Notes under the pieces: model-generated
Databases searched by the model: none
Seen by the model: the letters and a program-made list of their open reading frames with translations, nothing else
Told to the model about the DNA's origin: nothing
Part shown: positions 1 to 64,000 of the stretch, in pieces
How positions within the stretch are numbered: the stretch's first letter is position 1
Layout: the number at the start of each line of letters is the position of its first letter
Source of the DNA: a virus
Direction: 5' to 3' (one strand)
DNA: 64,000 nucleotides
IMG/VR virus record: IMGVR_UViG_3300032265_001314
Span: 1-64,000 of that record
Made by a program: the position numbers and the translations under genes

Positions 1-71
1 AACCCCAGTATGCCATCTCATGTTTACTCCTTTAAGTTTTAATAGTATGACATAGATGTATCTATGTCAAG

Positions 72-99
72 AAAAAGATAGGGGACCTATTCCCCTATC
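72..99 (-). terminator. Rho-independent terminator
   Basis: Hairpin GATAGGGGA-cctat-TCCCCTATC (77-99) with an A-run at 72-76 (U-tail on the minus strand), downstream of the 123..908 gene. Confidence 0.75.
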
Positions 100-122
100 C
101 ATCCTTTATTTATATTATACTA

Positions 123-908
123 TTATACTCTAGTGGCTTTTCTGTAACCGAGCACTCTGCTGGCATCATAATAGGCTACGCTAACTCCCCTAGCCTGATT
201 TCCACCAAGGACAGCTACATACTTCCTGCCATCTACTTCTACTGTTTTGACGTAAAATCCTACATGTCCTGCCCATTTATTATGGCCCCTGCGGAAAACC
301 ACGACATCGCCTTCTTCGGGTCTCTTGACAGCTTGCCCCCAATTTAAGAAACTACGTGCTGCGAGACTATCGGTCCCTTTTAGGCCGAGATCGGCTAATA
401 CCGTGTTAGCCCAAGCTGCACACCAAGGTATGCGAGCAGGATCTACTTTATAACCGAAGGTGTTAGAAAGTTTATTTTCTAACACCTTGCGATCTTTCTC
501 TGCATCCATTCCAATCATAGTAGATCCTTTTTCCAGCGTTTTTGCTGAAGAATTTATTGGAATAACGTTTTCTACTAGTTCTGCTGTTGTTATATTTTCA
601 GGTGGCGCACATTCTACATCCCAAAATAAGAAATGGCACTGTTTACCACTATTTAAAGAAATCGTGCGAACCGGATCACTGTGTATCTTATTGTGATGTA
701 CAGGACCGTGTTTCTTCTTCCTATGATGTATCACAGGATGTTGATATACATGATGTTTCTTATGCTTTGTGCTATGCTTAACTACTTTTTTAGAAACAAT
801 CGTTGTTTTCTTTACTATTTCTGTTTTAATTGTATCAGCCATAGATACTGATGGCACGGCTAATAATAAAAATGTAGCAGCACCCATCATTAACAAATGT
901 TTTTTCAA
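123..908 (-). CDS. Secreted TIGR02594-family (NlpC/P60/CHAP-like) cell-wall hydrolase
   Basis: N-terminal signal peptide; His/Lys-rich linker; motifs PWCAAWAN, SLAARSFLNWG, GDVVVFRRG, GHVGFY, VLGGNQ. Confidence 0.8.
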   Translation of the reverse strand: MKKHLLMMGAATFLLLAVPSVSMADTIKTEIVKKTTIVSKKVVKHSTKHKKHHVYQHPVIHHRKKKHGPVHHNKIHSDPVRTISLNSGKQCHFLFWDVECAPPENITTAELVENVIPINSSAKTLEKGSTMIGMDAEKDRKVLENKLSNTFGYKVDPARIPWCAAWANTVLADLGLKGTDSLAARSFLNWGQAVKRPEEGDVVVFRRGHNKWAGHVGFYVKTVEVDGRKYVAVLGGNQARGVSVAYYDASRVLGYRKATRV

Positions 909-988
909 TGTAGTCTCCTCTCTACGTTGTATTATACTTAGTTTCGGAGGAGTAAGTAAAGTAATATTATTTAATAATAATGTTAAAA

Positions 989-1300
989 GTGGGGGATTCT
1001 GTTTCCACGCTCCCCCGGGCGCATTGAAATTAAGCTGCTAGAGCCATTTCATAAGTTGCAACGTTGTCGTTAGCAATTATAAGTTTTATTGCGTTAACCG
1101 AGCTTTCGCCGGACTGTCTACTTCAACCTTTATACGCCAGTCGATCCTGTTTCGACCCCATCATAAGCACATCGTTACACTCACTGTGCGGAATAAGAAC
1201 CAATCCTCTAAAGTGAGCAAAAGTTCCCGATGTGCTTATGGTGGAGTCGCCGGGTACCGCCCCCGGGTCCTGATCGTTTTATTGCTTTGCTATCAACAAC
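989..1300 (-). ncRNA. ssrA: Two-piece (circularly permuted) tmRNA
   Basis: Minus strand: acceptor piece ends GGACCCGGGGGCGGTACCCGGCGACTCCACCA (CCA ends at 1239); intervening hairpin 1160-1238; coding piece starts GGGGTCGAAACAGGATCGAC at 1159 (G3.U wobble); tag ANDNVATYEMALAA-stop at 1074-1030. Outer ends approximate. Confidence 0.93.
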
Positions 1301-1309
1301 AGTATATTA

Positions 1310-1338
1310 TTTATAACATCTGTTTATATGCTTGTCAA
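1310..1338 (-). promoter_or_regulatory. Sigma70-type promoter for tmRNA, with overlapping TAAATA
   Basis: Minus strand TTGACAAGCATATAAACAGATGTTATAAATAAT. Confidence 0.65.
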
Positions 1339-1339
1339 C

Positions 1340-3295
1340 TTATATCCAGGTAGGACGCTGTATTCCATTTTTAAAATTAGCACCGTCGTCAAATGTGGTG
1401 CCAAACGGATATGGATATTTGTATTTTTGATTAGGTCCAGCAGCTACGTGTACATATCCAACGTCCCCTGAATGTTGGAAAACTAGATAAACAAATGAAT
1501 CTTTGATATATTTTACAGCCCATTGCGCTATCTCATAGTGTTTAGCTGCACTATTCCAACTTAAATCAACTGCTGCACCAAAACAATGATCACTTTTTCC
1601 ATAATCGCTGCCGCCCGGGCCTCTAAATCCGTTTACTACAGTAGCCCTACCAAAATTCTGTTCTAGTGGATCTACTGCATTTGTAGCGATATATTTTAAA
1701 CCGTCCACTATCTGATCAAGTGTAAGACCTAAATGACCTTTAGGTGGCAATTCATATCCGCCTTTGACTCCTTGTTTGGTTAATTGTCCTAGTGTCCTAC
1801 CGTTAGGAGAGATTACTAAACTATAATCTATCTGTCCATTTTTCATTACAGTTCCGCTAGGCGGAGTTTGTGGAGGGTGAGCACCTCCTCGAGGCAAATT
1901 GGTCCTTTGTGACGGTGCCGATTTCCTGCGACTAGTTATATCATTTGGTGGACTAGTGAATGGCCCTGCGTGTGGACTAATGCCCATCGCACTAGGATTA
2001 TATGTGCGAGGAGGTCTTCCGGACGAAAGTAAATTGGAAATATTTCCTGGCAATGCATTAGTTAGTTGGCTAGGAGAAAAAAGATTAGCTGTATCAAAAG
2101 ATGACAATTTTTGTGCTACACCGCTCACAGCTCCAACTACACTACCGCCGAGCGCCGACCTTACTCCACTCGCTCCTCCAGTTAATGACCCTATGCTTAG
2201 ATTAGTCGGAACTATAGATACTCTACTACCGACTACGCTACTCATTAGACTAGATAAGCTACTAAACGCAGAACTGTTAGTAGATCCAAATAAATCAACT
2301 GGTATAGTAGCGTGTGGGGTCGTAGATAGATTAACCATAGATCCAACATTTATATGTGGTACGCTTATTTTAACACTGTTTCCAGTGACAACATTTGTTA
2401 GAGCTGCACCCATCACGTTACTCAATACCATTTGTTTAGTTGTGCCACCAACATTTACAGATCCTAGAGATATTGAACTTACAGTATTTGTTAACGCAGA
2501 TGATGCTGCAGGTATTCCTCTCGAAACAGAGGATAACGCTTGCCCAGCTGCTGATCCTATAGCATTACCAGAAGCTATGTTTAATAGATTGTTTATAGGT
2601 ATAGGTGATTGCTTCAATAGTCCCGGAAGCGATCCAGATGGTAAAAGAGACTTGAATGATCCCGGCAAACTTTTCAGTGCTCCTGGTAATGCCTTGGCAC
2701 CTACTCCGTCCATTAGTCCTTCTAATGTCGATATCTTGCCGCTGGCTTCTCTGGGAATATTATATTGGATAGCTTTTTCAAATGATGAAGATCCTGTCTT
2801 GGAAGGTTTGCCACCGGCATCATTTTCATCTGTGTTGGAACCTTTTTTAGCCTGCTGCATAGCAGCTATAGCAGCCTTCCTAAGATTTGGTTCTGTCATT
2901 CCGGTACCAGCTACTGTTCCAGAGTTACCGCTTGCAGCATTTTTTAAATCAGTAGGTCGAGCTGGAGGTTGTGCGGTATATTTTACTCCAGCTACTTCTA
3001 CGGTCGTGGTTATTCCACGCTTTGCTGCTTCGGCTGTAGCTAACAGTCTAGCTGTAGTAGAGGGATCACTGATCTTTCCTACTTTGGATTCTAATATTTT
3101 TATGTTAGCGTTTGTATCACTAGCATCTTTTGTTGGATAACCCGGAACAGTCATCTGTTTGCCGTTTATAACAGCATTGACAACTACTTCGATATTTGTA
3201 GCATTTGCTAAATCGTTTGCTGCTTTTTGCGCATCTGCTACAGAGTTAAAGGTAGCTTGTGCGGTTGATCGTGAATTGGGGAGTAAACTAACCAT
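1340..3295 (-). CDS. Probable baseplate/tail-associated protein with C-terminal peptidase M15 (Zn) domain
   Basis: C-terminal GFR...SDHCFGAAVDL...VHVA motifs; long Ser/Gly-rich linker; next to the PAAR gene; start placed at the ATG 5 nt after TAAATA. Confidence 0.6.
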   Translation of the reverse strand: MVSLLPNSRSTAQATFNSVADAQKAANDLANATNIEVVVNAVINGKQMTVPGYPTKDASDTNANIKILESKVGKISDPSTTARLLATAEAAKRGITTTVEVAGVKYTAQPPARPTDLKNAASGNSGTVAGTGMTEPNLRKAAIAAMQQAKKGSNTDENDAGGKPSKTGSSSFEKAIQYNIPREASGKISTLEGLMDGVGAKALPGALKSLPGSFKSLLPSGSLPGLLKQSPIPINNLLNIASGNAIGSAAGQALSSVSRGIPAASSALTNTVSSISLGSVNVGGTTKQMVLSNVMGAALTNVVTGNSVKISVPHINVGSMVNLSTTPHATIPVDLFGSTNSSAFSSLSSLMSSVVGSRVSIVPTNLSIGSLTGGASGVRSALGGSVVGAVSGVAQKLSSFDTANLFSPSQLTNALPGNISNLLSSGRPPRTYNPSAMGISPHAGPFTSPPNDITSRRKSAPSQRTNLPRGGAHPPQTPPSGTVMKNGQIDYSLVISPNGRTLGQLTKQGVKGGYELPPKGHLGLTLDQIVDGLKYIATNAVDPLEQNFGRATVVNGFRGPGGSDYGKSDHCFGAAVDLSWNSAAKHYEIAQWAVKYIKDSFVYLVFQHSGDVGYVHVAAGPNQKYKYPYPFGTTFDDGANFKNGIQRPTWI

Positions 3296-3345
3296 ACTCA
3301 TATTTATTAGATGTAGTATATCATAAATACTGACGGAGGAAGATA

Positions 3346-3648
3346 ATGGGACAACTTTGGGCAGTAGTAGGGGATCCTAATTCACACGGTGGGGGAGAAT
3401 TAACATTAAGCGGCGATTCCTCTCCCGGAACAGTCTTTATCAATAATATACCTGTTATAGTAGGTACGACAGATGCAGGACCTGACGGGCTTGCTGATCC
3501 CGATGGACCACCACATGATGATCCAAAAAGCAGTTCACATAGCGCAACTGTGTTTGCTTATAATAAACCTGCACACAGGAATGGCGATACTCGTGTATGC
3601 GGTGCCACTACTGTAGTTGTAAATGAAACTACAGTTTTTGTCGGTTAA
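3346..3648 (+). CDS. PAAR-domain spike tip protein (T4 gp5.4-like)
   Basis: GDPNSHGG, VFINNIPVIVG, KPAHRNGDTRVCGA, TVFVG; TAAATA and GGAGG upstream. Confidence 0.85.
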   Translation: MGQLWAVVGDPNSHGGGELTLSGDSSPGTVFINNIPVIVGTTDAGPDGLADPDGPPHDDPKSSSHSATVFAYNKPAHRNGDTRVCGATTVVVNETTVFVG

Positions 3649-3959
3649 AATAATTTACCCATATTTGGGCTACTTGGAGTCATTATACTAGTGACACCCT
3701 GTATATACTGACTAGCTGTTTGTTTATCAGTAGATGCTATAGCCATAACTGCGTGTTTTGGAATAGTAATTTCGCCTTTGATCTCAGCAGTAAACAGGAA
3801 AGGAGTCATTGCTACTCCTTGTCCTGTCATGCTTAATACTAGAGGTCTCGATACAGTATATCCTGTATCATCGACGGCAGATAGCTTAGAGATGATTTCT
3901 TCACCTGTTAATAATTTTAATGTGTAGATTTCACCGAAATTAAACTTTTTTACTATCAT
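3645..3959 (-). CDS. Conserved T4-like phage protein, Sm-like fold
   Basis: LKLLTGEEIISKL motif followed by a beta-rich pattern. Confidence 0.5.
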   Translation of the reverse strand: MIVKKFNFGEIYTLKLLTGEEIISKLSAVDDTGYTVSRPLVLSMTGQGVAMTPFLFTAEIKGEITIPKHAVMAIASTDKQTASQYIQGVTSIMTPSSPNMGKLF

Positions 3960-4216
3960 TAGGCAGCTAGGCTTTCTCTTAACATCTCAGGATTTGATTT
4001 CTTTAATCCATCATATCCACCTTCGACTAATAGGTATTCTCCCTTATATATCTGAGGTACCGTCTTATGACCTTTTGATTTAATAAATTCAAGGGCTCTT
4101 GGATCTTCCATTACATTAATAGTCTCGTATGTAATATCGTTTTTTTCTAACCAAGCCTTGGCACGATCGCAATAGGGACAAGCGGGCTTGCTATATAATG
4201 TGACTATATTAGGCAT
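3959..4216 (-). CDS. Glutaredoxin (NrdC/NrdH-like)
   Basis: CPYC active site, TVPQI, GGY; downstream of nrdAB. Confidence 0.92.
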   Translation of the reverse strand: MPNIVTLYSKPACPYCDRAKAWLEKNDITYETINVMEDPRALEFIKSKGHKTVPQIYKGEYLLVEGGYDGLKKSNPEMLRESLAA

Positions 4217-4424
4217 CGATTGGCTCCTCCTTGTCTTCTGGCTTTGAAACAGAGTGAACTAGATCGCCCTGATGATTATATAATTCTATCTTATTAAAAT
4301 TAAACATTTCCATACTTTCAATTAGAAACACTGCTCGATCATATGATTCTACATTGATTTCATTTGTTTCTAATTCTCCATCGACTAATTGATGTGTCTT
4401 TATTACATGATGATATTCAGACAT
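4209..4424 (-). CDS. Hypothetical protein
   Basis: AAGGAG SD upstream of ATG at 4424. Confidence 0.6.
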   Translation of the reverse strand: MSEYHHVIKTHQLVDGELETNEINVESYDRAVFLIESMEMFNFNKIELYNHQGDLVHSVSKPEDKEEPIDA

Positions 4425-4437
4425 TTTTTTCTCCTTT

Positions 4438-5547
4438 TTATAAACTGAATCCGCTAAAGCTATTTTCATCCACGTCTTGTTTTACACCGCCGTTGATATA
4501 GCTAGTTATCTCTGTTTCTTGAGGCGCAACTTGTACTTCACTACCTGCTATCCATTTCTGCGTCCAAGGAAGTGGATTACTGCCGCCCTTGTATTTGCTA
4601 GGAAGCCCAATAGCAGTCATCCTCTTGTTTGCAATCCAGTCTACATATTCACATAGTAGTTGGTAGTTGAGACCGATCATTGATCCATCCTTAAACAGAT
4701 ATTCTGCCCATTTCTTTTCCTGTTCTACAGCATCATCGAATAGCTTGATAGCAGCTTCACGACATTCTTCTTCTATGGTTATATAGTCTGGATCGTCTTT
4801 GGGTAAAATCTTCAATAGGGTCTGCGTAGCAGCCAAGTGTATGTTTTCGTCTCTTGCGATAAACTTAATGATCTTAGCATTGCCTTCCATCTTCTTTACT
4901 TCGGCAAATGCCCAACTACAAGCAAAGCTAACATAAAAACGAACACCTTCAAGGATATTAACACTCATAAGCGCAAGCCATAATGCTTTCTTATGTTGAT
5001 AAGGTATTGGAATTAGATGAGAATGTGTTTTGCTAGCCGCACGATTGTTCATATCAATCAGTTCATCATAATACTTGCTAATATCGCCAGCGCAGTCTAC
5101 GATCTCTTGGATGTCCATCATCTCATCAAATATCTTGCTGGGATTACTATATACATTTCTTATGATATGTGTATAACTGCGGCTATGGATAGTCTCACTG
5201 AACGTCCAAGTTGTGATCCAAGTTTCTAGTTCCGGCAGGCTACAGATTGGTCCAAAGGCAGCTGTCGGAGCTCGCCCTTGTACACTGTCTAACAAGATCT
5301 GTCGTTTTAAATTTGATGTGAAAATATGCTGTTCGTGTGTGGTTAGATCTTTAAAATCTTTGGCATCGCGGAGGATATCAACTTCTTCCGGTCTCCAAAA
5401 AAATCCCAGTTGCTTTTCTGTCAGTTTATCAAACTGCTTATACTTCATAGTATCGTAGCGTTGGATACTGACTCCGCCGTCGGGATCTAAAAAAGCTAGG
5501 CTCTTTGTATGATCTGATTTCTTCTTAGCGTCAAATACTGTACTCAT
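4438..5547 (-). CDS. nrdB: Ribonucleotide reductase class Ia beta subunit
   Basis: FWRPEEVD, SETIHSRSYTHIIRN, ILEGVRFYVSFACSWAF, RDENIH, QVAPQETEI; ATGA overlap with nrdA. Confidence 0.98.
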   Translation of the reverse strand: MSTVFDAKKKSDHTKSLAFLDPDGGVSIQRYDTMKYKQFDKLTEKQLGFFWRPEEVDILRDAKDFKDLTTHEQHIFTSNLKRQILLDSVQGRAPTAAFGPICSLPELETWITTWTFSETIHSRSYTHIIRNVYSNPSKIFDEMMDIQEIVDCAGDISKYYDELIDMNNRAASKTHSHLIPIPYQHKKALWLALMSVNILEGVRFYVSFACSWAFAEVKKMEGNAKIIKFIARDENIHLAATQTLLKILPKDDPDYITIEEECREAAIKLFDDAVEQEKKWAEYLFKDGSMIGLNYQLLCEYVDWIANKRMTAIGLPSKYKGGSNPLPWTQKWIAGSEVQVAPQETEITSYINGGVKQDVDENSFSGFSL

Positions 5548-7841
5548 ATTACACAACTCTCACAATCTTCTTGTGGGGGCAAATCATCCAATTGCCCTTC
5601 TTCTGCTTTATTAACATCAATCTCACCCTGCCCGTCATTGCTATTAAAATAATATAACTGTTTTCCACCTAGCTTGTAGAATTGTAAAATATGTCCTAGC
5701 ATAACACTTAATGGAATCTTTTCATCTTCGTAATGTGCTGGATTATAGCTAGTATTAACACTTATACCCTGATCAATATATTTCTGTAGAACAGCACAGA
5801 TATTAAGATATCCTTCTGGACTCTTTTGATCCCATAGCAATTCATACTTATTCTTTAATCGTCGATATTCTGGTACTACCTGCTTTAGCACACCATGCTT
5901 GCTTTGCTTTACGCTAATATGGCTACGTGGCGGTTCGATGCCGTTGGTAGCATTAGCGATTTGCGCTGAAGTTTCAGCTGGCATGATTGCCATTAGCGTA
6001 GCATTACGTATACCATATTGTTTTAGGTCATTGCGGAGCTCGTCCCACGGCATACGCTCAACATATGGTACTAACGTATCTATATGCAGGCTTCTAGTAT
6101 CGATCGGTACTATGCCCTTTGCGTATTTCGTGTCTTGCGGACGGCCACAAGGACCTTGTTCTTTTGCTAGAGTAACCGAAGCTTTAATGAGATAATAACT
6201 CATAGCTTCCATATACTCATCTAACTTCACTAGGCTGCTATTGTCGCTATATTTGAAATCATTTTTAGCTAACCAATAGGCGAGATTAATGATACCGATG
6301 CCCAGTGGGCGATGGTCCAAGGTAGCTAATCTAGCAGCCATAACAGGATAGTCTTGATAACTTAACAATGCGTCTAATCCACGCACTGCTAGTTCACAAG
6401 GTTTTTCAAAATCCTTAGGATCTTTTATATTGCCCCAGTTAACAGCGGAGAGGGTGCAGAGCGCTATGCGTCCGTCTTCGTCGAAGATGTGATTAAGCGG
6501 CCTTGTCGGTAGATCAATCTCGCAACAGAGATTGCTCTGCTTGATAGGTGCTACAGTCTCATCAAAACTACTGTGGGTGTTTGCGTTGTCCACATTCTGT
6601 AGATATATCCGTCCGGTGTCTTTTCTTTCCTGCATAAAGCTGCTGAATAGGTCAATAGCTTTCATAGTCTTCTTACGTAGTTTAGTATTCTTCTCGGCAG
6701 CTACATACAGCTGCTCAAATAACGACTGATCACTGAAAAAGGCTGTATAGAGATCAGGTACGTCATTAGGACTGAACAAAGTTATATCACCTCCTTGAAT
6801 CAAACGTTGATAGAACAGTCTATTAAACTGTACCCCATAGTCCACGTGACGTACCCTATTATCTTCAACGCCCTTATTATTTTTAAGGACGAGAAGCTCT
6901 TCTACCTCTAGATGCCAGATTGGATAATAGAGTGTCGCTGCTCCATTACGCACTCCTCCCTGGCTACAGCTACGCACTGCTGCTTGGAACATCTTGTAGA
7001 AAGGAACAACACCAGTGTGACTGGCATCTCCATTCCTGATAGGTGATCCAAGAGCTCTTATTCTACCAGCACCAATGCCAATGCCTGCCTTTTGGCTGAC
7101 ATATTTTACTATGGCGCTGGTTGTAGCATTGATTGAATCTAAGCTGTCATCAGTTTCGATCAATACACAACTACTAAACTGCTTTTGGGGACTACGTAAC
7201 CCAGCCATGATCGGCGTAGGTAAACTGATCTGATGTGTGCTGATACACTCATAATAGTCCTTGATCCACTGCATACGTGTTTCTTTAGGATAGCTATTAA
7301 ACAATGTAGCTGCTATCAATATATAACATACTTGCGGAGTCTCTAATATCTGTCCAGTAACACGGTTCTGTATTAGATACTTGCCGCGTAGCTGTTCCAT
7401 AGCTACATATGTTAACTTCATATCACGTTCGTGGTCAACAAAAGAATTAATCTTTTCCCATTCTTCTTCGCTGTACCAGCTTAAAAATTCAGATGTATAA
7501 TAACCTATTGTTACATTTTTCCTTACTAAATCTATCAGCTTATATGGTGCATATCCATCATAGACTTCTTTCCTAAGAGCATAGTTGATGAGTCTTCCGG
7601 CAACATATTGATAATTAGGTGATTCTTCTGATATCAGATCAGCTGCTGCTTTAATCAGAGTTTCTTGCACATCTTTAGTTTTGATATTATTGTAAAACTG
7701 TAATTGGCTCCGTATCTCTAATTCACTTGGACTAACTCCTGCTAATCCCTCAGTCGCCCAAAACACGACCTTATGTAGTTTCTCTAAATCTAAATCTTCC
7801 TTGCGTCCATCTCTTTTAGTGACAGTGATGCGTGAGCTCAT
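5544..7841 (-). CDS. nrdA: Ribonucleotide reductase class Ia alpha subunit with ATP-cone
   Basis: VTKRDG ATP-cone, QFSSCVLI, SQGGVRNG, QSNLCCEI, MPAETSAQI, C-terminal CESCVI. Confidence 0.98.
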   Translation of the reverse strand: MSSRITVTKRDGRKEDLDLEKLHKVVFWATEGLAGVSPSELEIRSQLQFYNNIKTKDVQETLIKAAADLISEESPNYQYVAGRLINYALRKEVYDGYAPYKLIDLVRKNVTIGYYTSEFLSWYSEEEWEKINSFVDHERDMKLTYVAMEQLRGKYLIQNRVTGQILETPQVCYILIAATLFNSYPKETRMQWIKDYYECISTHQISLPTPIMAGLRSPQKQFSSCVLIETDDSLDSINATTSAIVKYVSQKAGIGIGAGRIRALGSPIRNGDASHTGVVPFYKMFQAAVRSCSQGGVRNGAATLYYPIWHLEVEELLVLKNNKGVEDNRVRHVDYGVQFNRLFYQRLIQGGDITLFSPNDVPDLYTAFFSDQSLFEQLYVAAEKNTKLRKKTMKAIDLFSSFMQERKDTGRIYLQNVDNANTHSSFDETVAPIKQSNLCCEIDLPTRPLNHIFDEDGRIALCTLSAVNWGNIKDPKDFEKPCELAVRGLDALLSYQDYPVMAARLATLDHRPLGIGIINLAYWLAKNDFKYSDNSSLVKLDEYMEAMSYYLIKASVTLAKEQGPCGRPQDTKYAKGIVPIDTRSLHIDTLVPYVERMPWDELRNDLKQYGIRNATLMAIMPAETSAQIANATNGIEPPRSHISVKQSKHGVLKQVVPEYRRLKNKYELLWDQKSPEGYLNICAVLQKYIDQGISVNTSYNPAHYEDEKIPLSVMLGHILQFYKLGGKQLYYFNSNDGQGEIDVNKAEEGQLDDLPPQEDCESCVI

Positions 7842-8017
7842 TTCTTTTCCTCTTTACTTTAAAAAATCGTCGGATATTTAGTGGTACTTTTTTTATAGAA
7901 TTCTAGTAGTATATTATGATTGCTACAGATGATAAATTGTGTCGTAAATCGCATCACTACGTTCCGTATAATCTATATAGTATATAACCTTTTTGAGACT
8001 ATGTCTATGAATATCTG

Positions 8018-8860
8018 TTAACTAAATCGGTCCATCATGTGGCGAAACCAATGCGGAGAACCCAGTTCCATATTGACAGATTCTAACTGTGGACCGTTGG
8101 GATCTCTAGCTAAAGTACCTTTAAACTCTTGTGTTAGTCTATCAAATTCGTGATGACCTTTGAGTTTCTCTAATATAGAATCCACGCTAGCCAGATCATT
8201 CATATTAGCAGCATTACCAAGCAGCATTTTTGCCATTTTATTTGGATCGTTAGTTAATACTTCTTTAGTAGTCCTGTCTACCAGTCCCTGTGTTGGACTA
8301 TACATCCAGTTGGGATTGACCGCTTTTGCTAATCCGGCTAGCAGTTGGTGTCTATGGGCACCTTTAAATTTGCTGCCTTCCTTACCGCCGCGCATAGCCC
8401 ACTGTTGGTACTTTGGGTCACCAGTAAACATAAAATCTGTCTGTACAAATCCCTTGCTAGCGTCACCTAATATAGGGGTGCGGAAATGCACACTATTGCC
8501 TGTCAGCTGTATCCAGCCGTCTTTCTTGGCTCCCATCATCTTGTTCTTGGCTTTGTTTAGGACATCATCTTTAGCTACACCATTCTTTAGGCACCAAGCC
8601 ATTAATAGATGCACTAGCTGTTCTTTAGATATTTCACGTTCGTCTACGCTTAGATCTAGATCTCCCGAAGTAGTCACACGACCCACAGTTCCTAACCATT
8701 TTACAGGATGCCCTGTATCGTCTAGATCTTTGGTAAAATCTAATCCTGTGATACCTTCTAACCATTTGATAGTTCCGGGTACTTCTGCCTTATCGATCCT
8801 TCTAGTAATATCGTGATCTTCACCGTCTTTGAAAATATTGCCGCCTTCTAAAAGTATCAT
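8018..8860 (-). CDS. Putative Pol-beta-superfamily nucleotidyltransferase-like virion protein
   Basis: LGTVGRVTTSGDLDLSVD plus a later VQTDFM; N-terminal LLE|GGN processing-like site; TAAATA upstream. Confidence 0.5.
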   Translation of the reverse strand: MILLEGGNIFKDGEDHDITRRIDKAEVPGTIKWLEGITGLDFTKDLDDTGHPVKWLGTVGRVTTSGDLDLSVDEREISKEQLVHLLMAWCLKNGVAKDDVLNKAKNKMMGAKKDGWIQLTGNSVHFRTPILGDASKGFVQTDFMFTGDPKYQQWAMRGGKEGSKFKGAHRHQLLAGLAKAVNPNWMYSPTQGLVDRTTKEVLTNDPNKMAKMLLGNAANMNDLASVDSILEKLKGHHEFDRLTQEFKGTLARDPNGPQLESVNMELGSPHWFRHMMDRFS

Positions 8861-8885
8861 TAGCTTTCCCCGTAGTGAATATTTA

Positions 8886-9311
8886 TTAGATATCGTCTCT
8901 CATCACGTAGGATTGATTGATCCATAAGTTAGGCAATTCTTTCCTAGTCACGGCAGAATCATAGCGATAGCCTACGATATTATCGTCTATGATCAACAGA
9001 TAATAGAATCTATGTTCCTTTTTATCATTTGCTATCTGTATCTCAAAGTAACTATCTTTGAATCTATCGGTTAATTTAAGTGTATAATATATGGCCAATA
9101 TCTTGCTGAAATCGCAATACTTATTCTCGTCTATCAGTTGCCAAGCTAATGGCCAACTGTTCTGATCAAAAGGATCGCAGCTCATAGCACTGATAGGTGC
9201 TTTGTTCCAAAATTCTATAGTTGTCTTTACAGGATCAGAATCTTGCTCGAGGCTATCTCTAAATTCTCGCCAAGACTCTATCCTATCCTCAAACTTTTTA
9301 AAGAACATCAT
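8886..9311 (-). CDS. Hypothetical protein
   Basis: ORF overlapping the stop of the tail gene. Confidence 0.65.
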   Translation of the reverse strand: MMFFKKFEDRIESWREFRDSLEQDSDPVKTTIEFWNKAPISAMSCDPFDQNSWPLAWQLIDENKYCDFSKILAIYYTLKLTDRFKDSYFEIQIANDKKEHRFYYLLIIDDNIVGYRYDSAVTRKELPNLWINQSYVMRDDI

Positions 9312-10981
9312 TTTGTTAACGTGCGATATGTATAATTCATAGTGGCGCTACCGTTATTAAGAGGATTAGTATAGTTTATTATCATAGTATCGACTACAGT
9401 AGTACCTGGAGAAAATCCATATAGATCTATAGCGAATTTAATATTTTCTACTGAAATATCACCTGTATAACCAAAATCGTCGTGTATATGATATATAGGA
9501 GGATTAACACCATCTGTCAAGCTAGTTCCTACATTTAAAGTAATATGTAATACACCAGTCCTAATAGCTCTTCCGCCGATTGTTCCGGGAAACTTATCAA
9601 TGACATAATCTATCTCGTATGTGGCAGAATTAATCGCTGGAAAACGCATAAGAGGAACAGGAACAGTTCCTGTTTCTATTATGTCTACTTGGTAACCAAA
9701 GTCGTCGTATAACATACCAGTAGTTTCTACGTTTGGAACAAACGGATTCAATCCATACTCTGTCTGATTCTTGAGTTTCTTATTCCTCTCAAAATAATCA
9801 TCCGTGCTTTTATTATTAGAAGTAGAAAACTTAATAATAGGATATAATGCGCTAGCATAGGAATTATTGTTATTACCGACTATATAGAATTTATTGGATT
9901 TACTAATGTTACCGTACGATGAAGTCAAACTAGTTCCGGGTTTAATCCAGATACCATATCTGTCGATTTGATCAAAATAATTGTTGTTGATAGAAGCATT
10001 GAGAGATCCAGTGACTCCTCCACCTAATGTTATACCGTCAAACAACTGTGAGAATGTGCAGTTCTCAAACTGTACATAATTTGATTCTGATTCGCTATAA
10101 GCACCATAGCCTGTAGCGTTGAATATACAGAATCTAAAAAGTATATTGTTGTTGCAGAAAACAGGACTATTGCTCCTAAAATAAACACCTGACTGTGTAT
10201 CGTTTGTTAGATATGTTACTGTTACTGTCGGATCTGTACCGTTAGAGTATATGCCAACAAATTTAACATTATCGTAAACGGTAGTATCACTATTGTCAGA
10301 TAATACTATAGAGCGCGGCGTAGTGTTTTGTAATGTCATATTAGATATGGTTATAAATCTAGGCCTCTTGAGGTAATACATATTTCCAAATGCTGTATAG
10401 TTTCCGGGAGTGCTGTTTCCGTCTACTGTCCTAAAGACAACCGCACCACTAGTATCACTGCTGATCTGTTTTATTATAGTGCAATCCATACCTTCACCTG
10501 CTAGATGTGCATAGGGAGGTATCCTTAGTTCTTTTGTAATATTATAAGTTCCAGCTTCAAAATATAAGATCACTTTGCTCTGTACATTGGTTATCGAAGC
10601 TGGGTTAATGAACAGCTGATCTATAGCATTTTGTATAGCATTAGTATCGTCTACAAATCCGTCTCCCTTAGCCCCAAAAGCCCTAACACTTACAATATCA
10701 TCTAGTCTGTCTTGTAAGGTCCTTTGTGTATCAGGAACGATAGAAGTATCATTTTTCTTGTATTGATAGATAGCAGCTAATTCTAATATGTTGTCGTGTT
10801 CTGTGATTACTTTGGTATTACCGACATAAGGAGCGCCTTCAGATACTGCTCCATTTCCTATGTATAATTCTTGTGTATCTATAGCCCAAGCAAATTCGCC
10901 ACTAGCTAACTGCGGCAGCCCTGTACCGCCGCTTGCTTGACCACGCCTTATTTGGATTCTCGAGATTTGGACTACAGCCAT
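9308..10981 (-). CDS. Tail fiber/tailspike with pectate-lyase-like beta-helix
   Basis: N-terminal IQIRRG...LASGEFAWAIDTQELYIG; VSVRAFGAKGDGFVDDTNAIQNAI; Asn-rich beta-helix repeats. Confidence 0.8.
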   Translation of the reverse strand: MAVVQISRIQIRRGQASGGTGLPQLASGEFAWAIDTQELYIGNGAVSEGAPYVGNTKVITEHDNILELAAIYQYKKNDTSIVPDTQRTLQDRLDDIVSVRAFGAKGDGFVDDTNAIQNAIDQLFINPASITNVQSKVILYFEAGTYNITKELRIPPYAHLAGEGMDCTIIKQISSDTSGAVVFRTVDGNSTPGNYTAFGNMYYLKRPRFITISNMTLQNTTPRSIVLSDNSDTTVYDNVKFVGIYSNGTDPTVTVTYLTNDTQSGVYFRSNSPVFCNNNILFRFCIFNATGYGAYSESESNYVQFENCTFSQLFDGITLGGGVTGSLNASINNNYFDQIDRYGIWIKPGTSLTSSYGNISKSNKFYIVGNNNNSYASALYPIIKFSTSNNKSTDDYFERNKKLKNQTEYGLNPFVPNVETTGMLYDDFGYQVDIIETGTVPVPLMRFPAINSATYEIDYVIDKFPGTIGGRAIRTGVLHITLNVGTSLTDGVNPPIYHIHDDFGYTGDISVENIKFAIDLYGFSPGTTVVDTMIINYTNPLNNGSATMNYTYRTLTK

Positions 10982-11032
10982 TATATTACTCCACGAAGTG
11001 TTTCATATATTTAGTTGGTTAGATAGTATTGT

Positions 11033-12280
11033 TTAAGCTTCTATCTTATTGATAATCGCTCTCATAGATTCAGCTGTTGGAACAGCTTGTGCGCCCACTG
11101 TATTGCGATTTAGATGATTACGAGCTGTTTGGGCACCTTTTACTATATTCCCACCTAATACATTTCCAGCAGCTTTATGCTTTGCTAGCGAACTCTTTAT
11201 TACTTTTGCCACTTTGCTCTCAGTTATTTTAGGCGGAGTTTTTGTAGTTATATATTCATATAACAACTGTCCGCCATAAACAATAGCAGCAGTAGCTACT
11301 ATAGGTATACCCCAATTAAAAACAAAATTTGCTATAGATTGTATAGCTTCTTCTGTGACGTGTTCACCTATCCATTTGTTAATTTGTGTAGCAGCATCTC
11401 TAACACTGGCAAATAATCCATTATTAGAACCTGCTGTTAAATTAGTGGCAGCAGCCTGTGCTTGATCAGCAATAGTGGGTTGTTGATATCCGTAGCCCGA
11501 TGGCAACTCTGCATTATTGGCTTTATCCCATAATGCTTGTCCTTGTTGCATATCATCGTAATCAGCTTGAGTTCCTCTATCTATTGGTGGAAGAGCATCA
11601 GGTGGTCTACCGCCCGGTTTAGCTTCTGGACCGTTAATTTGTTTGGCTAAATTTCCAGGAGTTAATTTTCCAAATGCTGTACTAGTTCCTTCGATCCCAC
11701 GACGAACTGAATCAATCGCGTCTTTAGCTCGGCCTGCCCCAATAGTTCCTGTTATTGCACCAGCAGCTCCACCATACCCGGCGCCAGCAAGAGTACCTGC
11801 ACCAGGGACAACTGAACCCAATGATCCGCCAGTGGCAGCTCCTAATGCTCCGCCCATTGTAGCGCCTGCTGCTACACCCTTAGGACCGGCATCACCACCT
11901 ATCATATTTGTTATACCTGCCGAAAGGAAGTTTATAGTGTTAGCAGCAGCCTCTGGATTTTTTAATCCTAAATATCCTAGAATAGATGTTATAGGATTAA
12001 ATGCACACCAAATCATAAATGATACTGCACTTTTAACAATAAACCCAGGCACTCCTACTAACATTGAAACAGTGGCAGATGCTAGTTTCTTAATCCCACC
12101 CCATATAAAATCACCGGCTTCGCCTAATATCTTTTTAAGACCATCCCATAGAGAAGAAAGTCCAAAATCCTCCATTAACATAGATTCAGTTATTGGCTGT
12201 GTATAAACAGTAGAGAGGAGCTGAGTCTTATAACTCTGGCTCCCCTCTACTAGATTGATGTAGTGTCTTATTGGATACAT
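11033..12280 (-). CDS. Putative internal virion/ejection protein with glycine zipper and TM segments
   Basis: GATMGGALGAATGGSLGSVVPGAGTLAGAGYGGAAGAITG; hydrophobic helices; LVE/ITE/LME sites; TAAATA 4 nt upstream. Confidence 0.55.
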   Translation of the reverse strand: MYPIRHYINLVEGSQSYKTQLLSTVYTQPITESMLMEDFGLSSLWDGLKKILGEAGDFIWGGIKKLASATVSMLVGVPGFIVKSAVSFMIWCAFNPITSILGYLGLKNPEAAANTINFLSAGITNMIGGDAGPKGVAAGATMGGALGAATGGSLGSVVPGAGTLAGAGYGGAAGAITGTIGAGRAKDAIDSVRRGIEGTSTAFGKLTPGNLAKQINGPEAKPGGRPPDALPPIDRGTQADYDDMQQGQALWDKANNAELPSGYGYQQPTIADQAQAAATNLTAGSNNGLFASVRDAATQINKWIGEHVTEEAIQSIANFVFNWGIPIVATAAIVYGGQLLYEYITTKTPPKITESKVAKVIKSSLAKHKAAGNVLGGNIVKGAQTARNHLNRNTVGAQAVPTAESMRAIINKIEA

Positions 12281-12287
12281 CATATAT

Positions 12288-12965
12288 TTAGTTGCTTAGA
12301 TAGTATTGTTCTACCCTCTTCCACCATTCGTTCTTCCAATGATCGTATTCGTCTGGCCATAGATCAAACTGTTGATATTGGAAATCTTGGCTACACATAA
12401 AGATATGTCCTTCACGGATATCTGTACCATGTACTTCATTGTGCGCTTCAACATAAGCTACTAGCTGTAGATAGTAATCTTCAACCCATTCCTTCTTCTT
12501 AGGCTTGTTAGTCTGCTTGTAATCCATTATGCAATGATTACCTTTATACACGCCAACTAGATCAGTAGTGCCTGCATATATCTTAGGAAAGAAAAGATTT
12601 ACTTCTTGTCCCCAAGCTTCTTCTAGATCAACTAAAGCTTTAGCTTGTATCTGTTCAGCCATTTTGCGGGCTTGTATAGAATAGGGATTCGTACCTGCGT
12701 CGGGCATAATCCCAGTTTCTATATAGACTTCAAGGAACTTGTGCATACGTGTTCCTCGCCCAGCAGCTTCGGTAGTTATCTCTTGTGCTTTTGCTTCACC
12801 AACACGCTTGCGCCATTCGATGAGATGCGTTTTGTCCTTAGTACGATCTAGGATCGTAGTAACACTGGCTACTGCATTACCGTCTGGACACTCGTATAGC
12901 CTACGTCCTTCGACTGATTTCCGTTTTATAGAAGCGTAATCAAACTTCTTTTTGATAAATGTCAT
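12288..12965 (-). CDS. PD-(D/E)XK exonuclease (Cas4/MGME1-like phage exonuclease)
   Basis: SVTTIL, GRGTRMHK, YAGTTDLV, IMDYKQT, QLVAY. Confidence 0.88.
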   Translation of the reverse strand: MTFIKKKFDYASIKRKSVEGRRLYECPDGNAVASVTTILDRTKDKTHLIEWRKRVGEAKAQEITTEAAGRGTRMHKFLEVYIETGIMPDAGTNPYSIQARKMAEQIQAKALVDLEEAWGQEVNLFFPKIYAGTTDLVGVYKGNHCIMDYKQTNKPKKKEWVEDYYLQLVAYVEAHNEVHGTDIREGHIFMCSQDFQYQQFDLWPDEYDHWKNEWWKRVEQYYLSN

Positions 12966-13216
12966 TTAGTCTTTTGGCCTAGATCGTAGGGCCTAGGCGG
13001 CGGAAGTGGGATTGATTCTATCTGTCGATTAGTAGTCTCATAAGTCGGAGACGGAAGATAATTCCTGTCCTTTGGAACTTCTAAGCGAGGACGTTCTACA
13101 TAATCACCAGATATGGTTCTTTCATCTACTACTAGGACAGGAACTGTCCTAGTAGCATTAGAGCAACCTGCTACCAACGACGATAGCAATGTGCAGGCAA
13201 GTATCGACTTTTTCAT
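12962..13216 (-). CDS. Small proline-rich lipoprotein
   Basis: MKKSILACTLLSSLVAG-C lipobox; ATGA overlap with the upstream gene. Confidence 0.65.
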   Translation of the reverse strand: MKKSILACTLLSSLVAGCSNATRTVPVLVVDERTISGDYVERPRLEVPKDRNYLPSPTYETTNRQIESIPLPPPRPYDLGQKTK

Positions 13217-13506
13217 ACTGCCCGCACCAGCTTTAGATTGACATATCGCTCTTTGAGGAGTAGATAGCGCTTCTCTTCCTTTGATTGATAAAAGGCGTAA
13301 ACGCCTACTAGTGTCAATATCCATAAGAAATTCAAAGCACAGGTATAGATAGTATTCAGCAATGTGCTCGAAAACATAAAGATACCGATTGAGCTAGTCA
13401 CGATTACCAGTAAATGGAAGCAGCTAGAAAAGAAATGCTTGTAGTAGTTATTGCCGATTCCGTTATCGGATAAATCTAGTTCCAAAAGGTCCGTATCTGT
13501 ATTCAT
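13213..13506 (-). CDS. Two-TM membrane protein
   Basis: Two hydrophobic stretches; GGAG SD; sigma70-like promoter upstream. Confidence 0.6.
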   Translation of the reverse strand: MNTDTDLLELDLSDNGIGNNYYKHFFSSCFHLLVIVTSSIGIFMFSSTLLNTIYTCALNFLWILTLVGVYAFYQSKEEKRYLLLKERYVNLKLVRAV

Positions 13507-13557
13507 ATTTTTTATGCTCCTGTTATTTTAACAGAATAACATATATTTTTACGAAAG

Positions 13558-13905
13558 TCAACCTTGACGTTTCTTAGCAGCATTCTTAGCCATTTTGGCA
13601 ATGTTAGCTTTTCTCTTGTCTGGAGTAGTAGGTGCGGCTTTCTTAGCTGCCTTAGCTTCGGTATTTAATTCTATACCTTCACCGCTATAGCTACGGACCA
13701 CGGTCTTCCACATATCGGGATCCTGATTATATATAGCATTAAAACTATTATAATCTATCTGAGGCGTACCTGAGCCCTTCATATCTGCATTTAGTTGATC
13801 CCAAGTAAACTTTGCAGGTAATCCTGCATGATTATACTTGGCTATGGTATTCCTAAACAGAAGGACGAGGTCGGTGCCTGTGCTATCGACCTCGTATATT
13901 TTCAT
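13558..13905 (-). CDS. Hypothetical (putative head-associated) protein
   Basis: N-terminus MKIYEV; basic C-terminus; coupled to the upstream gene. Confidence 0.6.
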   Translation of the reverse strand: MKIYEVDSTGTDLVLLFRNTIAKYNHAGLPAKFTWDQLNADMKGSGTPQIDYNSFNAIYNQDPDMWKTVVRSYSGEGIELNTEAKAAKKAAPTTPDKRKANIAKMAKNAAKKRQG

Positions 13906-16112
13906 CTTCCTGAAAGGATCCTTGCGATCCTGCGTGTGCGATCAACACTCTCACGCTTTGCTCTTCCGCCTGCTGGAGTCTCTTCTTCGTCTTCTGCTGC
14001 TCCACCTGGTCCGGCAGATCCTGGAGCAGGTCCATTAGCAGTTAAAGGAGGCATACCGCCTGGTGCGCCTGGCATACCGCCTGGGCCTGCAGGCATTCCT
14101 GGCATACCGCCCATTGCTGCACCACCTTCACCGGTAATTACACCAACGATGCTGTTTAGAGCTTCACGTGCTGCCTTAACTGCTTGGAAAGCACTGTCTA
14201 GTGCTGGGCCTGCGACTTGGGTAAACTGTGCAGCTACATCGCTACCTAGCTCATCACGGATGCTATCTGCCATTTCCATTGCTGTATTAGCCTGCATCTG
14301 TGCGATATCTTCTGACCAACCAGTAAACTTATCAACCATGTCCTTGACAGCCATGATCACTTCAGCCTTGCCTTCTTCACCCTCACGTAGATAAAAACGG
14401 ATTGACTCTTTAAGCATACGGTCGACTTGTTCAGTCTTGTTCTTTTCCTTAGCTGCTGTTATAATATCACCGCGTGTAATCTTATCCTTTGGTGGATACT
14501 TAGCAGCTAGTTTCTTTTGTTTAGGAGTCATTTTCTTACCTTCCGTTGTCTCTTCTTCTATTTCCTCTTCTAGATCAAATTTTGCAGTATCTAGCTTATG
14601 TGCTGCTCTTCCAGCTAGATTGCCTCCAAGCATAGAACCGCCAACTCCGCCGAGGATACCGCCCAATTCTGGAGCGCCAAAAGCGCCGCCTACAGCAGCA
14701 CCTAATGGTTGGCCTAGGCTATACCCGCCATAACCGCCTGCTAGTCCTGCACCTAATTTTCCAAGTGAGCTTATGTTATGATCACCACCGATAGTCATCT
14801 CATCAACTGCTTGCGGAACACCATTCCTATGGCCATGATGGCTAAAATATGGTTTACCTGTTCCTTCGTGCCATAGCTTACCGCCGCACTCTTCACAATT
14901 TTGCTTATGGTGTTCACAATGCTTTAGGTTGCCCATCTTATGATGCTTGCTGTATTCCATAGCGTGATGCATAGCAAGCTCACACATTGAGTTGTCGCTT
15001 TCTGTTAGGCGTGATTTACCTATATTTGAAGTTTCACCTAATGCCCCGGGCGGAGCATCTTGATATAAACTGGGAGAACCTCCTTGTGGTACAGCAGCAG
15101 CGCCTGCAGCAGCAGCACCGCCTGGTAATAGTCCCTTGCCATAGCTTAGTGCATCACCTGCCATGCCTTTTAGGCCACTAAGTGCAGATTGTCCGACGCC
15201 TTGCAATGCTCCTAATGCTGCTGGATTATTGTAAAGATAACCAGCACCTAATCCCAATCCTGCCAATCCTGCTGCAGGTAGCAGATACTTACCAATGCCT
15301 TCGTCGATGCAGTGTGGCTCGCCACCTTCTAGCATCGGGTGGCTATGCCAGCATTCACCCATGTCACCGTGCCAAACTTGTCCGCCGCATTCAGAACAGC
15401 TCTGCTTGTGATGATGTGCTGCTTCTAGATCGCCACCATGATGATGTGTGCGATACATAATAGCATGATGCAGAGCCCTGGTTCCCATATCGGTACTTTC
15501 ACCGAGATCATCTCCTACTTTGCTACCTAATAGATAACCACCAATACCGCCGGGCCAGCCACCCATCAGCGCACCAAGTCCACCACCTAGCAAGCCGCCC
15601 CAGATACCTTCTGCGACGATGCTTTCGTTCATCTTCTTTTTCTTATCTTTTAGAGCCTTCTTCATTGGCTCTTTCTTGTTTCCGTCCTTGTCAAAATCAA
15701 GGAAATCTGGCTTAGCAGATTCATCGTACTTATTATACTTGTCACGTACCTTGTCTAGGTTTTTGCCGTCCTTACCAGCTTTGGCTAGCGCCTTCATTCC
15801 GTCCTTGCCATACTTCATCATGCCTTTAGCAGCACGACTCATTTTCTTTTCTTTGGCTTCACTAAACACTTCCTGCATACGCTTATCGAGCACATCCTTC
15901 ATTAGCTTTAGCTTGAAGAATTCTTCACTCTCAAGTGCTGAGTTGAAGTTTGCCATTTTAAATTGATTTATTTTATTTTCTATTAGTTTCGAAGCTCTAA
16001 TCAATTCCTGATCATTGAAGCTCTTGATATCAATCTTGCCACCAAATTTCTTTTGAAGAGATTCATTTAAGTGGTCTGATGAAACGTTAATACGGAAGTC
16101 GCTGGTTTTCAT
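13902..16112 (-). CDS. Putative modular head-core/internal polyprotein (736 aa)
   Basis: Start MKTSDF after TAAATA; modules bounded by hydrophobic-x-E; EF-hand-like DFDKDGNKKE; 3 Gly zippers; 2 His/Cys repeats; helical C-terminal domain. Confidence 0.65.
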   Translation of the reverse strand: MKTSDFRINVSSDHLNESLQKKFGGKIDIKSFNDQELIRASKLIENKINQFKMANFNSALESEEFFKLKLMKDVLDKRMQEVFSEAKEKKMSRAAKGMMKYGKDGMKALAKAGKDGKNLDKVRDKYNKYDESAKPDFLDFDKDGNKKEPMKKALKDKKKKMNESIVAEGIWGGLLGGGLGALMGGWPGGIGGYLLGSKVGDDLGESTDMGTRALHHAIMYRTHHHGGDLEAAHHHKQSCSECGGQVWHGDMGECWHSHPMLEGGEPHCIDEGIGKYLLPAAGLAGLGLGAGYLYNNPAALGALQGVGQSALSGLKGMAGDALSYGKGLLPGGAAAAGAAAVPQGGSPSLYQDAPPGALGETSNIGKSRLTESDNSMCELAMHHAMEYSKHHKMGNLKHCEHHKQNCEECGGKLWHEGTGKPYFSHHGHRNGVPQAVDEMTIGGDHNISSLGKLGAGLAGGYGGYSLGQPLGAAVGGAFGAPELGGILGGVGGSMLGGNLAGRAAHKLDTAKFDLEEEIEEETTEGKKMTPKQKKLAAKYPPKDKITRGDIITAAKEKNKTEQVDRMLKESIRFYLREGEEGKAEVIMAVKDMVDKFTGWSEDIAQMQANTAMEMADSIRDELGSDVAAQFTQVAGPALDSAFQAVKAAREALNSIVGVITGEGGAAMGGMPGMPAGPGGMPGAPGGMPPLTANGPAPGSAGPGGAAEDEEETPAGGRAKRESVDRTRRIARILSGR

Positions 16113-16158
16113 AGTTATAATCCTATAGATGTATGTCTTAAAGTTATTTATTCCGTAT

Positions 16159-16593
16159 TTAGAATATTTTAGAATAAGACGATTGTAGTATTTCCTTAGC
16201 GTCCTGATAAAGACTATAATCTCTATCAAATCTAAAAGACATTAAGTTCTTTTTCATTGTATCGTTATTATTTATCGCTTGCTCTAGATGATAGTTATAA
16301 ATTGTCAGATTGTTATTCATAGTAAATGCCGTGCGGTCAGCACTAACGATAGGTAATATATCAGCAGACTTGGCTTTTCTCATCATAAGTCCTGCTATAG
16401 TCATAGCAGAACTCTTGCTGTAAGTAGTATAATACGTAGTTGTATTGAGCCTGACTTCAAATTTACCCTCGACGGGCACGACGGTATAGTCACCAATCTT
16501 TATACCACTCCTTGTCAGGACTGTTTTTAGTGTCTTAGTAGTGATAGTGTTTAGCTTACGGGCTAGTTCTTTTCTCTCTAGTGACGTACTCAT
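16159..16593 (-). CDS. Hypothetical protein
   Basis: ORF in a tightly packed late cluster. Confidence 0.65.
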   Translation of the reverse strand: MSTSLERKELARKLNTITTKTLKTVLTRSGIKIGDYTVVPVEGKFEVRLNTTTYYTTYSKSSAMTIAGLMMRKAKSADILPIVSADRTAFTMNNNLTIYNYHLEQAINNNDTMKKNLMSFRFDRDYSLYQDAKEILQSSYSKIF

Positions 16594-16783
16594 TTGTTGC
16601 TACCTCATGATCACTTATTTTATACAAAACATCCTTAAAGAGCAAGTTTTCTACGACCCTGCGTTCTCTTTCGTGCAAGGTCTTTAGATCTATCCTGTGT
16701 TCATTGTGGGTGTTTAAAAAATCCGTTTCTTCGTTGGTTAGCGCGATGAGGATCCTGGGTTCATATAGCTCTCTAATCCTCAT
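16556..16783 (-). CDS. Hypothetical protein
   Basis: N-terminus MRIRELYE. Confidence 0.6.
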   Translation of the reverse strand: MRIRELYEPRILIALTNEETDFLNTHNEHRIDLKTLHERERRVVENLLFKDVLYKISDHEVATNEYVTREKRTSP

Positions 16784-16784
16784 C

Positions 16785-17129
16785 TTATTGTCCCTGTTGT
16801 TGACTGAGCATTTTCATCAGCTCATCTTTATCTACTGTTACGTCTTGTCCAAATTTGGCTGCGGTATCTAATACCACTTTATTGCCTTGATCCATTTTAA
16901 TCCTCACGGGACCAAACTTTGGATGGTTGATTGTTTTTCCAGCTTTTAGTTGATTATACTGCTGCTGTTGTTCTTGTTGTGGTGAAACCGCAGCACTGCT
17001 AGATCCCTTTAGCGCACCTGCTTGTGCATTAGATCCTGGTGCTTCTGTCGCGATAGCTTGTGGAGCTGCTTTAGGTTGGCTGCTAGTAGCGGCACTTAGA
17101 GTAGGCGGGCTGAATTCAAATAATCGCAT
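16785..17129 (-). CDS. Hypothetical protein with small C-terminal beta domain
   Basis: N-terminus MRLFEF; TAAATA and GAGG upstream; INHPKFGPVRI. Confidence 0.6.
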   Translation of the reverse strand: MRLFEFSPPTLSAATSSQPKAAPQAIATEAPGSNAQAGALKGSSSAAVSPQQEQQQQYNQLKAGKTINHPKFGPVRIKMDQGNKVVLDTAAKFGQDVTVDKDELMKMLSQQQGQ

Positions 17130-17149
17130 GGGATATCCTCACGCAATAT

Positions 17150-17392
17150 TTAGTGTACTTTCATTAGTAGAACAATAATGGTGGAAAACAATCCGGCTAT
17201 AATAGTTCCTGTAGAACCTATTATTACCTTAGCGAGTGAACTCTTGCTTTCGTTCATACCATTAAAGATCTCGCCGACCTTCTTTTCAATATTCTCTAAT
17301 CTCTTCTCCATTGTTTCGTAGCGTTGTTGACATAACTCAACGTGGAGTGCGAGATTTTCGTGTTCTAATTGTGATGCAGGGCGTCTAGCCAT
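17150..17392 (-). CDS. Coiled-coil plus C-terminal TM protein (holin/XhlA-like topology)
   Basis: HVELCQQRY...RLENIEKKV coiled coil followed by one TM helix. Confidence 0.55.
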   Translation of the reverse strand: MARRPASQLEHENLALHVELCQQRYETMEKRLENIEKKVGEIFNGMNESKSSLAKVIIGSTGTIIAGLFSTIIVLLMKVH

Positions 17393-17479
17393 TCGTTATT
17401 TCTCCTAGCAACTTTATTTCTCTGGTTGCTGCCTTTTTCAAAGCCTATCGAACGCCTATTAAGTGTTTGCCTACTAGTT

Positions 17480-17881
17480 TTATTTATCAATTAACATAAA
17501 CATAGTATTAGTGGGTTTTATTGCAGTCGAGAAATAATTCTGTTTGAACTTGGCAGTTTCTGTGCAGTCGGGATTAAAAGGTACGAAATCAACATCCCTT
17601 ATCATAGCGCCCACGGGGTCGTCATTTAACAAGAAGATATCATCTTGTTCTGTGCTAAATTCCCATATCCAAGTGCGTTCTCTCTTTCCGTATCCCTGTT
17701 TCGACCAGTCTATCATATCCTGTTTTGGAGGATCATCGGTGAATATATTTGCCCGCATTTCTAGTGTCTGTAGGAGAGTTTGGTAGTTATCCTGCTGTCT
17801 CTTTTTGAGGGGATCTATATGTTCTTTTTGTATTCCCGTCTTGGTGATATCGACGAGGGTTAGTACTCGGAAGTATTGCAT
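17480..17881 (-). CDS. Hypothetical protein
   Basis: TLVDITKTG...QQDNYQTLLQTL; TAAATT 5 nt upstream of ATG. Confidence 0.65.
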   Translation of the reverse strand: MQYFRVLTLVDITKTGIQKEHIDPLKKRQQDNYQTLLQTLEMRANIFTDDPPKQDMIDWSKQGYGKRERTWIWEFSTEQDDIFLLNDDPVGAMIRDVDFVPFNPDCTETAKFKQNYFSTAIKPTNTMFMLIDK

Positions 17882-17898
17882 ACATTAATTTAGCCAAT

Positions 17899-17927
17899 AA
17901 AAAAGGGCAGTTATAAAAACTGCCCTT
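17899..17927 (-). terminator. Rho-independent terminator
   Basis: AAGGGCAGTT-ataaa-AACTGCCCTT with a flanking A-run. Confidence 0.8.
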
Positions 17928-17948
17928 AGTTTATCTATATAAAATCTA

Positions 17949-18380
17949 TTAAGCGAAGCTGCAAGTACCACCAGCCCAAGTGCCAGTAGTGATAGTTACT
18001 GCGCCTGAACTCCATGAACCTAGTGCCTGTAGGATGTTTAGTTCTGCGTCACCCCAACCACCGTTTACGTTAGTACCAGTATCGCTGTCTTGTGCAGTGT
18101 CATCGCTAACGATAGCAACAAAAGCAGTTGAGCTTGGTGCAAATACTGCATAAACTTCTGCGTAGCCCTGTAGAGTATTAACTACTAGAGCATAGTTGCT
18201 GCTGCCTGTTGATGATGCAATGCTGTCATTGTAACCAACTGTTAGATCTGGTGTTGAACCACCGCTTACAGTTACCTTGATGAAACGAAGAACGCGAGTA
18301 CCAAACTGAGTTGATGCACTGATCCTCTTGTAGTTAGAAGCTACTGTAGTAGCTGTTAAATCTGAATATGTATTAGCCAT
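17949..18380 (-). CDS. Probable abundant structural (capsid decoration-like) protein
   Basis: Ala/Thr/Ser/Gly-rich; strong SD; own terminator. Confidence 0.5.
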   Translation of the reverse strand: MANTYSDLTATTVASNYKRISASTQFGTRVLRFIKVTVSGGSTPDLTVGYNDSIASSTGSSNYALVVNTLQGYAEVYAVFAPSSTAFVAIVSDDTAQDSDTGTNVNGGWGDAELNILQALGSWSSGAVTITTGTWAGGTCSFA

Positions 18381-18425
18381 ATTTTTTTCTCCAAAATGTT
18401 CACAGTCGGAATGACTGCGTTAAAT

Positions 18426-18710
18426 TTATTTATCATCGAGAAGAGATAATCTAGTTACAGAACGCTTGTTTTCGCTTATTTTCCTTATGCCTCTGCGGAA
18501 CTTATCAGGATCGGCACCACGTATGCTGTTTAGTAAACGACGCTCGAGGTCTAGGGCTGTTTCTTCGTCGAAGTTTTCTCTAACCATTTCTAGTATGTTG
18601 ATAGCGCCAGTGATAACATTAAGTGCTCTGCTTTCTATAACTAGTTCTATATCTTTTTTAGTAGAAAAAGAATTTAGTTCCTGCAATATCGATTTGGTCT
18701 GTCGTTTCAT
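18426..18710 (-). CDS. Hypothetical protein
   Basis: TAAATA and GAGG upstream; ERRLLNSIRGADPDKFRRGI. Confidence 0.65.
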   Translation of the reverse strand: MKRQTKSILQELNSFSTKKDIELVIESRALNVITGAINILEMVRENFDEETALDLERRLLNSIRGADPDKFRRGIRKISENKRSVTRLSLLDDK

Positions 18711-18824
18711 TTTTTACCTCTAATGTATTTAATCCATATGACCAAATGAATTAAAAGATATTTTTGTTGACTAAATAAACTGCTACTGTTATAGTAGTAA
18801 AGTCACACACACACAGAAAAGGAG

Positions 18825-19106
18825 ATGATGATGACAGATATGTTTGAAATGCCCAAGGCACCAGAAGTCAAGTTTAATAAGAATGGTTATGAGATCCGTA
18901 CTGATATTTTGAAGATGGCTAAGGATCTTGTCGCTGAAGATTATCATGCCAAGTGGCATGGTTGGGAAGTTTCAGTCGATCGCAATGAGAAGACTGGACA
19001 GGTAATTACTACAGTCGGAATGCCACAATTTCCAGGGCTTGATAAGGTCCTAGAAACCGCCGAAAAAATGTATAGTTTTGTTAATGCCGGCGGAACGAAG
19101 AAGTAA
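18825..19106 (+). CDS. Conserved phage hypothetical protein
   Basis: Promoter TTGACT-17-TATAGT (18767-18795), AAGGAG SD and its own terminator. Confidence 0.75.
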   Translation: MMMTDMFEMPKAPEVKFNKNGYEIRTDILKMAKDLVAEDYHAKWHGWEVSVDRNEKTGQVITTVGMPQFPGLDKVLETAEKMYSFVNAGGTKK

Positions 19107-19152
19107 AAATAATATATTGATTAGCGCATAGCGCATTATGTTTTGTAAACAG

Positions 19153-19184
19153 AAAGCTAGAGTTAATCACTCTAGCTTTTTTTT
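19153..19184 (+). terminator. Rho-independent terminator
   Basis: AAAGCTAGAGT-taatc-ACTCTAGCTTT followed by a T-run. Confidence 0.85.
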
Positions 19185-19191
19185 ATCATAG

Positions 19192-19219
19192 TTGACGTTT
19201 TTAATAATACTGTTATAAT
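19192..19219 (+). promoter_or_regulatory. Sigma70-type promoter
   Basis: TTGACG-16-TATAAT with extended TG. Confidence 0.7.
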
Positions 19220-19246
19220 GTAAGTGTTAAATAGATGTGAGGAATA

Positions 19247-19768
19247 ATGTCAAATACCTTACTGCTCAATGCTGATGCGCAACCAATGAGTCTCGTTCCA
19301 CTTTCTGCTATTGATTGGCAGAGTGCTATACGATACGTGTGGCTTGACAAGGCGAGGGTGCTGCACGAATATGAAGATTGGGCAGTACATAGTCCTAGCC
19401 TCACCTTAAAAGTTCCTGCAGTCATTATACTAAAGGAATTTATGAAACCAAAATCTCGTGTTAGATTTGGACGCAAGTGGGTGTTCCTCAGAGACAATTA
19501 TACTTGCCAATACTGTGCCAAAGAACTCACGCCAAAACAGTGTACTATTGACCACGTCATGCCGGTATCTAAAGGTGGTAAGACTACCTGGCATAACGTA
19601 GTTACGGCTTGCACAGATTGTAATAACAACAAGGGCAACAATCACAAGATACGTCCAAAGATTGAACCCGAACAACCTAACTACTGGCTGTTAGCCAGCA
19701 ATCGAAGGAAGAAGGAATGGCAGGTTCCCCACGAATCTTGGCTAAATTATATTGATGGACACAGATAA
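19247..19768 (+). CDS. HNH endonuclease (McrA-like)
   Basis: RDNYTCQYC, TIDHVMPVSKGG, NVVTACTDCNNNKG. Confidence 0.92.
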   Translation: MSNTLLLNADAQPMSLVPLSAIDWQSAIRYVWLDKARVLHEYEDWAVHSPSLTLKVPAVIILKEFMKPKSRVRFGRKWVFLRDNYTCQYCAKELTPKQCTIDHVMPVSKGGKTTWHNVVTACTDCNNNKGNNHKIRPKIEPEQPNYWLLASNRRKKEWQVPHESWLNYIDGHR

Positions 19769-20714
19769 CTTTTTTCCAGATCGACCTAAAACTCGTGTGC
19801 AATGGCTATTGGGCAATAATTGCAACTATAGCTGTAGCTATTGCCACGAGATGTTTCGTAAAGGAGACAGGCCGTTTCCTAACGAAGAACTGATAGTAGA
19901 AATATGTATGGATCTGATAACTCATTACGATGAGTTAGGGAGAGATGTTGTATTTGAATTCATAGGTGGAGAACCTACCCAAGCAGGTAAGCTATACAAT
20001 GTCGGTGCTAGGCTGCATAATCATCCAGTAAATTTTGTATTAAAAACTAACGGTAGCGCGGATCTAGATTGGTGGATTAATTCTAGGAAATATGTAAGTG
20101 ATGTGGTTATAAGCGTACATAGAGAATTCTGTGATCTCGACCATATTGAACAAGTTATTCAAATATTGAGGGACGAGAAACTGGGTAATCCTGTTAGCGT
20201 GCAAGTGTTGATACCCGCTACTAATGCCAAAGAAAGTTTTGATTGGGCAATAGCAACTAGGAAAAGATTACGCCAAAAATACGACTTAGGAGACTATCAG
20301 ATGCTGTTTAGCAATTTTGCTAGAGGCAGCGATATGTATATGCCCTATACTAATGAGCAGTGGGCAGAGTATTATAAATCCATCGGAAGAGAACCACCTG
20401 AGCCCAAAACTATAGATCAAAATCCTCTAGTAATGAGGAATACAGTTTCGCATCAGGAATCGATAGGCACAATTATACCTATAAAAAGAAATCCTCTAGA
20501 TTTCAGAGGTTATAGCTGTTATGCAGGTATTGAAACCCTAGTGATAGATAATGCTGGTTCTGTTTGGAGAGGATGGTGTAACCAAGGTGGCGTAGTTGGA
20601 TCTATATACGAGATGCCTGTAGTTTGGCCAAAAGACCCGTTAGTTTGTTCCAAAGAACTCTGTACTAACGGGTTCGATCAGATAGCTAAAAAAGAAATTA
20701 TTCCCCAGCCTTAG
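19755..20714 (+). CDS. Radical SAM protein with C-terminal twitch/SPASM-like Cys cluster
   Basis: CNYSCSYC, GGEPT, TNGS, CYAG...GWC...CSKELC; ends in TAG. Confidence 0.88.
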   Translation: MDTDNFFPDRPKTRVQWLLGNNCNYSCSYCHEMFRKGDRPFPNEELIVEICMDLITHYDELGRDVVFEFIGGEPTQAGKLYNVGARLHNHPVNFVLKTNGSADLDWWINSRKYVSDVVISVHREFCDLDHIEQVIQILRDEKLGNPVSVQVLIPATNAKESFDWAIATRKRLRQKYDLGDYQMLFSNFARGSDMYMPYTNEQWAEYYKSIGREPPEPKTIDQNPLVMRNTVSHQESIGTIIPIKRNPLDFRGYSCYAGIETLVIDNAGSVWRGWCNQGGVVGSIYEMPVVWPKDPLVCSKELCTNGFDQIAKKEIIPQP

Positions 20715-22716
20715 TAGATCTAGGACCGCCGTATTTTTCACCCTTCATCTTGATACCATCGAGCTTAACACGACGGTCGGCTACTTTTACACTCTTACCA
20801 CTCTTATGTGGTAGATATCCTTGGCTTATACAGCTAGAGAGTTGGCTTGCTCCCATGTTTCCACGCTTACGTGCATTAGCTTTACAGAATGCCCTAGAAG
20901 CCTTACCTGCTTCCATTAGCCAATAGTCGTCATCTTCCATATCTAAGAAACTGTTTTCATACATATGTTTGCCACCATTAGTATCCCATTGTGGACCACT
21001 TGGTGGAGCCATCTGTCCTTCGAGGTTAGTAGCGGCTTGCTTATCAGCGGCAGTAGGTGCCGGTGCTTTAGCAGGCTGCGATCCTGCCATAGCAGCTAAA
21101 CTATTAGTACGGGCTTGATTACCATCACCAGTCGCATTGATCGGTGGTAGATTTTTTACCATAGGGTCTGCACCATCTTCACCTACACTCGCTGTTTGGC
21201 TATGTGCTTGTGCTTGTTCTATGAATTTCTTTAGATTTTCTATCCCTTGGTTGATTGGAGCTATTAACTGTGTAACTGTTTGACCACCGAGGAAGTCTGT
21301 GAGATGCCATTCGATGTCACGCTCTAAACTCATCTGCATAGATTCTAATACTTGTTCTACGTGATTTAGCATATCACCGGCGCTAGCGTGACCCATAGGA
21401 CTAGTACCGGCATCTTCATCAAATGTATGTCCTAATATCTTACCAGTGTGATGTCCTAGATAACCGCCACCTAATGCTCCTGCTACTGGCAAAACTCCTA
21501 ACAGATTATCTGCGCCGCCGCCACCCATATAATATCCTAACCCGGCACCGCCTAGGGTTCCAAGTGTATCTAATATTCCTTCGTCGGTTTTCTTGTTCTT
21601 TTTCTTCTTAGCGATAGCTATAGCTGCTTGTTGTGCTGGATTGACAGCTTCTTTCTTCATAGCATTGCTTAACTGCTTAGTACCCTTGTCGGCTTTGTTA
21701 AACTCTTTAGCTACACTCGTCTTGATTCCTACCTTCTTAGCAAACTTAGGATTGTGTGCTGCTGCTGCCATCGTGCGAGCCTGCTTTTCACTAGTGCTTC
21801 TTTCAAACATACTTTCGTATTCTTTGGATCCATAAGAATCATCTTTGTATCCTGCCATATACTGTTCTATCTCTTTTGGATCAGTTAGCTTAACACGTAT
21901 AGCAGTACCGCCTGGGGTTTGTGCATACTTGTGTGGAGTAGCAGGACGACCGTAATAACCATCTGCTACTCCTCTATCATAAGGTGAACCTTTTTCTTTG
22001 CTCATATCATCTGAATCTTCAGCTGTAGTTACACGGTTCTGTATCTTGATTTCTGCGTATGGATAAGTCTTCTCAGCCTGCGCACGGAACTGCATAAAAA
22101 GTTCATTTGGCATAACGAATGTTCCGCCCGGACCGCGATACTTCATTAGATTTGGAAGGTCGCGCTGTGCTTGCTTATAGAATCTTGGTCCTACAGTAAA
22201 TGTTACAGTCTTCTGCGGTGCAGCTTGTCCTATGTCACGTATCTTTTTACCAAACATTGGATTTGGTTTCTTCTTGCGCTTTACAGTCACCTTCTCATCT
22301 GGCTTTTCTGGAGGAGCCGATGTTGGATCGTCCTTTTGATATAATGATATACGATCTCCGCCTTCTCTCCTCACCCAGTCAAAAAACTTACCGAGGAACC
22401 CTGCATCATCTGGAATCTTTTTAGGGGGGACTATGATGAGTGTCTTAGCAGATATGAATACTTTACCAAACTGTGTGTCGCCTAGCACTTCTTTTACTGC
22501 CTTTACGACGTCTTCTGCGCTGGTCAGTTTGTTGAACTTAACCCTAGCATTACCGTAATGCACTTGATCTGGACTGTTACCAAATCCTGCCCAACCAACT
22601 AGATACTGCTTTGGATTACCGTACTCGTCTTTTTGACCAGTATCCTTCGCACCAAAGCGCAGGAAGATATGTCCAGTAGGTGTAGATATCTCACTTAAAA
22701 CGTCGTTAAAATTCAT
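20698..22716 (-). CDS. Putative modular internal virion polyprotein (672 aa)
   Basis: TAAATA upstream; MNFNDVLSE leader; short modules bounded by Glu sites, including a Gly zipper. Confidence 0.6.
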   Translation of the reverse strand: MNFNDVLSEISTPTGHIFLRFGAKDTGQKDEYGNPKQYLVGWAGFGNSPDQVHYGNARVKFNKLTSAEDVVKAVKEVLGDTQFGKVFISAKTLIIVPPKKIPDDAGFLGKFFDWVRREGGDRISLYQKDDPTSAPPEKPDEKVTVKRKKKPNPMFGKKIRDIGQAAPQKTVTFTVGPRFYKQAQRDLPNLMKYRGPGGTFVMPNELFMQFRAQAEKTYPYAEIKIQNRVTTAEDSDDMSKEKGSPYDRGVADGYYGRPATPHKYAQTPGGTAIRVKLTDPKEIEQYMAGYKDDSYGSKEYESMFERSTSEKQARTMAAAAHNPKFAKKVGIKTSVAKEFNKADKGTKQLSNAMKKEAVNPAQQAAIAIAKKKKNKKTDEGILDTLGTLGGAGLGYYMGGGGADNLLGVLPVAGALGGGYLGHHTGKILGHTFDEDAGTSPMGHASAGDMLNHVEQVLESMQMSLERDIEWHLTDFLGGQTVTQLIAPINQGIENLKKFIEQAQAHSQTASVGEDGADPMVKNLPPINATGDGNQARTNSLAAMAGSQPAKAPAPTAADKQAATNLEGQMAPPSGPQWDTNGGKHMYENSFLDMEDDDYWLMEAGKASRAFCKANARKRGNMGASQLSSCISQGYLPHKSGKSVKVADRRVKLDGIKMKGEKYGGPRSTKAGE

Positions 22717-22740
22717 AATAGACCCCTCGATTGTATTTAT

Positions 22741-23316
22741 TTATTCATCCTCGTCCTCTTCAATGAAATCATCCTCGTCGAAATCTGGGACAGTACTAGG
22801 ATCATCGTAGTATTTGTATAAGGGTTCGTTGGGCATGATCTCACGATACTTGCCTGGCAACATCAATCCTAATACAGTCATGTCTTTGGGACTGAGTATA
22901 TCTGTGACATAGAAAGTGCTACTACATCTACCCGGTATCCTCTTGACTGGACCGTGTCTAACCTTGCCCTTGACGATGTTTGCGAAAGCATTACCAACTT
23001 CCCAGTTGAGCTGGATACGTGTAATACCTTTCTCCTTGTTGCGGAGCCGTGTGATATCGTGTTCTGTCAATACACAGATATTCGCACAGTTATCCTCATC
23101 AATCGTCACGAGACAATCTTTGAATTTAAGTGCGCCTTTGGTCCTTACATTATCGGGAGTTTCTTTTGTCGTCCAAGGTATGTTAGCATCAACATGCTCA
23201 ACATAATAGGTTTCACCCTTGGCCATCACTATCCACATTGGGACGGTGGAATCTTCTAAATGCTTTTTATTAAAGTGGAATACTGCTTCTTTACATACTA
23301 ATTCAATCTAGGCCAT
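22741..23316 (-). CDS. Hypothetical protein with in-frame amber codon at codon 3 (MA*IELVCKEAVFHFNKKHLED...)
   Basis: AAGGAGA SD, then ATG(23316) GCC TAG(23310-23308), then an open frame continuous with ORF 22741..23238 (576 nt = 192 codons). Confidence 0.75.
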
Positions 23317-23320
23317 AATA

Positions 23321-23345
23321 ATTTCTCCTTTGTTAGATGTTTATG
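23321..23345 (-). repeat. 25-bp promoter/RBS direct repeat, copy A
   Basis: CATAAACATCTAACAAAGGAGAAAT; 24/25 identical to 24053-24077. Confidence 0.85.
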
Positions 23346-23356
23346 GTTTAAAAATT

Positions 23357-24049
23357 CTATTTCTTTTCGCCTAATAGTTGTAGAAGATTAATAAAGATAT
23401 TAATAAAGTCTAGGTAAAGATTGAGGGCACCAACTACTCCGGCTTTTTCGCGCTCTTCACCATACGAATTATAATAAGTCTCTTTAATAGTCTGCATATC
23501 ATATGCAGTTAGTAGCGTAAATATTAACACACCAATAGCACTAATAGCAAGTGTCATGATACTGCTCTGTAGGAAAATGTTTACTATACCAGCAATCATC
23601 AACCCAATCAACCCCATCATTAAGAATGACCCCATACTACTTAGATCACGCTTAGTAGTATATCCCCATAATGCCATGCTACCAAAAGTAGCAGCACTGA
23701 TAAAGAACACCTGGAAGATACTGCCTAACTTAAAGATTAGAAAGATACTGCTTAGGCTTAATCCCATAGCTGCGGCAAATACCCAGAGGAACATCTTAGC
23801 TGCTGACGAATCGATCTTATCGATAACAAAAGCAAAGATTAGAGATAATCCCAACGGAGCAAAAACTGCTATCCACTTGAGAGGGCTTCCCCAAATATAC
23901 TGGGCTAACTCAGGCGATAACCCAATCCAAGCACTAACAATACCGCTAATAACCAAAGCGATAGACATATTGCTAAACACACCTAATAGATAGTTCCTAA
24001 GGCCCATATCATATTGTTGTTCGTGTGTATTATAAGCATATGTTTCCAT
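23357..24049 (-). CDS. Bax inhibitor-1/YccA family membrane protein
   Basis: About 7 TM helices; GYTTKRDLS, LTAYDMQTIK, GALNLYLDFINIF; ends in TAG. Confidence 0.93.
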   Translation of the reverse strand: METYAYNTHEQQYDMGLRNYLLGVFSNMSIALVISGIVSAWIGLSPELAQYIWGSPLKWIAVFAPLGLSLIFAFVIDKIDSSAAKMFLWVFAAAMGLSLSSIFLIFKLGSIFQVFFISAATFGSMALWGYTTKRDLSSMGSFLMMGLIGLMIAGIVNIFLQSSIMTLAISAIGVLIFTLLTAYDMQTIKETYYNSYGEEREKAGVVGALNLYLDFINIFINLLQLLGEKK

Positions 24050-24052
24050 TAG

Positions 24053-24077
24053 ATTTCTCCTTTGTTAGATATTTATG
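24053..24077 (-). repeat. 25-bp promoter/RBS direct repeat, copy B
   Basis: CATAAATATCTAACAAAGGAGAAAT (TAAATA plus SD). Confidence 0.85.
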
Positions 24078-24178
24078 AAGGTTCCCCAGTCCAGGTACAG
24101 GTTTACCTACAACCCCTCTAACATCTTAAGCAAAGGGCTCCGTTTATTAGACTGCCGAGTAGTTCCCCTTGCCAATAG

Positions 24179-24250
24179 TGGCGCTCTGTATGGGAGTTGA
24201 ACCCATCCTTGCAGTTTTAGAATCTGCTAGCTCTCCGCGAGCAACAAAGC
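24179..24250 (-). tRNA. Atypical tRNA with CUA anticodon (amber suppressor-like)
   Basis: GCTTTGT T GCTC-GCGGA-GAGC T AGCAGA-TTCTAAA-ACTGCA AGG ATGGG-TTCAACT-CCCAT ACAGAGC G CCA; 72 nt with encoded CCA. Confidence 0.8.
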
Positions 24251-24308
24251 AATTAGTAACCCCCCTGTTGCGCTGCTCTATGAGCAAGCGTGGGAGGTAT
24301 TGTTATTC

Positions 24309-24863
24309 TTATAGTGTAGCACCACCTAGAGGGCGATTGCAACCACAAAGTTCACCAGTACCTAGAGCATCTAATACACGTAGAGTCTCTTCTGGACTGC
24401 GGCCTACGTTTAGATCATTTACTGTGACGTGCTGGATAACATTATCTGGATCTACGATAAAAGTAGCTCGCAGACAAGCACCGCTATCTTGATGGAAGAT
24501 ACCAAGCTGTCCCACTAGCCCGCGTTCATCACGTAGTGTATCTGCAAACATCCAGCTGTTGGTCTTTTTTAGATCTTCGTGATTATTGCGCCAAGCTAAC
24601 TTTACATATTCATTATCTGTATTACCGATCAGCAACTTAGCATTGCGATCTTCAAACTGTTCTACCAACGCATCGTATGCTACAATCTCAGTAGGACATA
24701 CGAATGTAAAATCCTTGGGATAAAAAACGATAACCTTCCACCAACCTGCGAAACTGTTCTCGTCAATCATTTCAAACGCACCTGGCGGCTCATCATCATT
24801 TAGCACACCTGGACGTACTCCGGTAACCATAAATGGGGTAATCTTATCGCCTACTGTCTTCAC
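24309..24863 (-). CDS. ahpC: Peroxiredoxin (AhpC family)
   Basis: FYPKDFTFVCPTE, RATFIVDP, VGRSPEETLRVLDAL, GELCGCN. Confidence 0.95.
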   Translation of the reverse strand: MKTVGDKITPFMVTGVRPGVLNDDEPPGAFEMIDENSFAGWWKVIVFYPKDFTFVCPTEIVAYDALVEQFEDRNAKLLIGNTDNEYVKLAWRNNHEDLKKTNSWMFADTLRDERGLVGQLGIFHQDSGACLRATFIVDPDNVIQHVTVNDLNVGRSPEETLRVLDALGTGELCGCNRPLGGATL

Positions 24864-25057
24864 TGCTTGTTCTCCGTCATTTTTAACAGTTGATCTAGTT
24901 TATCTTCAATCCTAGTAAGTTGTTCCTTGATAGCATTATCAGTCGTATCAGGGCGAGGTACTGGTACAAACTTTCCGTCTCTACCACGGCTTAGGAAAAA
25001 CCCATTTCCCTTACCGTAACTTGTAAACTCGTGTATCCTTTTAGTATGCACATCCAT
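24860..25057 (-). CDS. Hypothetical protein
   Basis: AAGGA SD; coupled to ahpC. Confidence 0.55.
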   Translation of the reverse strand: MDVHTKRIHEFTSYGKGNGFFLSRGRDGKFVPVPRPDTTDNAIKEQLTRIEDKLDQLLKMTENKQ

Positions 25058-25078
25058 TGTACTTTCCTTTATAAAAAA

Positions 25079-25156
25079 TGGTCGGGGTACTCAGATTCGA
25101 ACTGAGGGTCTCCTGGTCCCAAACCAGGCGCGATGGCCAGACTTCGCTATACCCCG
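25079..25156 (-). tRNA. tRNA-Pro(TGG)
   Basis: CGGGGTATAGCG...CCTGG-TTTGGGA-CCAGG...GTTCGAATC...TACCCCGACCA. Confidence 0.95.
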
Positions 25157-25158
25157 AC

Positions 25159-25234
25159 TGGTGGAGACGGACGGGATCGAACCGACGACCTGAAGCTTGC
25201 AAAGCTACCGCTCTCCCAACTGAGCTACGTCCCC
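25159..25234 (-). tRNA. tRNA-Ala(TGC)
   Basis: GGGGACGTAGCTCAGTTGGGAGAGC...AGC-TTTGCAA-GCT...GTTCGATCC...CGTCTCCACCA; G3.U pair. Confidence 0.96.
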
Positions 25235-25284
25235 TTATTATTTTTATACTATATACTATTTTTTACGCTACGTCAACTAATATT

Positions 25285-25653
25285 TTAGTCATAATCACGG
25301 CAAACACGTATGTCGCGATATGCACCTATTCGATTGTCCCACTGTCGTACAAAATCACAGCGTTCCGGTCGACGATGGCGTTCGATGTAAACGGGTCGCT
25401 CTTCCACGATGATGCGCTCACGTGGCGGATTAGGCTGTTGCTGATCCATATTCTTACCAACTTCACTACCGATGAGAGCACCTGCGACAGCACCTAGGGC
25501 AGATCCTGCGGCGCCGCCTCCTAGTGACTTACCTACAGCATATCCGCCTACTGCACCTACGCCAGTACCAATAGCTTGGTTAGGACCGGTGCTTTGACAT
25601 CCTGCTGTTGCTAAAGCAATAATAGTAATTGAAATTGCTGTAGTGATTTTCAA
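25285..25653 (-). CDS. Glycine-zipper 2TM lipoprotein (17-kDa surface antigen-like)
   Basis: TAG-C lipobox; GTGVGAVGGYAVG...GAVAGALIGSEVGKNMD. Confidence 0.8.
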   Translation of the reverse strand: MKITTAISITIIALATAGCQSTGPNQAIGTGVGAVGGYAVGKSLGGGAAGSALGAVAGALIGSEVGKNMDQQQPNPPRERIIVEERPVYIERHRRPERCDFVRQWDNRIGAYRDIRVCRDYD

Positions 25654-25964
25654 TGTGCTTCTCCTTGTTTATTTAGTCTCTTGTTATTCCTATCTTGTAC
25701 TTTATCAGCTAAAAGATCTAATATCTCTATAGTAAAAGATTCTGCATCTAGTCCTGACATAGAAGATTGATGCATAAGTATATCTCTCTCTTCTCTTATC
25801 ATACTAACGATCGCTCTTCGTTCTTTTTCGATTTGATCTTGATCGATGCGACTCACGATCCTAGAAATCATTTTGATCAATCGCCTACCATAATAGCCTA
25901 TGAGTCCCAGAAGGATGATATTTACTATTAGTAACCACATGTCCATCACAGTAACAAACTTCAT
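25650..25964 (-). CDS. Hypothetical membrane-anchored protein
   Basis: N-terminal TM helix followed by a helical region. Confidence 0.6.
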   Translation of the reverse strand: MKFVTVMDMWLLIVNIILLGLIGYYGRRLIKMISRIVSRIDQDQIEKERRAIVSMIREERDILMHQSSMSGLDAESFTIEILDLLADKVQDRNNKRLNKQGEAH

Positions 25965-25977
25965 TTGGATCTCCTGA

Positions 25978-26211
25978 TCATTTAACTTTAGTTATACCAT
26001 ATTTGTCTATGTAGGTTTGAAAACGGCGATCGATATAATCGTCGAGATGCTTCTTAAAATCTGCTTTGGCAGGTATTAGTCGCTCTTCTCTTATTTGATT
26101 TAGCTCTTTATGATTGTGATATTTTTCTTCTTGCCACATATCATCTTGTGCATCAATCATATCCTCTAGAGATTTGAGTAGATCTTCAAGTATCTCACTG
26201 CTTGTTCTCAT
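25978..26211 (-). CDS. Hypothetical protein
   Basis: Operon packing. Confidence 0.6.
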   Translation of the reverse strand: MRTSSEILEDLLKSLEDMIDAQDDMWQEEKYHNHKELNQIREERLIPAKADFKKHLDDYIDRRFQTYIDKYGITKVK

Positions 26212-26213
26212 AG

Positions 26214-26450
26214 TTACACTTTCCTACATATCTGCTTGCCTGTAGCATCCATACGAGGAGTTATAGATCCACGAGATAGATATTGGCATCCTGTGAGATG
26301 ATCTGTAAGAACATTCATACCACTTGAATGATCTGGAAAGTCGCTATCGTCTTTAGGCTCAAAAGGTGCAGTCAGTTGCAGAGCAATGAGTATCCAAAAT
26401 ACGATCATAAACCCCGTAAATACCCTGTTGGTGGTGAAGAACTGTTTCAT
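26214..26450 (-). CDS. Small membrane-anchored protein
   Basis: TM helix plus VLTDHLTGCQYL; ATGA overlap. Confidence 0.6.
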   Translation of the reverse strand: MKQFFTTNRVFTGFMIVFWILIALQLTAPFEPKDDSDFPDHSSGMNVLTDHLTGCQYLSRGSITPRMDATGKQICRKV

Positions 26451-26743
26451 GCTATCTCCCACTTATATTCATCGATGGTCATTACGGTTTCTAAACCGTC
26501 GTATTCATCGATGCGATACTTAGTACCTGTTTCTAATTCACGGATGGAAAGTTCACCAGCCCAGTCGCTAGCCTCTGCGCCTAGTTCTTCGACAACTTGT
26601 ACAAGCAGCGGATCGTCACGACGTAATTCGCTCTCCCACCATCCCTCTGGTTCTGGTTGACCTTTGAGTTCCCAGTACCGATTAATCGCTGCTTTTGACA
26701 ATCCAAAACCACCAAAGCAGTTGTTGTATACGATCTTAGTCAT
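26447..26743 (-). CDS. Conserved phage hypothetical protein
   Basis: IVYNNCFGGFGLS...RDDPLLVQVVEELG...IDEYDGLE. Confidence 0.7.
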   Translation of the reverse strand: MTKIVYNNCFGGFGLSKAAINRYWELKGQPEPEGWWESELRRDDPLLVQVVEELGAEASDWAGELSIRELETGTKYRIDEYDGLETVMTIDEYKWEIA

Positions 26744-26746
26744 TTC

Positions 26747-27631
26747 TCACCCATTCAGTTTGAATTTAACATAATCTATTATAGCACCTGCGATATCTAT
26801 ATTGCAATATTTTTCAAATCCCTCGAAACCAGGTGCGCTATTAGCTTCACACACTTTAAAACCTTCTTGATCAAAAAGCAAGTCTATTCCTGCGATATCT
26901 AATCCTAGGCATTTTGCAGTCTCTCTGCAGAGTAAATCTAACTCATTAGTAATTTCAAATGATTCACCCGTACCGCCTCCTGTTATGTTAGCACGGAAGT
27001 CGCCCGGAGGACCAGTACGTTTCATAACACCTATAGTCTTGCCACCAACTACCCATACACGTAGATCAGTTCCAACTGCGGTATTGATAAACTCCTGCAC
27101 AATCATAGTTTTCTTGACGCCGAGATTATCTATGAGTTCCATAAGGTCCTCAAACAATTCTTTAGTTTGGCAGAGATGTACGCCTTTACCGTAACTGCCC
27201 TGTAATACTTTGACTACACATGGAAATCCTATTTCTTTTGCTACTAGGTCGCTAGAAACAGGAAACTTAACCAACATAGTTTTTGGCGTAGGTATATTGT
27301 TTTGTGCTAATATCTGGTGTGCTAAGAGCTTATCACCTACATTAGTGATAGCTTCGCTATTATTGATAGTAGGTACTGAAAACTTTTCTAGCTGTCGCAT
27401 AACAGCAGATCGAAAATAATTAGTACCAGACCCTACTCTAGTTAGCACCAACTTAGGCATGCTGATACTATCGCCTTTGTATCTAATGCTTTTAGTCCTG
27501 CTGCGGTTGACTATGATATCAAACTCATCAGGATGCATCAATCTTGCATCGATAGAATTGTTAGAGAATGTCTCTAACAACCTACGATTCTCATAGCTAT
27601 CGTTATGCTGGCTTAGTATCCAAACACTCAT
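26747..27631 (-). CDS. rimK: RimK-family ATP-grasp ligase
   Basis: GFPCVVK, GSYGKGV, QEFI, DLRVWVVGG, FRANITGGG, AGIDLL, EANSAPGF. Confidence 0.9.
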   Translation of the reverse strand: MSVWILSQHNDSYENRRLLETFSNNSIDARLMHPDEFDIIVNRSRTKSIRYKGDSISMPKLVLTRVGSGTNYFRSAVMRQLEKFSVPTINNSEAITNVGDKLLAHQILAQNNIPTPKTMLVKFPVSSDLVAKEIGFPCVVKVLQGSYGKGVHLCQTKELFEDLMELIDNLGVKKTMIVQEFINTAVGTDLRVWVVGGKTIGVMKRTGPPGDFRANITGGGTGESFEITNELDLLCRETAKCLGLDIAGIDLLFDQEGFKVCEANSAPGFEGFEKYCNIDIAGAIIDYVKFKLNG

Positions 27632-27632
27632 A

Positions 27633-27833
27633 TCACCAACTCTGGTAATCTGTTAGGTCTACCCAGACACCGCGGCCTTCTTGGGTTTCAATAGAAGCTT
27701 CGACAGCTAAACCGATGCCTGAGCTGTGAGAAGTAGTGATCTCAACTTCAAAGTCCTTGTCCTCTAAAGTTGAGATCCACTCCATCAGTCTCTTTAGGTC
27801 AGTAACCCTAAGTTTGACGGAGTTATTGCTCAT
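27633..27833 (-). CDS. Hypothetical protein (paralog of 27833..28096)
   Basis: L..L..W....SSGIGLAVEA pattern. Confidence 0.6.
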   Translation of the reverse strand: MSNNSVKLRVTDLKRLMEWISTLEDKDFEVEITTSHSSGIGLAVEASIETQEGRGVWVDLTDYQSW

Positions 27834-28096
27834 TAGTCTGCCTTTGAAACTGCTGAAGTTAGTGCAGTCTCGAGAGCCTTGAGATTCACAGTAGCGGTAG
27901 GTGGAGCAGTGAGAAGCTTAAAATAACCTTCGTCATCGTGCAACTCTACATAAGCTGTGATCGCCTGGCCAATGCCTGGCTCTGAGCTCGTACGGAACTC
28001 GATGCAGTCTGCATCATAGTTTAAACGTGTGAGCCAATCATTTAGATTAGCTAATTCTGTCTTGGTAATAACAAATCGACTGTCTACGCTCGCCAT
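27833..28096 (-). CDS. Hypothetical protein (paralog of 27633..27833)
   Basis: L..L..W....EPGIGQAITA pattern. Confidence 0.6.
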   Translation of the reverse strand: MASVDSRFVITKTELANLNDWLTRLNYDADCIEFRTSSEPGIGQAITAYVELHDDEGYFKLLTAPPTATVNLKALETALTSAVSKAD

Positions 28097-28097
28097 C

Positions 28098-28331
28098 TTA
28101 TTTCTCCTTTTCTGCTAAGATTTTGACTACTTGGTACTGCTCCCAGGCATTCTTAACTGCTTGGGAATTTTCTCTCAAATGCTTTTCTTGTTCTTGCTCC
28201 TGCTTGAACTTTACTAACCAATCGAGTGATTCTCTATACATAGGAGACATACTTACGGTGAGATCTATCCCGCCATACGTTTCCATCTTTGATGCTATTA
28301 TGGCACTGTCACCATAAAAGTTTTTAATCAT
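28098..28331 (-). CDS. Hypothetical protein
   Basis: GAGG SD and promoter; AVKNAWEQY motif shared with 43734..44093. Confidence 0.6.
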   Translation of the reverse strand: MIKNFYGDSAIIASKMETYGGIDLTVSMSPMYRESLDWLVKFKQEQEQEKHLRENSQAVKNAWEQYQVVKILAEKEK

Positions 28332-28381
28332 AACTACCTCTTATTTTTTAACTATACTATCTTTATTGACGTCTGTCAACA

Positions 28382-28942
28382 TTAATCCATCTTTGTAACG
28401 TTCAATGCTTTAAGTGCTTCCTGTAGCTTTACAGTCTGTAACCAGCAGTCATCGAGTGCATTATGATTGTTAGGCTTAGGGTCTCTTCCGGGAACCATGC
28501 GGAACACTGTACGGCAATCTCGTGCTTGCCAGAAATTCCAAGGCCATTTCTTACCTAGTCTACGAGCAGCAGTTTCAAGGATGATAATATCGAAGGCAGG
28601 GCCGTTTGCCCAAACCCTGTCGCATGGTCTGCAAAAATCAAAGAGGCTATCAAGAGCATCGCGAATATCCAGACGGGCAACTCCCTCACCAAATGCTTCG
28701 TGCTGTGCTTCAGGGCTTTGTTTAGCCCACCAGGCCATTGTGTCATCGTTTATCTCCGCTTCGGGATAGTCAAAGCTACCCGGGTCAATACGACAGTAAA
28801 AGTGTTCCATGTCGCGGGCGTCACGTCCACGATCGTTAGCATATGGATCAAAGCGCAGTGCGCCAATGGTGATGATTACACTATCTGGGCTAGTAGCCAG
28901 CGTTTCCAGATCGATCATTATATCACGTTCTTTTAATATCAT
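28382..28942 (-). CDS. DnaQ-like (DEDDh) 3'-5' exonuclease
   Basis: IMIDLETL, WANGPAFD, RDCRT, HNALDDC. Confidence 0.88.
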   Translation of the reverse strand: MILKERDIMIDLETLATSPDSVIITIGALRFDPYANDRGRDARDMEHFYCRIDPGSFDYPEAEINDDTMAWWAKQSPEAQHEAFGEGVARLDIRDALDSLFDFCRPCDRVWANGPAFDIIILETAARRLGKKWPWNFWQARDCRTVFRMVPGRDPKPNNHNALDDCWLQTVKLQEALKALNVTKMD

Positions 28943-28976
28943 ACACACATAATAACATCGTGTAGATATTTGTCAA

Positions 28977-29081
28977 CTAGATACTGTGATTAAGTAGTCC
29001 ATAAAGCATACAAGCCGATAGTGTTACATATACGGTTATAAAGAAATATATGCTGTATGTTATAAACTTGTCCCAACTCAT
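28977..29081 (-). CDS. 34-aa single-TM peptide (not in ORF track)
   Basis: MSWDKFITYSIYFFITVYVTLSACMLYGLLNHSI-TAG; TAATG overlap with the upstream gene. Confidence 0.45.
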   Translation of the reverse strand: MSWDKFITYSIYFFITVYVTLSACMLYGLLNHSI

Positions 29082-29653
29082 TAAAACCATAAGAATAACC
29101 CCTGTCCCATTAGAGCCAAAGCTCCTACCATAGCTCCTAATCCTGCCCAAAACATCAGCATTCCACTACTTAAAATACTAGCAGTGATTAATACTATGGC
29201 TATCTGCATTATAGATCCTGCTAGACCAATCCAAGGACTCTGACGTTTAAGATGATCTATTTCTGCATCAATAGCACTAGCTTGTGCTAGTAATTCACGT
29301 TTTCCCTCGTTGGTTTTTGGATCACTTTCGTAACGAGCGATTGCAGCTTCTAGCTCTTCTGCCTTCTTTGTATCCTTGTCTCTGATGGCGGTATCTCTAG
29401 CATATTCGGCTATATTCTGTTTAATACTCTTAGCTTGATAAAAATTGTAAACATCGTTAACATGTATAGTTTGATTCAATATTGTACTAGATATCCTTGA
29501 TCCAATGAAAGCATCTATGCTGTAGATAGCTGCGAATATACTAATTACTAGTGCAGCTCTGCTCTTTAGTTTGCTGGTAAAAGTTTGAGCTTCGGATGTG
29601 ATTTTGTCTGCATCTTTTGAAACCTGTTTAAGTAATGAGTCACCCAAAGCCAT
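29081..29653 (-). CDS. DUF4337-like membrane protein
   Basis: YNFYQAKSIKQ; MQIAIVLITASIL; TM segments. Confidence 0.7.
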   Translation of the reverse strand: MALGDSLLKQVSKDADKITSEAQTFTSKLKSRAALVISIFAAIYSIDAFIGSRISSTILNQTIHVNDVYNFYQAKSIKQNIAEYARDTAIRDKDTKKAEELEAAIARYESDPKTNEGKRELLAQASAIDAEIDHLKRQSPWIGLAGSIMQIAIVLITASILSSGMLMFWAGLGAMVGALALMGQGLFLWF

Positions 29654-29721
29654 GCTTTTCTCCTTTGTTTAGTGTATTTAAGTGCGTATATTTTAATATA
29701 AAACTAGCAGTTAAATACCTA

Positions 29722-30003
29722 GTGGAAAGCTTTTTTAAACTAGTAGCAGATGTTGGATTTCCTATCGCCGCAGCCTGTGCGATGGGTTACTTCATCTTCT
29801 TAACAATCAAATTCATCTTAGCAGGAGTTATGGGGTCGGTTAAAGGATTAAGCGGTATCATAACCGCCCTAGATAATAGGGTCAAGACTATGAATCACGA
29901 TGTTATACGTATTGATACTCTAATGAGTAATGCTTTAGGTGTTAAGCCAGATGTAGATCGTATAGCTAGAGCAGATGGTAAAAACGATGCAAGGAGAGAC
30001 TAA
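29722..30003 (+). CDS. Small membrane protein (YvrJ/BhlA-like N-terminus)
   Basis: DVGFPIAAA; GTG start 4 nt after TAAATA; related to 31279..31692. Confidence 0.6.
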   Translation: MESFFKLVADVGFPIAAACAMGYFIFLTIKFILAGVMGSVKGLSGIITALDNRVKTMNHDVIRIDTLMSNALGVKPDVDRIARADGKNDARRD

Positions 30004-30113
30004 TGGATATGGATTTTGAAACAATCGGAAGAATTTTTGGTGCTTGTATGGTTTTGTTCGTAATCTATCTTTTAATAGAAGAACAGGTTAGAGTTCGTCG
30101 GACTAAAAATTAA
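30003..30113 (+). CDS. 36-aa single-TM peptide (not in ORF track)
   Basis: MDMDFETIGRIFGACMVLFVIYLLIEEQVRVRRTKN; AAGGAG upstream; TAATG overlap. Confidence 0.5.
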   Translation: MDMDFETIGRIFGACMVLFVIYLLIEEQVRVRRTKN

Positions 30114-30306
30114 CCCTGTCTTGAATTATTTCTTGGCAAACAAAATCTAAGGCAATAAAGTAAAAAATGTGGAAAAGTATAGAATCACAGAACGTTTTTT
30201 AAACAAAGGTGATCGATATTATACCATCTATCTCGGCTTAAAATTAGTCATTATAACACGCAATAAAAAAATTGTAGATGAATATAAAGAAATAAACGAG
30301 AAATTA

Positions 30307-30681
30307 TCAGTAAAGACAGATCCTAGTTCCGTTTGAGAAATCCCAACTATTAGTAGATATTTTTCTGTCTCTGCATGGACTAGCTGATTGTTTAGCGGTA
30401 CCTTGCCATAGTATTCGGTCTTCATTAGTATCTCGGAACCAATTGTTTCCATTCCAAACAAACCCGGGTTCTATCTGTCTTACTACGACCCCTATTACTT
30501 GCCAGATCTCATTTCCTTTACCGGACCAGATCTCTGTCAATGGTCCTGATTTATTAGTTGTACAATAACTACTATGGGCATAGCTTCTACCAGTCCAATC
30601 AGGAGCAGCCCAATCACAACTTTGTCCGGCCGATAAAGGCAAGCTAACTATCAAAAATAATAAAGTTAAAACATATCTCAC
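30307..30681 (-). CDS. Secreted hypothetical protein
   Basis: Signal peptide; 4 Cys; GTG 4 nt after TAAATA. Confidence 0.55.
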   Translation of the reverse strand: MRYVLTLLFLIVSLPLSAGQSCDWAAPDWTGRSYAHSSYCTTNKSGPLTEIWSGKGNEIWQVIGVVVRQIEPGFVWNGNNWFRDTNEDRILWQGTAKQSASPCRDRKISTNSWDFSNGTRICLY

Positions 30682-30775
30682 CGTCTATTTAGGCGCAATT
30701 TGGTAATTATAATCTACTGCTTTAACTGTTCTTTTCTTATATCTAAATAATACTAGCATAAAAAGGAGAGACATC

Positions 30776-31279
30776 GTGATCCCAATGGACCCAAAAAAAG
30801 CGCAGAAGCTAGGAGAGGCATGGGGCGGAGTCATCACCGACAGTGTTTTTGGTATAGTTGATGTTGTTAAGAATGCGCCGGCACAACGGGCTGCAAATAA
30901 TCAAAAAATACAAAATAAAAATAAAATTACAGAGATTAATAATCAAATAACACGACAGAATAATCTGTTGCGCGAACAAGCAATGCGTGAAATAGCTAAA
31001 GAAGCCGAAATGGATGCGATAGCTAGAATGAGCCCTAAGCAAAGAGAAGAATATAAACAAGCAAAGTTGGCTTCTGAAAAAGCTAGAGCCAGAGCAGAAA
31101 GAGAAGCACAAGAACGTAAAGAAGAAATGGGGCAATATTTTTTAGCCTTTATATTGATATTTGTAGTAATACCGTTTATGATTTGGATAGGTTTGATTAT
31201 CTATGCTTTAGTAGATCCTATGGCATATTACTCTATGAAGAGCTGGGTGCCTTTACTTAAAACGATAGTGGGAAGATAA
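30776..31279 (+). CDS. Coiled-coil membrane protein
   Basis: TAAATA and AAGGAG upstream; C-terminal TM helix. Confidence 0.65.
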   Translation: MIPMDPKKAQKLGEAWGGVITDSVFGIVDVVKNAPAQRAANNQKIQNKNKITEINNQITRQNNLLREQAMREIAKEAEMDAIARMSPKQREEYKQAKLASEKARARAEREAQERKEEMGQYFLAFILIFVVIPFMIWIGLIIYALVDPMAYYSMKSWVPLLKTIVGR

Positions 31280-31692
31280 TGGAATCTAATGTAGCCGACT
31301 TAATCTCAAAATATGGTTTTCCAATCGTCGCAGCAGGCGGTATGGGATATATGATATATTATATATGGATATGGGCAACTACTGAAGTTAAACCAGTACT
31401 AAGCGAAGCTAATACTGTTCTTATCGCATTGATTGATCGTATACGTATGTTAGATAACGATCTTATTCGCCTAAATCAGAAACTAAACATCGTGCTGCAA
31501 CTACGTGGTAAAGAGATTGAAAGTGAACGCCACTTAGAAGATGTTAAGACTGCTGCTGCTGCTCAGAAACGCGAAATGGAAGCTGCCGAACAACAGCGCA
31601 AGGCTGCCGAACAATTGGCGCACCAAGCTCCGGATCCAGGCAACGCTAAGATATACATACAACCAACAGCACCTGTAAAGAATGATCAGTAA
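31279..31692 (+). CDS. Small membrane protein (YvrJ/BhlA-like N-terminus)
   Basis: SKYGFPIVAAGGMGY; DRIRMLDNDLIRL aligns with DNRVKTMNHDVIRI of 29722..30003. Confidence 0.65.
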   Translation: MESNVADLISKYGFPIVAAGGMGYMIYYIWIWATTEVKPVLSEANTVLIALIDRIRMLDNDLIRLNQKLNIVLQLRGKEIESERHLEDVKTAAAAQKREMEAAEQQRKAAEQLAHQAPDPGNAKIYIQPTAPVKNDQ

Positions 31693-31816
31693 TTTTGAAA
31701 ATATATACGATATATGGATGTTTGGATATAGGTTACCTATAGACGCTGCTATTTTTCTCGGAACTATGTTTGCTTTGCTCTGCGTAGCAGCTGTCTGCCA
31801 ATCATTTAAGTTATAA
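31682..31816 (+). CDS. 44-aa single-TM peptide (not in ORF track)
   Basis: MISNFENIYDIWMFGYRLPIDAAIFLGTMFALLCVAAVCQSFKL. Confidence 0.4.
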   Translation: MISNFENIYDIWMFGYRLPIDAAIFLGTMFALLCVAAVCQSFKL

Positions 31817-32374
31817 TTTTAAGAAGTTTTTTACTGCTGCTACTGTGGCATCGCTTTGCAGTATCTCATAATGGTTAGCAGCTATCTCCGCAACATTACC
31901 GCAAGTCCATCCTGTCTGTACTTTAATAGGCAATACTCCGTCGTTGCTTTCATATATAAAAGGATTAAATCCTTTATTAGCTATTAAATGTAGAACAGGT
32001 AAGTGATCATAACGCATTTCGTGTATCTCTTGGACTTGCCTGCTGCTATTCGCTATCTTGCCTATGAGACTTGCTCTGCTCATATAGAGCTGTATAAGAT
32101 TTAGATCCAGACCAGCTAATGGGCTAGCGAGAGTTATAATACCTTTACATAATGTGTCTTGGCTCATATGTAAAGCGATCATACCACCCAGGCTATGTCC
32201 AATAGCAACATATGGTTCACGCATCACACCTATGCTCATAGCTAGGATATCTTCGTAAGCATTAACACGATGATCGTAATCAACGCAATGCCAATCTTTG
32301 ATTTTGGTCTTGTGCTTTAGATAGTTAAAACTGATGCTACTGCTCCAAGCACCGTGGATACCGAGTATCTTCAT
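31811..32374 (-). CDS. Alpha/beta hydrolase (lipase/esterase-like)
   Basis: IHGAW, GHSLGG nucleophile elbow, NDGVL, NHYEIL. Confidence 0.88.
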   Translation of the reverse strand: MKILGIHGAWSSSISFNYLKHKTKIKDWHCVDYDHRVNAYEDILAMSIGVMREPYVAIGHSLGGMIALHMSQDTLCKGIITLASPLAGLDLNLIQLYMSRASLIGKIANSSRQVQEIHEMRYDHLPVLHLIANKGFNPFIYESNDGVLPIKVQTGWTCGNVAEIAANHYEILQSDATVAAVKNFLKL

Positions 32375-32377
32375 AAC

Positions 32378-33376
32378 CTATTTAATCTCCGTTAAGTTGT
32401 CTAGGAATGTCTTAGTACATATAGCCCAATCATATTTTTTACTGCTTGCTTCAACAATGGCACGATCACATTCCAGAGCATATGCTATAGCTACTTCTAA
32501 ATCATCATCCATATAACCATTGATTCCGTTCTCTACTACATCGACAGGTCCAGTGACTGGATAAGCTGCTATAGGAGTACCACAAGCTATAGATTCTAAC
32601 ATAACCACACCAAATGTATCGCTCTTGCTTGGAAAAACAAACACATCAGAATTAGCATAATATTCTGCTAGTTCTTTACCTTTCTTATATCCTGCATAGT
32701 TTACATAAGGGTACTTTTGCTTCAATTCATCTAGGTAAGGACCATCCCCGACCAGTATCTTAGTTCCCTCTATCTTTACGCTACAGAACTCGTCTAATCC
32801 TTTTTCTTTGCTAGCACGACTAACACAAAGTATTATAGGTCTTTTTACTTCTAACTTTTCTCTTAACTTACTAGTAAATAGATCTCCGTCAACTCCTCTA
32901 TTCCAAACTTCTAACCTTTGGAAGTCTCGATTGCTAAGTTCTGTTTTCATAGTGTTTGTAGTTACTAATACTTTTGTTGAAAACTTATGGAACCATCGGA
33001 CTAACCAGTAGCCCCAATCAACTGGCAACTTAAAATAGGTGTTTAGATATTCCGGAAACTTAGTATGATAGCTGGTGTTGTGTGGTATGCTACGTTTGTC
33101 TACTTTACAATACCAACGTGCAGCTAATCCTAATGTACCTTCGGTGGCTATATGTATAGCATCAGGTTTAAAGTTTTCTATCATAGGACCAACACGCCAT
33201 ATGTCTAAACTAAGCCTAACTTCAGGATAGCCTGGAGCACCTATGGTTTTAAATTGACTAGGTTCGATCACCTGTACAATGTGTCCCCAAGACTCTAACT
33301 GTTTAACTGTGGCTCTTAGTGTAGTGACCACACCATTTATATTAGCCCAAGTATCAGTTACTAGCGTTATCCTCAT
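32378..33376 (-). CDS. GT4 glycosyltransferase (Agt/MgtA-like glycolipid synthase)
   Basis: VTDTW..INGVVTTL, IHIATEGTLG, YHTKFPEY, FPSKSDTFGVVMLESIACGTP; ends in TAG. Confidence 0.88.
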   Translation of the reverse strand: MRITLVTDTWANINGVVTTLRATVKQLESWGHIVQVIEPSQFKTIGAPGYPEVRLSLDIWRVGPMIENFKPDAIHIATEGTLGLAARWYCKVDKRSIPHNTSYHTKFPEYLNTYFKLPVDWGYWLVRWFHKFSTKVLVTTNTMKTELSNRDFQRLEVWNRGVDGDLFTSKLREKLEVKRPIILCVSRASKEKGLDEFCSVKIEGTKILVGDGPYLDELKQKYPYVNYAGYKKGKELAEYYANSDVFVFPSKSDTFGVVMLESIACGTPIAAYPVTGPVDVVENGINGYMDDDLEVAIAYALECDRAIVEASSKKYDWAICTKTFLDNLTEIK

Positions 33377-34094
33377 TTCGGATTATCTCCCAAGTACCAT
33401 CATAGTTTTCTACTAGTGCCGTACAACTCTCGCACCAGTCACCACAGTTCATATATTCAATATCATTTATCTTACGTATGTTAGCGTGATGTATGTGCCC
33501 ACATACTATACCTACGCACTCTTCTGCCTTAGCATATCCACTCAGTTTATCTTCGTAGCTTCCCATAAAATTGACAGCAGATTTAACTTTGTATTTGGCC
33601 CATTGGCTCAATGACCAGTAAGGCAGTTTGAATAAACGTCTGATCTTATTAACAATAACATTAAGCCTCATACTAAAATCATAGGCTATAGTTCCAAAAT
33701 GGGCAAGCCAAGCTGCATTTTTCATTACCACATCAAATTGATCTCCGTGTATGATTAATATAGGTCTATTCTTTGTATCAATATAAATGGTCTTTTCACG
33801 TATCTCTACATTACCAAAGAACTGATCGTCAAAGTTGCGTAATACTTCGTCGTGATTACCGCTTATATAAACAACATCAGTTCCTTTACGTGCCTTACGT
33901 AATATCTTTTGTACCACATCGTTGTGTGCTTGAGGCCAATATATACTTTTACTCATAGCCCAGCAGTCTATAATATCACCTACTAGGAATAGCTTTTCAC
34001 TTTCTGTGTCTCTCAAAAAATTTAATAGCTTGTCTGCTTGGCACATCTTTGTCCCGAGATGCACATCTGATATGAAAATGCTTTTATATTTCAC
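33354..34094 (-). CDS. LpxH/PlcP-like metallophosphoesterase
   Basis: ISDVHLG, GDIID, GNHDE, HGDQFD, CGHIH, NCGDWCES. Confidence 0.88.
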   Translation of the reverse strand: MKYKSIFISDVHLGTKMCQADKLLNFLRDTESEKLFLVGDIIDCWAMSKSIYWPQAHNDVVQKILRKARKGTDVVYISGNHDEVLRNFDDQFFGNVEIREKTIYIDTKNRPILIIHGDQFDVVMKNAAWLAHFGTIAYDFSMRLNVIVNKIRRLFKLPYWSLSQWAKYKVKSAVNFMGSYEDKLSGYAKAEECVGIVCGHIHHANIRKINDIEYMNCGDWCESCTALVENYDGTWEIIRNEDNASN

Positions 34095-34100
34095 TTTACC

Positions 34101-36152
34101 TCACTTCGTATTTGTACGGTATACTCCATCCCACCCTTCGCCTGGTGGATTCTTAGCATATTCATCACAGCGGTCTGCCCACATATCGTAATAGCCGTCC
34201 ATCTTACCATCAAACTTTCCTTTGAGACTTAGTGCTATGCTTTTAGCAATAATAAATCTCTGAGCATTATATGCGTTCATCATAGTATTGTGTTCATTCT
34301 TAGCATTTTTATATCCAATAGGAACTTTTGAAAGCTCACCTAATACTGTGAATATATTCACACCTTCTTTTTTACCCTTGACTGCTAGACAATCTAGAGG
34401 TAGAGTAAAGTATGCATCTTTCACGTATTCGTTTGTCTTAGGACCTATTACCATTGCGACGTGATATGGCTTGCTCTGTCCTTCAAGTCTGCTCGCCAAG
34501 TTGACGCCGTCCCCGAGACAAGTATAATCGAAACGTTGGCTACTACCCATGTTACCCACAACAACAGTATCAGTGTTAATGCCCAATCCCATACCAAATG
34601 GTGGAACACCTTCAAGCGCAACTTCTCTGTTAAATTCATCTAGGCTTCCTAACATTTCCAATGCTGTCTTTACAGCATCCTTTGCGTGTTTTTCATTGCT
34701 AAGTGGAGCGTTCCAAAAAGCCATCTGTGCATCGCCGATGTACTTGTCCAGTGTTCCGTGATTCTCCAGTATCTTCTTAGTCATCGCTGTCATGTAGCGA
34801 TTCATTATCTTGGTTAATCCCTGAACATCGCTTCCGTAATGCTCACTAATAGTAGTAAACCCACGAACATCAGTAAACATGATTGATAGCTCAACTGAGT
34901 CTCCTCCCAATGCGAGCAGTTCGGGATTCTTCTGTAACCTAGCTACTAAGTCTGGGCTTAGGTAAGTTCCAAACTGTTTCTTTATCTGTTGCTTCTGAAG
35001 GAACTCGGATACGAATTTAACTCCGTAGGCATGCAGAGCGACCAAGATGATTCCAGATACAAAAATGGTTGCGTCGCATAACCATAGAGAGCTAGTAAAG
35101 AGATACTGACTAAGTAGCACACTCCCGCCGACCAATACAATAACTGAGGCAAGTCCAACATACATCCACCTTGTTAAAACTAGAAGTAAGATACCAGCAA
35201 CAACCAATGCGATAGTTTCTGCGCCTTCTGCCCATCCGGGTCTCTGGATATTTACCCCATTTATCATAGTTCCTAGCACCGCTGCCTGTAGATCTTGTGG
35301 CCATATAGCACCCTTTGCTGTTGGTACAGGATTAGCTATACCAGCTGCGGTAGTGCCTACTATAACAACAGCACCTCCTAGATCATCTGGTAAGTTTATA
35401 GCACTGTAGCTCTTGTTAGTCTGGCTCCAGTCTATCCATATGCGTCCTAGATTGTCTGTAGTTATTGCACCAAACTTAGGTATGCGCATCTTATCAACAC
35501 CGTCTTCGTTCAGTTTAATCTGCACGGTGCTATCACCTGCCATAACACGGAGAGTTTCTAGAGATAGGTTAGGATATAGCTTACCACCGCTAGTGATCAA
35601 TAAGGGTATCCTGCGATTAACACCATCTATCTCAGGTAGTGTATTGATAGTTCCTACACCGACTGCTGCTGATTCTAGCTCAGGGATGTTAGCTATGATA
35701 CCCGGATAGGGTATGATAGTATCCATATATTTTGCGTTAATGACCGCGGCACCCGGATTCTTGGGAGTGTTTTTTCCCTTGATGCTAGGCACGTTGCTGA
35801 GCAAGATGGGGTAGTTTTTCATAGTATTAGCCAATATACTATCACCGCCCATACGATCGGCTTCAGGCATCATTATGTTCCAAACGACCAAACCTGCTTT
35901 ATGTTTATAGAGATCTTCTATTATACCAGCATATACATCGCGTTTAAACGGCCACTGTCCGTACTTGTCTAGTGTAGCTTCATCTATGTTAACAGTTATT
36001 ATGTTGTTAGCTGTAGGAGCTTTATTAGTGATGAGAGTATCAAAATAGCGTAGCTTTACGCTTTCTACAAAGGTAGGGTTAGATAGTTTTATAGCCACTA
36101 CTAATAATAAAGTTATTAGAGCGGTCCAGGGGCTCAATAATATTCTTTTCAT
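34101..36152 (-). CDS. CHASE2-domain class III adenylate cyclase
   Basis: IDEATLDKYGQWPFKR (CHASE2); TM helices; FTDVRGFT, DKYIGDA, FDYTCLGDGVNLASRLE (K/D adenine-specificity residues). Confidence 0.93.
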   Translation of the reverse strand: MKRILLSPWTALITLLLVVAIKLSNPTFVESVKLRYFDTLITNKAPTANNIITVNIDEATLDKYGQWPFKRDVYAGIIEDLYKHKAGLVVWNIMMPEADRMGGDSILANTMKNYPILLSNVPSIKGKNTPKNPGAAVINAKYMDTIIPYPGIIANIPELESAAVGVGTINTLPEIDGVNRRIPLLITSGGKLYPNLSLETLRVMAGDSTVQIKLNEDGVDKMRIPKFGAITTDNLGRIWIDWSQTNKSYSAINLPDDLGGAVVIVGTTAAGIANPVPTAKGAIWPQDLQAAVLGTMINGVNIQRPGWAEGAETIALVVAGILLLVLTRWMYVGLASVIVLVGGSVLLSQYLFTSSLWLCDATIFVSGIILVALHAYGVKFVSEFLQKQQIKKQFGTYLSPDLVARLQKNPELLALGGDSVELSIMFTDVRGFTTISEHYGSDVQGLTKIMNRYMTAMTKKILENHGTLDKYIGDAQMAFWNAPLSNEKHAKDAVKTALEMLGSLDEFNREVALEGVPPFGMGLGINTDTVVVGNMGSSQRFDYTCLGDGVNLASRLEGQSKPYHVAMVIGPKTNEYVKDAYFTLPLDCLAVKGKKEGVNIFTVLGELSKVPIGYKNAKNEHNTMMNAYNAQRFIIAKSIALSLKGKFDGKMDGYYDMWADRCDEYAKNPPGEGWDGVYRTNTK

Positions 36153-36160
36153 ACCACTAT

Positions 36161-36697
36161 TTAGTGTTTGGTATAACTGTAACCACTACAAGGTGGTGTT
36201 AGGCATTGGATGCTTAATGATGCTGCATCAGGCACGGTAGCACTATCCTGTATTACATTTGCAGTTATGTTATTGCCACTTAGGCTGAGATGGAAAGATT
36301 TGTTAGCAGCTCCAGTCTGTGTGATATTAGCAGTGTTATTACTAGTAGGTATATTGGGATCTAAGTTTATTGCTGCATTATAACTGCCAGTACCTGTTTG
36401 TGTTATGTTTAGTGTATTATTGCTGTTGCTATTTGTAACAGGATATGTAAGCGGAGCATTTGGTCCGGTAGGTAAATTGGGTGGGACACCAATAAATGCT
36501 GTATTATTTCCGGTACCCTCTTGTGTTATAGTGACAGCATTATTATCGCCTTTGTTAAGCACGATAGCAGAACTATTAGTAGTATTGATTTGATCTATAG
36601 CGATGCTATTATTGTTACCGATCTGATCGATATAGACAGTATTTTGTGCATACGCATTTGATATCATTGTCAGTAGTATCACTATTGTATATCTCAT
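36161..36697 (-). CDS. Curlin-repeat-like secreted protein
   Basis: Signal peptide; IDQIGNNN, ITQEGTGNN, ITQTGTG, ITQTGAAN repeats. Confidence 0.75.
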   Translation of the reverse strand: MRYTIVILLTMISNAYAQNTVYIDQIGNNNSIAIDQINTTNSSAIVLNKGDNNAVTITQEGTGNNTAFIGVPPNLPTGPNAPLTYPVTNSNSNNTLNITQTGTGSYNAAINLDPNIPTSNNTANITQTGAANKSFHLSLSGNNITANVIQDSATVPDAASLSIQCLTPPCSGYSYTKH

Positions 36698-36700
36698 TTT

Positions 36701-37819
36701 TTACTTACTTTGATTTATGGTTATCTTGGTTCCATTTTGGTTATTAACATTCTGCACTATCGTCACTCCATCTTGTACGAGAGTGAGGGTGCTGGGAGAA
36801 TCCTTATCTAGATTCACAGAAGCAACGTGTCCAGGAGCGATCCTATATAGAGTCAGATTAGTATCTACGAGCATATACTTTAATCCTGCTGCTTTATTAG
36901 GCGGGTACTTAGGCAACATCGTATTGAATGAACTAAGTTGATCGTCTAATAACTGGCTGTTTAATAAATCTAGCATATTTATTAAGAAGCTAGAGTTGTC
37001 CAAATAAGCCATATCTAGCATACTCTGTTGTGTAACGAATGCATCGTCTAGCATACCTGCTGTGTCTAAGAATTTTTGATCTAGGAAATTGATATCCAGT
37101 GCATTTTTATTATTATCTGCTCCTTTTGCTACTTGCTTTACCTGTTTAGGAGGAGTAACAATTAATAGGTTATTGATCTGATCGGGATTGAGATCTAATA
37201 TAACAGGTTTACTGGGTTTGCTTTCTCTGCTAGCCACTGTAGTAGATTGAAAAGCTTTGTTGAGTATTATCGTGCCCATACCCGTGTTTACACTAATCTC
37301 TCCGACCTTACAGTCTTTTTCTATATCTTTAAACCCAGTAGGGCAGCTTGGAAGAAGTATGGCTAAGGTCCTGCCTAGCTCATCTACCGTGAGAGTAAAG
37401 TCTGTCCCACGAACACCGATAGTCGCGCTAGGTGTATCTATCTTTATGCTTTCAGGAGTATGTTTGGCTATCTGACCGCTAGCAAAACGGGCAGTTCCCA
37501 TCGCTACTTTCATACCAAGCTTACCAGCATCGCTTGTGGTATCATCGTAGACAAAACTATCTATTAAGAGTCTGCTCTGTTCGGTTATCTCTACTAGGCT
37601 ATCATCTTTAAAAGTTATCCTAGTTTTGCTTTTAGCTGTAACGATAGTATCGTCCATTTCAACTTCTGTATTGATATTAGTCGGGGTGCTCTTCTTGTCT
37701 CTCTGTAGTTCAGTGAGACCTGTTTGCTCTGTGATTTTACCTACAGATGTTGCTAAAGACTCAGTTTCCGCTATGAACAGAAATAGTATTGTTAGAGCCG
37801 TTGCTCTTAATTTGTACAT
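36701..37819 (-). CDS. FecR-domain periplasmic protein
   Basis: ITFKDDSLVEITEQSRLLID, TPSATIGVRGTDF. Confidence 0.85.
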   Translation of the reverse strand: MYKLRATALTILFLFIAETESLATSVGKITEQTGLTELQRDKKSTPTNINTEVEMDDTIVTAKSKTRITFKDDSLVEITEQSRLLIDSFVYDDTTSDAGKLGMKVAMGTARFASGQIAKHTPESIKIDTPSATIGVRGTDFTLTVDELGRTLAILLPSCPTGFKDIEKDCKVGEISVNTGMGTIILNKAFQSTTVASRESKPSKPVILDLNPDQINNLLIVTPPKQVKQVAKGADNNKNALDINFLDQKFLDTAGMLDDAFVTQQSMLDMAYLDNSSFLINMLDLLNSQLLDDQLSSFNTMLPKYPPNKAAGLKYMLVDTNLTLYRIAPGHVASVNLDKDSPSTLTLVQDGVTIVQNVNNQNGTKITINQSK

Positions 37820-38447
37820 TGCTGTCTACCGATCCCGATTGGACTACACCTATCGTGTTAGTACTACCTGTAACACTTACACTTGCTACAAATCCGTTGG
37901 CACCAGCTGGACCATCTTGGCTTATATTAACGGCGTTGTACCCACCCACTATGCTGATATTGCTAACCGCACCTAAGAGATTATTGCTAGTATTATTGAT
38001 AAGGGTGCTGTTGTGATCACCCTGTATAGTTGTGCTGCTTTTGCTTTTTGCACCAGTAGTAGTATTAATAGAGTTGTTTCCACCTTCTGCATTGGCGACT
38101 ATGATAGCATCAGTACAGGAAGATCCAGCACCGCCGCCTGCACCTGTTCCGCAGTTTACAGTTACAGTATTAACACTACCGTTTACGTTTGAAGTTAGGC
38201 TAGCGCCATCGCCTTGTATAGTAAAGTCACCTACGTTTCCACTGCCTATCTGTGAGATATTAATGATTTGGTTGTTACCGTGGAACACATTGTTTTTGAG
38301 TTCTGTACCAGCAGCATTGTTTGAGCCCGATTGCGTAATCGTGATCGTGCTGTTGCTTCCATTTTGATCCATATAGACGCTGTTCACGGTTTGAGCGAAA
38401 GCGTTTGTAGATAAGAAAATTAATGCTGCTGCTACTAGGTATTTCAT
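37761..38447 (-). CDS. Curlin-repeat-like secreted protein (CsgA/CsgB-like)
   Basis: Signal peptide; repeated x-Q-x-G-x-x-N (MDQNGSNS, ITQSGSNN, ISQIGSGN, IQGDHN). Confidence 0.78.
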   Translation of the reverse strand: MKYLVAAALIFLSTNAFAQTVNSVYMDQNGSNSTITITQSGSNNAAGTELKNNVFHGNNQIINISQIGSGNVGDFTIQGDGASLTSNVNGSVNTVTVNCGTGAGGGAGSSCTDAIIVANAEGGNNSINTTTGAKSKSSTTIQGDHNSTLINNTSNNLLGAVSNISIVGGYNAVNISQDGPAGANGFVASVSVTGSTNTIGVVQSGSVDSNVQIKSNGSNNTISVHSGN

Positions 38448-39304
38448 TTTTTAGCTCCGTCGGGCTTAGTACTCTTAGGGACGGCAAATGCCCATAATTT
38501 TTTCGCCGCGCCCTGTTTTATCAGATCTGCTACAGCTTCTTCAGTAGCAAGACGAACAGCATAGGTACTCTGTTCGTTCATGTTGTAACCAGACTCAAGC
38601 TGTATGCTCATTGTGTTCTGATCAATAAACTTCATCACGTTTCCGCTCACGCCTGCACTAAGTATGGTTTTAGTAGCACCTGAAGTAACTAATACTTCAC
38701 CAGTGGATACGCTTATTAATCGCATAACAACAGTAACCACGTCTGTCCTATACTGTGCAGAAGCACCGATACCAAGCATAGCAGCTCCAGCGCCACCGGA
38801 AGCTATATTACTATCGTATCCAATTATGCCACCTTCGATCATAACACCCGCGACTAGTAGGGGGCTAAGTGGTTTAGCTTCTTTACCTTCGTAAGTTTCA
38901 CGTTGGCTACGTATAAGCTGTCTTTCTTTAACTAGGTTGTCTAATCCTACCCTTTCAATAACTTGGAACCATTTTCCCTTGCCAGCGTCCTGTAGTGCTT
39001 TGATAAGGAATACTTCAGCACCTTGTGTTACTGCGCTGCTCAATACGGCTACAGTGTCGTTTGGTTTCCTCTGCCCTGTCTTGTCACTAAAATTATAAAC
39101 TGCGATAGTTATAGGATCTCCTGCTAATGCAGGAATATCTGCTAGCGGACTTCGTCGAAGCTTTGTTATAGGTTGGGCAGTTGGTGAAGGGACTCCACTA
39201 TCGTTATCATTTATAGTATCAGCGATCCTGTCTAAGGTCTTGTTGCTGACACACCCTGCTAATAGCATCGCTACCAACGGTATCAAGAGGAAAGATTTTT
39301 TCAT
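38444..39304 (-). CDS. csgG: Curli secretion channel lipoprotein CsgG/HfaB
   Basis: LLAG-C lipobox; AVYNFSDKTGQRKP, SSAVTQGA, WFQVIERVGLDNLVKERQLIR. Confidence 0.93.
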   Translation of the reverse strand: MKKSFLLIPLVAMLLAGCVSNKTLDRIADTINDNDSGVPSPTAQPITKLRRSPLADIPALAGDPITIAVYNFSDKTGQRKPNDTVAVLSSAVTQGAEVFLIKALQDAGKGKWFQVIERVGLDNLVKERQLIRSQRETYEGKEAKPLSPLLVAGVMIEGGIIGYDSNIASGGAGAAMLGIGASAQYRTDVVTVVMRLISVSTGEVLVTSGATKTILSAGVSGNVMKFIDQNTMSIQLESGYNMNEQSTYAVRLATEEAVADLIKQGAAKKLWAFAVPKSTKPDGAKK

Positions 39305-39759
39305 TAGAATTTAAATCCTCCCATCGGAACTGATAGATTTGTTTGATTACCGCTTTGATCTGTTATGGTAAGATTAATAGTATTAGTAGACAGATCCTGC
39401 ACCCAACTAATAGTGCTACCTTGGAAATCCATAGATCCTGATGTACTAGTTCCGCTAAACATAGCATTGCTTAACTGCAAACTCAGCTGTGCATATATGC
39501 GAGATTCTAAGTTGTTGAGAAACTTCTGTAGGTTGGTATTTTGCAATGCGGCTTTAACAGCGTCTGCATCGGCTTTGCGCTGCGCATCACGGGCCTGCTG
39601 TCGAGTATACTCTTCGTTCTCAATCGTGAGCACTTGTGATCCCCAACCTATGCCAGAAAATGTTGGATTCTTAAACTGGAATACCATTTCACTAGAAAAC
39701 GCAGGTGCAGGAGAAATAAACACAAGGCAGGCTATTATATATGAATAGTATTTGACCAT
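39304..39759 (-). CDS. csgF: Curli assembly protein CsgF
   Basis: Signal peptide then SEMVFQFKNPTFSG; FLNNLESRIYAQLS; adjacent to csgG. Confidence 0.85.
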   Translation of the reverse strand: MVKYYSYIIACLVFISPAPAFSSEMVFQFKNPTFSGIGWGSQVLTIENEEYTRQQARDAQRKADADAVKAALQNTNLQKFLNNLESRIYAQLSLQLSNAMFSGTSTSGSMDFQGSTISWVQDLSTNTINLTITDQSGNQTNLSVPMGGFKF

Positions 39760-39815
39760 AACAACTCCTCTGTTATTTAAACATTATACACGTATTTAAT
39801 CAGATAATATAATGA

Positions 39816-41117
39816 TTAGGATGCTTTACAGACGAATTCCTCAAACTTTCCGTTGGGAGGGAGTGGCCATTCCTTTTCATAACGTGTAACCGTATAGGTA
39901 AATGCATCACCTAGTGCCTTACGAGCGATAGCTATTAGAGCTTCTCTCTGTGTCTCCGTTATAGGATCGTCTGTTACTATCTTATATTCGATCATTTCTC
40001 TGCTGTGCTGTATGACCTGATACTTGCGTATGATAAAGTCTAGCTCGTCAAAGTTATACATACCAACCATGGGCCAATAGCGCCTACCATCCGGCTGTAT
40101 GATTAGATTGCGTTCTCTACCTACTACACGCTTTAGTGTTAGCAATCCTCTACCACAACTGCATTCCGGTCCACGTTCAGCATAGTCGCCTATAGAATAG
40201 CGTATCATTGGACTAGCATAATTGTGTAGATCAGTAACTACTACCCTGCCAATAGACCCCGCTGTGACTGGAGCACCTCGATCGTCTACAACTTCTACTA
40301 CGAGATTTTGATCCATAGTATGATAGAGATCGCTGTCTGGGCATTTAGCTGCGATAGAACCCATCTCTTGGCTGCTATATGAATCTTCGATATCTAATCC
40401 AAATAGCTGCTTAGTCCTAACTCTGAGGCTATCGCTAACAGTCTCGCCTATAGTTTTGATATGTTTAAGTTTGAACTGGGGAATATCCTTCTCCCATATA
40501 TCTAGCAGGGCCTTTAGATTGTTGGGATATACGATGAGGATGTTAGGATTAAAGCCGCGCAATAGCCTATCTTGTTCTTTGATATCAGTCCATATATTGA
40601 TAGACAGCATAGGTCCAGTTTCGTGCATTAGCGCATAAGGAGCACCCCAGTTAGATATTTCTTTATTTTCATGGTGTCCTGCTCGTATAGAAGCTAACCT
40701 TGACTTAAAGTCTCTCTTGTGCCAAAGTATCTCTTGATAGTTGAATGCGTAGAAGAACTGTGCTACTGTATCTGTAGCTTTGATTACTACAGGTTCGCCT
40801 GTTGACCCTGAGGTCTTGACTACGCCCGGCTTGCCGTGATCCTTTGGTACTTCTCTAGCAAAGAAACTTTCACCTGCCGATTGTATATCTCTACGAGAAA
40901 GCAAAGGTAGGGCAGTGATATTATCTACCGATATACCTTTAGGCTGTAATCCGGACACTCTTATGCGTTCTAGGAACCATTCACTGTTCTTCACGTGATG
41001 ATTTACTAATGACTTGAGCTTTACGGTCTGTATATCCCTAAGAGCCTTGGGAGTATACCACTGAAGCTGTGATAGAGTAGCCGTTAATGTCTTGAGTGCT
41101 TCTATCTTACTTGCCAT
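39816..41117 (-). CDS. Phenylacetate-CoA ligase-like (ANL) adenylating enzyme
   Basis: KTSGSTGEP, YSSQEMG, VVTDLHNYASPMIRYSIGD, CSCGRG, GRE. Confidence 0.88.
   Translation of the reverse strand: MASKIEALKTLTATLSQLQWYTPKALRDIQTVKLKSLVNHHVKNSEWFLERIRVSGLQPKGISVDNITALPLLSRRDIQSAGESFFAREVPKDHGKPGVVKTSGSTGEPVVIKATDTVAQFFYAFNYQEILWHKRDFKSRLASIRAGHHENKEISNWGAPYALMHETGPMLSINIWTDIKEQDRLLRGFNPNILIVYPNNLKALLDIWEKDIPQFKLKHIKTIGETVSDSLRVRTKQLFGLDIEDSYSSQEMGSIAAKCPDSDLYHTMDQNLVVEVVDDRGAPVTAGSIGRVVVTDLHNYASPMIRYSIGDYAERGPECSCGRGLLTLKRVVGRERNLIIQPDGRRYWPMVGMYNFDELDFIIRKYQVIQHSREMIEYKIVTDDPITETQREALIAIARKALGDAFTYTVTRYEKEWPLPPNGKFEEFVCKAS
40254..40265. repeat. 12-mer AGACCCCGCTGT, copy 1 (inside CDS)
   Basis: Exact copies at 44889, 60724 and 62949. 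Confidence 0.85.
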
Positions 41118-41877
41118 CTTTTTTCCAAACTATGATAGGGCAAGTGTCTGCTAGATCATATCCTGTAGTTTCTACAAAATCTGCAATATCAAATACACAC
41201 ACCCACTGCTGCCTGTCTGGCACAAAAGTCACTGTGTCTATGTTTTCATATAGATCTATCGTATTGATATCATCTATATTCCATCCCGTGCTCATGGCAA
41301 CATATTTTCGATCCAGTGCTATCTCATTAAATAGATCTCTAACTTTTGCTAGCTCAACTGGTCCGTTATTTTTTGCTGCTATATAATAGACCATCTTCCA
41401 TTTGAATCCGTTCCATCCTAACCCAGTGCGGGCTTGTAGGTCGTATTTTAATTCTTCTATCGTAACTGGTATCCTTGGGCGTTCAAACACACGCTGTATC
41501 AATCGACCATTTGGTTTTAACCAAAGCTTACACTTGTTTGCAAAGTTAACCATATTGTCTAATTTACCTAACAGTCCCAAAGCACCGTCACTTATGATAT
41601 TTCCAAACTGTCCTGGAGACCAAGTCATTGTTTTCCAATCAGCTAGAATGGCTTTTTTGGATTCGGTATCTCCGGGCCAAACAGTATCTATCATGTGTTG
41701 ATTAACATCTACTGCTAGCAGGTTATCAAATAGCGGATGGAATTCCGGTGTTACACCTAGCAATAGAGTCTCACCCGTAACACAGAGATCTCGCATCTGC
41801 TGTGCTACTTGAGTAGTAGGACGCAATGGTGGTGCTAGTCTATTCCAGCTAGCACTATGCTTGGGTAATGGATTCAT
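41107..41877 (-). CDS. SAM-dependent methyltransferase-like protein
   Basis: LLLGVTPE, LAVD, ILADW, IISDG, LKPNGRL. Confidence 0.6.
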   Translation of the reverse strand: MNPLPKHSASWNRLAPPLRPTTQVAQQMRDLCVTGETLLLGVTPEFHPLFDNLLAVDVNQHMIDTVWPGDTESKKAILADWKTMTWSPGQFGNIISDGALGLLGKLDNMVNFANKCKLWLKPNGRLIQRVFERPRIPVTIEELKYDLQARTGLGWNGFKWKMVYYIAAKNNGPVELAKVRDLFNEIALDRKYVAMSTGWNIDDINTIDLYENIDTVTFVPDRQQWVCVFDIADFVETTGYDLADTCPIIVWKKDGK

Positions 41878-42466
41878 TTTGTTTCCCTAATAGATAGTTA
41901 AGAACCATTCCATATAGTGGAACGATGATCGCCGATGCAAATATCAGCTTGCCAAGCACACCGTTAGTGGCTACTTCAAACCAATGCTCTGCCATAAATG
42001 CGTTTGCACTTCCAATAAATGCTGCTGCGAAGAACAAGTATGTTGATAGCGCCATCATAACATTGCCACTAATTAATGGAGCGATCCACCACTGTGTATA
42101 CTTTTCGCGTAGAAACTGGAATACATATACATCTAGTAACTGTGCTACAATGTAGCTAAATCCACTAGCAAGGGCTACTCGTACAGCGACCGATTCCGGA
42201 GCACCACTAGCCATTATAACTAGTATGCTAGCGAGGATACCTGGGATAAAACTTACTGCCACTACTAGCCTAGCCGTGTTCTTGCCTATCAATCTTACCG
42301 TTAGATCAGTTAGCAAGAATACCAATGGGTAGACTAACGTACTGTAGGCAATCGGACTATCAAACACCGTAAATTTGAAGTTAACTAAAAAGTTGCTAAA
42401 TGCAATCACTGCTGTATGTAATAGCATTAATCGTAATAAAATATTCTTATCTATGTTGTTAAACAT
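41855..42466 (-). CDS. yhhQ: Queuosine precursor transporter (YhhQ/VUT family)
   Basis: SNFLVN, YPLVFLLTDLTVRLIG, RVALASGFSYIVAQLLDVYVF. Confidence 0.85.
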   Translation of the reverse strand: MFNNIDKNILLRLMLLHTAVIAFSNFLVNFKFTVFDSPIAYSTLVYPLVFLLTDLTVRLIGKNTARLVVAVSFIPGILASILVIMASGAPESVAVRVALASGFSYIVAQLLDVYVFQFLREKYTQWWIAPLISGNVMMALSTYLFFAAAFIGSANAFMAEHWFEVATNGVLGKLIFASAIIVPLYGMVLNYLLGKQNESITQA

Positions 42467-43338
42467 TAAATGGTTCCTTTCGCATTATCGTCTCGCCATT
42501 CCATTATTTCTTTGTGCTCGCTATCTATTAGCTCGCTATAGCTCATTGGTTTAGCTTTGCTATCACGCACGAATGCTAATAGAAATCTCTTGCCGAAACC
42601 GTAATGTTCTGGATATTCTTTCTTAAGCGTATTGTATCCTCGTATATCTTCCTTGTAACCCAAACGATTCATTATAATCTTGAGTGCGCCCATGCTGGGT
42701 AAGATCCCTAGTATGTTGCTGACTGCTTCGTGATTGTCATGATGCATCATCTTACCATTATCATTGTAGCTAACAAATGGGTAACCGTATTCAACACCGA
42801 GCATTAGCTTATGTAAGCTCTCATATGATTCTTCTCCCTTTAGTTTTCCTATCTCATTAATCAAAGGTAATAAAAAAGGGATAGGTGGATGTATGCTTTC
42901 GATCACTATAGTATTAGCACAAGTTGCCATAGCAGTTAGGACAGGAAGGAAATTGGTGATAGCGTGTAGCACTCCACCAATGATTATATAATCGTATTCT
43001 TCCAAATTGTTCTCAAGGAAGGTTTCACAGCTATCTGTTACGATATCCCAGTTATCTAAGTACCCATAATATTTGGTGAGATTTTGATCAGCGATAGCTG
43101 CCAATGGTTTGCTTATTTCCACACCTACATATTTCTTAGCTCCGTTGCTTAAAGCATATGCTCCAAATGCTCCTAGACAGCAACCTAAATCCAGCACTGA
43201 TTTATCTTTTAAAAACTGTGGGGGTATCCAAGCTTCATATCTTGCTAGCTGCGTTTCTGCAGTGAATTCCCGTTCGATAGCTTGATCAGTGCGTGGATCT
43301 CTAGTGATAAAGTCTGTCTGTGTTTCAAATATGTTCAA
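42466..43338 (-). CDS. Class I SAM-dependent methyltransferase
   Basis: VLDLGCCLG, VGVEIS, YDYIIIGGVLH. Confidence 0.85.
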   Translation of the reverse strand: MNIFETQTDFITRDPRTDQAIEREFTAETQLARYEAWIPPQFLKDKSVLDLGCCLGAFGAYALSNGAKKYVGVEISKPLAAIADQNLTKYYGYLDNWDIVTDSCETFLENNLEEYDYIIIGGVLHAITNFLPVLTAMATCANTIVIESIHPPIPFLLPLINEIGKLKGEESYESLHKLMLGVEYGYPFVSYNDNGKMMHHDNHEAVSNILGILPSMGALKIIMNRLGYKEDIRGYNTLKKEYPEHYGFGKRFLLAFVRDSKAKPMSYSELIDSEHKEIMEWRDDNAKGTI

Positions 43339-43741
43339 TGTTTATCTCTTCTTTCAAATAGCGTATGAGTTCCTTATCTGTGGGCTGTACTGAATAGTTT
43401 TGTTTAAAGAAGATCTCATAGCTATCGCTGCCATACTTACCGATACCGTAGAGGTCAGCAGCATTATTTCTATCCCAAGTTAAGAAATCTTGTGTCATCC
43501 TACGCAAACGTTTTTCGCGCACATTAACCATACCCAATGGTCTGATTACATCCTTAACAACATCTGGATCTGCGAGAAAATAGAAATGCATCTCCGTGGG
43601 CCAACGGGAAAGGAATTCCGGTAGCACAGTTTTTACAGGCTTCCGGCCCGTTTGGTTGAGCATAATTACACCAACCATATGCTGCCAAGCCCCATTGATC
43701 TGTTGCTGTACCATAAGATCATCGCGTAAAGGTTTAATCAA
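43325..43741 (-). CDS. HhH-GPD DNA glycosylase (MBD4-like)
   Basis: IMLNQT, IRPLGM, LYGIGKYGSDSY, PTDKEL. Confidence 0.85.
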   Translation of the reverse strand: MIKPLRDDLMVQQQINGAWQHMVGVIMLNQTGRKPVKTVLPEFLSRWPTEMHFYFLADPDVVKDVIRPLGMVNVREKRLRRMTQDFLTWDRNNAADLYGIGKYGSDSYEIFFKQNYSVQPTDKELIRYLKEEINIEHI

Positions 43742-44093
43742 GTGTGCGGCCCTCTGCTGCTAGACGTAGTAACATCTTATAGTTTTCCCAAGCTTTCTTT
43801 ACTGCTGGAACATTCTTACGAGTCCAATCTTCGTGCTCTCGCATCTCACGATAATCTCCTGGATCTCGACAATACTCTCGGAAGTGTTTCATATCTGTAT
43901 TCAACCTATCGAGATTGCTTTCAGTTATTTCGATAGTATACAGCCTTTCACTGTGATACTTTTCCATTTGCATTGCTTCCACAGCAGTCATGTCTATCCG
44001 ATATGATAACGGCAAACGCATCACAGGAGCTCGGCGGTGGCTATCTACGATCCTCAGTTGATAGTGATTATATAAGTCGTCCATATCATTCAT
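43734..44093 (-). CDS. Hypothetical protein
   Basis: PAVKKAWENY motif. Confidence 0.6.
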   Translation of the reverse strand: MNDMDDLYNHYQLRIVDSHRRAPVMRLPLSYRIDMTAVEAMQMEKYHSERLYTIEITESNLDRLNTDMKHFREYCRDPGDYREMREHEDWTRKNVPAVKKAWENYKMLLRLAAEGRTLD

Positions 44094-44311
44094 TTAGGCA
44101 CTCTATATCCAGTTTGAACGTTTTCGTCGTCGTATACTCTGGGACAGACATCTCCCCAGCGCAATAAAAATTCAGTAAGCAACGGACCTTTAGGCATCCA
44201 AAACCTAGTCCTGTTGATGTGTGATTCTCGATTGATATTGTTTTCTCTCAACCAAGTAAGTACTTCTACGAAATGTTCATCTCTAGAATATACAGCAAAC
44301 TGTCTGAACAT
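44090..44311 (-). CDS. FLLRW-family small protein
   Basis: V..WL...EFLLRWG. Confidence 0.65.
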   Translation of the reverse strand: MFRQFAVYSRDEHFVEVLTWLRENNINRESHINRTRFWMPKGPLLTEFLLRWGDVCPRVYDDENVQTGYRVPK

Positions 44312-44312
44312 T

Positions 44313-44540
44313 TCATTCTTTATCCTTCCGCCATTCTGGATCTATCTTGCGTATCACATCGTGTATCTTCTTAGGACTAACACTAGCATATCTGTTGCCG
44401 TTAGTGCAAGCAATGACATCATATTTTTCTGTCAAAGATTTTACTTCTTTAACAAACTCGCGCAGCTGTTCGATCTCTGTGTTAGCATTATCTAACTTAG
44501 CCTGTGTGCTACACGCTTCGTTAAGCCAGTAATTGTCCAT
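44313..44540 (-). CDS. Hypothetical protein
   Basis: GGAG SD in the upstream gene end. Confidence 0.55.
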   Translation of the reverse strand: MDNYWLNEACSTQAKLDNANTEIEQLREFVKEVKSLTEKYDVIACTNGNRYASVSPKKIHDVIRKIDPEWRKDKE

Positions 44541-44541
44541 T

Positions 44542-45363
44542 TTATATCTCCACAATAAGGTTAGGATTAAATCCATTCGTCTCTCCTGGATATCCTCTAG
44601 GGTTACAAACGATACGGGTGTCGCCGATCATATAGTCCCAACAGTCGTGTACGTGTCCGTGGACCCATAATTTGATCTGAGGATGATCAACAATATACTC
44701 ATCAAGTCTATTAACAAATGCGTGATTCATTACATCTTGATTCTTGTACTTTGGATGTATGCTGCTATGTGATGGAGCGTGATGCCCAAGCACTACCACT
44801 TTGCCGTCCCAGCCGCGCACACCTTCCTTAATAAATTCTACTGCATATCTATTAGCTTTAACTGTATCGATAGGCCGCAGCTTATGATAGACCCCGCTGT
44901 TCTCGATAGTGATAGCACGGTAGTCAGTCATCATAAATCTAACACCCTCCATCGTCAATGGATCGGCATTGTTAATATCAGTCCATAGGCTAGTGCCAAT
45001 GATACGGGTATCACCTATATTGAGCCAAGTGTTATCCATCATAGTGATGTTTGGCCAAGGCTCAAGCGCATCCCTTAATCTTTCGGCTGTGTTATTCCAT
45101 CTACCGTGATAGTATTCGTGATTACCCATGATATAATAGACAGTATCAAACTCTAAGCTGATATGATTGAAAAACTCGCGATAACGTTCGGCATCTTTAG
45201 CATAGAATCCATTGTTAGGTAACCCATATGTTGCTGGATTTTTATAAAGATGATCTACCACGCAGATATCGCCAGCGAGCACAAGTGCATCTGCTCCAGC
45301 ATTAACGATTGTAGGCGGATCGCGGAATTCTAGATGTAAATCACTAATTATCTGCAGTTTCAT
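44542..45363 (-). CDS. Calcineurin-like metallophosphoesterase
   Basis: SDLHLE, LAGDI, GNHEYY, HHAPS, HGHVH, NPRGY. Confidence 0.92.
   Translation of the reverse strand: MKLQIISDLHLEFRDPPTIVNAGADALVLAGDICVVDHLYKNPATYGLPNNGFYAKDAERYREFFNHISLEFDTVYYIMGNHEYYHGRWNNTAERLRDALEPWPNITMMDNTWLNIGDTRIIGTSLWTDINNADPLTMEGVRFMMTDYRAITIENSGVYHKLRPIDTVKANRYAVEFIKEGVRGWDGKVVVLGHHAPSHSSIHPKYKNQDVMNHAFVNRLDEYIVDHPQIKLWVHGHVHDCWDYMIGDTRIVCNPRGYPGETNGFNPNLIVEI
44889..44900. repeat. 12-mer AGACCCCGCTGT, copy 2 (inside CDS)
   Basis: Exact match, read in a different codon frame from copy 1. Confidence 0.85.
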
Positions 45364-45647
45364 TTCTTTTTCCTCGGATTCCGATAGTATCCATAGTAGA
45401 TTTTTTTTAGTTTTTCAAGCTCAGGATGATCATGTATCCACTGCCCTGTATGAGGCGCAAACTTTTCTCGGAAGAAATCATCTAACAGCTCGTTATCGGT
45501 ACTTATCTGTACGTTGATAGCTTCAGCTAGAGAATCGAAATCACCATCACTTATAATGCTATCGTTTTCAAATTCATACGCATACGCCGCAACAGAAAGA
45601 CGGATCCTGTTGCGGCGCTCTACTTCAATAGGAGATCCCCACATCAA
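45360..45647 (-). CDS. Small protein resembling the NAD-dependent DNA ligase N-terminal (Ia) subdomain
   Basis: AYAYEFENDSIISDGDFD. Confidence 0.55.
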   Translation of the reverse strand: MMWGSPIEVERRNRIRLSVAAYAYEFENDSIISDGDFDSLAEAINVQISTDNELLDDFFREKFAPHTGQWIHDHPELEKLKKIYYGYYRNPRKKK

Positions 45648-46093
45648 AAATCTCCAGGTGCAACCTGCAGAACACGAACACCTGCCTCACGAACGGCATC
45701 CACAACCTGCTTGCGATCATCTACCCACAGCCAAGGCCAACCCCAATCACATTGGATATCGTGCAGCAGCTCAACCTTAACGATTGAGTCTTTGCGGTTG
45801 TCCTTCTCCGCTCTCATGTACAGATCATCGTAGTAGACATTGTTATCCTTCAGCCACTTCTCAGTGACTGCACGGGTCTCGCTACCACGTCCACTGCACA
45901 GAATGATACGGGTCGTGCCCTCAGCTTCAAACTGATTCAGCATCCATAAGATATCCTCATAGACAGTATCCAGATGCATTGCAGCATTCCAAGCAGCCCA
46001 GTTTTTAGGTTTGCTTGCGACCCAGTGGCGACGATGGTCTACGTTAGCTAACGTGCCATCGATATCAAATACGATTACCTTACCTACAAACAT
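45644..46093 (-). CDS. HAD phosphatase (T4 PseT/PNK 3'-phosphatase-like)
   Basis: FDIDGTLA, CSGR, LYMR..DNRKDSIVK, VDDRKQVV, VLQVAPGDF. Confidence 0.9.
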   Translation of the reverse strand: MFVGKVIVFDIDGTLANVDHRRHWVASKPKNWAAWNAAMHLDTVYEDILWMLNQFEAEGTTRIILCSGRGSETRAVTEKWLKDNNVYYDDLYMRAEKDNRKDSIVKVELLHDIQCDWGWPWLWVDDRKQVVDAVREAGVRVLQVAPGDF

Positions 46094-46331
46094 TGGTGGT
46101 TTCATTGAGGAGTTGCTGCGCTGCATCATAGGTGAGATAGTATTCCATTAGTGTTTCTATAGCAGCAACCCAGCGGCGATCAGCAGTTAAATCTTCAGAT
46201 TCAAAAGGTTTAATATCATCCCCTTTGGCTTCTAAAGCTGCTATCTCGCTTTTCAACCCTCGCCAATCCTGGATAAGGATATCACGGAATAGTGCTTCGG
46301 CTGTTTCGTTTTCAATCGTTATATTAAACAT
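46080..46331 (-). CDS. Hypothetical protein
   Basis: Operon packing, SD. Confidence 0.55.
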   Translation of the reverse strand: MFNITIENETAEALFRDILIQDWRGLKSEIAALEAKGDDIKPFESEDLTADRRWVAAIETLMEYYLTYDAAQQLLNETTNVCR

Positions 46332-46342
46332 TCCATCCTCTA

Positions 46343-46675
46343 TTAGTTTATAACCCCGTACAGATCTACTGCTATGTTAGTAGTCCAAAATTCTATCTTT
46401 AAAGCCTGACCCTCGTGATGATAGCCACTTAGGCTCAACATCATAGTGATCTCTTTCCAAACCTTATCACGCTGTTCACGATCATCAAATTCCATATGGA
46501 AATGTATCTTGCGTAATGTACCACCATACTCATAAGACTTAAAGTTTGGTGGTGTGTTCCAAGAACCCCAACGCGGCAGCTGCCTTGTTTTAGCTTTGGC
46601 TTTGTCTAAACCGTGTTTGATGAGGATAGAATTAACTATCTTCCTCAGCTTTTTGGTGCTCAGAGGTTGGGACAC
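46343..46675 (-). CDS. Hypothetical protein
   Basis: Operon packing. Confidence 0.55.
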   Translation of the reverse strand: MSQPLSTKKLRKIVNSILIKHGLDKAKAKTRQLPRWGSWNTPPNFKSYEYGGTLRKIHFHMEFDDREQRDKVWKEITMMLSLSGYHHEGQALKIEFWTTNIAVDLYGVIN

Positions 46676-46890
46676 TTGATGCCTATGTTTTCTAGCATGG
46701 TTTTAGCTAACGCACAACCACTGTTTTTTACATCTTTTTCTTTAAGATCCTGATGATCCATCACAGTTTTAGTGGTCAAATCTGTTAGCAATCGAACGAG
46801 AGCATCATCATTCCAATCTTCTACCCAATTGCGCTTTGTCCAACTGTAAGTGTACTTGTAGCTGTAGTTCCAAGGTTGTTCGTTATCCAT
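46660..46890 (-). CDS. Hypothetical protein
   Basis: AAGGAG SD before MDNEQPW; promoter upstream. Confidence 0.55.
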   Translation of the reverse strand: MDNEQPWNYSYKYTYSWTKRNWVEDWNDDALVRLLTDLTTKTVMDHQDLKEKDVKNSGCALAKTMLENIGIKCPNL

Positions 46891-46915
46891 GATTGCTCTC
46901 CTTACTTTATAATAT

Positions 46916-46943
46916 ATTATAACATAAAACAGAGGATTGTCAA
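46916..46943 (-). promoter_or_regulatory. Sigma70-type early promoter
   Basis: TTGACA-ATCCTCTGTTTTATGT-TATAAT; similar elements near 50380-50409, 51498-51526, 52002-52029, 52559-52586. Confidence 0.7.
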
Positions 46944-47164
46944 GCGATAATGCCACTCCATCTAAGCAAGAACAATAATTTTATATTTTCATTAGGGAAT
47001 TGGAAGAAGTATTCTTGTCCTCTGCGCAACACATTCCAATCTTTATAATATTTCAATCCTTGATCTTCCATCCAGGAATGTATATAGGGAATAGGATGCA
47101 GCTGTTCAAATCCGGTTTCATAGTAGAGCCACTTTTGATCTGCTTTTAGTTCTACCCAATCCAT
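46940..47164 (-). CDS. FLLRW-family small protein
   Basis: FQFPNENIKLLFLLRWS. Confidence 0.7.
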   Translation of the reverse strand: MDWVELKADQKWLYYETGFEQLHPIPYIHSWMEDQGLKYYKDWNVLRRGQEYFFQFPNENIKLLFLLRWSGIIA

Positions 47165-47451
47165 TGCAACAATACCTTTATAAATCCCACGCTATCCATG
47201 CTGGCTATCATTAAAAACGTAGCCAACATACCAAAACTATCTCTGCTATAAGCACACCAAGCATAGGCCAATGTACCACCGATCCAAAGCGGATAAAGAA
47301 GCAAGAAAGGTAAGTTAGGTACTGTGCTGTTAACTATAATTGCACAAACTAAACTATCTACCCAACAGAGCGTTTCCACTACGAATCTAACAGGATGGCT
47401 GCGCCAGTCCTGTTTAATCCATTCCCATATTTCTCTGATAGGTTCTATCAT
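47152..47451 (-). CDS. Small 3-TM membrane protein
   Basis: Start MIEPIRE via ATGA overlap with GAGGT SD; ends in TAG. Confidence 0.6.
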   Translation of the reverse strand: MIEPIREIWEWIKQDWRSHPVRFVVETLCWVDSLVCAIIVNSTVPNLPFLLLYPLWIGGTLAYAWCAYSRDSFGMLATFLMIASMDSVGFIKVLLQWIG

Positions 47452-47663
47452 TTGTACCTCAATAAAAACATGGTCTTGTATTTTTCTTCCCAAAAATCGA
47501 GATAGTAACCACTGCCCCATGTTGGGCTTTTAGATCGAACAACGAATCCAAGTTTAGTTCGTTGCACCCTAGGAATCATGATAGTGATTCCGTATTGTTC
47601 GATTAGTTTATGCCTTAAATCGTTCCATTGATCGTCATTTAATTCGATAGGTGGTAGACTCAT
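47448..47663 (-). CDS. FLLRW-family small protein
   Basis: LDFWEEKYKTMFLLRYK. Confidence 0.7.
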   Translation of the reverse strand: MSLPPIELNDDQWNDLRHKLIEQYGITIMIPRVQRTKLGFVVRSKSPTWGSGYYLDFWEEKYKTMFLLRYK

Positions 47664-47869
47664 AACCATTTCAGCGCAAATATAACAGCTGCCTTCTTAT
47701 CATAAATCCGTATCCAAACATCGTCATCTAGAGAATATAGATCCCATAGCTGTGGTTCGTCCGTTGGAGGGTTAGGTAGTTCCTTCTCTAGCCAATCGGC
47801 TGCTTCTCGGGCTTTGATTATTCCTTCCATCCCCTCACCCATCTTATAATCAACATAAGTTTCAGTCAC
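47660..47869 (-). CDS. FLLRW-family small protein
   Basis: IYDKKAAVIFALKWL. Confidence 0.7.
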   Translation of the reverse strand: MTETYVDYKMGEGMEGIIKAREAADWLEKELPNPPTDEPQLWDLYSLDDDVWIRIYDKKAAVIFALKWL

Positions 47870-48111
47870 GACCACCTCAGGAGGAATAGGCTCGCAGTCT
47901 TTTCATCAGGAAGCTCAACCCAAGTCTCGTGAACATTACAGTCGTGCTGCCAGCACCATTCAACAAAATCGTCGTCGTCTTCTAGCTTGCGATTGACTAG
48001 GTGATCAGATGTAGTACGCTCCCAGAAGAACGTGCGGATGGCTGGACTGTATTCCCATTTGCGTTTCATCAAATGTTTCCTCTTGACCCATTTCTCGTAT
48101 ATTAATTTCAC
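47866..48111 (-). CDS. FLLRW-family small protein
   Basis: PDEKTASLFLLRWS. Confidence 0.7.
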   Translation of the reverse strand: MKLIYEKWVKRKHLMKRKWEYSPAIRTFFWERTTSDHLVNRKLEDDDDFVEWCWQHDCNVHETWVELPDEKTASLFLLRWS

Positions 48112-48353
48112 GACCACCTCAGCAGAAATAGAGACATCTCTTTTTCATTCTTAAAACGGAACTCACTAAAACTCATGCGCTTACCACAGCTATTAGCTTT
48201 ACACCATTCCTGTACAGTTTTCATCTGTAGTTCAGTCGGAGTATGGAATATGTTTTCATTATATTCAGTATCTTTGGCTTTTAGCCAATAGCGGTCGCCT
48301 ACACGTTCCCACAATACCTTCTTGGTAGGCATGGGCTGTACATAGTTAATCAT
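48108..48353 (-). CDS. FLLRW-family small protein
   Basis: FKNEKEMSLFLLRWS. Confidence 0.7.
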   Translation of the reverse strand: MINYVQPMPTKKVLWERVGDRYWLKAKDTEYNENIFHTPTELQMKTVQEWCKANSCGKRMSFSEFRFKNEKEMSLFLLRWS

Positions 48354-49120
48354 TATGCATCATCCTTGTGTCTACGGAAGGTCCATTTGTCAAACCCGTG
48401 TTTGGCTATCTTAACAACATCGTTGGTGATCTCTACCATTGGATTAGGATTGCAGGGAATCACACCTCCAACAAACATACTGATCTCTTGGAACAGAGTG
48501 TAGGGATCGATCGCTTTAGGGAAGCCGTAATCCTTGAGAGACTTGCCGTTTTCTGCAGAGTTGCATTGCCACATTATAGGATTTCTCCTATAGTAGCCTC
48601 GATCTCTGCGCTCGCACCAAACTGCTGTAACTACCCTGTTATCAATCAACCATTCTAGCTGTTGTGCTGTAGCTGCTATAGGGATAAAGAAGGTTTTAAG
48701 ATCGGGAAATATATCTTTCTCCGTCTCTAACTTCTCCCACTTGTATCTTTTAGAAGAAGGCTTAGCTACTTCTCTATCAAACCCTGCTAGCCAGGCAACA
48801 AAGTCATCATAGCGCCAGAATACGTTAAGTATCTCACTACCAAACTCTTTTACTACACGTATTCCGCCATAGTGTTTTCCTGCTACATAGATGCTGATAG
48901 GCAACAGCACCAAAACAGTCATACCTAATGCAGGATCTTTATACTTAAGAGTGTTGTTGTCACTCCAAGATTTGCCTTTAATGATGCTATGGGGATAGCC
49001 CGCATAAAGCGGACAATCTCTGTCAGAGATCTCTTTGTGCTCACGCACAAAGACAACTTCGCTATCTTGCCCATATGCTAGGGCAGAATCATAATAATCG
49101 TGCCCACCTATGATACGCAT
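48353..49120 (-). CDS. Conserved phage hypothetical protein
   Basis: MRIIGGHDYYD...FQEISMF...KHGFDKWTFR. Confidence 0.7.
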   Translation of the reverse strand: MRIIGGHDYYDSALAYGQDSEVVFVREHKEISDRDCPLYAGYPHSIIKGKSWSDNNTLKYKDPALGMTVLVLLPISIYVAGKHYGGIRVVKEFGSEILNVFWRYDDFVAWLAGFDREVAKPSSKRYKWEKLETEKDIFPDLKTFFIPIAATAQQLEWLIDNRVVTAVWCERRDRGYYRRNPIMWQCNSAENGKSLKDYGFPKAIDPYTLFQEISMFVGGVIPCNPNPMVEITNDVVKIAKHGFDKWTFRRHKDDA

Positions 49121-50361
49121 TAGCTATCTCCATCAAACTGATAATTCCAATGTGCTCCTTCCCAAAGGCCGCGCACACTATCTATCCTAGTCTGTGTTCC
49201 GCAGTTCTTCTTGATAGCATCGATGATCATATTGCGGGTATTCTTACCATCAAACTTACCAAAGATAAACTGCGGAGCGAAAGGATCCTGGTCCTTGATA
49301 GTAGGCATCCACTGTAGGGCATAGGTCTTGCGATCCAATCCGGCATTCTGTACCATCAACCAATACTTATCGTACTTGTCAACACTGCTAGCGATACCTC
49401 CCCAGAACTCAGATTCAAAAGCTTCTAGACGCTTGCGATCGTCATCTAGCATAAAGCTCTTGATATCATCGATACCTGCAGAAGTTATCATTTCAACCAC
49501 ATTCTTCTCTTGGCTCAGATGATCCTTAGTCTTATGGATGCGAAGGTACCATTCGCCTTTGACCTTGAGCATATGCCCATCGTCAAAGCGCACGATCCAT
49601 CCTTCGATTCCTTGTGAGGAACGAGTTTCATCCATTAGTAAAGCCAAGTCCTCCGAATCACCATCGTATGCCTTGACTACGTCGATGCCAAACTGATCTC
49701 CCAAAGCACACATTTCACCGTAGCTCTTATATTCTCCAGTGACAGTGTGACGCAGAGCGATGAGAACCAGACGATCCTCAGGATAATCAATCACGATACG
49801 CTGCTTGCGGCTGCACCATTCAAATACAGGAGTTATACCTAGTGTCATGACAAACATAGCAAATCGAGCATAATCGGGATTGCGAGCCACAAATTCCTCT
49901 GCACCCATACCTACATCAGTAAGACCCATCTTGGTGCCCCAACGCACATATCCACCCGATATGATACCATCAGGTCCTGTGGTAGTACCTACAATCACAG
50001 GAGTGATCATAGATCCATCAAGCTTCTCAAGCACGACGTGAGGTTGTGAAAAATCGATCTTGCTGAACTGCGTCTCATCACGCTCGTTCACATTGAAAAA
50101 CTTGTGCAGGCGGCGGCTCATTATAGTGCCATCCTTGTTAAACAATAGACCACGACACTCACGACGGATGGCGTTACGCTCTGCGATCAGATCGTGCTCA
50201 AGTTCGGGAGATTCATCTACAGGCGGAAAGGTATCAGCCATTGCGACCATGTAGTTAACCACATAGCCCCATTCACGCTCTGCGATGATGAACTCATCAC
50301 ACCCCTCGATAGCAGGACGCACATCATCTAGATGCTGTATAGACGGAAACTGATAACGCAT
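49120..50361 (-). CDS. rnlA: T4 Rnl1-like RNA ligase
   Basis: RECRGLLF, HKFFNVNE, EKLDGSMI (motif I), FEW, EGWIV, KVKGEWY. Confidence 0.9.
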   Translation of the reverse strand: MRYQFPSIQHLDDVRPAIEGCDEFIIAEREWGYVVNYMVAMADTFPPVDESPELEHDLIAERNAIRRECRGLLFNKDGTIMSRRLHKFFNVNERDETQFSKIDFSQPHVVLEKLDGSMITPVIVGTTTGPDGIISGGYVRWGTKMGLTDVGMGAEEFVARNPDYARFAMFVMTLGITPVFEWCSRKQRIVIDYPEDRLVLIALRHTVTGEYKSYGEMCALGDQFGIDVVKAYDGDSEDLALLMDETRSSQGIEGWIVRFDDGHMLKVKGEWYLRIHKTKDHLSQEKNVVEMITSAGIDDIKSFMLDDDRKRLEAFESEFWGGIASSVDKYDKYWLMVQNAGLDRKTYALQWMPTIKDQDPFAPQFIFGKFDGKNTRNMIIDAIKKNCGTQTRIDSVRGLWEGAHWNYQFDGDS

Positions 50362-50414
50362 TTTGCTCTCCTATTTTTATTATTATAGCAGATTTTGTGC
50401 GCAAGTCAAGCTGA

Positions 50415-51464
50415 TCAAAACGCATTAAAATAATTAAACTCTGGAACCCTTTCGCGGGTTAGCTTGATAAATCCGTTTTCAAAACTAAACATAAACACTC
50501 CGCTATTGCTGTCAATGTTCTTGAGATCATTCGGACTAACACGGATAGTCTGCCAGTTTTCGTCGCCGGCTTCGTCAGTTCCATCTACGTAGTCAAACAT
50601 TAAATTGCCTGTCAGCGGATTTCCGTGCCAATTCTCTTCAACCTTAACAGGAAGATTATCCTTGATCATTTCCACCTTGTAGTTGATCTTGTTACTGTGC
50701 TCTGGCTTAGCATTAAGCATACGCATAGATTCTTGAGGAGTTTCGTTGTAGCGGTTCATTTCTTCAACTAGAGCCTTGAGCATATCAAAATTGAAAGCAT
50801 CGTATAGTGTAGAGATCTTGCAGATACTATCAATATGTGTCTTGTTATTGAGATTATCTTCACAATACTCACGGATAAACTCAACAGCTAGTCCTTTAAA
50901 GTCTAGCATATAGAAGATGCGTCCTGGACGATTGCGCATATGGCTGTCAATGCGCCACTTGTCGTTACAAGTAAGCACGAACAGCTTCTTGCTAGGAAAC
51001 ACACCATCCAACAGCGTTAGGATGCTTTCCTGTTCGCTGGAATCGTATACCTTCTCAAACTCATCAAACAGCACGATGCAGGGCTGCTCGATGCTCTGGA
51101 TCAGCTTGTTAAAGGCATCGCCCTTCCATGCTGAGTTAATGAGGATCGTTGGATAGCCCTTTTCGGCTCCGCGCATACTAAGTGTCTTGGCCAGTAGCGT
51201 CTTGCCGCTGCCTTTCTCTCCGTTTAGCAACACACCTGTGCTAGCAGTGCGAGAATCAAAGGTATTCAAGATTCGATCTGCATTGCGTCCGGTATCTCCG
51301 TAGAGCTTGCCTTTGTATTCAAAATCACCAGTCTGTTCCAAGAATAGGTTGCCAAACATATCCTGCTTGATAATGTAATTGCCCGGAGGCAGCAGCTTGT
51401 GTAGGTCAAGGGCTGCTTCATCGGACACGCGGAATGTATTACCATTACGTAGGAAGTAAGTCAC
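50415..51464 (-). CDS. AAA-family ATPase
   Basis: GEKGSGKT, VLFDEFEK, LLDG, NRPGRIFY. Confidence 0.88.
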   Translation of the reverse strand: MTYFLRNGNTFRVSDEAALDLHKLLPPGNYIIKQDMFGNLFLEQTGDFEYKGKLYGDTGRNADRILNTFDSRTASTGVLLNGEKGSGKTLLAKTLSMRGAEKGYPTILINSAWKGDAFNKLIQSIEQPCIVLFDEFEKVYDSSEQESILTLLDGVFPSKKLFVLTCNDKWRIDSHMRNRPGRIFYMLDFKGLAVEFIREYCEDNLNNKTHIDSICKISTLYDAFNFDMLKALVEEMNRYNETPQESMRMLNAKPEHSNKINYKVEMIKDNLPVKVEENWHGNPLTGNLMFDYVDGTDEAGDENWQTIRVSPNDLKNIDSNSGVFMFSFENGFIKLTRERVPEFNYFNAF

Positions 51465-51522
51465 TGTATGATCCTTCTGTTTTTTCAGTGTTATGATAAT
51501 ATAGCAGAGTTGTTTTATTGTG

Positions 51523-51981
51523 TCAAGCGGTAATTATCTCGTCAAAGCCCTCATCGTATGAAGGCTCTTCCAAACTGCGGATCATGCCGTTGAGCACGTT
51601 CCACGGGATGCTCTTGCCTGGACGGCTATCTAAACGCCGCTGATGCTCATCCCACTCTGGAGTAGGAAAGAACACTGCAATCTTCTCGTAGTCCTTTGGA
51701 ACTGACTGTAGCTTGCCAGCACGACTCTTCTTAGAGATATTAGTCTGATCTAGTATCACATCCTGTCCTGCCGCAAAAGCGATTTTCATTTCTTGCTGCA
51801 CGGCTGCGGTAGCAATCTTAATCATATCAGCAAACTCAGCGTTATATGAGGTTCCGTTCTCTTCTGCTCGCTTTTCAATATGATAATCGCTGCTTACGAT
51901 TAGTTCACCATTTTGGTAATGCTTGAGCCAAGTGCTCTTACCTGCGCCCGGCACACCTATTAACATATAAAACTTAGGCAT
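51523..51981 (-). CDS. P-loop kinase (AAA_33, polynucleotide-kinase-like)
   Basis: GVPGAGKST, SSD, ILDQTN...R, EEPSYDEGF. Confidence 0.85.
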   Translation of the reverse strand: MPKFYMLIGVPGAGKSTWLKHYQNGELIVSSDYHIEKRAEENGTSYNAEFADMIKIATAAVQQEMKIAFAAGQDVILDQTNISKKSRAGKLQSVPKDYEKIAVFFPTPEWDEHQRRLDSRPGKSIPWNVLNGMIRSLEEPSYDEGFDEIITA

Positions 51982-52033
51982 TTTTAATCTCCTGTTATTC
52001 TATTATACATAATACAAGAGATTTGTCAAGTAA

Positions 52034-52345
52034 TTAAACCAATGCTTCAGGAAATTTCAATTTATAAAAAGTCAGATCTTTACCTTCTAATGTAGCTGTA
52101 ATCCGTATGCGTGTCTGCATTGTATGTGGTTCTCGGATGCAAAAGAACTCAGGTTGATCTAGTGCGTGTTCCATTATAAATTTACCTGCTTCGGTCTGCT
52201 GCCATTTATATATTGGTTCGGCAGCCGTAACATAAGGATCATCGCTATATTCATCCATACAAAAAGAAGATACAACGATAGTATATGTTTCGCATACTTT
52301 ATCATCTTTCATAAAATATCGTTTGCCTAATTTAGGGTAGTCCAT
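52034..52345 (-). CDS. Divergent FLLRW-family-like protein
   Basis: Ends KDLTFYKLKF; ATG supplied by the AGA TGG (RW) codons of the upstream gene. Confidence 0.55.
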   Translation of the reverse strand: MDYPKLGKRYFMKDDKVCETYTIVVSSFCMDEYSDDPYVTAAEPIYKWQQTEAGKFIMEHALDQPEFFCIREPHTMQTRIRITATLEGKDLTFYKLKFPEALV

Positions 52346-52551
52346 CTTAGCAAGATGAGCGATTGCCATTTCTTATCTCCGCCGCGAATCTCCCAGTAGG
52401 GATCGCCATTGTTAAACCTAAGGATATACATACAGTCAGGACAGTGCTTATCCATCCATTCTCTAAATGCTTTGTCTTCTTCTTGAGTTTTAGTACGACC
52501 TATCATATACCATCGGCCTTCGCCGGGATGCAATTGGTTCCTAAACTTCAT
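52327..52551 (-). CDS. FLLRW-family small protein
   Basis: FREWMDKHCP...SLILLRWT; ends in TAG. Confidence 0.65.
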   Translation of the reverse strand: MKFRNQLHPGEGRWYMIGRTKTQEEDKAFREWMDKHCPDCMYILRFNNGDPYWEIRGGDKKWQSLILLRWTTLN

Positions 52552-52582
52552 ACTCTTATTATAGAGATTAGCCTGTCAGATG

Positions 52583-54190
52583 TCAATCAGTAAATCCACC
52601 GTGATAAGGATTGTAAACATAATTGTTAGCCTGTGTCATTAATGCACGACTATTCAACCAATCGTTATCAGTTGTAGTAGTGTTGACTACACCCTTCTTG
52701 CTATTAGCAGTCACCCAAGTTAACATCTGTGCAGGAGTAGTTTCCGGATGGCGTGCTAGATGCAAAGCGCATATTCCAGTAACCTGTGGAGTAGCCATAC
52801 TGGTTCCGCTTATCTTGCAGGCTTTGAATGTGTTCTGTGCTTGTGTACCGAAATCATATGCGAATGGACTGAAAGTACTTAGAGCGCTAGTTGAGCTAGT
52901 TATATAGGTTCCTGGACTTATGATATCAACACCCGGTCCACGCTCGCTATAGGTAGCTAGCTGCTCTTTGAGCACGTTCTGTACAGTGATGGTAGCATAG
53001 TCGCCGGCTGCTACATCTATAGTTCCCCTTGGACTAGAACCCCGATGATAATATGTAGCGACTCCCGGAGGATTGACTCCATAGACGTTGCTCTTATAGA
53101 AATTACCGTAATCTGGGCCTGTAGATAAATCTACCTTATGGCTATAGTTTCCTGCTGCCGCGATATATATGATGCCTGCTGCCATGCCCTGTTGTATCTG
53201 TGTATCTATACTTGGTACACGGAATCCATGCTCTGGACCGACTTGTCCGTAAGCTGATTGATAGCTAACCTTAGTAGAATAGTTATGTGCTGAACCTCTA
53301 TAGGTAATGTTAGTGATTACCTTAGCATTTAGGTTTGCTGGATTGCCGCTATAATACCAAGCAAATCCCCAGCTCATATTAACGATAGTTGGACGCTTGC
53401 GTCCAGTAGCGGGATCGTTTGGTTTAGCCAGATGCCAGTAGCGTATGAGATCAAATGCTGTGCCTATACCGTTAGTAAAGCTCTTAGTACCATTGGCAGT
53501 ATTATCGAATATCCTCATACTGTAGATCTTAGCACCCTTGGCGTAACCATAAGTCTTACCTGCTGCTATGCCTGTTACGTGGGTACCGTGTTCACCTTCG
53601 CCTTGTATGCTGAGATCATAAAACCCCACAGGCATTGGAGTAGTTGGAGTAGGGCTAGTAGTATACCAATTGATCTGTTGCACCCTGCTATTGCCCTGGC
53701 TATCTAGGAATTCGGGATGGTTGGGTTGTATACCATCATCCATTATCACTATGTCAACACCGCTGCCGTCTTCGTCATAAGCATACGTAGCACCTGGACT
53801 AGCTTCAGGTGCTGCTAATCCCGTGCGCCTCAGGCCCCAATTGACATTATAAACATCTGGATTAGTTGATGTGCGAGTAAAGGTTCCGTGCGTGTTATTG
53901 TAAGCTGTAGGAGTTTCTGTAGCATTGAGCATTTTTCCGTAAGTAGTAAAATGCTTAGCCATCTCTCTGAGAGGATTGAGATGTACGTGCTGGACTCTTG
54001 GATCGTTTGCTAATGCTGCTGCTTCGTGATCTTCGAGATAGTAATGTGTCATTACTTCGTTTAGTTCTCGAGGATCAGCAACTTCGACTATCCTATTAGG
54101 AACATTAGGCTTGTTTGTTGCTGTTGTTAAATCAGCGTGTAGGCTATCAATACTAGCTTCATCTGGTGCTACTACTACGAACTCTCTCAT
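52583..54190 (-). CDS. Subtilisin-like S8 serine protease
   Basis: IVIMDDGI (Asp), HGTHVTG (His), AAAGN, SGTSMATPQVTG (Ser); TAAATA and SD upstream. Confidence 0.93.
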   Translation of the reverse strand: MREFVVVAPDEASIDSLHADLTTATNKPNVPNRIVEVADPRELNEVMTHYYLEDHEAAALANDPRVQHVHLNPLREMAKHFTTYGKMLNATETPTAYNNTHGTFTRTSTNPDVYNVNWGLRRTGLAAPEASPGATYAYDEDGSGVDIVIMDDGIQPNHPEFLDSQGNSRVQQINWYTTSPTPTTPMPVGFYDLSIQGEGEHGTHVTGIAAGKTYGYAKGAKIYSMRIFDNTANGTKSFTNGIGTAFDLIRYWHLAKPNDPATGRKRPTIVNMSWGFAWYYSGNPANLNAKVITNITYRGSAHNYSTKVSYQSAYGQVGPEHGFRVPSIDTQIQQGMAAGIIYIAAAGNYSHKVDLSTGPDYGNFYKSNVYGVNPPGVATYYHRGSSPRGTIDVAAGDYATITVQNVLKEQLATYSERGPGVDIISPGTYITSSTSALSTFSPFAYDFGTQAQNTFKACKISGTSMATPQVTGICALHLARHPETTPAQMLTWVTANSKKGVVNTTTTDNDWLNSRALMTQANNYVYNPYHGGFTD

Positions 54191-54214
54191 GGTTTAAATC
54201 TCCTGCTGGAGTAT

Positions 54215-54532
54215 TTATGCCCACTTCAGCTGAAACCACGCTAGCTCTACATCGCTTTTTAGATAGATACGCATCTGATGATTGTCTGTATCCCAAGCCC
54301 ACTTATCATTTATACAGGAATTAGTATCAAAATACATTCCTAACTCAACTGTAGGTCCATATGTCTCCCAACACCATTGCCTAACCTTGCTAAAAGCTTC
54401 TGCTTTTTCTTGCCAAGTAGGTTTAGGGATAGATATTCCATATTTAAGGACATATTTCTCAGGTTCCACGATGTAATTAAACCAAGTATATCCATTATAT
54501 CGCCTATCCAATTTCTTTGCTTTGAACTTCAT
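54215..54532 (-). CDS. FLLRW-family protein
   Basis: VRQWCWETYGP...IYLKSDVELAWFQLKWA. Confidence 0.65.
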   Translation of the reverse strand: MKFKAKKLDRRYNGYTWFNYIVEPEKYVLKYGISIPKPTWQEKAEAFSKVRQWCWETYGPTVELGMYFDTNSCINDKWAWDTDNHQMRIYLKSDVELAWFQLKWA

Positions 54533-55029
54533 CTAGGTACTAGTTCCTCTATAGCCTTTGGTGTATAGTCTTGCACTTCAACAGAGCAGTTGATATAACG
54601 CTCTCCTGGACTAGGGTTCTGATGGATATGCCCGTGTAGGTTGTACTGTACCTTGAACATCCCACTCTCGTGGATAGGAACGTGTGTTAGAACACAATTA
54701 AACTCCGGAAACATACGCCACATCAAGACCTTCTGGAAGTTGACCTGTATGTAAGATGCTTTACCATTGTCGTGATTGCCTAAGATCAAACGCTTGCGCC
54801 CCTTGAGTCTGGGCAAGACCTTATGCCCGTGCTCAAAGTAAACGTCACCGAGGTGATAGACGATATCGCTATCACCTACTACACTGTTCCAACGTTCTAC
54901 CATATGCTCATCCATCTCTTCAACAGATGCGAACTGTGGCCGGATAAGCTCGCCACTAGTACTGTCAGTGAACTTTAGTATGTTACTATGACCAAAGTGT
55001 GTATCGCTCACTATGAATATATTACTCAT
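54529..55029 (-). CDS. Calcineurin-like phosphoesterase
   Basis: SDTHFGH, HLGDV, GNHD, THVP, HGHIH. Confidence 0.9.
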   Translation of the reverse strand: MSNIFIVSDTHFGHSNILKFTDSTSGELIRPQFASVEEMDEHMVERWNSVVGDSDIVYHLGDVYFEHGHKVLPRLKGRKRLILGNHDNGKASYIQVNFQKVLMWRMFPEFNCVLTHVPIHESGMFKVQYNLHGHIHQNPSPGERYINCSVEVQDYTPKAIEELVPR

Positions 55030-55258
55030 CTTCGTCCTCTATAGTTAGAGTGGCATTCCTTAAACGATAACCACGATCTATCCAGCGATTAACTTTTAAG
55101 CTATCCCATTCTGTAGTTTGCATATGTCGTAACCATGCCTCGGTGGGAGTTTGACTAAAGGATCTGTATGACATAGCCGGGATAACTAGTTCCTTTTTGT
55201 CCCAAGGAGAGGCCGGAGGTACCACGACATACCCGTTGATAGAATATGTTGTCACCAC
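55022..55258 (-). CDS. Hypothetical protein
   Basis: Operon packing. Confidence 0.5.
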   Translation of the reverse strand: MVTTYSINGYVVVPPASPWDKKELVIPAMSYRSFSQTPTEAWLRHMQTTEWDSLKVNRWIDRGYRLRNATLTIEDEDE

Positions 55259-55542
55259 TCTGGTCCAGTTGTTTTATCTGTGCGTTGATAGATGTAACTG
55301 AAGTCTACGCCATAAGCAGGCACTACCATCAAACGCTCTGGCATACCGTTAGCATCAGTCTCACCTAGTCCACTGTGGATGAAATATGTGCCTGGAAACT
55401 TCTCAGCATCCAACCGACGCAGCATCATCGTCTGTAGATCACACTTCTTCTGGAGTCGTTCGATCTCTTCGATAGCTTTGCCGATGGCCGGATCCATTAA
55501 GAATGAATAAGCATCTTTTAGGTAGGTTAGTGTGTCTGTCAT
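55252..55542 (-). CDS. Hypothetical protein
   Basis: ATGA overlap start MTDTL. Confidence 0.55.
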   Translation of the reverse strand: MTDTLTYLKDAYSFLMDPAIGKAIEEIERLQKKCDLQTMMLRRLDAEKFPGTYFIHSGLGETDANGMPERLMVVPAYGVDFSYIYQRTDKTTGPEW

Positions 55543-55871
55543 CGATTCATAGTTCCTAGTTTGCAAGACAAATTACCTTCCGAGTGTCGGCCATTATCAA
55601 AGTCAGTGACATAATAACCACGACCATTATTGAGATTAACAACCATTGTTAGGTTACCGTGTGATCCAATGTGTGTAATGATTCCTAAGTCATTTTCTTT
55701 CTTAGAAAACATAGCTTCGGGTGTGCTGTTATCATAAGAAATAAAACCATTGCCGTCGTGCAAGATATATTCGATACGATCACCGTATTGGCTAGTGCAT
55801 TTGCCAGTAGCCCACACTTCTGCGGCTGCTGGTGTTGATATCAATGATACCAATATCAATAGTTTCTTCAT
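55539..55871 (-). CDS. Secreted hypothetical protein
   Basis: Signal peptide MKKLLILVSLISTPAAA; two Cys. Confidence 0.6.
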   Translation of the reverse strand: MKKLLILVSLISTPAAAEVWATGKCTSQYGDRIEYILHDGNGFISYDNSTPEAMFSKKENDLGIITHIGSHGNLTMVVNLNNGRGYYVTDFDNGRHSEGNLSCKLGTMNR

Positions 55872-56479
55872 AGTTCTTCTCCTTGGGTCAGCATAGACTT
55901 CTTAACTACCTTGTGTAGACCAGGATTGACCTTCAACATATTAGGTACTAAGAACAAACGGATGAAAGTGCGAGTAAACTTGGTGTTGGGATCGCTGTTG
56001 CTTGGATCTTCTAACCAAGGTACATCGTGCTGTGTAGCCCATTTAACTAGCTCTTCCTTTCGATTCAATCTAAAAGGACGGATTACATTGCTATGTCTAT
56101 AGGGTATTGGTCTAGGATGTTCTCCATTGCAAGCTGTAAATGCCCATTGCTCAACACAATCATCTAGATGATGTGACATCACGATCTGCTGTTCTTGCGA
56201 CTTAAAAAACGCATAGCGTTCGTCACGCCAATACTCTTCCCAGCTCTTGTTTTTGGGCTTTTGGGATTGTAGGAAATGTATATCATAAGGGAGCTGGTGT
56301 TTATGACAATAGTCAACAACTAGAGACATGGCTTCGTTGCCGTATGCTGTGCCGTGGTTGACATGATATACACGAACCTTGTGCCTACGCCGTAGAAAAT
56401 CGAGAGCTGCCATGCTATCAACCCCTCCACTTACTGCTACGCCTACTTCTTGCGGGATAGTGCCTTGTACTTTGATCAT
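55868..56479 (-). CDS. tilS: tRNA(Ile)-lysidine synthase, catalytic domain only
   Basis: AVSGGVDSM PP-loop, HVNHG, RDERYAF, HHLDD, IRP, EDPSN. Confidence 0.85.
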   Translation of the reverse strand: MIKVQGTIPQEVGVAVSGGVDSMAALDFLRRRHKVRVYHVNHGTAYGNEAMSLVVDYCHKHQLPYDIHFLQSQKPKNKSWEEYWRDERYAFFKSQEQQIVMSHHLDDCVEQWAFTACNGEHPRPIPYRHSNVIRPFRLNRKEELVKWATQHDVPWLEDPSNSDPNTKFTRTFIRLFLVPNMLKVNPGLHKVVKKSMLTQGEEL

Positions 56480-56547
56480 TATCTCACCTTATTATATTAT
56501 ATATTAACATAAAAAATTTAATGCGTCAAGTGGTATATAAATATCAA

Positions 56548-57609
56548 ATGCAAAACAAGTTCTGTAGAGTGTTATCTAACGCATTAAGTTTCAGGGTACC
56601 GGGAGATACAGGAAAATTATCCTTTAATCCCTGTTGTCTATATGATGATTACATCGAATTCAATTATGAAAATTTTAAGGATGAAAGACTCAAATATACA
56701 ACTGCTACTGATTTCCTCCCAGGTTGTAGTAAATGTAAATTGAAAGAAATTACGCACGGAAGCAGTATGAGAACAGATGCTTTTGAACGTATACCCGGAG
56801 ATATCGGTAATGACATCTATAAATTAGAAGTAGTATTAGATACTACCTGCAATGCTGCTTGTATACAATGTGGACCTATACAAAGTTCTCTATGGAGGAA
56901 AGAATTAAAACTACTTGATTTTCCGGAATCTAATGTCAAAAAAGAATTAGATAGATTGAAAGTATTAATCGATATAGATAAAGTAAAAGATTTTCATTTT
57001 TGGGGAGGAGAACCATTAGCAACCAATACACACTTAGATATGATAAGAGAAATAAAAGATCCTAGCACAGTGACACTGAGATATGCTACTAATGGCAGTA
57101 TCTTTCCAGATGAAGAGCTATGGAATCTTTACTCTAAGTTCCATAAGGTAACTTTTAATATCAGCATAGACGGTATAGGTGATCAGTTCCACTATATGAG
57201 ATGGCCATTAGAATGGAAAAAAGTATCTAAGAATCTTCTTAGGTTTAAGAATGAATGCTCTGACAACACCCGATTGTTTATAAATTACTGTGTGGTTCCG
57301 CTGAACAGCTTTTACGTTTTAGAAATGGAAGAATGGTTAGATGCGAATGCTAAGATATCGCATAATAATAAACCTATAGAATTAAGCTACATACGAGGAG
57401 AAGGTACTCTAAATATTTCAAACACACCGATGGCTCTTAGAGAAAAGGTTTGGTCAACCCTAGGAGAAAATCATACAGTAAGTAATATATTAAGAGAAGT
57501 TCCAGTCAATGATCATAGACATATGGTTAACTATCTAGATCATTGGGATAAGGTCAGGAAGTTAGAATGGCGATCGATATTTCCAGAAGTTGGAAAATTT
57601 TATGATTGA
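56548..57609 (+). CDS. Radical SAM protein
   Basis: CNAACIQC, GGEP, TNGS, SIDG; start MQNKFC 4 nt after TATAAATA; paralog of 61079..62167. Confidence 0.85.
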   Translation: MQNKFCRVLSNALSFRVPGDTGKLSFNPCCLYDDYIEFNYENFKDERLKYTTATDFLPGCSKCKLKEITHGSSMRTDAFERIPGDIGNDIYKLEVVLDTTCNAACIQCGPIQSSLWRKELKLLDFPESNVKKELDRLKVLIDIDKVKDFHFWGGEPLATNTHLDMIREIKDPSTVTLRYATNGSIFPDEELWNLYSKFHKVTFNISIDGIGDQFHYMRWPLEWKKVSKNLLRFKNECSDNTRLFINYCVVPLNSFYVLEMEEWLDANAKISHNNKPIELSYIRGEGTLNISNTPMALREKVWSTLGENHTVSNILREVPVNDHRHMVNYLDHWDKVRKLEWRSIFPEVGKFYD

Positions 57610-57611
57610 AC

Positions 57612-58736
57612 TTACAGTTTATAAAATCTCGTTGTGCTTATGCTTTTGAAACCTTTGGCTATGTTGCCACCTATTAAAGATCTCTCATTAATGTTTTTTC
57701 CTAGATAGTCTATCATTTCTATATATTTTCCTTTGTTCCTCTCATCTATATTTTCCCAAAACCAAGATTCTTTTTCTCTTATCAGCTTAACACCTCCCTT
57801 TTTAGTTTGGAATATAGGGTGTGTATGTGAGGGGTATATGATAGGATGAAGCACATCTCTAAAATTCTCTATATGAGAACTTCTTATCTTTGATAACATA
57901 GTCCTAGTATAAACATCTAATTGTGCTACTCGCTTTACTTCTTGGGCTTGTTTGACAACGATCTCTGGCAGATCGGGAGTCCAATAAAAGAATTCAGTAT
58001 CATACGATCCCTGCATATTCTTCCTAGTAAACTCAGGCATGGGTTGATGATAGGCATTACTATCAGTAAAGAAACTGTAATAATCAGTTCCGTCAAAATG
58101 AACTAACGGCTTGTCTACTCCTAGTATATGAGCTACCTTTTTACCTTTATCTACTAGTTCCTGAGTGTCGCGATCATTGTAATATGCCGACTTGCATACC
58201 ATCCTGACATTTGGCTCTAGACCTAGAGATATATCTTCTGGAGTTTGTGCCTTATTGACGATATCAAATGTAGGTGTTGAGATATCAACAAACCTTATCT
58301 TGGTATTTGGATGTAATAGATTTTTATATTTCTGTAGATGCGGCACTGCTTCGAAATCAATTTCTCCATATTGATTCCTGGGATCTCTGTCAGTACCGTT
58401 TAGATTCTTTCTGTCTAATCCAGGCACACTCATAGATATCTCGTCTAGGAATATATCATTATCAATAAAACTATGCAATACGTTTGTGCTATCAGCACCG
58501 CCGCTAAATTGTAAGAGGAGATAATCATATTTCTCTCTCAGCTGTTTAGCCCGCAACCTGTATAATTCCTTTAAGGGAACCTCGATAGGTACGGTCCAAT
58601 CTATAGCACCATATAATTTATCATTAAATATCCATTCTAGACTGTATCCAGTACGTTTCTCTTCTAGCATAGCTTCGATAGTATTATGGAATCTACGGAA
58701 ACCAGTTTGATAATATCCTATTTTTTCGTTAATCAT
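57612..58736 (-). CDS. PP-loop (adenine nucleotide alpha-hydrolase) enzyme
   Basis: LQFSGGADSTNVL. Confidence 0.65.
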   Translation of the reverse strand: MINEKIGYYQTGFRRFHNTIEAMLEEKRTGYSLEWIFNDKLYGAIDWTVPIEVPLKELYRLRAKQLREKYDYLLLQFSGGADSTNVLHSFIDNDIFLDEISMSVPGLDRKNLNGTDRDPRNQYGEIDFEAVPHLQKYKNLLHPNTKIRFVDISTPTFDIVNKAQTPEDISLGLEPNVRMVCKSAYYNDRDTQELVDKGKKVAHILGVDKPLVHFDGTDYYSFFTDSNAYHQPMPEFTRKNMQGSYDTEFFYWTPDLPEIVVKQAQEVKRVAQLDVYTRTMLSKIRSSHIENFRDVLHPIIYPSHTHPIFQTKKGGVKLIREKESWFWENIDERNKGKYIEMIDYLGKNINERSLIGGNIAKGFKSISTTRFYKL

Positions 58737-59959
58737 TTGTCCTCAATCTTTTGAAGTGTTTCTGCAAATCTAGTTTCTGCTCTAGATATATAAAAATCAT
58801 ACAGATTTTTCTTAGCAAAAGCTAAATTATAATCAAACCTGTGCCTGCTATTAATCCATAATTGTTTTGTTCTTTCAACGTCTGTTAACAATAAAAGATT
58901 ATCAGTTATCGCTTTATACATACGATCTATGGGGTTTTTTATTAAATCATAGCTGTGATCTATTATATCATCAAATACGTCTATACCTATGTCTCTTAGG
59001 AATTTAACAGATCCATTGCTAGAAATCATTATTGGAAAGTTGTATGCGTAGATGCTGTTCAGCGTTTTTTCAGTTATGTTAAAAGCAGGTTCGGTATACG
59101 AAGTCTCGCCTATCAATTCAACAAATGATTGCTTATAATATGCAGACAAGCTGTTCTTAAAATTACTCACATTATCATTGTGTGATAATCCGTATATATC
59201 TTTACTATCATTTATAAAAAGTTTACTGCGTTTGAATCTCTTAAATCCATTCTCAAATAAATCTCTTATTTCTGTTTGATCCTCAGTAAATTGCCAATTT
59301 GTTGTTTTAAGTAGATTTTTAATCTCTTTTTGGAACATACAAGATATCATTCCATTTTTCTCTAATCTTAATCCATATAGTAGAGAAACCAACATAGCCC
59401 TCGGATGTCTTAATCCTCTGTTCAAACAGACAAAGCTGTATGGGCTATTCATATCTTTTTCTGTTATGGGATCTAATGCTTTATATTCTAGCATCTGATT
59501 TGTTATATCGCCACCCCACGGAATTATATGTAGATTGGGATAGTCATCGTAGTATTGTTCGATATTTTCTAGACTCGTAAAGAAAATAAATTGTTTATCA
59601 TCAAACATTTTAAAAAGATATCCTAAATTTTTTGCCATATCAGGAATCTTATCAACCCAAGGATTAAACTGTGACGAAGTTAAATGATCTTTGATTCCAA
59701 CCATCACTAAATCATTTTTAATTTCATTTAAAATTTGATTTCGAAATTCCATTTCAGGATGCTCAATAATATGTTGATTGTATCTTTCTTGACCATATTC
59801 GTCTATATCATACCAATTATTGGGTTCGTAATGAATAAAATTAGGATTAAGTATTGCACTCCAAATATATAATTTATCGTGTGGAATCTTTATTTGACTA
59901 GCAAATTTAAGAAATAACCTCATGGTAAAATTGTCATTTGGTGGTCGATGTACAAACAT
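58733..59959 (-). CDS. Glycosyltransferase-like protein
   Basis: FVCLNR...R; ELIGET...ITEKT...P...LRDIG.DVFDDIIDHSYD resembles a GT-B C-terminal signature. Confidence 0.45.
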   Translation of the reverse strand: MFVHRPPNDNFTMRLFLKFASQIKIPHDKLYIWSAILNPNFIHYEPNNWYDIDEYGQERYNQHIIEHPEMEFRNQILNEIKNDLVMVGIKDHLTSSQFNPWVDKIPDMAKNLGYLFKMFDDKQFIFFTSLENIEQYYDDYPNLHIIPWGGDITNQMLEYKALDPITEKDMNSPYSFVCLNRGLRHPRAMLVSLLYGLRLEKNGMISCMFQKEIKNLLKTTNWQFTEDQTEIRDLFENGFKRFKRSKLFINDSKDIYGLSHNDNVSNFKNSLSAYYKQSFVELIGETSYTEPAFNITEKTLNSIYAYNFPIMISSNGSVKFLRDIGIDVFDDIIDHSYDLIKNPIDRMYKAITDNLLLLTDVERTKQLWINSRHRFDYNLAFAKKNLYDFYISRAETRFAETLQKIEDK

Positions 59960-59969
59960 TAATAGTGCT

Positions 59970-60224
59970 TCACCCAGGATTTTGATTTATATAATCATTT
60001 ACCTCTTCGTCTAATCGATCAAAACAAGAAGTGGCAAAATGTCCAATAATAATTGCCGATGGAATGAGTATTGATTTATCTTCTAATCCTAAAGACCATA
60101 GTATATAATATACAGAAAAGATGAATGGAATTTTGTGAAAGATAAAAATACCTATAAGCCATAATAAGAAATTTGGTTTAGTATCAGCATCCGCTCTCTT
60201 CTGTATCTTTTTTTCTTTTTCCAT
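59970..60224 (-). CDS. Small membrane protein
   Basis: Hydrophobic segments. Confidence 0.5.
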   Translation of the reverse strand: MEKEKKIQKRADADTKPNFLLWLIGIFIFHKIPFIFSVYYILWSLGLEDKSILIPSAIIIGHFATSCFDRLDEEVNDYINQNPG

Positions 60225-60537
60225 ATTTGATAAGCTCCGTTAATTTCTTATTGCGATAGTCTTGCTCTGCTCTAGCGATTTTTTTATCATCCACTAAACG
60301 AAGCATTGAAAAGTACTCTTTGGCTTTGGACCAACCCAAAAGGAAACTTCTTAGCTCTTCTGCTGTACCGCGGGCTAATTCTATATTGCGTGTGTATACA
60401 GGTAAGGAATCATCTTTTGCTATCAATGCTAATGAGGGTGTACCAAATACTTCACTAGACTGTAGCTCAAAACCTTGATGGAGACAGAATGTTTCGAGCT
60501 CTTTTAAAACCCGGTAGTGGACGGCTGTAGTAGTCAT
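60184..60537 (-). CDS. Hypothetical protein
   Basis: GAGGAG SD and sigma70-like promoter upstream. Confidence 0.65.
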   Translation of the reverse strand: MTTTAVHYRVLKELETFCLHQGFELQSSEVFGTPSLALIAKDDSLPVYTRNIELARGTAEELRSFLLGWSKAKEYFSMLRLVDDKKIARAEQDYRNKKLTELIKYGKRKKDTEESGC

Positions 60538-60584
60538 ACTAGTGCTCCTCTGTATTATTTAATATAACACATTACTAAATAGTG

Positions 60585-60683
60585 TCAATACAAATAAGGG
60601 ATAAGGCATAGCATAATACCCACTGTAACTGCCATCCAGTTGATGGCCAATAGCACGAATAGAGTCTTTATAAAATTTATCAT
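60585..60683 (-). CDS. 32-aa single-TM peptide (not in ORF track)
   Basis: MINFIKTLFVLLAINWMAVTVGIMLCLIPYLY; promoter immediately upstream. Confidence 0.45.
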   Translation of the reverse strand: MINFIKTLFVLLAINWMAVTVGIMLCLIPYLY

Positions 60684-60723
60684 ATTTTAGTTATAACACT
60701 AATCAGATCAGCAGTCAAGCAAA

Positions 60724-60735
60724 AGACCCCGCTGT
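60724..60735. repeat. 12-mer AGACCCCGCTGT, copy 3 (intergenic)
   Basis: Exact match. Confidence 0.85.
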
Positions 60736-60739
60736 AGTA

Positions 60740-61060
60740 TTATCTAGATCCCGACACTTTAGAATTGGCAGCAACGGCACCTTGATAAATCCTTTGCGCT
60801 TTTGACATCAGCTTGTCGGTTAGTGTTGGTGGTTTATATTCTGGATCAGTTAGCTGTTGGACGAACGCATTTCCGAATGTAGCAAGAGGATTTGGAGTCT
60901 TGGGGTCGTCTACATCATCAGGACTATTTGGATTCTTCAGAGGTTTTTTATTTTGGTAGCGAGAGTTATATTTGTCCACGGCACGTTGCAGATAAGCGGC
61001 TTTATGCAGCTTATCTGGATCAATATCGTAATACTCTTCTGTAAACTCTTTAGCTCTCAT
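60740..61060 (-). CDS. Putative internal virion protein
   Basis: N-terminus MRAKEFTEE; TAAATA 5 nt upstream. Confidence 0.55.
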   Translation of the reverse strand: MRAKEFTEEYYDIDPDKLHKAAYLQRAVDKYNSRYQNKKPLKNPNSPDDVDDPKTPNPLATFGNAFVQQLTDPEYKPPTLTDKLMSKAQRIYQGAVAANSKVSGSR

Positions 61061-61078
61061 AGCTGTATTTATCCTGCT

Positions 61079-62167
61079 TTAAATTTTAAAGTGTTCTACT
61101 ATCTCTGGGAATATCTTCTTCCAGTCCAGCTTACGGGCTGCATCGTGATATTCTATATACTGCATAAATTTAGCATATTCCGTTGGATCAAATTTATCCA
61201 TTAATCTCGATTCATAAGATTCAATTCCATATTTTTCTATTATCGCTTGCTGTAGTGTAGGAGGAATGCATCTTAGATTCATTATTCCAGTCGCCGCATG
61301 ACCTTTCTTAAACCAAAATTTAGGTTTTACAGAAGGTATATCTTTTAGGAAATCGCAAACCCATTCGTTATATTCTTTTATATAGAATATATTAAATGGA
61401 TTCACTGTGAAACTGATACTGAAATTTTTGTTATCAGTTTTTAAATTTGTAAATTTCCATAAATTTTCCTTTACTTGATTCCATTGGAGAGGCCATCTTA
61501 TATAATTAAAATGATCACCTGTACCATCTATACTAAAATTTATTTTGATGCCTTTGAAAGAAAGCAAAAGATCCAGGGTAGGTTGATCAGGAAATATACT
61601 ACCATTAGTGATATAATTTATTATTATATCTTGTGGGTTCTTGATGTTCTTAAGTATCTCTGTATGTGTATTAGTCTTGAAAGGTTCTCCACCAAAGAAA
61701 TTTATAATTTTAACTTTATCAAAATCAATGAGATCATTGATAGCAGCAATAGCATTGGTCAAATTAACACGAGGCGGGGCCGCTGTTAAACCACCCAAGG
61801 TCTTTTGATTATACTCTCGCCAAGTAGTACTTGTCCAAGGGCCACACATTATACAAGCTGCATTACAAGTATCATCTATCTGTATTTCTATTTTAGTAGG
61901 ATCTCCAGATTGGATATCAGGATCATTAAATTCAACAAGATCAAATCCTTTTTGCCTTGGAGATATAATACCTTTCTTTTCGACATTATAACAGTAAGAA
62001 CACTCAGGTATCCAATCAGTTACTTCAGCTAGCCGAGCCTTTTGCTCTTGTACAGCCTGTTTATCAAACACGCTAATATCTGTGTTTTTAATCCAACAGC
62101 ATGATTTGACCTTATCAAAGTTGAAGTTGTATTGATTGGATAAAAAGACGCAAAAAGTATTTTTCAT
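61079..62167 (-). CDS. Radical SAM protein
   Basis: CNAACIMC, GGEP, TNGSIFPD, SIDGTGDHFNYIRWPL. Confidence 0.85.
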   Translation of the reverse strand: MKNTFCVFLSNQYNFNFDKVKSCCWIKNTDISVFDKQAVQEQKARLAEVTDWIPECSYCYNVEKKGIISPRQKGFDLVEFNDPDIQSGDPTKIEIQIDDTCNAACIMCGPWTSTTWREYNQKTLGGLTAAPPRVNLTNAIAAINDLIDFDKVKIINFFGGEPFKTNTHTEILKNIKNPQDIIINYITNGSIFPDQPTLDLLLSFKGIKINFSIDGTGDHFNYIRWPLQWNQVKENLWKFTNLKTDNKNFSISFTVNPFNIFYIKEYNEWVCDFLKDIPSVKPKFWFKKGHAATGIMNLRCIPPTLQQAIIEKYGIESYESRLMDKFDPTEYAKFMQYIEYHDAARKLDWKKIFPEIVEHFKI

Positions 62168-62188
62168 ACGGATATTTATTGATAAAAA

Positions 62189-62265
62189 TGGCGACCTCGG
62201 AGCGATTCGAACGCCCGACCCAGGGAGTAGAAATCCCTTGCTCTATCCTGCTGAGCTACGAGGCC
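62189..62265 (-). tRNA. tRNA-Arg(TCT)
   Basis: GGCCTCGTAGCTCAGCAGGATAGAGC-AGGGA-TTTCTAC-TCCCT...GTTCGAATC...CGAGGTCGCCA. Confidence 0.95.
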
Positions 62266-62297
62266 ATAATATAATAATAACTAATAAATTAAAAATG

Positions 62298-62873
62298 TCA
62301 ATGGAAATTGAAAAGATAATTTACTCTACTTTTTGCCATATTTTTAAGTTTTTTCATTCCACCAGCAGAGATTCTAAATTGCCAAGAATCATCTCTATCA
62401 ATTATTCGTTCTAGATTTCCAAAAATAGATCCCTTGATATAAGTTGATCTATTTCCTGCTTTGTACTGCTGCCTTATTTTTTCGTAAGCATCTTCGAATT
62501 TTTGTTGGATAAAAGGGTCAGAAAAATCATATATCTCAGTATTTGTAACTACAGCAAAATCATCATTATAATCAATATGATATTGTGTTTGTAATTTTTG
62601 ATACAAATGCGTATCTCTGTAAGCTAAACTAATTAATTCCTCTCCATGGATAACACCTACCGTATGGGGACTTGTTGATCCGTTCTTTCTAGATTTGATT
62701 TCGACTTTGAGTGCCGGTATATCAACCCCTTTTCCGTTTGATATTCCAAAACCTTTATTCCTCATTTCTTTTTCAAAATAGCGACCATTATTACCATTAG
62801 ATTGAGAATAGGGGACTTGGTCGCCTACATTTATTGCATTCCTAAGTTTTTTTAGTTTGATTTTTGTGCTCAT
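62298..62873 (-). CDS. Putative PD-(D/E)XK restriction-endonuclease-like protein
   Basis: GRYFEKEM...GVDIPALKVEIKSR. Confidence 0.5.
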   Translation of the reverse strand: MSTKIKLKKLRNAINVGDQVPYSQSNGNNGRYFEKEMRNKGFGISNGKGVDIPALKVEIKSRKNGSTSPHTVGVIHGEELISLAYRDTHLYQKLQTQYHIDYNDDFAVVTNTEIYDFSDPFIQQKFEDAYEKIRQQYKAGNRSTYIKGSIFGNLERIIDRDDSWQFRISAGGMKKLKNMAKSRVNYLFNFH

Positions 62874-62948
62874 TTATAATACTCCGTAGGTATTTTTTAA
62901 TAATAGCATATTATTTATATTGCTCAAATCTTTTTATTATCGCGGAGT

Positions 62949-62960
62949 AGACCCCGCTGT
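62949..62960. repeat. 12-mer AGACCCCGCTGT, copy 4 (intergenic)
   Basis: Exact match; 14-nt identity with copy 1. Confidence 0.85.
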
Positions 62961-62996
62961 GGCTTATTCTATAAGATAGCATCTATCGTGCTAATG

Positions 62997-63845
62997 TCAA
63001 GCTTTTTTCATTTTAACAGCAGGACTCTTAGCAACAGGTGCTGTTACTGGAGCCGGAGGTGCTAGGACTATCTTATATCCGCGTGGGAAGTCAATACCCC
63101 AGCTTCTCATTTCTCTTATCTCAGCCTTCACACCTTCTATATCCTTCGCCGAGATCTCCCACTCAACATTACCTCTATCCATTATATAGAAAATCTGTTC
63201 ACCTGGTTTAGGTTTCTCTGTAGGTAACGGTAAACTTGGTTTGGTATATTTCTCTTTTGTTGCTACGCCTGCAGGTGGAGTTAGTGCTACAGGTTTCGCG
63301 CGACCTACTATCCTCACATTCTCAGGACGGAAACTAATATAACTTAGCTGGCCTTTGTTTTCAACTGCATTCTTATAAACAAATCCATCTATCCCCATCT
63401 TTTCTAATAGATTGATAAATTCACCTATGAATTCTTCTGGACGCATCCATTCTCGCCAATAACCCCTGATGGCATTATTAGCAAACCAATCTAGTGTCCT
63501 CTCATTTTTTTGATATCGATAAGCTGTTGCCCTAGGATCTTTCTTTATGTCCTTTATCCAACTAGCTATCTTTATCATATTTCCTGTGCTGGGATCCTGT
63601 TGATCCACATAGTCTTTAACTGTCACTGGATTGTTTATACCTAGATCTAGTTTATATAGGTAGCCTGTAGTGATACCTTTAAAGCGTGGATCTTCTGCTG
63701 TTAGATAATCTAATCGCTCTTTTGCTGCTTGCTCAGATCCAAAATGGCTGAAAGGTTTAAACTTGCCAATACGTGGGCGGAAACTGCCGTGGAAAGCTGC
63801 TACTTCATCTAATACTGATTCGGATATGATCTCATGGAATTTCAT
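62997..63845 (-). CDS. ADP-ribosyltransferase-like (ART-PolyVal-type) putative virion protein
   Basis: AFHGS, SHFGS..AA, LYKLDLGINNP, GIDGFVYKN, YISFRPENVR; N-terminus MKFHEIISE; TAAATA 4 nt upstream. Confidence 0.6.
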   Translation of the reverse strand: MKFHEIISESVLDEVAAFHGSFRPRIGKFKPFSHFGSEQAAKERLDYLTAEDPRFKGITTGYLYKLDLGINNPVTVKDYVDQQDPSTGNMIKIASWIKDIKKDPRATAYRYQKNERTLDWFANNAIRGYWREWMRPEEFIGEFINLLEKMGIDGFVYKNAVENKGQLSYISFRPENVRIVGRAKPVALTPPAGVATKEKYTKPSLPLPTEKPKPGEQIFYIMDRGNVEWEISAKDIEGVKAEIREMRSWGIDFPRGYKIVLAPPAPVTAPVAKSPAVKMKKA

Positions 63846-64000
63846 ACAGTATTTATAGTTGGTGTTTTAATTAGCGATATAGTTTATTATAGACCTCGAC
63901 TATAGATCTCCGTATATCTTCGATATTGTTAGGCATAGTAGTTTTTACATAATCTCTAGGTGGTATGAGTCCCAGAGATTCATAGGAAACTACTAAATCA

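Follow-up and report, generated by a model that had tools for sequence, protein, structure and literature searches.

A putative head-internal carrier polyprotein with exchangeable, glutamate-bounded cassettes in an uncultured clade of T4-like jumbo phages

Results

The gene at 13902–16112 on the minus strand of the window (64,000 nt, positions 1 to 64,000 of IMG/VR virus record IMGVR_UViG_3300032265_001314) encodes a 736-residue protein. Judged from its sequence, this protein is probably a carrier polyprotein that a T4-like jumbo phage places inside its head and cuts after Glu residues at the borders of its modules (probability of about 0.6). About a dozen peptides would probably be released from it within the capsid. 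The stop codon is located at 13902–13904, and orthologs exist at 93% and 63% identity. The ATG at 16112 is the true start, because M-K-T-x-D-F opens residue 1 in 123 of 126 N-domains of the family. All features described below are on the minus strand, and ↓ marks the candidate cut after Glu.

The N-terminal end consists of two elements. Residues 1–17 (16062–16112, MKTSDF...LNE↓S) are predicted to be helical and form a candidate targeting propeptide ending in L-N-E; L/I/M-x-E was found at residues 15–17 in 114 of 132 unique family contexts. This leader is followed by a conserved helical domain (residues 18–85, 15858–16061, pLDDT 84–94), which is present in 216 of the 245 relatives collected and aligns with residues 13–93 of an ortholog that carries no cargo. 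The C-terminal end contains a conserved coiled-coil hairpin (residues 570–662, 14127–14405; helices 559–622 and 624–659). Residues 663–736 (13905–14126) then form a Pro/Gly/Met-rich and acidic linker, a G-R-x-K-R-E↓S motif and a basic terminal helix (716–735). The motif is near-invariant, with R717, R720 and E721 kept in at least 90% of the alignment rows.

The approximately 490 residues between the conserved ends are composed of two basic modules, a DxDxDG module, three Gly-rich segments and two copies of a His/Cys module. Cassette A (residues 86–131, 15720–15857) is a basic helical module with a charge of +8 that ends in Y-D-E↓S and recurs in unrelated polyproteins. Cassette B (residues 132–168, 15609–15719) has low pLDDT and was found in 180 copies in 137 of the 245 relatives. 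Its sequence is KPDFLDxDKDGNKKEPMKKA, containing the DxDxDG loop, followed by KKKMNE↓SIVAE↓. Gly-rich segment 1 (residues 169–205, 15498–15608) has 43% Gly and a GRAVY of +0.46, and its GYLLGSKVGDD motif is kept in orthologs. The first His/Cys copy (residues 206–271, 15300–15497) is predicted with pLDDT 94–97 in the full-length model. It is separated from the second copy (residues 372–438, 14799–14999), also delimited by AF2, by Gly/Ala-rich segment 2 (residues 272–371, 15000–15299), which ends in L-T-E↓S, has low pLDDT at 278–371 and differs in length among orthologs. Gly-rich segment 3 and an acidic linker (residues 439–524, 14541–14798) exist in two alternative variants in orthologs, which swap directly after V-x-E↓. 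The second basic module (residues 525–569, 14406–14540) has a charge of +8, contains a PKDKITRGDII motif and ends in L-K-E↓S. The whole protein has no Pfam match at E 0.01 or better.

T4 gp21 cuts after L/I-X-E (PMC9026906), and an earlier note on this DNA had connected this rule with sharp composition switches at hydrophobic-x-Glu sites. The switches are present in the translation, as are all the seven junctions named there (FSE↓AKE, YDE↓SAK, VAE↓GIW, LGE↓STD, IDE↓GIG, LTE↓SDN and VDE↓MTI), and both the L-N-E of the leader and the cassette borders fit the rule. The motif [LIVMFY]-x-E-[SGA] occurs 11 times in the 736 residues versus 4.1 expected from shuffles (p about 0.0015). However, this count is weak evidence because an unrelated exonuclease on the same contig shows a comparable enrichment (z 3.7), and hydrophobic-x-E is so loose a motif that 30 of the 54 Glu residues of the protein fit it. 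The weight was therefore taken from the relatives instead.

Among the relatives, the cassette borders are Glu-specific at the sequence level, far above the background frequencies of 0.10 for Glu and 0.07 for Asp. Seven residues before the His/Cys module, Glu was found in 33 of 45 unique contexts, and P3 was V, L or M in 29 of these 33. The final residue of cassette A was Glu in 18 of 20 unique contexts. Asp rarely replaced Glu, with 3/45 before the His/Cys module, 0/20 for cassette A and 0/132 for the leader. The border pattern is (L/I/V/M/Y)-x-Glu followed by Ser, Gly or Ala. In the full-length AF2 model, the folded units span 205–271 and 372–440 with low-confidence flanks, so that Glu 205, 271, 371 and 438 sit exactly at fold borders. 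Several observations count against cleavage. Glu follows the His/Cys module in just 15 of 42 unique contexts, both Glu 17 and Glu 85 are inside confidently predicted helices rather than linkers, and the C-terminal K-R-E↓S lacks a hydrophobic P3. The linkers also conserve more than Glu, typically KKK-V-K-E, and such Lys-rich V-K-E linkers could be inherited or could serve as recombination points without cutting.

The gain and loss of cassettes was compared among orthologs, since the earlier note would have given up its reading if insertions and deletions did not coincide with Glu sites. They start and end at Glu sites. Among orthologs with 65–99% identity, E↓S and VKE↓A flank one inserted cassette, a Gly-rich variant has been exchanged immediately behind V-x-E↓, and cassette A is deleted; it is missing from orthologs P0154 and P0157. 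The insert between the conserved ends varies from 6 to 537 residues in 215 proteins, and the syntenic ortholog in genome G003 has only the N- and C-terminal domains with zero cargo. The same cassettes also exist in polyproteins without these conserved ends, where cassette A occupies other positions. The family, whose core is the C-terminal coiled coil, has at least 1589 cluster representatives at 50% identity, and its members are labelled "hypothetical" in every source. When 50,697 cultured-phage records were searched by tblastn, only Sinorhizobium phage Phosso and Agrobacterium phage Atu_ph07 were matched, both in the C-terminal domain only, and cassette region 86–271 had no match. A full-text literature search with four cassette motifs returned no papers.

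By position, the gene is orthologous to a core late gene of an uncultured jumbo-phage clade with genomes of 330–358 kb. The samples that gave these contigs include IMG 3300025435 and 3300002307, and a permuted tmRNA may point to an alphaproteobacterial host. In the IMG/VR loci, its gene block is collinear with six large contigs, sharing nrdA/nrdB, a tailspike-like gene, an exonuclease (52–83% identity) and several small ORFs. Near-complete members (330, 358 and 278 kb) encode Peptidase_S77 (E about 1e-26; G003:139639–140079 in the 330-kb member) and Gp23 (E down to 5e-102), and Portal_T4 (E about 1e-114) was found in both complete members tested (G003 and G004). No protease, capsid or portal gene was found on the 91-kb fragment that holds the window or on the fragments of the two closest relatives, so we infer the protease from relatives that are 36–45% identical in the polyprotein. 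In the capsid proteins of the clade, the counterpart of the T4 gp23 maturation site (F-L-T-E↓A) in the alignment is Y-L-(S/A)-E↓S, and a scaffold-like gene between the protease and capsid genes has 12 motif sites in 362 residues. By these sequences, the specificity of the protease looks conserved in the clade. A subtilase in the window (52583–54190) was set aside as the processing enzyme, since Glu-specific cutting is atypical of subtilases.

A link to virions is provided by the C-terminal domain. Residues 570–661 match PHROG 14154, "virion structural protein" (E 6.3e-10, profile positions 31–122 of 771), and an ortholog matches it with E 1.2e-13 (positions 29–215); only this one domain is shared. 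PHROG 14154 is the family of Atu_ph07 gp044, for which 21 virion peptides were detected by ESI-MS/MS. The predicted mass of gp044 is 86 kDa, and it was seen in all 13 gel bands and was most abundant in band 10, among proteins of 15–20 kDa (PMC6102473 Table S5). As a virion protein, this distant homolog thus migrates as small fragments, well short of its predicted mass. The link is remote (tblastn 25% identity, E 3e-3). In both proteins the homologous helical domain is followed by an acidic linker and then, in gp044, by a G-R-A-x-K-E↓S motif. In contrast to the window protein, the domain is N-terminal in gp044 and is followed by about 580 unrelated residues, with none of the cassettes described here.

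The same data were weighed for a late virion or assembly protein that is kept whole, as a beads-on-a-string structural component (head-internal, decoration or fibre) with the Glu linkers as inherited flexible spacers. The long low-confidence stretches between small folded units, the shared KKK-V-K-E linkers and the helical position of Glu 17 and Glu 85 suit such a protein. It is nevertheless unlikely, because the border Glu so rarely becomes Asp and has a hydrophobic P3 and a small P1' as in gp21 substrates. The homologous cut site retained in the capsid protein and the migration of gp044 also argue for cutting.

The two His/Cys copies, about 66 residues each, align without gaps (43% identity over 65 residues, pairwise E 2e-17), which bears out the duplication described earlier. 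The suggested AlphaFold run was carried out for copy 2 with a 20-row alignment (A2) of five module segments and fifteen full-length relatives. It gave a confident fold, a helical hairpin plus a beta hairpin, with pLDDT 92.1 and pTM 0.79. The repeat had been said to match no recognised family, and this holds for Pfam models and for folds. Foldseek (PDB, BFVD) and VIA-align (48,161 chains) returned only generic helical-hairpin or WW-like partial matches for the model, with a best Z of 5.8. A profile search against solved structures found nothing, and ESM Atlas gave no usable match. A word-based search, to which little weight was given, found no stand-alone His/Cys protein, and its matches in longer proteins were close relatives only. 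According to the models, the module is a small domain with a confident predicted fold and without a known structural relative. In the alignment, His44 and His54 never vary, Cys35 is kept in at least 90% of rows, and Cys is always present at 35 or 38, with Cys38 and Cys50 varying.

The earlier note proposed that a packaged precursor is cut into membrane-active and metal-binding peptides delivered at infection. The pieces would then be effectors ejected with the DNA, with the Gly-rich peptides inserting in the host membrane and the His/Cys modules binding metal in the host. This proposal is conditional on cleavage and hence draws on the same evidence as the carrier polyprotein. The invariant His and near-invariant Cys residues are in its favor, and the His-lined helical hairpin superposes on SmbP, a small metal-binding protein (Z 5.4, rmsd 1.0 over 41 residues). 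In the model, however, the SmbP match is that of a generic helical hairpin only, and conservation is lacking at most of the helix His residues and at two of the four Cys. On the 736-residue protein, the zinc-finger, EF-hand and Gly-zipper models of Pfam all stayed below threshold, so EF-hand and Gly zipper are resemblances only. The label "EF-hand-like" was dropped, as position 8 of the loop D-F-D-K-D-G-N-K-K-E is Lys and Glu is missing at position 12, in addition to the lack of a Pfam match. "Gly zipper" did not stand as a family either; the relatives reached 16–18 bits with Gly-zipper_YMGG and Gly-zipper_Omp (E 0.002–0.01), below the cut-offs of 25–29. Moreover, T4 scaffold-derived peptides mostly leave the head before DNA packaging (PMC9026906). 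Overall, the effector role is unlikely.

A T4-late-promoter-like box, GAATAAATAAC, is located at 16143–16153, 31–41 nt upstream of the ATG. TAAATA was found upstream of 62 of 62 distinct family genes, mostly at 30–50 nt and in a few cases up to -75, versus 4.3% of 100-nt windows drawn at random. The window shows no enrichment of the exact T4 box TATAAATA, with 5 copies where 8.4 were expected, and the relevant box is the shorter TAAATA at a fixed position. By analogy with T4, TAAATA would be the late promoter of the clade.

The polyprotein gene is about 110 kb from the head module in G003, and its neighbours are nucleotide-metabolism and nuclease genes. The genes for T4 internal proteins are likewise far from the head cluster. 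A non-virion protein acting in the infected cell, for example one that associates with membranes or forms condensates through its Gly-rich and Pro/Gly/Met-rich segments and whose borders reflect recombination in linker DNA, would suit this location and the weak Gly-zipper resemblance of the relatives, but it is very unlikely given the promoter-like box in all 62 genes, the C-terminal match to a virion family with MS support, the location of the T4 internal-protein genes, and the absence of a signal peptide and of any strongly hydrophobic stretch (GRAVY at most +0.46).

Discussion

For the carrier polyprotein, the following process is proposed. The conserved ends would co-assemble with the prohead core, and a gp21-type protease, the Peptidase_S77 seen in near-complete relatives only, would cut after the border Glu residues. 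Cutting would remove the 17-residue leader and free roughly ten to thirteen pieces of 15–100 residues. Those that are strongly basic (+8 each) would most likely remain on the packaged DNA and serve as counter-ions, as T4 internal proteins do. With a cut site in every cassette, cassettes could be gained, lost or swapped while assembly is left undisturbed, and such free exchange would account for how extremely the middle region varies from one family member to the next.

A close parallel is with T4 IPI, IPII, IPIII and Alt, which are late proteins encoded away from the head cluster and have basic products. They share a short N-terminal leader that starts with M-K-T and ends with hydrophobic-x-Glu, in T4 the capsid targeting sequence (CTS) processed by gp21, and their cargo is highly variable among related phages. 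The CTS has been suggested as a way in which T4-like phages load diverse proteins (PMC9026906). In contrast, the T4 proteins are single small proteins with one cut (two in Alt), and the precursor described here has about ten cassettes between conserved domains of about 70 and 170 residues. Homology to the T4 internal proteins was not established at the sequence level.

T4 gp22, gp67 and gp68 are also helical and charged, with a basic tail at the C-terminus and an acidic stretch, and gp21 cuts them at many L/I-x-E sites to give small peptides. Ten residues look alike in T4 gp67 (RNFLIEGEEP) and the window protein (RFYLREGEEG). Homology to gp67 and gp68 was rejected by hhalign of the family alignment A1 (E 0.12 over 10 columns and 0.27). 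The clade also encodes a scaffold-like protein of its own, and the folded cargo modules have no T4 counterpart.

The inner-body and ejection proteins of phiKZ, 201phi2-1 and SPN3US are head-internal proteins of jumbo phages with extensive cutting after the Glu of a short motif. The gp21-like proteases gp175 and gp245 cut them, and some of these proteins are ejected into the host (PMC9026906; PMC10052503). These phages belong to another lineage, and their processing is mostly propeptide trimming, not the release of strings of shuffled cassettes. No sequence similarity to their inner-body proteins was found.

Cutting of head proteins after Glu by gp21-type proteases and the loading of internal proteins are already known. 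The novelty lies in the architecture, in which two conserved ends hold between them a string of shuffled cassettes bounded by protease-type sites, and in its presence as a core gene, kept in synteny, throughout a large family that lacks annotation. Real cleavage would explain how giant capsids come to contain numerous small internal peptides although few genes encode them. It would also allow mature virion peptides to be predicted from metagenomic sequence by a simple rule, and foreign proteins to be brought into T4-like capsids by a natural, modular route. The His/Cys module merits structure and metal analysis.

A broader and more speculative possibility, to which we give a low chance, is that the middle region is an exchangeable payload rack, with which this aquatic jumbo-phage clade loads its capsids with tailored peptide sets that enter the host with the DNA. 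The clade would then draw on a shared pool of self-contained cassettes, each with its own protease site. The pool would include the putative His/Cys metal-binding mini-domain, DxDxDG loops, DUF3008, Gly-zipper-like membrane peptides and basic DNA binders. If true, this rack would be the phage counterpart of polyprotein-encoded effector cocktails.

The family gene and its phage

The family gene is an open reading frame of 736 codons and a stop at 13902-16112 on the minus strand, as read from translation of the window. All the junctions quoted in the earlier note were found in the translated protein, and the two His/Cys repeats that it placed at about 15301-15497 and 14799-14999 are present there, with 43% identity across 65 ungapped residues (E 2e-17). 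A longer TTG-initiated frame was rejected as the gene, since the orthologs, like 123 of 126 N-domains of the family, begin with M-K-T-x-D-F. The gene translates in table 11 without interruption. The window has an amber-type (CUA) tRNA of 72 nt (24179-24250, minus strand), which ARAGORN labelled Pyl and which adjoins tRNA-Pro and tRNA-Ala at 25079-25234. ARAGORN also reported a permuted (two-piece) tmRNA gene with the tag ANDNVATYEMALAA at 939-1335 (minus strand), which may hint at the host group.

The window covers the initial 64 kb of an IMG/VR virus fragment of 91 kb with a CheckV completeness of 27%, so the genome would be about 340 kb. Its gene block (nrdB, nrdA, a small ORF, a tailspike-like gene, an exonuclease, the family gene and several small ORFs) is collinear with six large contigs, and the exonuclease is 52-83% identical to those of the relatives. 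None of the six syntenic relatives has an equivalent of the 416-aa Gly-rich protein encoded between exonuclease and tailspike-like gene (11033-12283, minus strand), which also drew no PHROG or Pfam match; it shows modest motif enrichment (z 2.4) and seems to be an insertion unique to this phage. Through its residues 307-352, a 672-aa protein (20698-22716, minus strand) matches three PHROGs (E 5e-18 to 6e-8), of which two are annotated "virion structural protein"; two of the syntenic relatives encode partial homologs of it. The minus strand also carries a CHASE2 adenylate/guanylate cyclase (34101-36152), a T4 Rnl1-type RNA ligase (49120-50361) and a 535-aa Peptidase_S8 subtilase (52583-54190).

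Conserved ends and exchangeable cassettes

Searched exhaustively with phmmer, 1.84 billion cluster representatives yielded 1589 relatives with an E-value of 0.001 or lower. The last ~170 residues are common to nearly all of them, at their C-terminus, and the first ~85 to most. In the 215 collected proteins that have both ends, 6 to 537 residues lie between them (median 189). No source names the family except by DUF3008 (PF11450) labels, which stem from a single cargo cassette.

HMMs made from segments of the window protein were run on 245 relatives. The basic MSRAAKG...KYDE cassette occurs in 27 relatives, the KPDFLDxDKDGNKKEPMKKA cassette in 137 (180 copies) and the His/Cys module in 89 (98 copies). 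DUF3008, the NDGNLANN...TRGDVI module and the DYSAKKA...GKPGK module also recur. Eight proteins carry the same cassettes behind other leaders and lack the family N- and C-domains, indicating that the cassettes form a pool common to different precursors.

The earlier note would take its reading as refuted if ortholog indels did not coincide with Glu sites. Cassette gains, losses and swaps do coincide with them; indels within low-complexity Gly-rich stretches do not follow the Glu-border rule. Nine close orthologs (65-99% identity) were compared. One carries an additional cassette between G-E|S and V-K-E|A (the bar marks the putative cut), and the basic cassette is missing from two; either of two alternative Gly-rich variants follows immediately on V-x-E|, beside a His/Cys module that is still ~80% identical. 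The syntenic ortholog of the 330-kb relative (L054:9686-10657, plus strand) aligns only to residues 1-81 and 575-724, with twelve residues between. Otherwise cargo-free, it has an extra DYSAKKA...GKPGK cassette immediately behind the near-invariant K-R-E|S of the C-terminus, and this cassette is also found inside the unrelated polyproteins P0044 and P0054.

Glu at cassette borders and the protease

Of 45 unique contexts of the His/Cys module, 33 have Glu and 3 have Asp seven residues ahead of its first helix, against background frequencies of 0.10 for Glu and 0.07 for Asp. In these 33 contexts P3 is V, L or M in 29, and P1' is S, G, N or A in 32, mostly Ser or Gly. Y-D-E closes the basic cassette in 18/20 contexts, V/I-x-E lies downstream of the His/Cys module in 15/42, and leader residues 15-17 are L/I/M-x-E in 114/132. 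Full-length AlphaFold2 prediction gave confident folds at residues 11-128, 205-271, 372-440, 559-659 and 716-735 with low confidence between, which puts Glu 131, 205, 271, 371 and 438 at fold edges. Glu 17 and Glu 85 fall within predicted helices, which would count against both sites unless the helices open. The exonuclease (12288-12965, minus strand) has four [LIVMFY]xE[SGA] sites versus 0.9 expected (z 3.7), so counting motifs does not by itself single out protease substrates.

The T4 protease gp21 cuts after Glu in L/I-X-E (PMC9026906). All three near-complete contigs (330, 358 and 278 kb) encode Peptidase_S77, the gp21-type protease (E ~1e-26), and Gp23 (E down to 5e-102); Portal_T4 was found in both genomes tested, G003 and G004 (E ~1e-114). 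The head genes of these two stand in T4 order, and a scaffold-like gene sits between the protease and capsid genes, its 362-residue product carrying 12 motif sites. Capsid proteins of the relatives have Y-L-(S/A)-E|S aligned with the T4 gp23 maturation site F-L-T-E|A. S77 protease, Gp23 and portal genes were absent from the window's own fragment and those of its two closest relatives, and we therefore infer the protease for the window's phage.

Late expression and the virion

A TAAATA box, usually GATAAATAA, lies upstream of all 62 distinct family genes, mostly by 30-50 nt and in a few cases up to -75, versus 4.3% of random windows; the window's copy is at 16143-16153. This box is similar to the T4 late promoter and may function as one here. 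The C-domain matches PHROG 14154, which is Atu_ph07 gp044 (full-length match). This 86-kDa protein gave 21 unique peptides in the virion proteome, and it was present in all gel bands with peak abundance in band 10, alongside 15-20 kDa proteins (PMC6102473 Table S5). The gel position would fit a remote homolog that is processed and is not proof for the window protein. A late beads-on-a-string protein that stays uncleaved would suit the helical Glu 17 and Glu 85 and fits this gel position less well; we regard it as unlikely. An intracellular, non-virion protein is less probable still, given the gp044 virion peptides.

The His/Cys module

A 20-row alignment of five module segments and fifteen full-length relatives gave an AlphaFold2 model with pLDDT 92 and pTM 0.79, with predicted helices at 2-22 and 25-37 and a beta hairpin at 41-44 and 50-54. 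Ala13, Tyr16, Gly23, Gly39, His44, Gly48 and His54 are invariant. At least 90% of rows retain Cys35, and none lacks Cys at both 35 and 38. The second-copy module type lacks Cys50, and the majority of helix His residues are variable. Cys35/38, His44, His54 and a fourth ligand could plausibly form a metal site. Neither PDB nor BFVD yielded a significant structural match; VIA-align scores peaked at Z 5.8, with generic helical hairpins, and SmbP scored Z 5.4 over the hairpin only.

Proposed processing and its meaning

We give a probability of about 0.6 to the reading that the conserved ends bring the precursor to the prohead core, where the S77 protease would cut at (L/I/V/M/Y)-x-Glu sites and release the pieces. 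The ends would yield a 17-residue leader, the N-domain and C-terminal pieces; the middle would yield two basic peptides (+8), a DxDxDG peptide (+2.5), three Gly-rich pieces and two His/Cys domains. The basic products would probably stay with the DNA. Membrane activity and host delivery, as proposed in the earlier note, are possible but unsupported.

DUF3008, a Pfam family of so far unknown function, is a Glu-bounded cassette at residues 83-138 of the relatives P0005, P0007 and P0008 (E 1e-16 to 2e-20), which suggests that at least some of its copies are phage capsid cargo. Processing of head-internal proteins by gp21-type proteases is already known; the two-ended carrier with exchangeable cassettes and the small His/Cys domain are new.

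Follow-up and report, generated by a model that had tools for sequence, protein, structure and literature searches.

Our data suggest that a minus-strand gene of this phage is probably a one-codon amber gate, with an in-frame TAG as its third codon, and that this gate is opened by a suppressor tRNA encoded by the phage itself. The window is a stretch of 64,000 nucleotides from a 91-kb IMG/VR record (IMGVR_UViG_3300032265_001314), which represents ~27% of the phage according to CheckV. Because more than 100 diverged phages keep the same pairing of TAG and tRNA, we infer that synthesis of the protein very probably requires the tRNA to override the stop. What we observe are the anatomy of the locus, the conservation of the TAG, the coding constraint downstream of it and its linkage to the tRNA; decoding of UAG by the tRNA, and the residue that would be inserted, are inferred without bench data.

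Read in minus-strand letters, the locus comprises a Shine-Dalgarno (SD) sequence, AAGGAG (23330-23325), an 8-nt spacer (aaattatt), and the codons ATG (23316-23314) GCC TAG (23310-23308) ATT GAA TTA GTA TGT. The frame of ATG GCC TAG (23316-23308) is that of ORF 22741..23238, and the TAG leads into a 188-codon ORF that ends at 22741. The ATG at 23238, from which the ORF track starts the gene, has no SD sequence 5' of it. The preliminary description of this DNA had pointed to the in-frame ATG GCC TAG and to an obvious SD at that ATG but none at the ORF-track Met, and our reading of the sequence bears out both statements. It had also placed a tRNA with a CUA anticodon about 860 bp upstream on the same strand; ARAGORN identified this tRNA (anticodon cta) at a distance of 863 nt from the gate ATG. 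The features of the locus are collected in Table 1.

Table 1. Positions of the features of the putative amber-gated locus, with the evidence on which each rests.
Feature	Position	Strand	Basis or description
Gene with the proposed gate	22741-23316	-	Starts with SD-ATG, then GCC, then TAG
Start codon ATG and lone leader codon GCC (Met-Ala)	23311..23316	-	Sequence reading
In-frame TAG, codon 3 (gate)	23308..23310	-	Sequence reading and homologue comparison
N-terminal conserved domain, residues 1-80 after TAG; motifs FHFNKKH, PMW, TKETP, TKG	23068..23307	-	tblastn, alignments, AF2 pLDDT 95
C-terminal alpha/beta domain (predicted), residues 82-171	22795..23064	-	AF2 pLDDT 88
Acidic low-confidence tail (..DFDEDDFIEEDEDE) and TAA stop	22741..22794	-	AF2, sequence
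21-nt leader, copy 2 (CATAAACATCTAACAAAGGAG), with SD AAGGAG at 23330-23325	23325..23345	-	Motif search, alignment
Bax1-I / YccA-like membrane protein gene between tRNA and gated gene	23357..24049	-	Pfam PF01027, E 1.8e-56
21-nt leader, copy 1 (CATAAATATCTAACAAAGGAG; late-promoter-like ATAAATA + SD), ahead of Bax1-I gene	24057..24077	-	Motif search, alignment
Conserved spacer 3' of tRNA, predicted hairpin (GCAAGGGG...CCCTTTGC)	24078..24178	-	Alignment
tRNA, anticodon CUA (amber suppressor type)	24179..24250	-	ARAGORN; Rfam RF00005 32.2 bits, cut-off 29

The TAG is a constant feature of the gene family. Among distinct homologues from IMG/VR phage contigs, 101 of 103 carry TAG 1-9 codons after an in-frame SD-ATG, far more than chance could account for, and the codon that homologues hold at this site, a question left by the preliminary description, is never CAG. 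Counted by locus, 78 of 80 have their TAG in this position behind an in-frame SD-ATG, and the same gate TAG is present in four of six MAG contigs and in the cultured T4-like Rhizobium phage RHph_I1_18, where the gate reads M-S-E-F-M-UAG-N-E-S-C. The leader consists of two codons in 89 of the 102 gated homologues, within the overall range of 1-9. No gated homologue has TAA or TGA at the gate position, although these two codons end 88 of the 102 ordinary ORFs in this fragment. Across 55 distinct DNA versions, nucleotide diversity is 0/0/0 at the three positions of the TAG, compared with 0.65/0.44/0.55 in the preceding leader codon; codons 1-9 after the TAG show values of 0.15/0.15/0.44, a coding signature resembling that of codons 10-24. 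Judged from these aligned versions, the flanks of the TAG are saturated with change while the TAG itself is invariant. Constraint is also seen in the protein alignment, where E2 and C5 after the TAG are at least 90% conserved and V9, F10, H11, F12, N13 and K14 are invariant, and homologues in cultured phages align from residue 5 after the TAG (tblastn). The conserved N-terminal domain begins directly after the TAG, 23 codons ahead of the ORF-track Met.

Gene callers start the proteins of this family at Met-24 or Met-28, as would be expected if that Met were the true start and the TAG either misread in sequencing, newly arisen by nonsense mutation or the mark of a pseudogene. Such an artefact or decay is scarcely credible, however, given a TAG that is kept in more than 100 independent assemblies and a cultured phage, coding constraint that extends upstream of the downstream Met, and the lack of an SD at that Met. 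A pattern search in which both CAG and TAG were allowed returned 85 TAG and 0 CAG, and thereby refutes the specific alternative raised at the outset, that a sequencing error or a CAG/AAG>TAG mutation lies behind the stop. Since no CAG was seen in the DNA, the ‘Q’ that database proteins show at the gate is most likely a product of code-15 gene calls. Public proteins of the gated family are either truncated or carry a Q from such calls, which is of relevance to annotation.

An SD, an ATG, one codon and a stop are also the form of a minigene. The locus could accordingly be a leader mini-ORF of the lambda bar type, with re-initiation right after the stop, no suppressor, and a tRNA that is linked for unrelated reasons. 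In lambda bar and other two-codon minigenes, release factor and peptidyl-tRNA drop-off are in competition, and the effect is strongest for the shortest minigenes (PMC2490762). Those minigenes end at their stop, whereas in the present family a conserved protein is encoded in frame beyond it, the stop being UAG in every case and accompanied by an adjacent tRNA that matches it. Re-initiation would not require that the stop be always TAG and never TAA or TGA, and the ATG shares the frame of the downstream ORF in every case, even though leaders range from 1 to 9 codons. The codon directly 3' of the TAG is ATT, GTA, ATC, AAA, ATA or AAC (the base 3' of the TAG being A in 97/102 and G in 5/102); after the TAG, ATT is found in 46/55 and GAA in 53/55, against background usage of 45% and 74%. 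The commonest of these codons, ATT, is a weak near-cognate start, but the GTA, AAA and AAC of some lineages are not start codons, and none of the homologues has ATG, GTG or TTG between the TAG and the conserved stretch. The failure to see a CUA tRNA at some loci would suit a mini-ORF, the tight linkage of that tRNA to the gate would not, and overall we consider re-initiation quite unlikely.

Linkage between tRNA and gate extends across the family. At 60 of 80 loci, ARAGORN placed a same-strand CUA tRNA no more than 3 kb upstream of the gate, and it found one at 53 of the 62 loci that have at least 3 kb of flank. It missed or mis-registered suppressor homologues at 8 further loci, so that at least 68 of the 80 loci carry a same-strand CUA tRNA shortly before the gene, in answer to the question of co-occurrence raised by the preliminary description. 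This tRNA is the only one in ~45 loci, and at several a gap of 4-30 nt separates its CCA end from the SD of the gated gene; at ~10-15% of well-flanked loci no CUA tRNA was found nearby. Four homologues, two from IMG/VR (L023 and L077) and two from MAG contigs, lack the TAG and start directly at an ATG, and three of these four (L023, L077 and L173) retain the upstream CUA tRNA, indicating that the tRNA is not kept for the gate codon alone.

The TAG-less homologues with a tRNA nearby, together with the minority of gated loci without a detectable one, leave room for expression by host means: UAG might be read by a host suppressor or tolerated through a weak RF1 context at codon 3, and the tRNA(CUA) might serve mainly elsewhere (host or other phage genes, counter-defence), its proximity reflecting shared regulation. 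The competition between termination and drop-off at very short ORFs (PMC2490762) could be cited in the same sense. We nevertheless give this explanation little credence, as the anticodon fits precisely the single stop codon that is conserved and the tRNA often abuts the ribosome-binding site of the gated gene or stands as the sole tRNA of the locus. Moreover, a scan of the RHph_I1_18 genome (170,000 of 170,978 bp) found one convincing gated ORF and one CUA tRNA, with no other gated target. The claim that expression depends on the phage suppressor tRNA is strongly supported by comparison, through a TAG that is invariant in more than 100 homologues, conserved coding sequence between the TAG and the ORF-track Met, and the upstream tRNA at 68 or more of 80 loci, although suppression itself lacks an experiment. 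That the CUA tRNA is expressed, charged and suppresses UAG remains an inference, with neither experimental evidence nor proteomics behind it.

The tRNA(CUA) of this phage is atypical and barely passes the Rfam threshold. It is compact, with a 7-bp acceptor stem, 1 nt, a 4-bp D stem and a 5-nt D loop, followed by a 4-bp anticodon stem closed by an A.A mismatch, a short variable loop, a normal T arm and a 3' end with G73 and an encoded CCA. Compensatory changes at 6 of its 20 pairs among five relatives of this lineage suggest, as far as comparison of the genes can tell, that the compact form keeps its cloverleaf. CUA tRNAs usually end up carrying Gln or Lys; a nearest-isotype comparison of this suppressor with 205 other phage tRNAs gave scattered results (Leu, Trp, Arg, Met and others) and did not identify its isotype. 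ARAGORN labels the tRNA ‘Pyl’, and tRNAs of this lineage do resemble tRNA-Pyl in their dimensions, with a single nucleotide ahead of the D stem, 5 nt in the D loop, a short variable loop, G1-C72 and G73. These features would be compatible with a pyrrolysine-like or other non-standard amino acid at position 3. Most relatives, however, have CUA tRNAs that form ordinary cloverleaves of 74-77 nt, with A73, GG in the D loop and TTC in the T loop, and that lack Pyl-type dimensions. The fragment, which covers only part of the phage, contains no match to PylS (TIGR02367), the UAG residue falls in a variable-length leader ahead of a folded domain, and ungated homologues have their starting Met at that place. 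The idea of a special residue, entertained in the preliminary description, thus finds no support, and we regard it as very improbable.

Selenocysteine and pyrrolysine decoding, as well as laboratory amber mutants with supE/supF-type suppressors, are systems in which a dedicated tRNA reads an in-gene stop and expression is conditional. The proposed gate shares with them this dependence on a dedicated stop-reading tRNA. It differs from selenocysteine and pyrrolysine systems in that neither a SECIS- or PYLIS-like requirement nor a dedicated synthetase was found here, and from laboratory amber mutants in that the gate is natural and under purifying selection. A further parallel is the autoregulation of prfB, where an in-frame UGA early in the gene is passed by a +1 frameshift and the product, RF2, is the factor that reads that stop. 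In both cases an early in-frame stop makes protein yield report the balance between termination and alternative decoding, but the gate would use suppression by a dedicated tRNA, and no link of its product to termination has been shown.

Apart from the gate, the phage uses the standard code. Code 11 yields dense ORFs across the 91-kb record, and TAG terminates 14 of the 102 ORFs of at least 100 aa, including the Bax1-I gene just upstream of the gate, a gene in which the terminal TAG is followed by a TAA two codons further on. Genome-wide TAG recoding (code 15) was therefore rejected, in keeping with the initial view that recoding is not genome-wide: there is one convincing gated gene in 91 kb, and TAG is still a terminator. 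A scan of the 91-kb record for long open frames headed by SD-ATG-(short)-TAG, an approach put forward when the gate was first described, returned the gate locus as the only convincing case. Because TAG ends 14 of 102 long ORFs here, an efficient suppressor should carry a cost. The next in-frame stop after a terminal TAG, which could act as a backup, lies at a median of 6.5 codons and is no closer than after TAA or TGA.

Stop-codon-recoded phages with suppressor tRNAs (crAss-like, Lak and others) read TAG as Gln in ‘code 15’, and this recoding has been proposed to act as a regulatory switch (bioRxiv 10.1101/2021.08.26.457843, PMC9523058). The phage studied here shares with them a phage-encoded Sup-tRNA(CUA), proposed in both cases to translate in-frame TAG in a standard-code host. 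In code-15 phages, though, in-frame TAGs are numerous in tens of genes (structural, lysis) and TAG no longer serves as a stop, whereas here a single gene has a single TAG, whose position is always close to codon 3, and ~14% of long ORFs still terminate at TAG. Another parallel is offered by the ‘orphan’ CUA suppressor tRNAs of large standard-code phages, namely XacN1 (PMC5852040), RsoM2USA (PMC8504454) and Summit (PMC9022506), which likewise encode a CUA tRNA that the host lacks. The authors of those studies sought extensions after terminal TAGs and could not identify target genes; the target proposed here lies at the 5' end of a gene. None of the three phages has a homologue of the gated gene at tblastn E<=1e-3, and we found no published description of this gate.

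In relatives L014 and L017, the same post-tRNA spacer runs directly into the gated start (alignment). Given this break in synteny, we read the Bax1-I gene of this phage as a passenger that was inserted into the ancestral tRNA-gate cassette. The 21-nt leader motif has just two occurrences in 91 kb, and copy 1 drives the inserted Bax1-I gene here. A consensus fold was computed for the spacer hairpin, with no covariation support.

The function of the gated protein is unknown. In the structural model its N-terminal domain is predicted to be beta-rich and novel, the residues right after the TAG forming its first strand (pLDDT 95). Foldseek and VIA-align found no neighbour for this domain (best structural match Z 3.7, rmsd 3.4, 63 aligned). 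For the C-terminal domain, the best VIA-align matches were to an RRM (Z 5.7, rmsd 5.1, 89 aligned) and to the tail of a CCA-adding enzyme (Z 5.6), weak evidence for a ferredoxin/RRM-like fold, which is in any case a common arrangement. Neither Pfam nor PHROGs has a family for the gated protein, a profile search of the PDB found no sequence match beyond chance WW-like rows, ESM Atlas yielded no match at >=0.9, and the BFVD matches were all uncharacterised phage proteins. Among 1.84 billion representatives, a profile search produced 147 matches in three architectures, with no informative domain fusion among them. The conserved neighbours (AhpC, a CMD-family protein, a zinc-ribbon protein and Gp23) represent synteny without a functional clue. 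No match to PF01981 (PTH2) or to an RF-1 domain was found in the 91-kb fragment, which, being 27% of the phage, does not demonstrate absence; in phage Phosso, a homologue of the N-terminal domain lies two genes from an annotated peptidyl-tRNA hydrolase. Based on the RRM-like second domain and a neighbourhood of tRNAs and tmRNA, our most likely guess is a role related to RNA or translation.

If the gate works as we propose, ribosomes would initiate at the SD-ATG, add Ala and encounter UAG as codon 3, where RF1 action or dipeptidyl-tRNA drop-off would leave no useful product. Once tRNA(CUA) was expressed, processed and charged by a host synthetase, an amino acid would be inserted and a 190-residue protein made, and output of the protein would be tied to suppressor tRNA activity. 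In the ancestral cassette, the tRNA would lie directly upstream of the gated gene on the same transcript. We infer that the position at codon 3 may keep aborted attempts cheap and, since drop-off competes with termination while the nascent chain is very short, may give the tRNA an advantage over RF1. A bolder extension, which we consider possible but doubtful, is that the cassette is a self-contained translational sensor with feedback. Its protein would in turn influence the suppressor tRNA, the tmRNA of the phage or the termination machinery, so that the phage measures and sets UAG read-through, and slow release-factor action on dipeptidyl-tRNA at the codon-3 gate would let a weak suppressor suffice without rewriting ordinary stops. 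Were this so, the ‘orphan’ suppressor tRNAs of large standard-code phages would gain a function.

Amber-suppressor tRNAs are frequent in large standard-code phages, and their targets have been reported as unknown (XacN1, Summit). Here a probable target has been found, one that gene callers and 3'-extension searches would have overlooked because the gate sits at codon 3. The gate is under purifying selection in more than 100 diverged phages, one of which is cultured, and it is hence open to testing. If suppression is confirmed, the locus would represent a natural, minimal and gene-specific ‘lock and key’ made of one codon and one tRNA. It bears on how suppressors are tolerated in a genome that still uses TAG stops, and on the possible beginnings of phage recoding, in which a single gated gene might precede many.

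What the preliminary description saw in the DNA alone is confirmed at this locus. On the minus strand, an ATG with its own Shine-Dalgarno sequence (SD) precedes an in-frame TAG at codon 3 (the gate); 188 codons then follow in frame without another stop, and the ATG chosen as the start by the automatic gene list (the ORF track) lies inside that frame and lacks an SD. The expected tRNA with anticodon CUA was located by ARAGORN on the same strand, 863 nt upstream (about 860 bp in the preliminary description), and it scores 32.2 bits with the Rfam tRNA model (threshold 29). CheckV estimates the 91,271-bp IMG/VR record to be 27% complete, and the record is therefore a fragment of a very large phage, one of T4-like type, relatives of which carry Gp23.

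Coordinates of the TAG-interrupted gene, its suppressor tRNA and other features
Feature	Positions	Strand	Remarks
Shine-Dalgarno sequence AAGGAG	23330-23325	minus	8 nt before ATG
ATG GCC TAG	23316-23308	minus	8 nt after AAGGAG
TAA ending the 188-codon open frame	22743-22741	minus	
ORF-track start ATG	23238	minus	internal, no SD
tRNA(CUA), 72 nt	24179-24250	minus	ARAGORN
Bax1-I/YccA-like membrane protein gene	23357-24049	minus	Pfam E 1.8e-56; between tRNA and gated gene
CATAAAYATCTAACAAAGGAG, copy before Bax1-I	within 23357-24077	minus	
CATAAAYATCTAACAAAGGAG, copy before gated gene	23325-23345	minus	
Spacer	24078-24178	minus	about 85% conserved with L014 and L017
AhpC/TSA peroxiredoxin gene	24309-24863	minus	
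RimK-like ATP-grasp gene	26747-27631	minus	PF08443, E 3e-46; 3.4 kb upstream of gated gene
Alpha/beta hydrolase gene	31811-32374	minus	next after GT4 gene, same frame
GT4 glycosyltransferase gene	32378-33376	minus	ends ...AAA TAG GTT ATG...
SD-like ATG, 9 codons, TAG	3301-3410	minus	upstream of 653-aa ORF 1340-3301
Permuted tmRNA, tag ANDNVATYEMALAA	939-1335	minus	

A CAG or AAG codon changed to TAG by mutation, or a sequencing error, had been left as an alternative, and comparison with relatives refutes it. Using the post-TAG protein as a tblastn query, we recovered four phage records, representing three distinct cultured phages, which match from residue 5 onward in alignments that begin upstream of the ORF-track Met. 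The T4-like Rhizobium phage RHph_I1_18 has an unannotated homologue that reads ATG AGT GAG TTC ATG TAG AAC GAA TCG TGC..., with a tRNA(CUA) starting 12 nt past its stop. A combined pattern and tblastn scan of IMG/VR found 379 relatives; among the 80 best loci, 78 have TAG as the first in-frame stop met when reading upstream from the conserved domain, always 1-9 codons past an in-frame ATG with an SD, while the remaining two begin directly at ATG. A DNA pattern permitting either CAG or TAG at the gate matched 85 stretches, all of them TAG, and after identical sequences were collapsed, 101 of 103 distinct proteins are TAG-gated and 2 are ungated. Many database proteins of the family nevertheless read M-A-Q-I-E-L or M-S-Q-I-E-L. 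Because CAG is absent among the 85 DNA matches, this glutamine is probably an artefact of code 15 gene calls on short contigs. The Q falls exactly at the TAG position in the M-x-Q-I-E... proteins (P0002-P0004, P0010-P0012, P0024 and others); other public family members are truncated, starting at an internal Met or Val.

The sequence just after the TAG evolves as coding sequence. Across an unbiased set of 55 distinct DNA versions, nucleotide diversity at codon positions 1/2/3 is 0/0/0 at the TAG, 0.65/0.44/0.55 in the leader codon before it, 0.15/0.15/0.44 in codons 1-9 after it and 0.145/0.057/0.469 in codons 10-24, and the upstream region averages 0.57. Judged by this position-wise pattern, codons 1-9 behave like codons 10-24. 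Residues E2, C5 and V9 to K14 are conserved, and this stretch forms the first strand of the domain modelled by AlphaFold (pLDDT 95). Homologues beginning at the downstream Met would have undone the original inference; instead, the cultured-phage homologues align from residue 5 and coding constraint extends upstream of that Met. Restart after the TAG was rejected as a general solution because no ATG, GTG or TTG lies between the TAG and the conserved stretch and because the codon after the TAG varies (ATT in most loci; GTA, ATC, AAA, ATA or AAC in the rest).

A matching suppressor tRNA accompanies the gate. Of the first 80 loci, 60 have a CUA tRNA that ARAGORN places upstream on the same strand, as do 53 of the 62 pattern-found loci having at least 3 kb of upstream flank; it is the sole tRNA in about 45 of those loci. 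ARAGORN missed obvious CUA tRNAs directly upstream in L018, L022, L024/L025 and L065 (handles for related loci in IMG/VR phage contigs), and the “tRNA-Arg(tct)” that adjoins the gate of L031, L047 and L059 shares 80% identity with a genuine CUA tRNA, and its loop reads TTCTAAC in the homologous register. The suppressor is thus present in at least 68 of the 80 loci, and three of the remainder have less than 110 nt of upstream flank. The missed tRNAs are compact or weak-stemmed CUA forms, and ARAGORN-only censuses of phage suppressor tRNAs will undercount. In several loci just 4-30 nt separate the CCA end of the tRNA from the gated gene's SD, so a single transcript must there supply both tRNA and mRNA. 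Most of the 46 distinct CUA tRNAs are ordinary cloverleaves of 74-77 nt (G1-C2-G3 pairing with C70-G71-C72, A73 or G73, an encoded CCA and loop YU-CUA-AA); the lineage of the present phage has a compact form whose stems are supported by compensatory changes at 6 of 20 pairs (n=5 sequences). Similarity to other phage tRNAs did not decide which amino acid the suppressor carries; common charging enzymes of CUA tRNAs are GlnRS and LysRS.

The 863-nt distance would be explained by local history. In the relatives nearest to this phage, L014 and L017, the spacer between tRNA and gate aligns with the 130 nt after the tRNA here and leads directly to ATG GCC TAG ATT GAA; in this phage the aligned stretch leads to the Bax1-I start. 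The last 21 nt of that stretch, CATAAAYATCTAACAAAGGAG, recur before the gate and occur only twice in 91 kb. Because of this alignment and duplication, Bax1-I looks inserted into an ancestral cassette of tRNA, spacer and gate. An ATAAATA element in the CATAAAYATCTAACAAAGGAG leader resembles the T4 late-promoter box, and 26 of 60 relatives have a similar element ahead of the gate (about 9 expected); that it acts as a promoter is an inference. A hairpin (GCAAGGGG...CCCTTTGC) with T-rich sequence after it can also be folded from the spacer, without covariation support; it could be a processing or attenuation signal.

As the preliminary description stated, the record is not recoded genome-wide. Code 11 gives dense ORFs, most on the minus strand, and 102 non-overlapping ORFs of at least 100 aa end in TAA (52), TGA (36) or TAG (14). 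Scanning both strands for an SD-ATG with up to 11 codons before a stop and at least 80 open codons beyond it returned 23316-23308 as the only clear case; the other hits are chance-like and involve all three stops. A second SD-like ATG with a TAG precedes a 653-aa ORF whose first start codon lies 26 codons past that TAG; this is probably chance. Amber suppression at the GT4 TAG would join the glycosyltransferase and alpha/beta hydrolase proteins, and this shared frame may also be chance, as a third of adjacencies are in frame.

We consider it probable, on comparative grounds and without proof at the bench, that the phage tRNA(CUA) decodes the UAG and that the protein would be made only while the suppressor is active. 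This is the simplest account of four facts: the UAG does not vary, an in-frame start stands immediately ahead of it, coding constraint sets in immediately behind it, and the anticodon of the linked tRNA matches exactly this codon. The preliminary inference that expression depends on the phage suppressor thus gains comparative support. Three of the four ungated homologues keep the tRNA nearby, and TAG still ends ordinary genes, with backup stops no closer than after TAA or TGA; both speak against a simple lock and key. All 102 loci have a purine directly behind the TAG (A in 97), and ATT and GAA are over-represented after it relative to the genes' own codon use, which hints at a context effect. 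In very short ORFs, release-factor action is set against peptidyl-tRNA drop-off, the shortest being the most extreme (PMC2490762, minigenes). By inference, such competition may bear on the choice of codon 3, where a failed attempt would cost only a dipeptide.

Sequence searches of Pfam, PHROG and PDB with the gated protein gave no match. In the full-length structure model (pLDDT 88), residues 1-80 form a beta-rich N-domain and residues 82-171 an alpha/beta C-domain, and an acidic, disordered tail follows. The C-domain is weakly RRM/ferredoxin-like (best match Z 5.7, rmsd 5.1, 89 aligned residues), with a weak likeness to the tRNA-binding tail of CCA-adding enzyme (Z 5.6). The best match of the N-domain alone (Z 3.7, rmsd 3.4, 63 aligned, among OB-like folds) is unconvincing; Foldseek found no match for it in PDB, and BFVD returned only uncharacterised phage proteins. 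A profile search of 1.84 billion representative proteins yielded 147 members in three architectures: the two-domain form seen here, a stand-alone N-domain (RHph_I1_18) and the domain at the C-terminus (Agrobacterium phage Atu_ph07, Sinorhizobium phage Phosso), the last lying two genes from an annotated peptidyl-tRNA hydrolase in Phosso. Among 185,579 prokaryotic species genomes, only six short MAG contigs carry a member, so this is essentially a phage family. A role related to RNA or translation is a guess.

AhpC/TSA peroxiredoxin genes lie near the gated gene in 27 of 104 loci, this one among them, and CMD/AhpD-like genes in 19. Cys5 of the gated protein is nearly invariant and Cys128 invariant; a redox link with these neighbours is raised only as a question. 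A permuted tmRNA, always on the same strand, is nearby in 18 of 103 distinct loci (including L044, L046, L075, L092, L136, L151 and L158), directly downstream of or overlapping the gene end in 6, and lies 4.4 kb from the gate in RHph_I1_18; that it rescues read-through ribosomes, and so is tied to suppression, is only a thought. The present phage also carries a RimK-like gene. Members of the RimK family extend the C-terminus of ribosomal protein S6 with glutamates, and the gated protein finishes with a stretch of Asp and Glu.

Among known phenomena, the nearest is the recoding of stop codons by gut phages that, like this one, carry their own suppressor tRNAs (bioRxiv 10.1101/2021.08.26.457843; PMC9523058). 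Recoding there involves many codons in many late genes, and TAG is lost as a stop, whereas neither holds here. XacN1 (PMC5852040) and Summit (PMC9022506) are large standard-code phages with a CUA tRNA whose target genes, according to those papers, were not identifiable, and we found no description in the literature of a single-gene amber gate at codon 3 paired with a phage tRNA. If confirmed at the bench, the arrangement would be a variant of suppressor-tRNA-dependent decoding already known in phages. The 170,000 of 170,978 bp scanned in RHph_I1_18 contain a single CUA tRNA and no other convincing gated ORF. In that phage the tRNA thus appears to serve essentially the gated gene alone, and general decoding becomes a less likely role for it than regulation or sensing.

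Follow-up and report, generated by a model that had tools for sequence, protein, structure and literature searches.

A compact CUA tRNA of a jumbo phage fragment and its likely target, the leader UAG of a conserved neighbour gene

The locus and the CUA tRNA gene

The analysed stretch of DNA, called the window in the following, comprises the first 64 kb (64,000 nucleotides) of an IMG/VR record of 91,271 bp, which is linear and has a G+C content of 42%. The record was estimated by CheckV to be about 27% complete and hence represents a fragment of a jumbo phage. A tRNA gene of 72 nt including the encoded CCA is located on the minus strand at 24250..24179, with the anticodon CUA, which reads UAG, at 24220..24218. 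ARAGORN called the gene at exactly 24179-24250 on the minus strand, in agreement with Rfam, with the minimum-free-energy cloverleaf and with the orthologs. The position given in the earlier note was thereby reproduced; the strand had been left unstated there. Directly upstream, a peroxiredoxin (AhpC/TSA) gene was identified by Pfam (24309..24863, minus strand). On the other side of the tRNA follow, on the same strand, a gene for a membrane protein of the Bax1-I family (23357..24049; PF01027, E 1.8e-56) and a gene at 23316..22741 whose third codon is an in-frame amber codon. The latter is called the gated gene here. It is preceded by the Shine-Dalgarno sequence AAGGAG (23325..23330, minus strand), 8 nt before the leader ATG, and begins with ATG-GCC-TAG-ATT-GAA. 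The leader ATG-GCC-TAG covers 23308..23316, the amber codon itself 23310..23308. The body of the gene behind the UAG (22741..23307, minus strand) encodes 188 aa with an acidic C-terminal tail. Because 862 nt and the Bax1-I gene intervene between the tRNA and the gated gene, co-transcription of the two is not evident in the window.

The phage uses the standard code. Coding coverage amounted to 88.3% under table 11 and to 88.7% with TAG as a sense codon, which is no real gain, and TAG ends 21 of 148 ORFs, being the rarest stop in this phage. Genome-wide TAG recoding ('code 15') was considered and rejected on account of the nil gain in coverage, the use of TAG as a stop and the presence of a single gated ORF. 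The combination of a Shine-Dalgarno sequence, ATG..TAG and a long ORF occurs once in the 91-kb record, in the gated gene. The phage also encodes a tmRNA. A GT4 gene (33376..32378) ends with TAG in frame with the next ORF, a hydrolase; only the shared frame favours a fusion of these two.

Most of the dimensions of the tRNA that had been read from the letters were recovered in the ARAGORN cloverleaf. The acceptor stem of 7 bp (GCUUUGU/ACAGAGC) starts with G1-C72 and is followed by the discriminator G (G73) and the encoded CCA. A single base, U8, connects the acceptor stem to a D stem of 4 bp (GCUC/GAGC) with a D loop of 5 nt (GCGGA). The anticodon loop is UUCUAAA and the T arm, with the loop UUCAACU, is canonical (AUGGG-UUCAACU-CCCAU). 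Furthermore, the dinucleotide UA lies between the D stem and the anticodon stem. A different result was obtained for two other elements. Where the earlier note described an anticodon stem of six positions and a variable loop of 3 nt, ARAGORN, Rfam and ViennaRNA agree on a stem of four Watson-Crick pairs (GCAG/CUGC), joined by an A.A at 31.39, and on a variable loop of 4 nt (AAGG); two non-pairs had been counted as stem. The minimum-free-energy structure computed with ViennaRNA is likewise a cloverleaf with an anticodon stem of 4 bp.

In comparison with a canonical elongator tRNA, the window tRNA has one spacer base instead of two (8, 9) and a D loop of 5 instead of 7-11 nt. With Rfam RF00005, 32.2 bits were obtained in a local scan at a gathering score of 29, so that the threshold for an elongator cloverleaf is reached. 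A gathering scan of the whole window overlooked the gene; the fast filters dropped the match. The name 'tRNA-Pyl' given by ARAGORN derives from the CUA anticodon only.

The gated gene and its leader UAG

The upstream peroxiredoxin gene was used as a probe, yielded 582 related IMG/VR stretches and led to the close relatives L001 and L002. In both, the Bax1-I gene is missing at this place and the gated gene begins 142-160 nt after the tRNA. The start of the protein, 'MA*IEL' with the asterisk for UAG, is kept in these two relatives. Homologs at 43-47% identity begin with 'MA*IEL' or 'ML*IEY', and a CUA tRNA lies upstream in each of them. Shine-Dalgarno sequences equivalent to that of the window were found ahead of the leader ATG in L331-L333, L368, L375 and L397.

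A profile search gave 275 related IMG/VR stretches, and 83 loci were examined. An in-frame TAG in the leader, 1-2 codons before the first conserved residue, was present in 80 of the 83 loci, at 47-62% protein identity. The leaders before this TAG vary (MS, MA, MQ, MK, ML, M and MTQK). Upstream and on the same strand, a CUA tRNA was detected in 69 of the 74 loci whose upstream flank extended over at least 2.5 kb, at a median distance of 303 nt and a minimum of 15 nt. Three loci (L351, L377 and L382) have the tRNA without a leader UAG, so that the tRNA may have further uses. Judged by this recurrent arrangement, the tRNA and the UAG-gated gene are linked, and the leader UAG of this gene is the likely target of tRNA(CUA).

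An internal start or re-initiation cannot explain the conservation of the protein, since conserved residues precede the downstream start and GTA, ACT or TTA can follow the UAG. The most conserved residues of the gated protein (E2, F10-K15, D19 and P23-W25) are located ahead of the first downstream start codon, M24. The conserved sequence begins right after the UAG, and in some loci GTA, ACT or TTA is the codon at this place. Re-initiation at the AUU which follows the UAG in the window is therefore not general. Quadruplet decoding (UAGN) by an effectively 9-nt anticodon loop was also rejected, because the leader ATG, the UAG and the ORF stand in one triplet frame in at least 64 loci.

The module was also encountered in a cultured phage. 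In Rhizobium phage RHph_I1_18 (MN988519), a short homolog that lacks annotation starts with the leader MSEFM-TAG and is located about 30 nt upstream of an annotated 'tRNA-Pyl(cta)'. For Agrobacterium phage Atu_ph07 only an opal suppressor is reported (PMC6102473). The homologs of this phage and of Sinorhizobium phage Phosso are TAG-less and bear an N-terminal extension; both are located two genes after a Pth2-type peptidyl-tRNA hydrolase. Pth2 (PF01981) is absent from the 91-kb record. When 5 kb around tRNA(CUA) were compared with cultured phages at the DNA level, only the neighbouring tRNA-Ala and tRNA-Pro gave matches. The window phage probably has an alphaproteobacterial host. Scans for promoters and terminators gave no useful information.

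The gated protein was modelled with AF2 at a pLDDT of 88 (93 for the N-terminal domain alone). VIA-align of this model indicated a generic ferredoxin/RRM/ACT-like fold for the C-terminal half, with Z of about 6 only, and gave no match above Z 3.2 for the N-terminal beta domain. No Pfam or PHROG family was assigned to the protein, and Foldseek against the PDB returned nothing. With the viral library, the matches of Foldseek were confined to an uncharacterized homolog at 41% identity and to weak DUF2061 rows. A search of the protein atlas gave no match at 0.9 or above.

Covariation, body plans and the likeness to tRNA-Pyl

Two sets of tRNAs were compared. The window-type set (n=5) consists of the window tRNA and its orthologs from L001, L002, L331 and L344, all of which share the 72-nt shape. 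The compact set (n=10) contains these five and the tRNAs of L013, L203, L360, L391 and L378. The tRNA of L001 and L002 equals the window tRNA except for a swap of U-A to C-G in the T stem; the identity to the window tRNA is 75% for L331 and 68% for L344, and the range for the five orthologs is 68-99%. In the window-type set, compensatory double changes were found in 9 of 21 pairs and no pair was broken. U8, the D loop G-N-G-G-A (GCGGA in the window, GUGGA in L331 and L344), the anticodon loop and the T loop are near-invariant. In the compact set, double changes were found in 13 of 22 pairs, pairing is 100% in the acceptor stem and the D stem, and both the GG at D-loop positions 3-4 and the UUC at the start of the T loop are invariant. 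None of 500 shuffles matched the covariation observed in the compact set, and slid registers came nowhere near it either. The outer anticodon-stem position is A.A, A.G or C.A and position 31.39 is A.A or C.A. Both are unpaired in all ten compact relatives, which makes 31.39 a conserved mismatch and also speaks against a stem of six positions. The variable loop of the window-type tRNAs has 4 nt, that of the remaining compact relatives 5 nt. The covariation, far beyond chance, indicates that the structure of tRNA(CUA) is under selection. A check for covariation among homologs had been proposed in the earlier note, and it yielded a conserved structure together with an invariant CUA anticodon.

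About 110 distinct CUA tRNAs were found in the related phage loci. Their fixed parts are the CUA anticodon, A37 and mostly A38. The bodies are variable, with a spacer of 1-3 nt, a D loop of 5-10 nt, a variable loop of 3-6 nt and a discriminator which is mostly A and sometimes G. The Pyl-like spacer of 1 nt occurs alone in L373, where the D loop has 7 nt. A D loop of 5 nt is combined with a 2-nt spacer in L399, L029, L207, L206 and L101 and with a 3-nt spacer in L390, L402 and L389. Eight CUA tRNAs of the family were overlooked by ARAGORN and recovered by a covariance model; four strict compact tRNAs (L344, L360, L378 and L391) are among these misses. Reduced forms are scattered over the maximum-likelihood tree of the gated protein. 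The well-supported branches of this tree force at least seven changes, and the strict form with 1-nt spacer and 5-nt D loop appears in at least three separate clades with differing D-stem sequences. The tree is in better agreement with repeated shrinkage among the family members, or with tRNA gene swapping, than with a single import of pylT; the scattered pattern could be due to swapping and not to repeated shrinkage. Comparison with the other tRNAs of related phages revealed no clear parent isotype, the best non-CUA scores being weak tRNA-Thr matches. An exact search of IMG/VR with the anticodon arm GCAGATTCTAAAACTGC found only the two close relatives and eight chance matches inside genes. 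By these comparisons, tRNA(CUA) is to be regarded as one body-plan variant in a large phage CUA tRNA family and not as a separate class. Thus, the earlier proposal of a novel suppressor class charged by a host or phage synthetase came closest in that a functional-looking amber suppressor is present, and has to be given up in so far as it postulates a new class of its own.

For the comparison with tRNA-Pyl, a covariance model was used which was built from 66 distinct real pylT sequences of archaea and bacteria, each 69 nt long and free of gaps. The window tRNA was aligned to this model without gaps at 44.7 bits (E 3e-12), which exceeds its score with the general tRNA model of Rfam. Real tRNA-Pyl, as members of the training set, reached 87-89 bits with the Pyl model. 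The window tRNA was also scored against a second model, made from the phage CUA family with the window lineage excluded, and obtained 46.1 bits; ordinary tRNA-Ala reached 43 bits there, so that the discrimination of this second model is poor. Because the scores on the Pyl model (44.7 bits) and on the phage-family model (46.1 bits) are about equal, model scores alone cannot decide on the descent of tRNA(CUA). The bits on the Pyl model track the architecture, with 35-45 for the window type, 26-35 for other compact phage tRNAs and 12-23 for canonical-bodied ones. Since they fall in step with the architecture, the score mostly rewards the common dimensions and the invariant loop of the CUCUAAA type.

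The hallmarks described for tRNA-Pyl are a 6-bp anticodon stem, a 3-base variable loop, a single spacer base, a 5-base D loop and the absence of G18G19 and T54-Psi55-C56 (PMC1851642). Two of the five, the single spacer base and the 5-nt D loop, are present in the window tRNA and the other three are not. Accordingly, the match of dimensions with tRNA-Pyl claimed before holds for length, spacer, D stem and D loop, but not for the anticodon stem and the variable loop. The canonical T loop had already been recognized as unlike tRNA-Pyl. Among the 66 real tRNA-Pyl, no GG is conserved at this place of the D loop, and the T loop is UUAGAUU, UGAAACU or UGCGACU. Regarding identity elements for PylRS, G73 and G1-C72 are classed as major and G10-C25, A11-U24 and G8 as moderate, and the exchange G73A costs PylRS about 100-fold (PMC1851642). 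The window tRNA has G73, G1-C72 and G10-C25, but C11-G24 and U8 instead of A11-U24 and G8. Position 73 is A in the ortholog L344, as it is in the majority of the phage CUA family.

The statement that no pylS, pylB or pylD gene is in the window could be extended to the 91-kb record (about 27% of the genome), in which no PylS, PylB, PylD or class-II core and no match to tRNA-synt_2 or tRNA-synt_1c was detected. Five related fragments contain no class-II core. PylS could not be found either in four relatives which carry the module, three of them 99-100% and one 70% complete, or in a complete cultured Rhizobium phage with the module; the tRNAs of all of these have other body types. The resemblance to tRNA-Pyl appears to be one of size. 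Kinship is not supported by these data, and the shortness of a tRNA precludes formal phylogenetic proof.

Proposed role and comparison with known systems

In our view, tRNA(CUA) is very probably a functional amber suppressor of a standard-code phage, which decodes one deliberate leader UAG of a conserved neighbour gene. The conserved task of the family would be the decoding of a single UAG located 1-5 codons after the start of this neighbour, here within ATG-GCC-TAG at 23316..23308. Without the tRNA, RF1 would terminate translation after a dipeptide. The tRNA would compete with RF1 at the leader UAG and, once made, matured and charged, would allow synthesis of a protein of about 190 aa. It would in this way act as the key to a one-codon translational lock. 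Read-through, charging by a host synthetase and a regulatory purpose are inferred. The identity of the inserted residue is probably immaterial, because the UAG sits in a short, non-conserved leader which is variable in length and sequence. An immaterial residue would relax the identity constraints and leave the tRNA body free to drift, which might explain its plasticity including the compact form. The window lineage may have drifted to a spacer of 1 nt and a D loop of 5 nt, coinciding with the dimensions of tRNA-Pyl, while the elbow with G18G19 and U54-U55-C56 was retained.

Other explanations have to be weighed against this proposal. The tRNA could be a general suppressor without a dedicated target, which causes genome-wide read-through of UAG for host takeover, for C-terminal extensions or for the buffering of nonsense mutations, the gated gene being incidental. 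Orphan CUA tRNAs with no known target in standard-code jumbo phages (XacN1, PMC5852040) are in line with such a role, as are the rarity of TAG as a stop (21 of 148), the phage tmRNA, which could handle read-through products, and the three loci with the tRNA but without the leader UAG. Nevertheless, a leader UAG in 80 of 83 loci with the tRNA beside it in 69 of 74, often at 15-50 nt, is hard to understand without a functional tie. We regard a general suppressor as unlikely, although the general and the dedicated role are not mutually exclusive. Even less probable, in our estimate, is a repeated selection of the compact core for orthogonality. Such a tRNA would be poorly seen by host synthetases or defences and served by a dedicated phage factor, whose gene might lie in the 73% of the genome that is absent from the record, and possibly with a non-standard residue. 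If true, it would be a natural orthogonal tRNA system in a bacteriophage which converges on the solution of tRNA-Pyl.

A true relative of pylT may also have been acquired by the phage, with a PylRS-like enzyme charging pyrrolysine or an unusual residue that is inserted at the leader UAG. The identical length and layout, the gapless alignment to the model of 66 real tRNA-Pyl, the identity elements G73, G1-C72 and G10-C25 (PMC1851642) and the T arm GGGUUCAACUCCC, which is similar to GGGUGAAACUCCC of bacterial tRNA-Pyl, would agree with this descent. It is very improbable in view of the score of only about half that of real tRNA-Pyl, the lack of a 6-bp anticodon stem, the 4-nt variable loop and the invariant G18G19 and U54-U55-C56. 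Furthermore, A73 in L344 and most of the family, the missing A11-U24 and G8, the lack of pylS, pylB and pylD in the record and of pylS in complete relatives, and the infection of Rhizobiaceae by the cultured relatives argue against it. That the tRNA is a decoy or substitute against host defences which target tRNAs, such as anticodon nucleases, and has no decoding role, was brought up in the earlier note and found no support. A gene for an Rnl1-like RNA ligase (49120-50361) and an AAA_33 kinase-like gene (51523-51981) do suggest a conflict over tRNA integrity, and the conserved mismatch at 31.39 could be cited in its favour. The invariant CUA, the A36-A37-A38 context, the encoded CCA and a conserved cognate codon nearby point to decoding, for which a direct target exists, and we know of no nuclease target which bears a CUA anticodon. 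We would give a decoy hardly any chance. The slightest chance falls to a decaying or non-functional tRNA gene, a reading also taken from the earlier note. It could refer to the low Rfam score of 32.2 bits, the failure of the whole-window gathering scan, the odd D region and the mismatch in the anticodon stem, but is refuted because the stems covary and the anticodon is invariant. Among the five orthologs at 68-99% identity, 9 of 21 pairs are compensated, none is broken, and the loops are nearly invariant.

If tRNA(CUA) is the dedicated suppressor of one leader UAG, a function accessible to testing could be assigned to the orphan CUA tRNAs of phages, namely that of a key which opens a translational lock of one codon. 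Changes of the tRNA body seem to be tolerated to an unusual extent in this family, in which several lineages arrive at tRNA-Pyl dimensions with a canonical elbow. Such tRNAs would constitute a natural experiment on the minimum working size of the core of a bacterial-type elongator tRNA, and may be of practical interest for suppressor tRNA engineering. For annotation, the label 'tRNA-Pyl(cta)' in phages should be taken as a statement on the anticodon only. Gated genes either lack annotation or are called from an ATG inside the gene, and compact tRNAs are overlooked by ARAGORN.

A gate consisting of a single codon with a dedicated tRNA was not found described in the literature searched. A review of non-canonical tRNAs is silent on phages (PMC7609411). 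For the CUA tRNA of the Xanthomonas phage XacN1 no target was found by the authors (PMC5852040). This tRNA and that of RHph_I1_18 (MN988519) are orphan CUA tRNAs of jumbo phages which, like the window tRNA, are encoded by a phage with TAG still in use as a stop and are named Pyl or Sup by gene finders according to the anticodon. In contrast to these orphans, a conserved target can be named for the window tRNA, the likely one being the leader UAG of the neighbour gene. The tRNA body of RHph_I1_18 is canonical, whereas the D region of the window tRNA is compact.

tRNA-Pyl of Methanosarcinaceae and Pyl-using bacteria has the anticodon CUA, the length of 72 nt with CCA, the one-base spacer, the 4-bp D stem and the 5-nt D loop in common with the window tRNA. 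G1-C72, G73, U33 and A37 are also shared, and the alignment to the covariance model is gapless. In contrast, the 6-bp stem and 3-nt variable loop of tRNA-Pyl are replaced here by a 4-bp stem with conserved flanking mismatches and a 4-nt loop, and G18G19 and U54-U55-C56, which tRNA-Pyl lacks (PMC1851642), are both kept. The window tRNA also differs in that G73 is not conserved in its orthologs, that it obtains half the bits of real members on the model and that its host range is Alphaproteobacteria-like, and no pyl genes were found. The earlier note further likened the dimensions of the tRNA to those of mitochondrial tRNA-Ser(UCN). In mammalian mitochondria this tRNA has one base between acceptor and D stem and a small D loop, as in the window tRNA, and an extended 6-bp anticodon stem and a 3-nt variable loop, both of which are missing from the window tRNA. 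Anticodon, organelle and ancestry are different as well.

Genome-wide recoding is on record for phages, and in TAG-recoded crAss-like and Lak phages (bioRxiv 10.1101/2021.08.26.457843, PMC10879173) a phage tRNA overrides UAG in a host with the standard code, as proposed here. In both cases, the override might serve to time or gate phage gene expression. Unlike these phages, the phage of the window shows no genome-wide recoding; a single codon of a single gene in 91 kb would be concerned. With regard to such a single codon, the autoregulation of prfB (RF2) is comparable, as an early in-frame UGA makes synthesis dependent on termination versus alternative decoding. There, a +1 frameshift senses RF2. 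The analogy is one of logic only, since for the gated gene we infer triplet read-through by a dedicated tRNA.

Anticodon stem of the compact tRNA and detection of CUA tRNAs

The pair 31.39, which closes the anticodon stem, was compared for the tRNA(CUA) of the window, its orthologs in the phage loci L001, L002, L331 and L344 and the further compact relatives in L013, L203, L360, L391 and L378. In the window tRNA the two positions correspond to nucleotides 24222 and 24214. A.A or C.A was found in the compact relatives, and a Watson-Crick pair in none of the ten. Thus, with 31.39 unpaired, the anticodon loop effectively comprises 9 nt. This position is also non-Watson-Crick in most members of the wider family of phage CUA tRNAs.

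With a covariance model eight CUA tRNAs not called by ARAGORN were recovered at 44-74 bits (L333, L344, L346, L353, L360, L378, L389 and L391). Half of these eight (L344, L360, L378 and L391) belong to the strictly compact type. CUA tRNAs of the kind missed by ARAGORN are likely under-annotated in phage records. A CUA tRNA of a different kind is encoded by another phage locus (L120, 621-691) and scored 35.6 bits with the tRNA-Pyl model. Its anticodon stem is paired throughout, the variable loop has 3 nt, the D loop is of normal size and G73 is present.

Neighboring genes and a TAG stop followed by an in-frame ORF

Only in the window phage is the tRNA separated from the gated gene, the one with TAG as third codon, by a gene for a Bax1-I (BAX inhibitor/YccA-like) membrane protein (23357-24049, minus strand); L001 and L002 lack this gene at that place. 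The Bax1-I gene ends with TAG, and a second stop follows two codons further on. The peroxiredoxin (AhpC/TSA) gene (24309-24863, minus strand) has 582 relatives among IMG/VR viral contigs, many of them adjoined by tRNA clusters. Hence, it is a common auxiliary gene in this phage group.

Elsewhere in the window (31811-33376, minus strand) a GT4 glycosyltransferase gene stops with TAG (32378-32380), and an alpha/beta-hydrolase ORF follows in the same frame, one codon on. Suppression of this stop would therefore give a fusion of about 523 aa. The shared frame may be a coincidence.

Ribosome rescue and possible RNA repair genes

The window encodes a permuted tmRNA, a ribosome-rescue RNA, of alpha-proteobacterial type (939-1335, minus strand; Rfam RF01849 at 988-1352, 140 bits) with the tag peptide ANDNVATYEMALAA. 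In a genome that also carries an amber suppressor, it may handle read-through products. Furthermore, an Rnl1-like RNA ligase (49120-50361, phrog_562), a small AAA_33 kinase-like protein (51523-51981) and a metallophosphoesterase (33354-34094), all on the minus strand, could together act as a kit for repairing tRNAs cut by anticodon nucleases of the host.

Homologs of the gated protein in cultured phages

In Atu_ph07 (L415) and Sinorhizobium phage Phosso (L416, 1534-2713), a TAG-less homolog of the N-terminal domain of the gated protein makes up the C-terminal end of a protein about 175 aa long. In both, a gene for a Pth2-type peptidyl-tRNA hydrolase is located two genes before, which hints at a tie to translation termination or peptidyl-tRNA recycling. 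In the cultured Rhizobium phage RHph_I1_18 (L414, MN988519) the stretch preceding the annotated 'tRNA-Pyl(cta)' (2734-2811) carries no annotation. It codes (2473-2715) for a homolog with the N-domain only and the leader ATG-AGT-GAG-TTC-ATG-TAG. RHph_I1_18 offers a tractable laboratory system.
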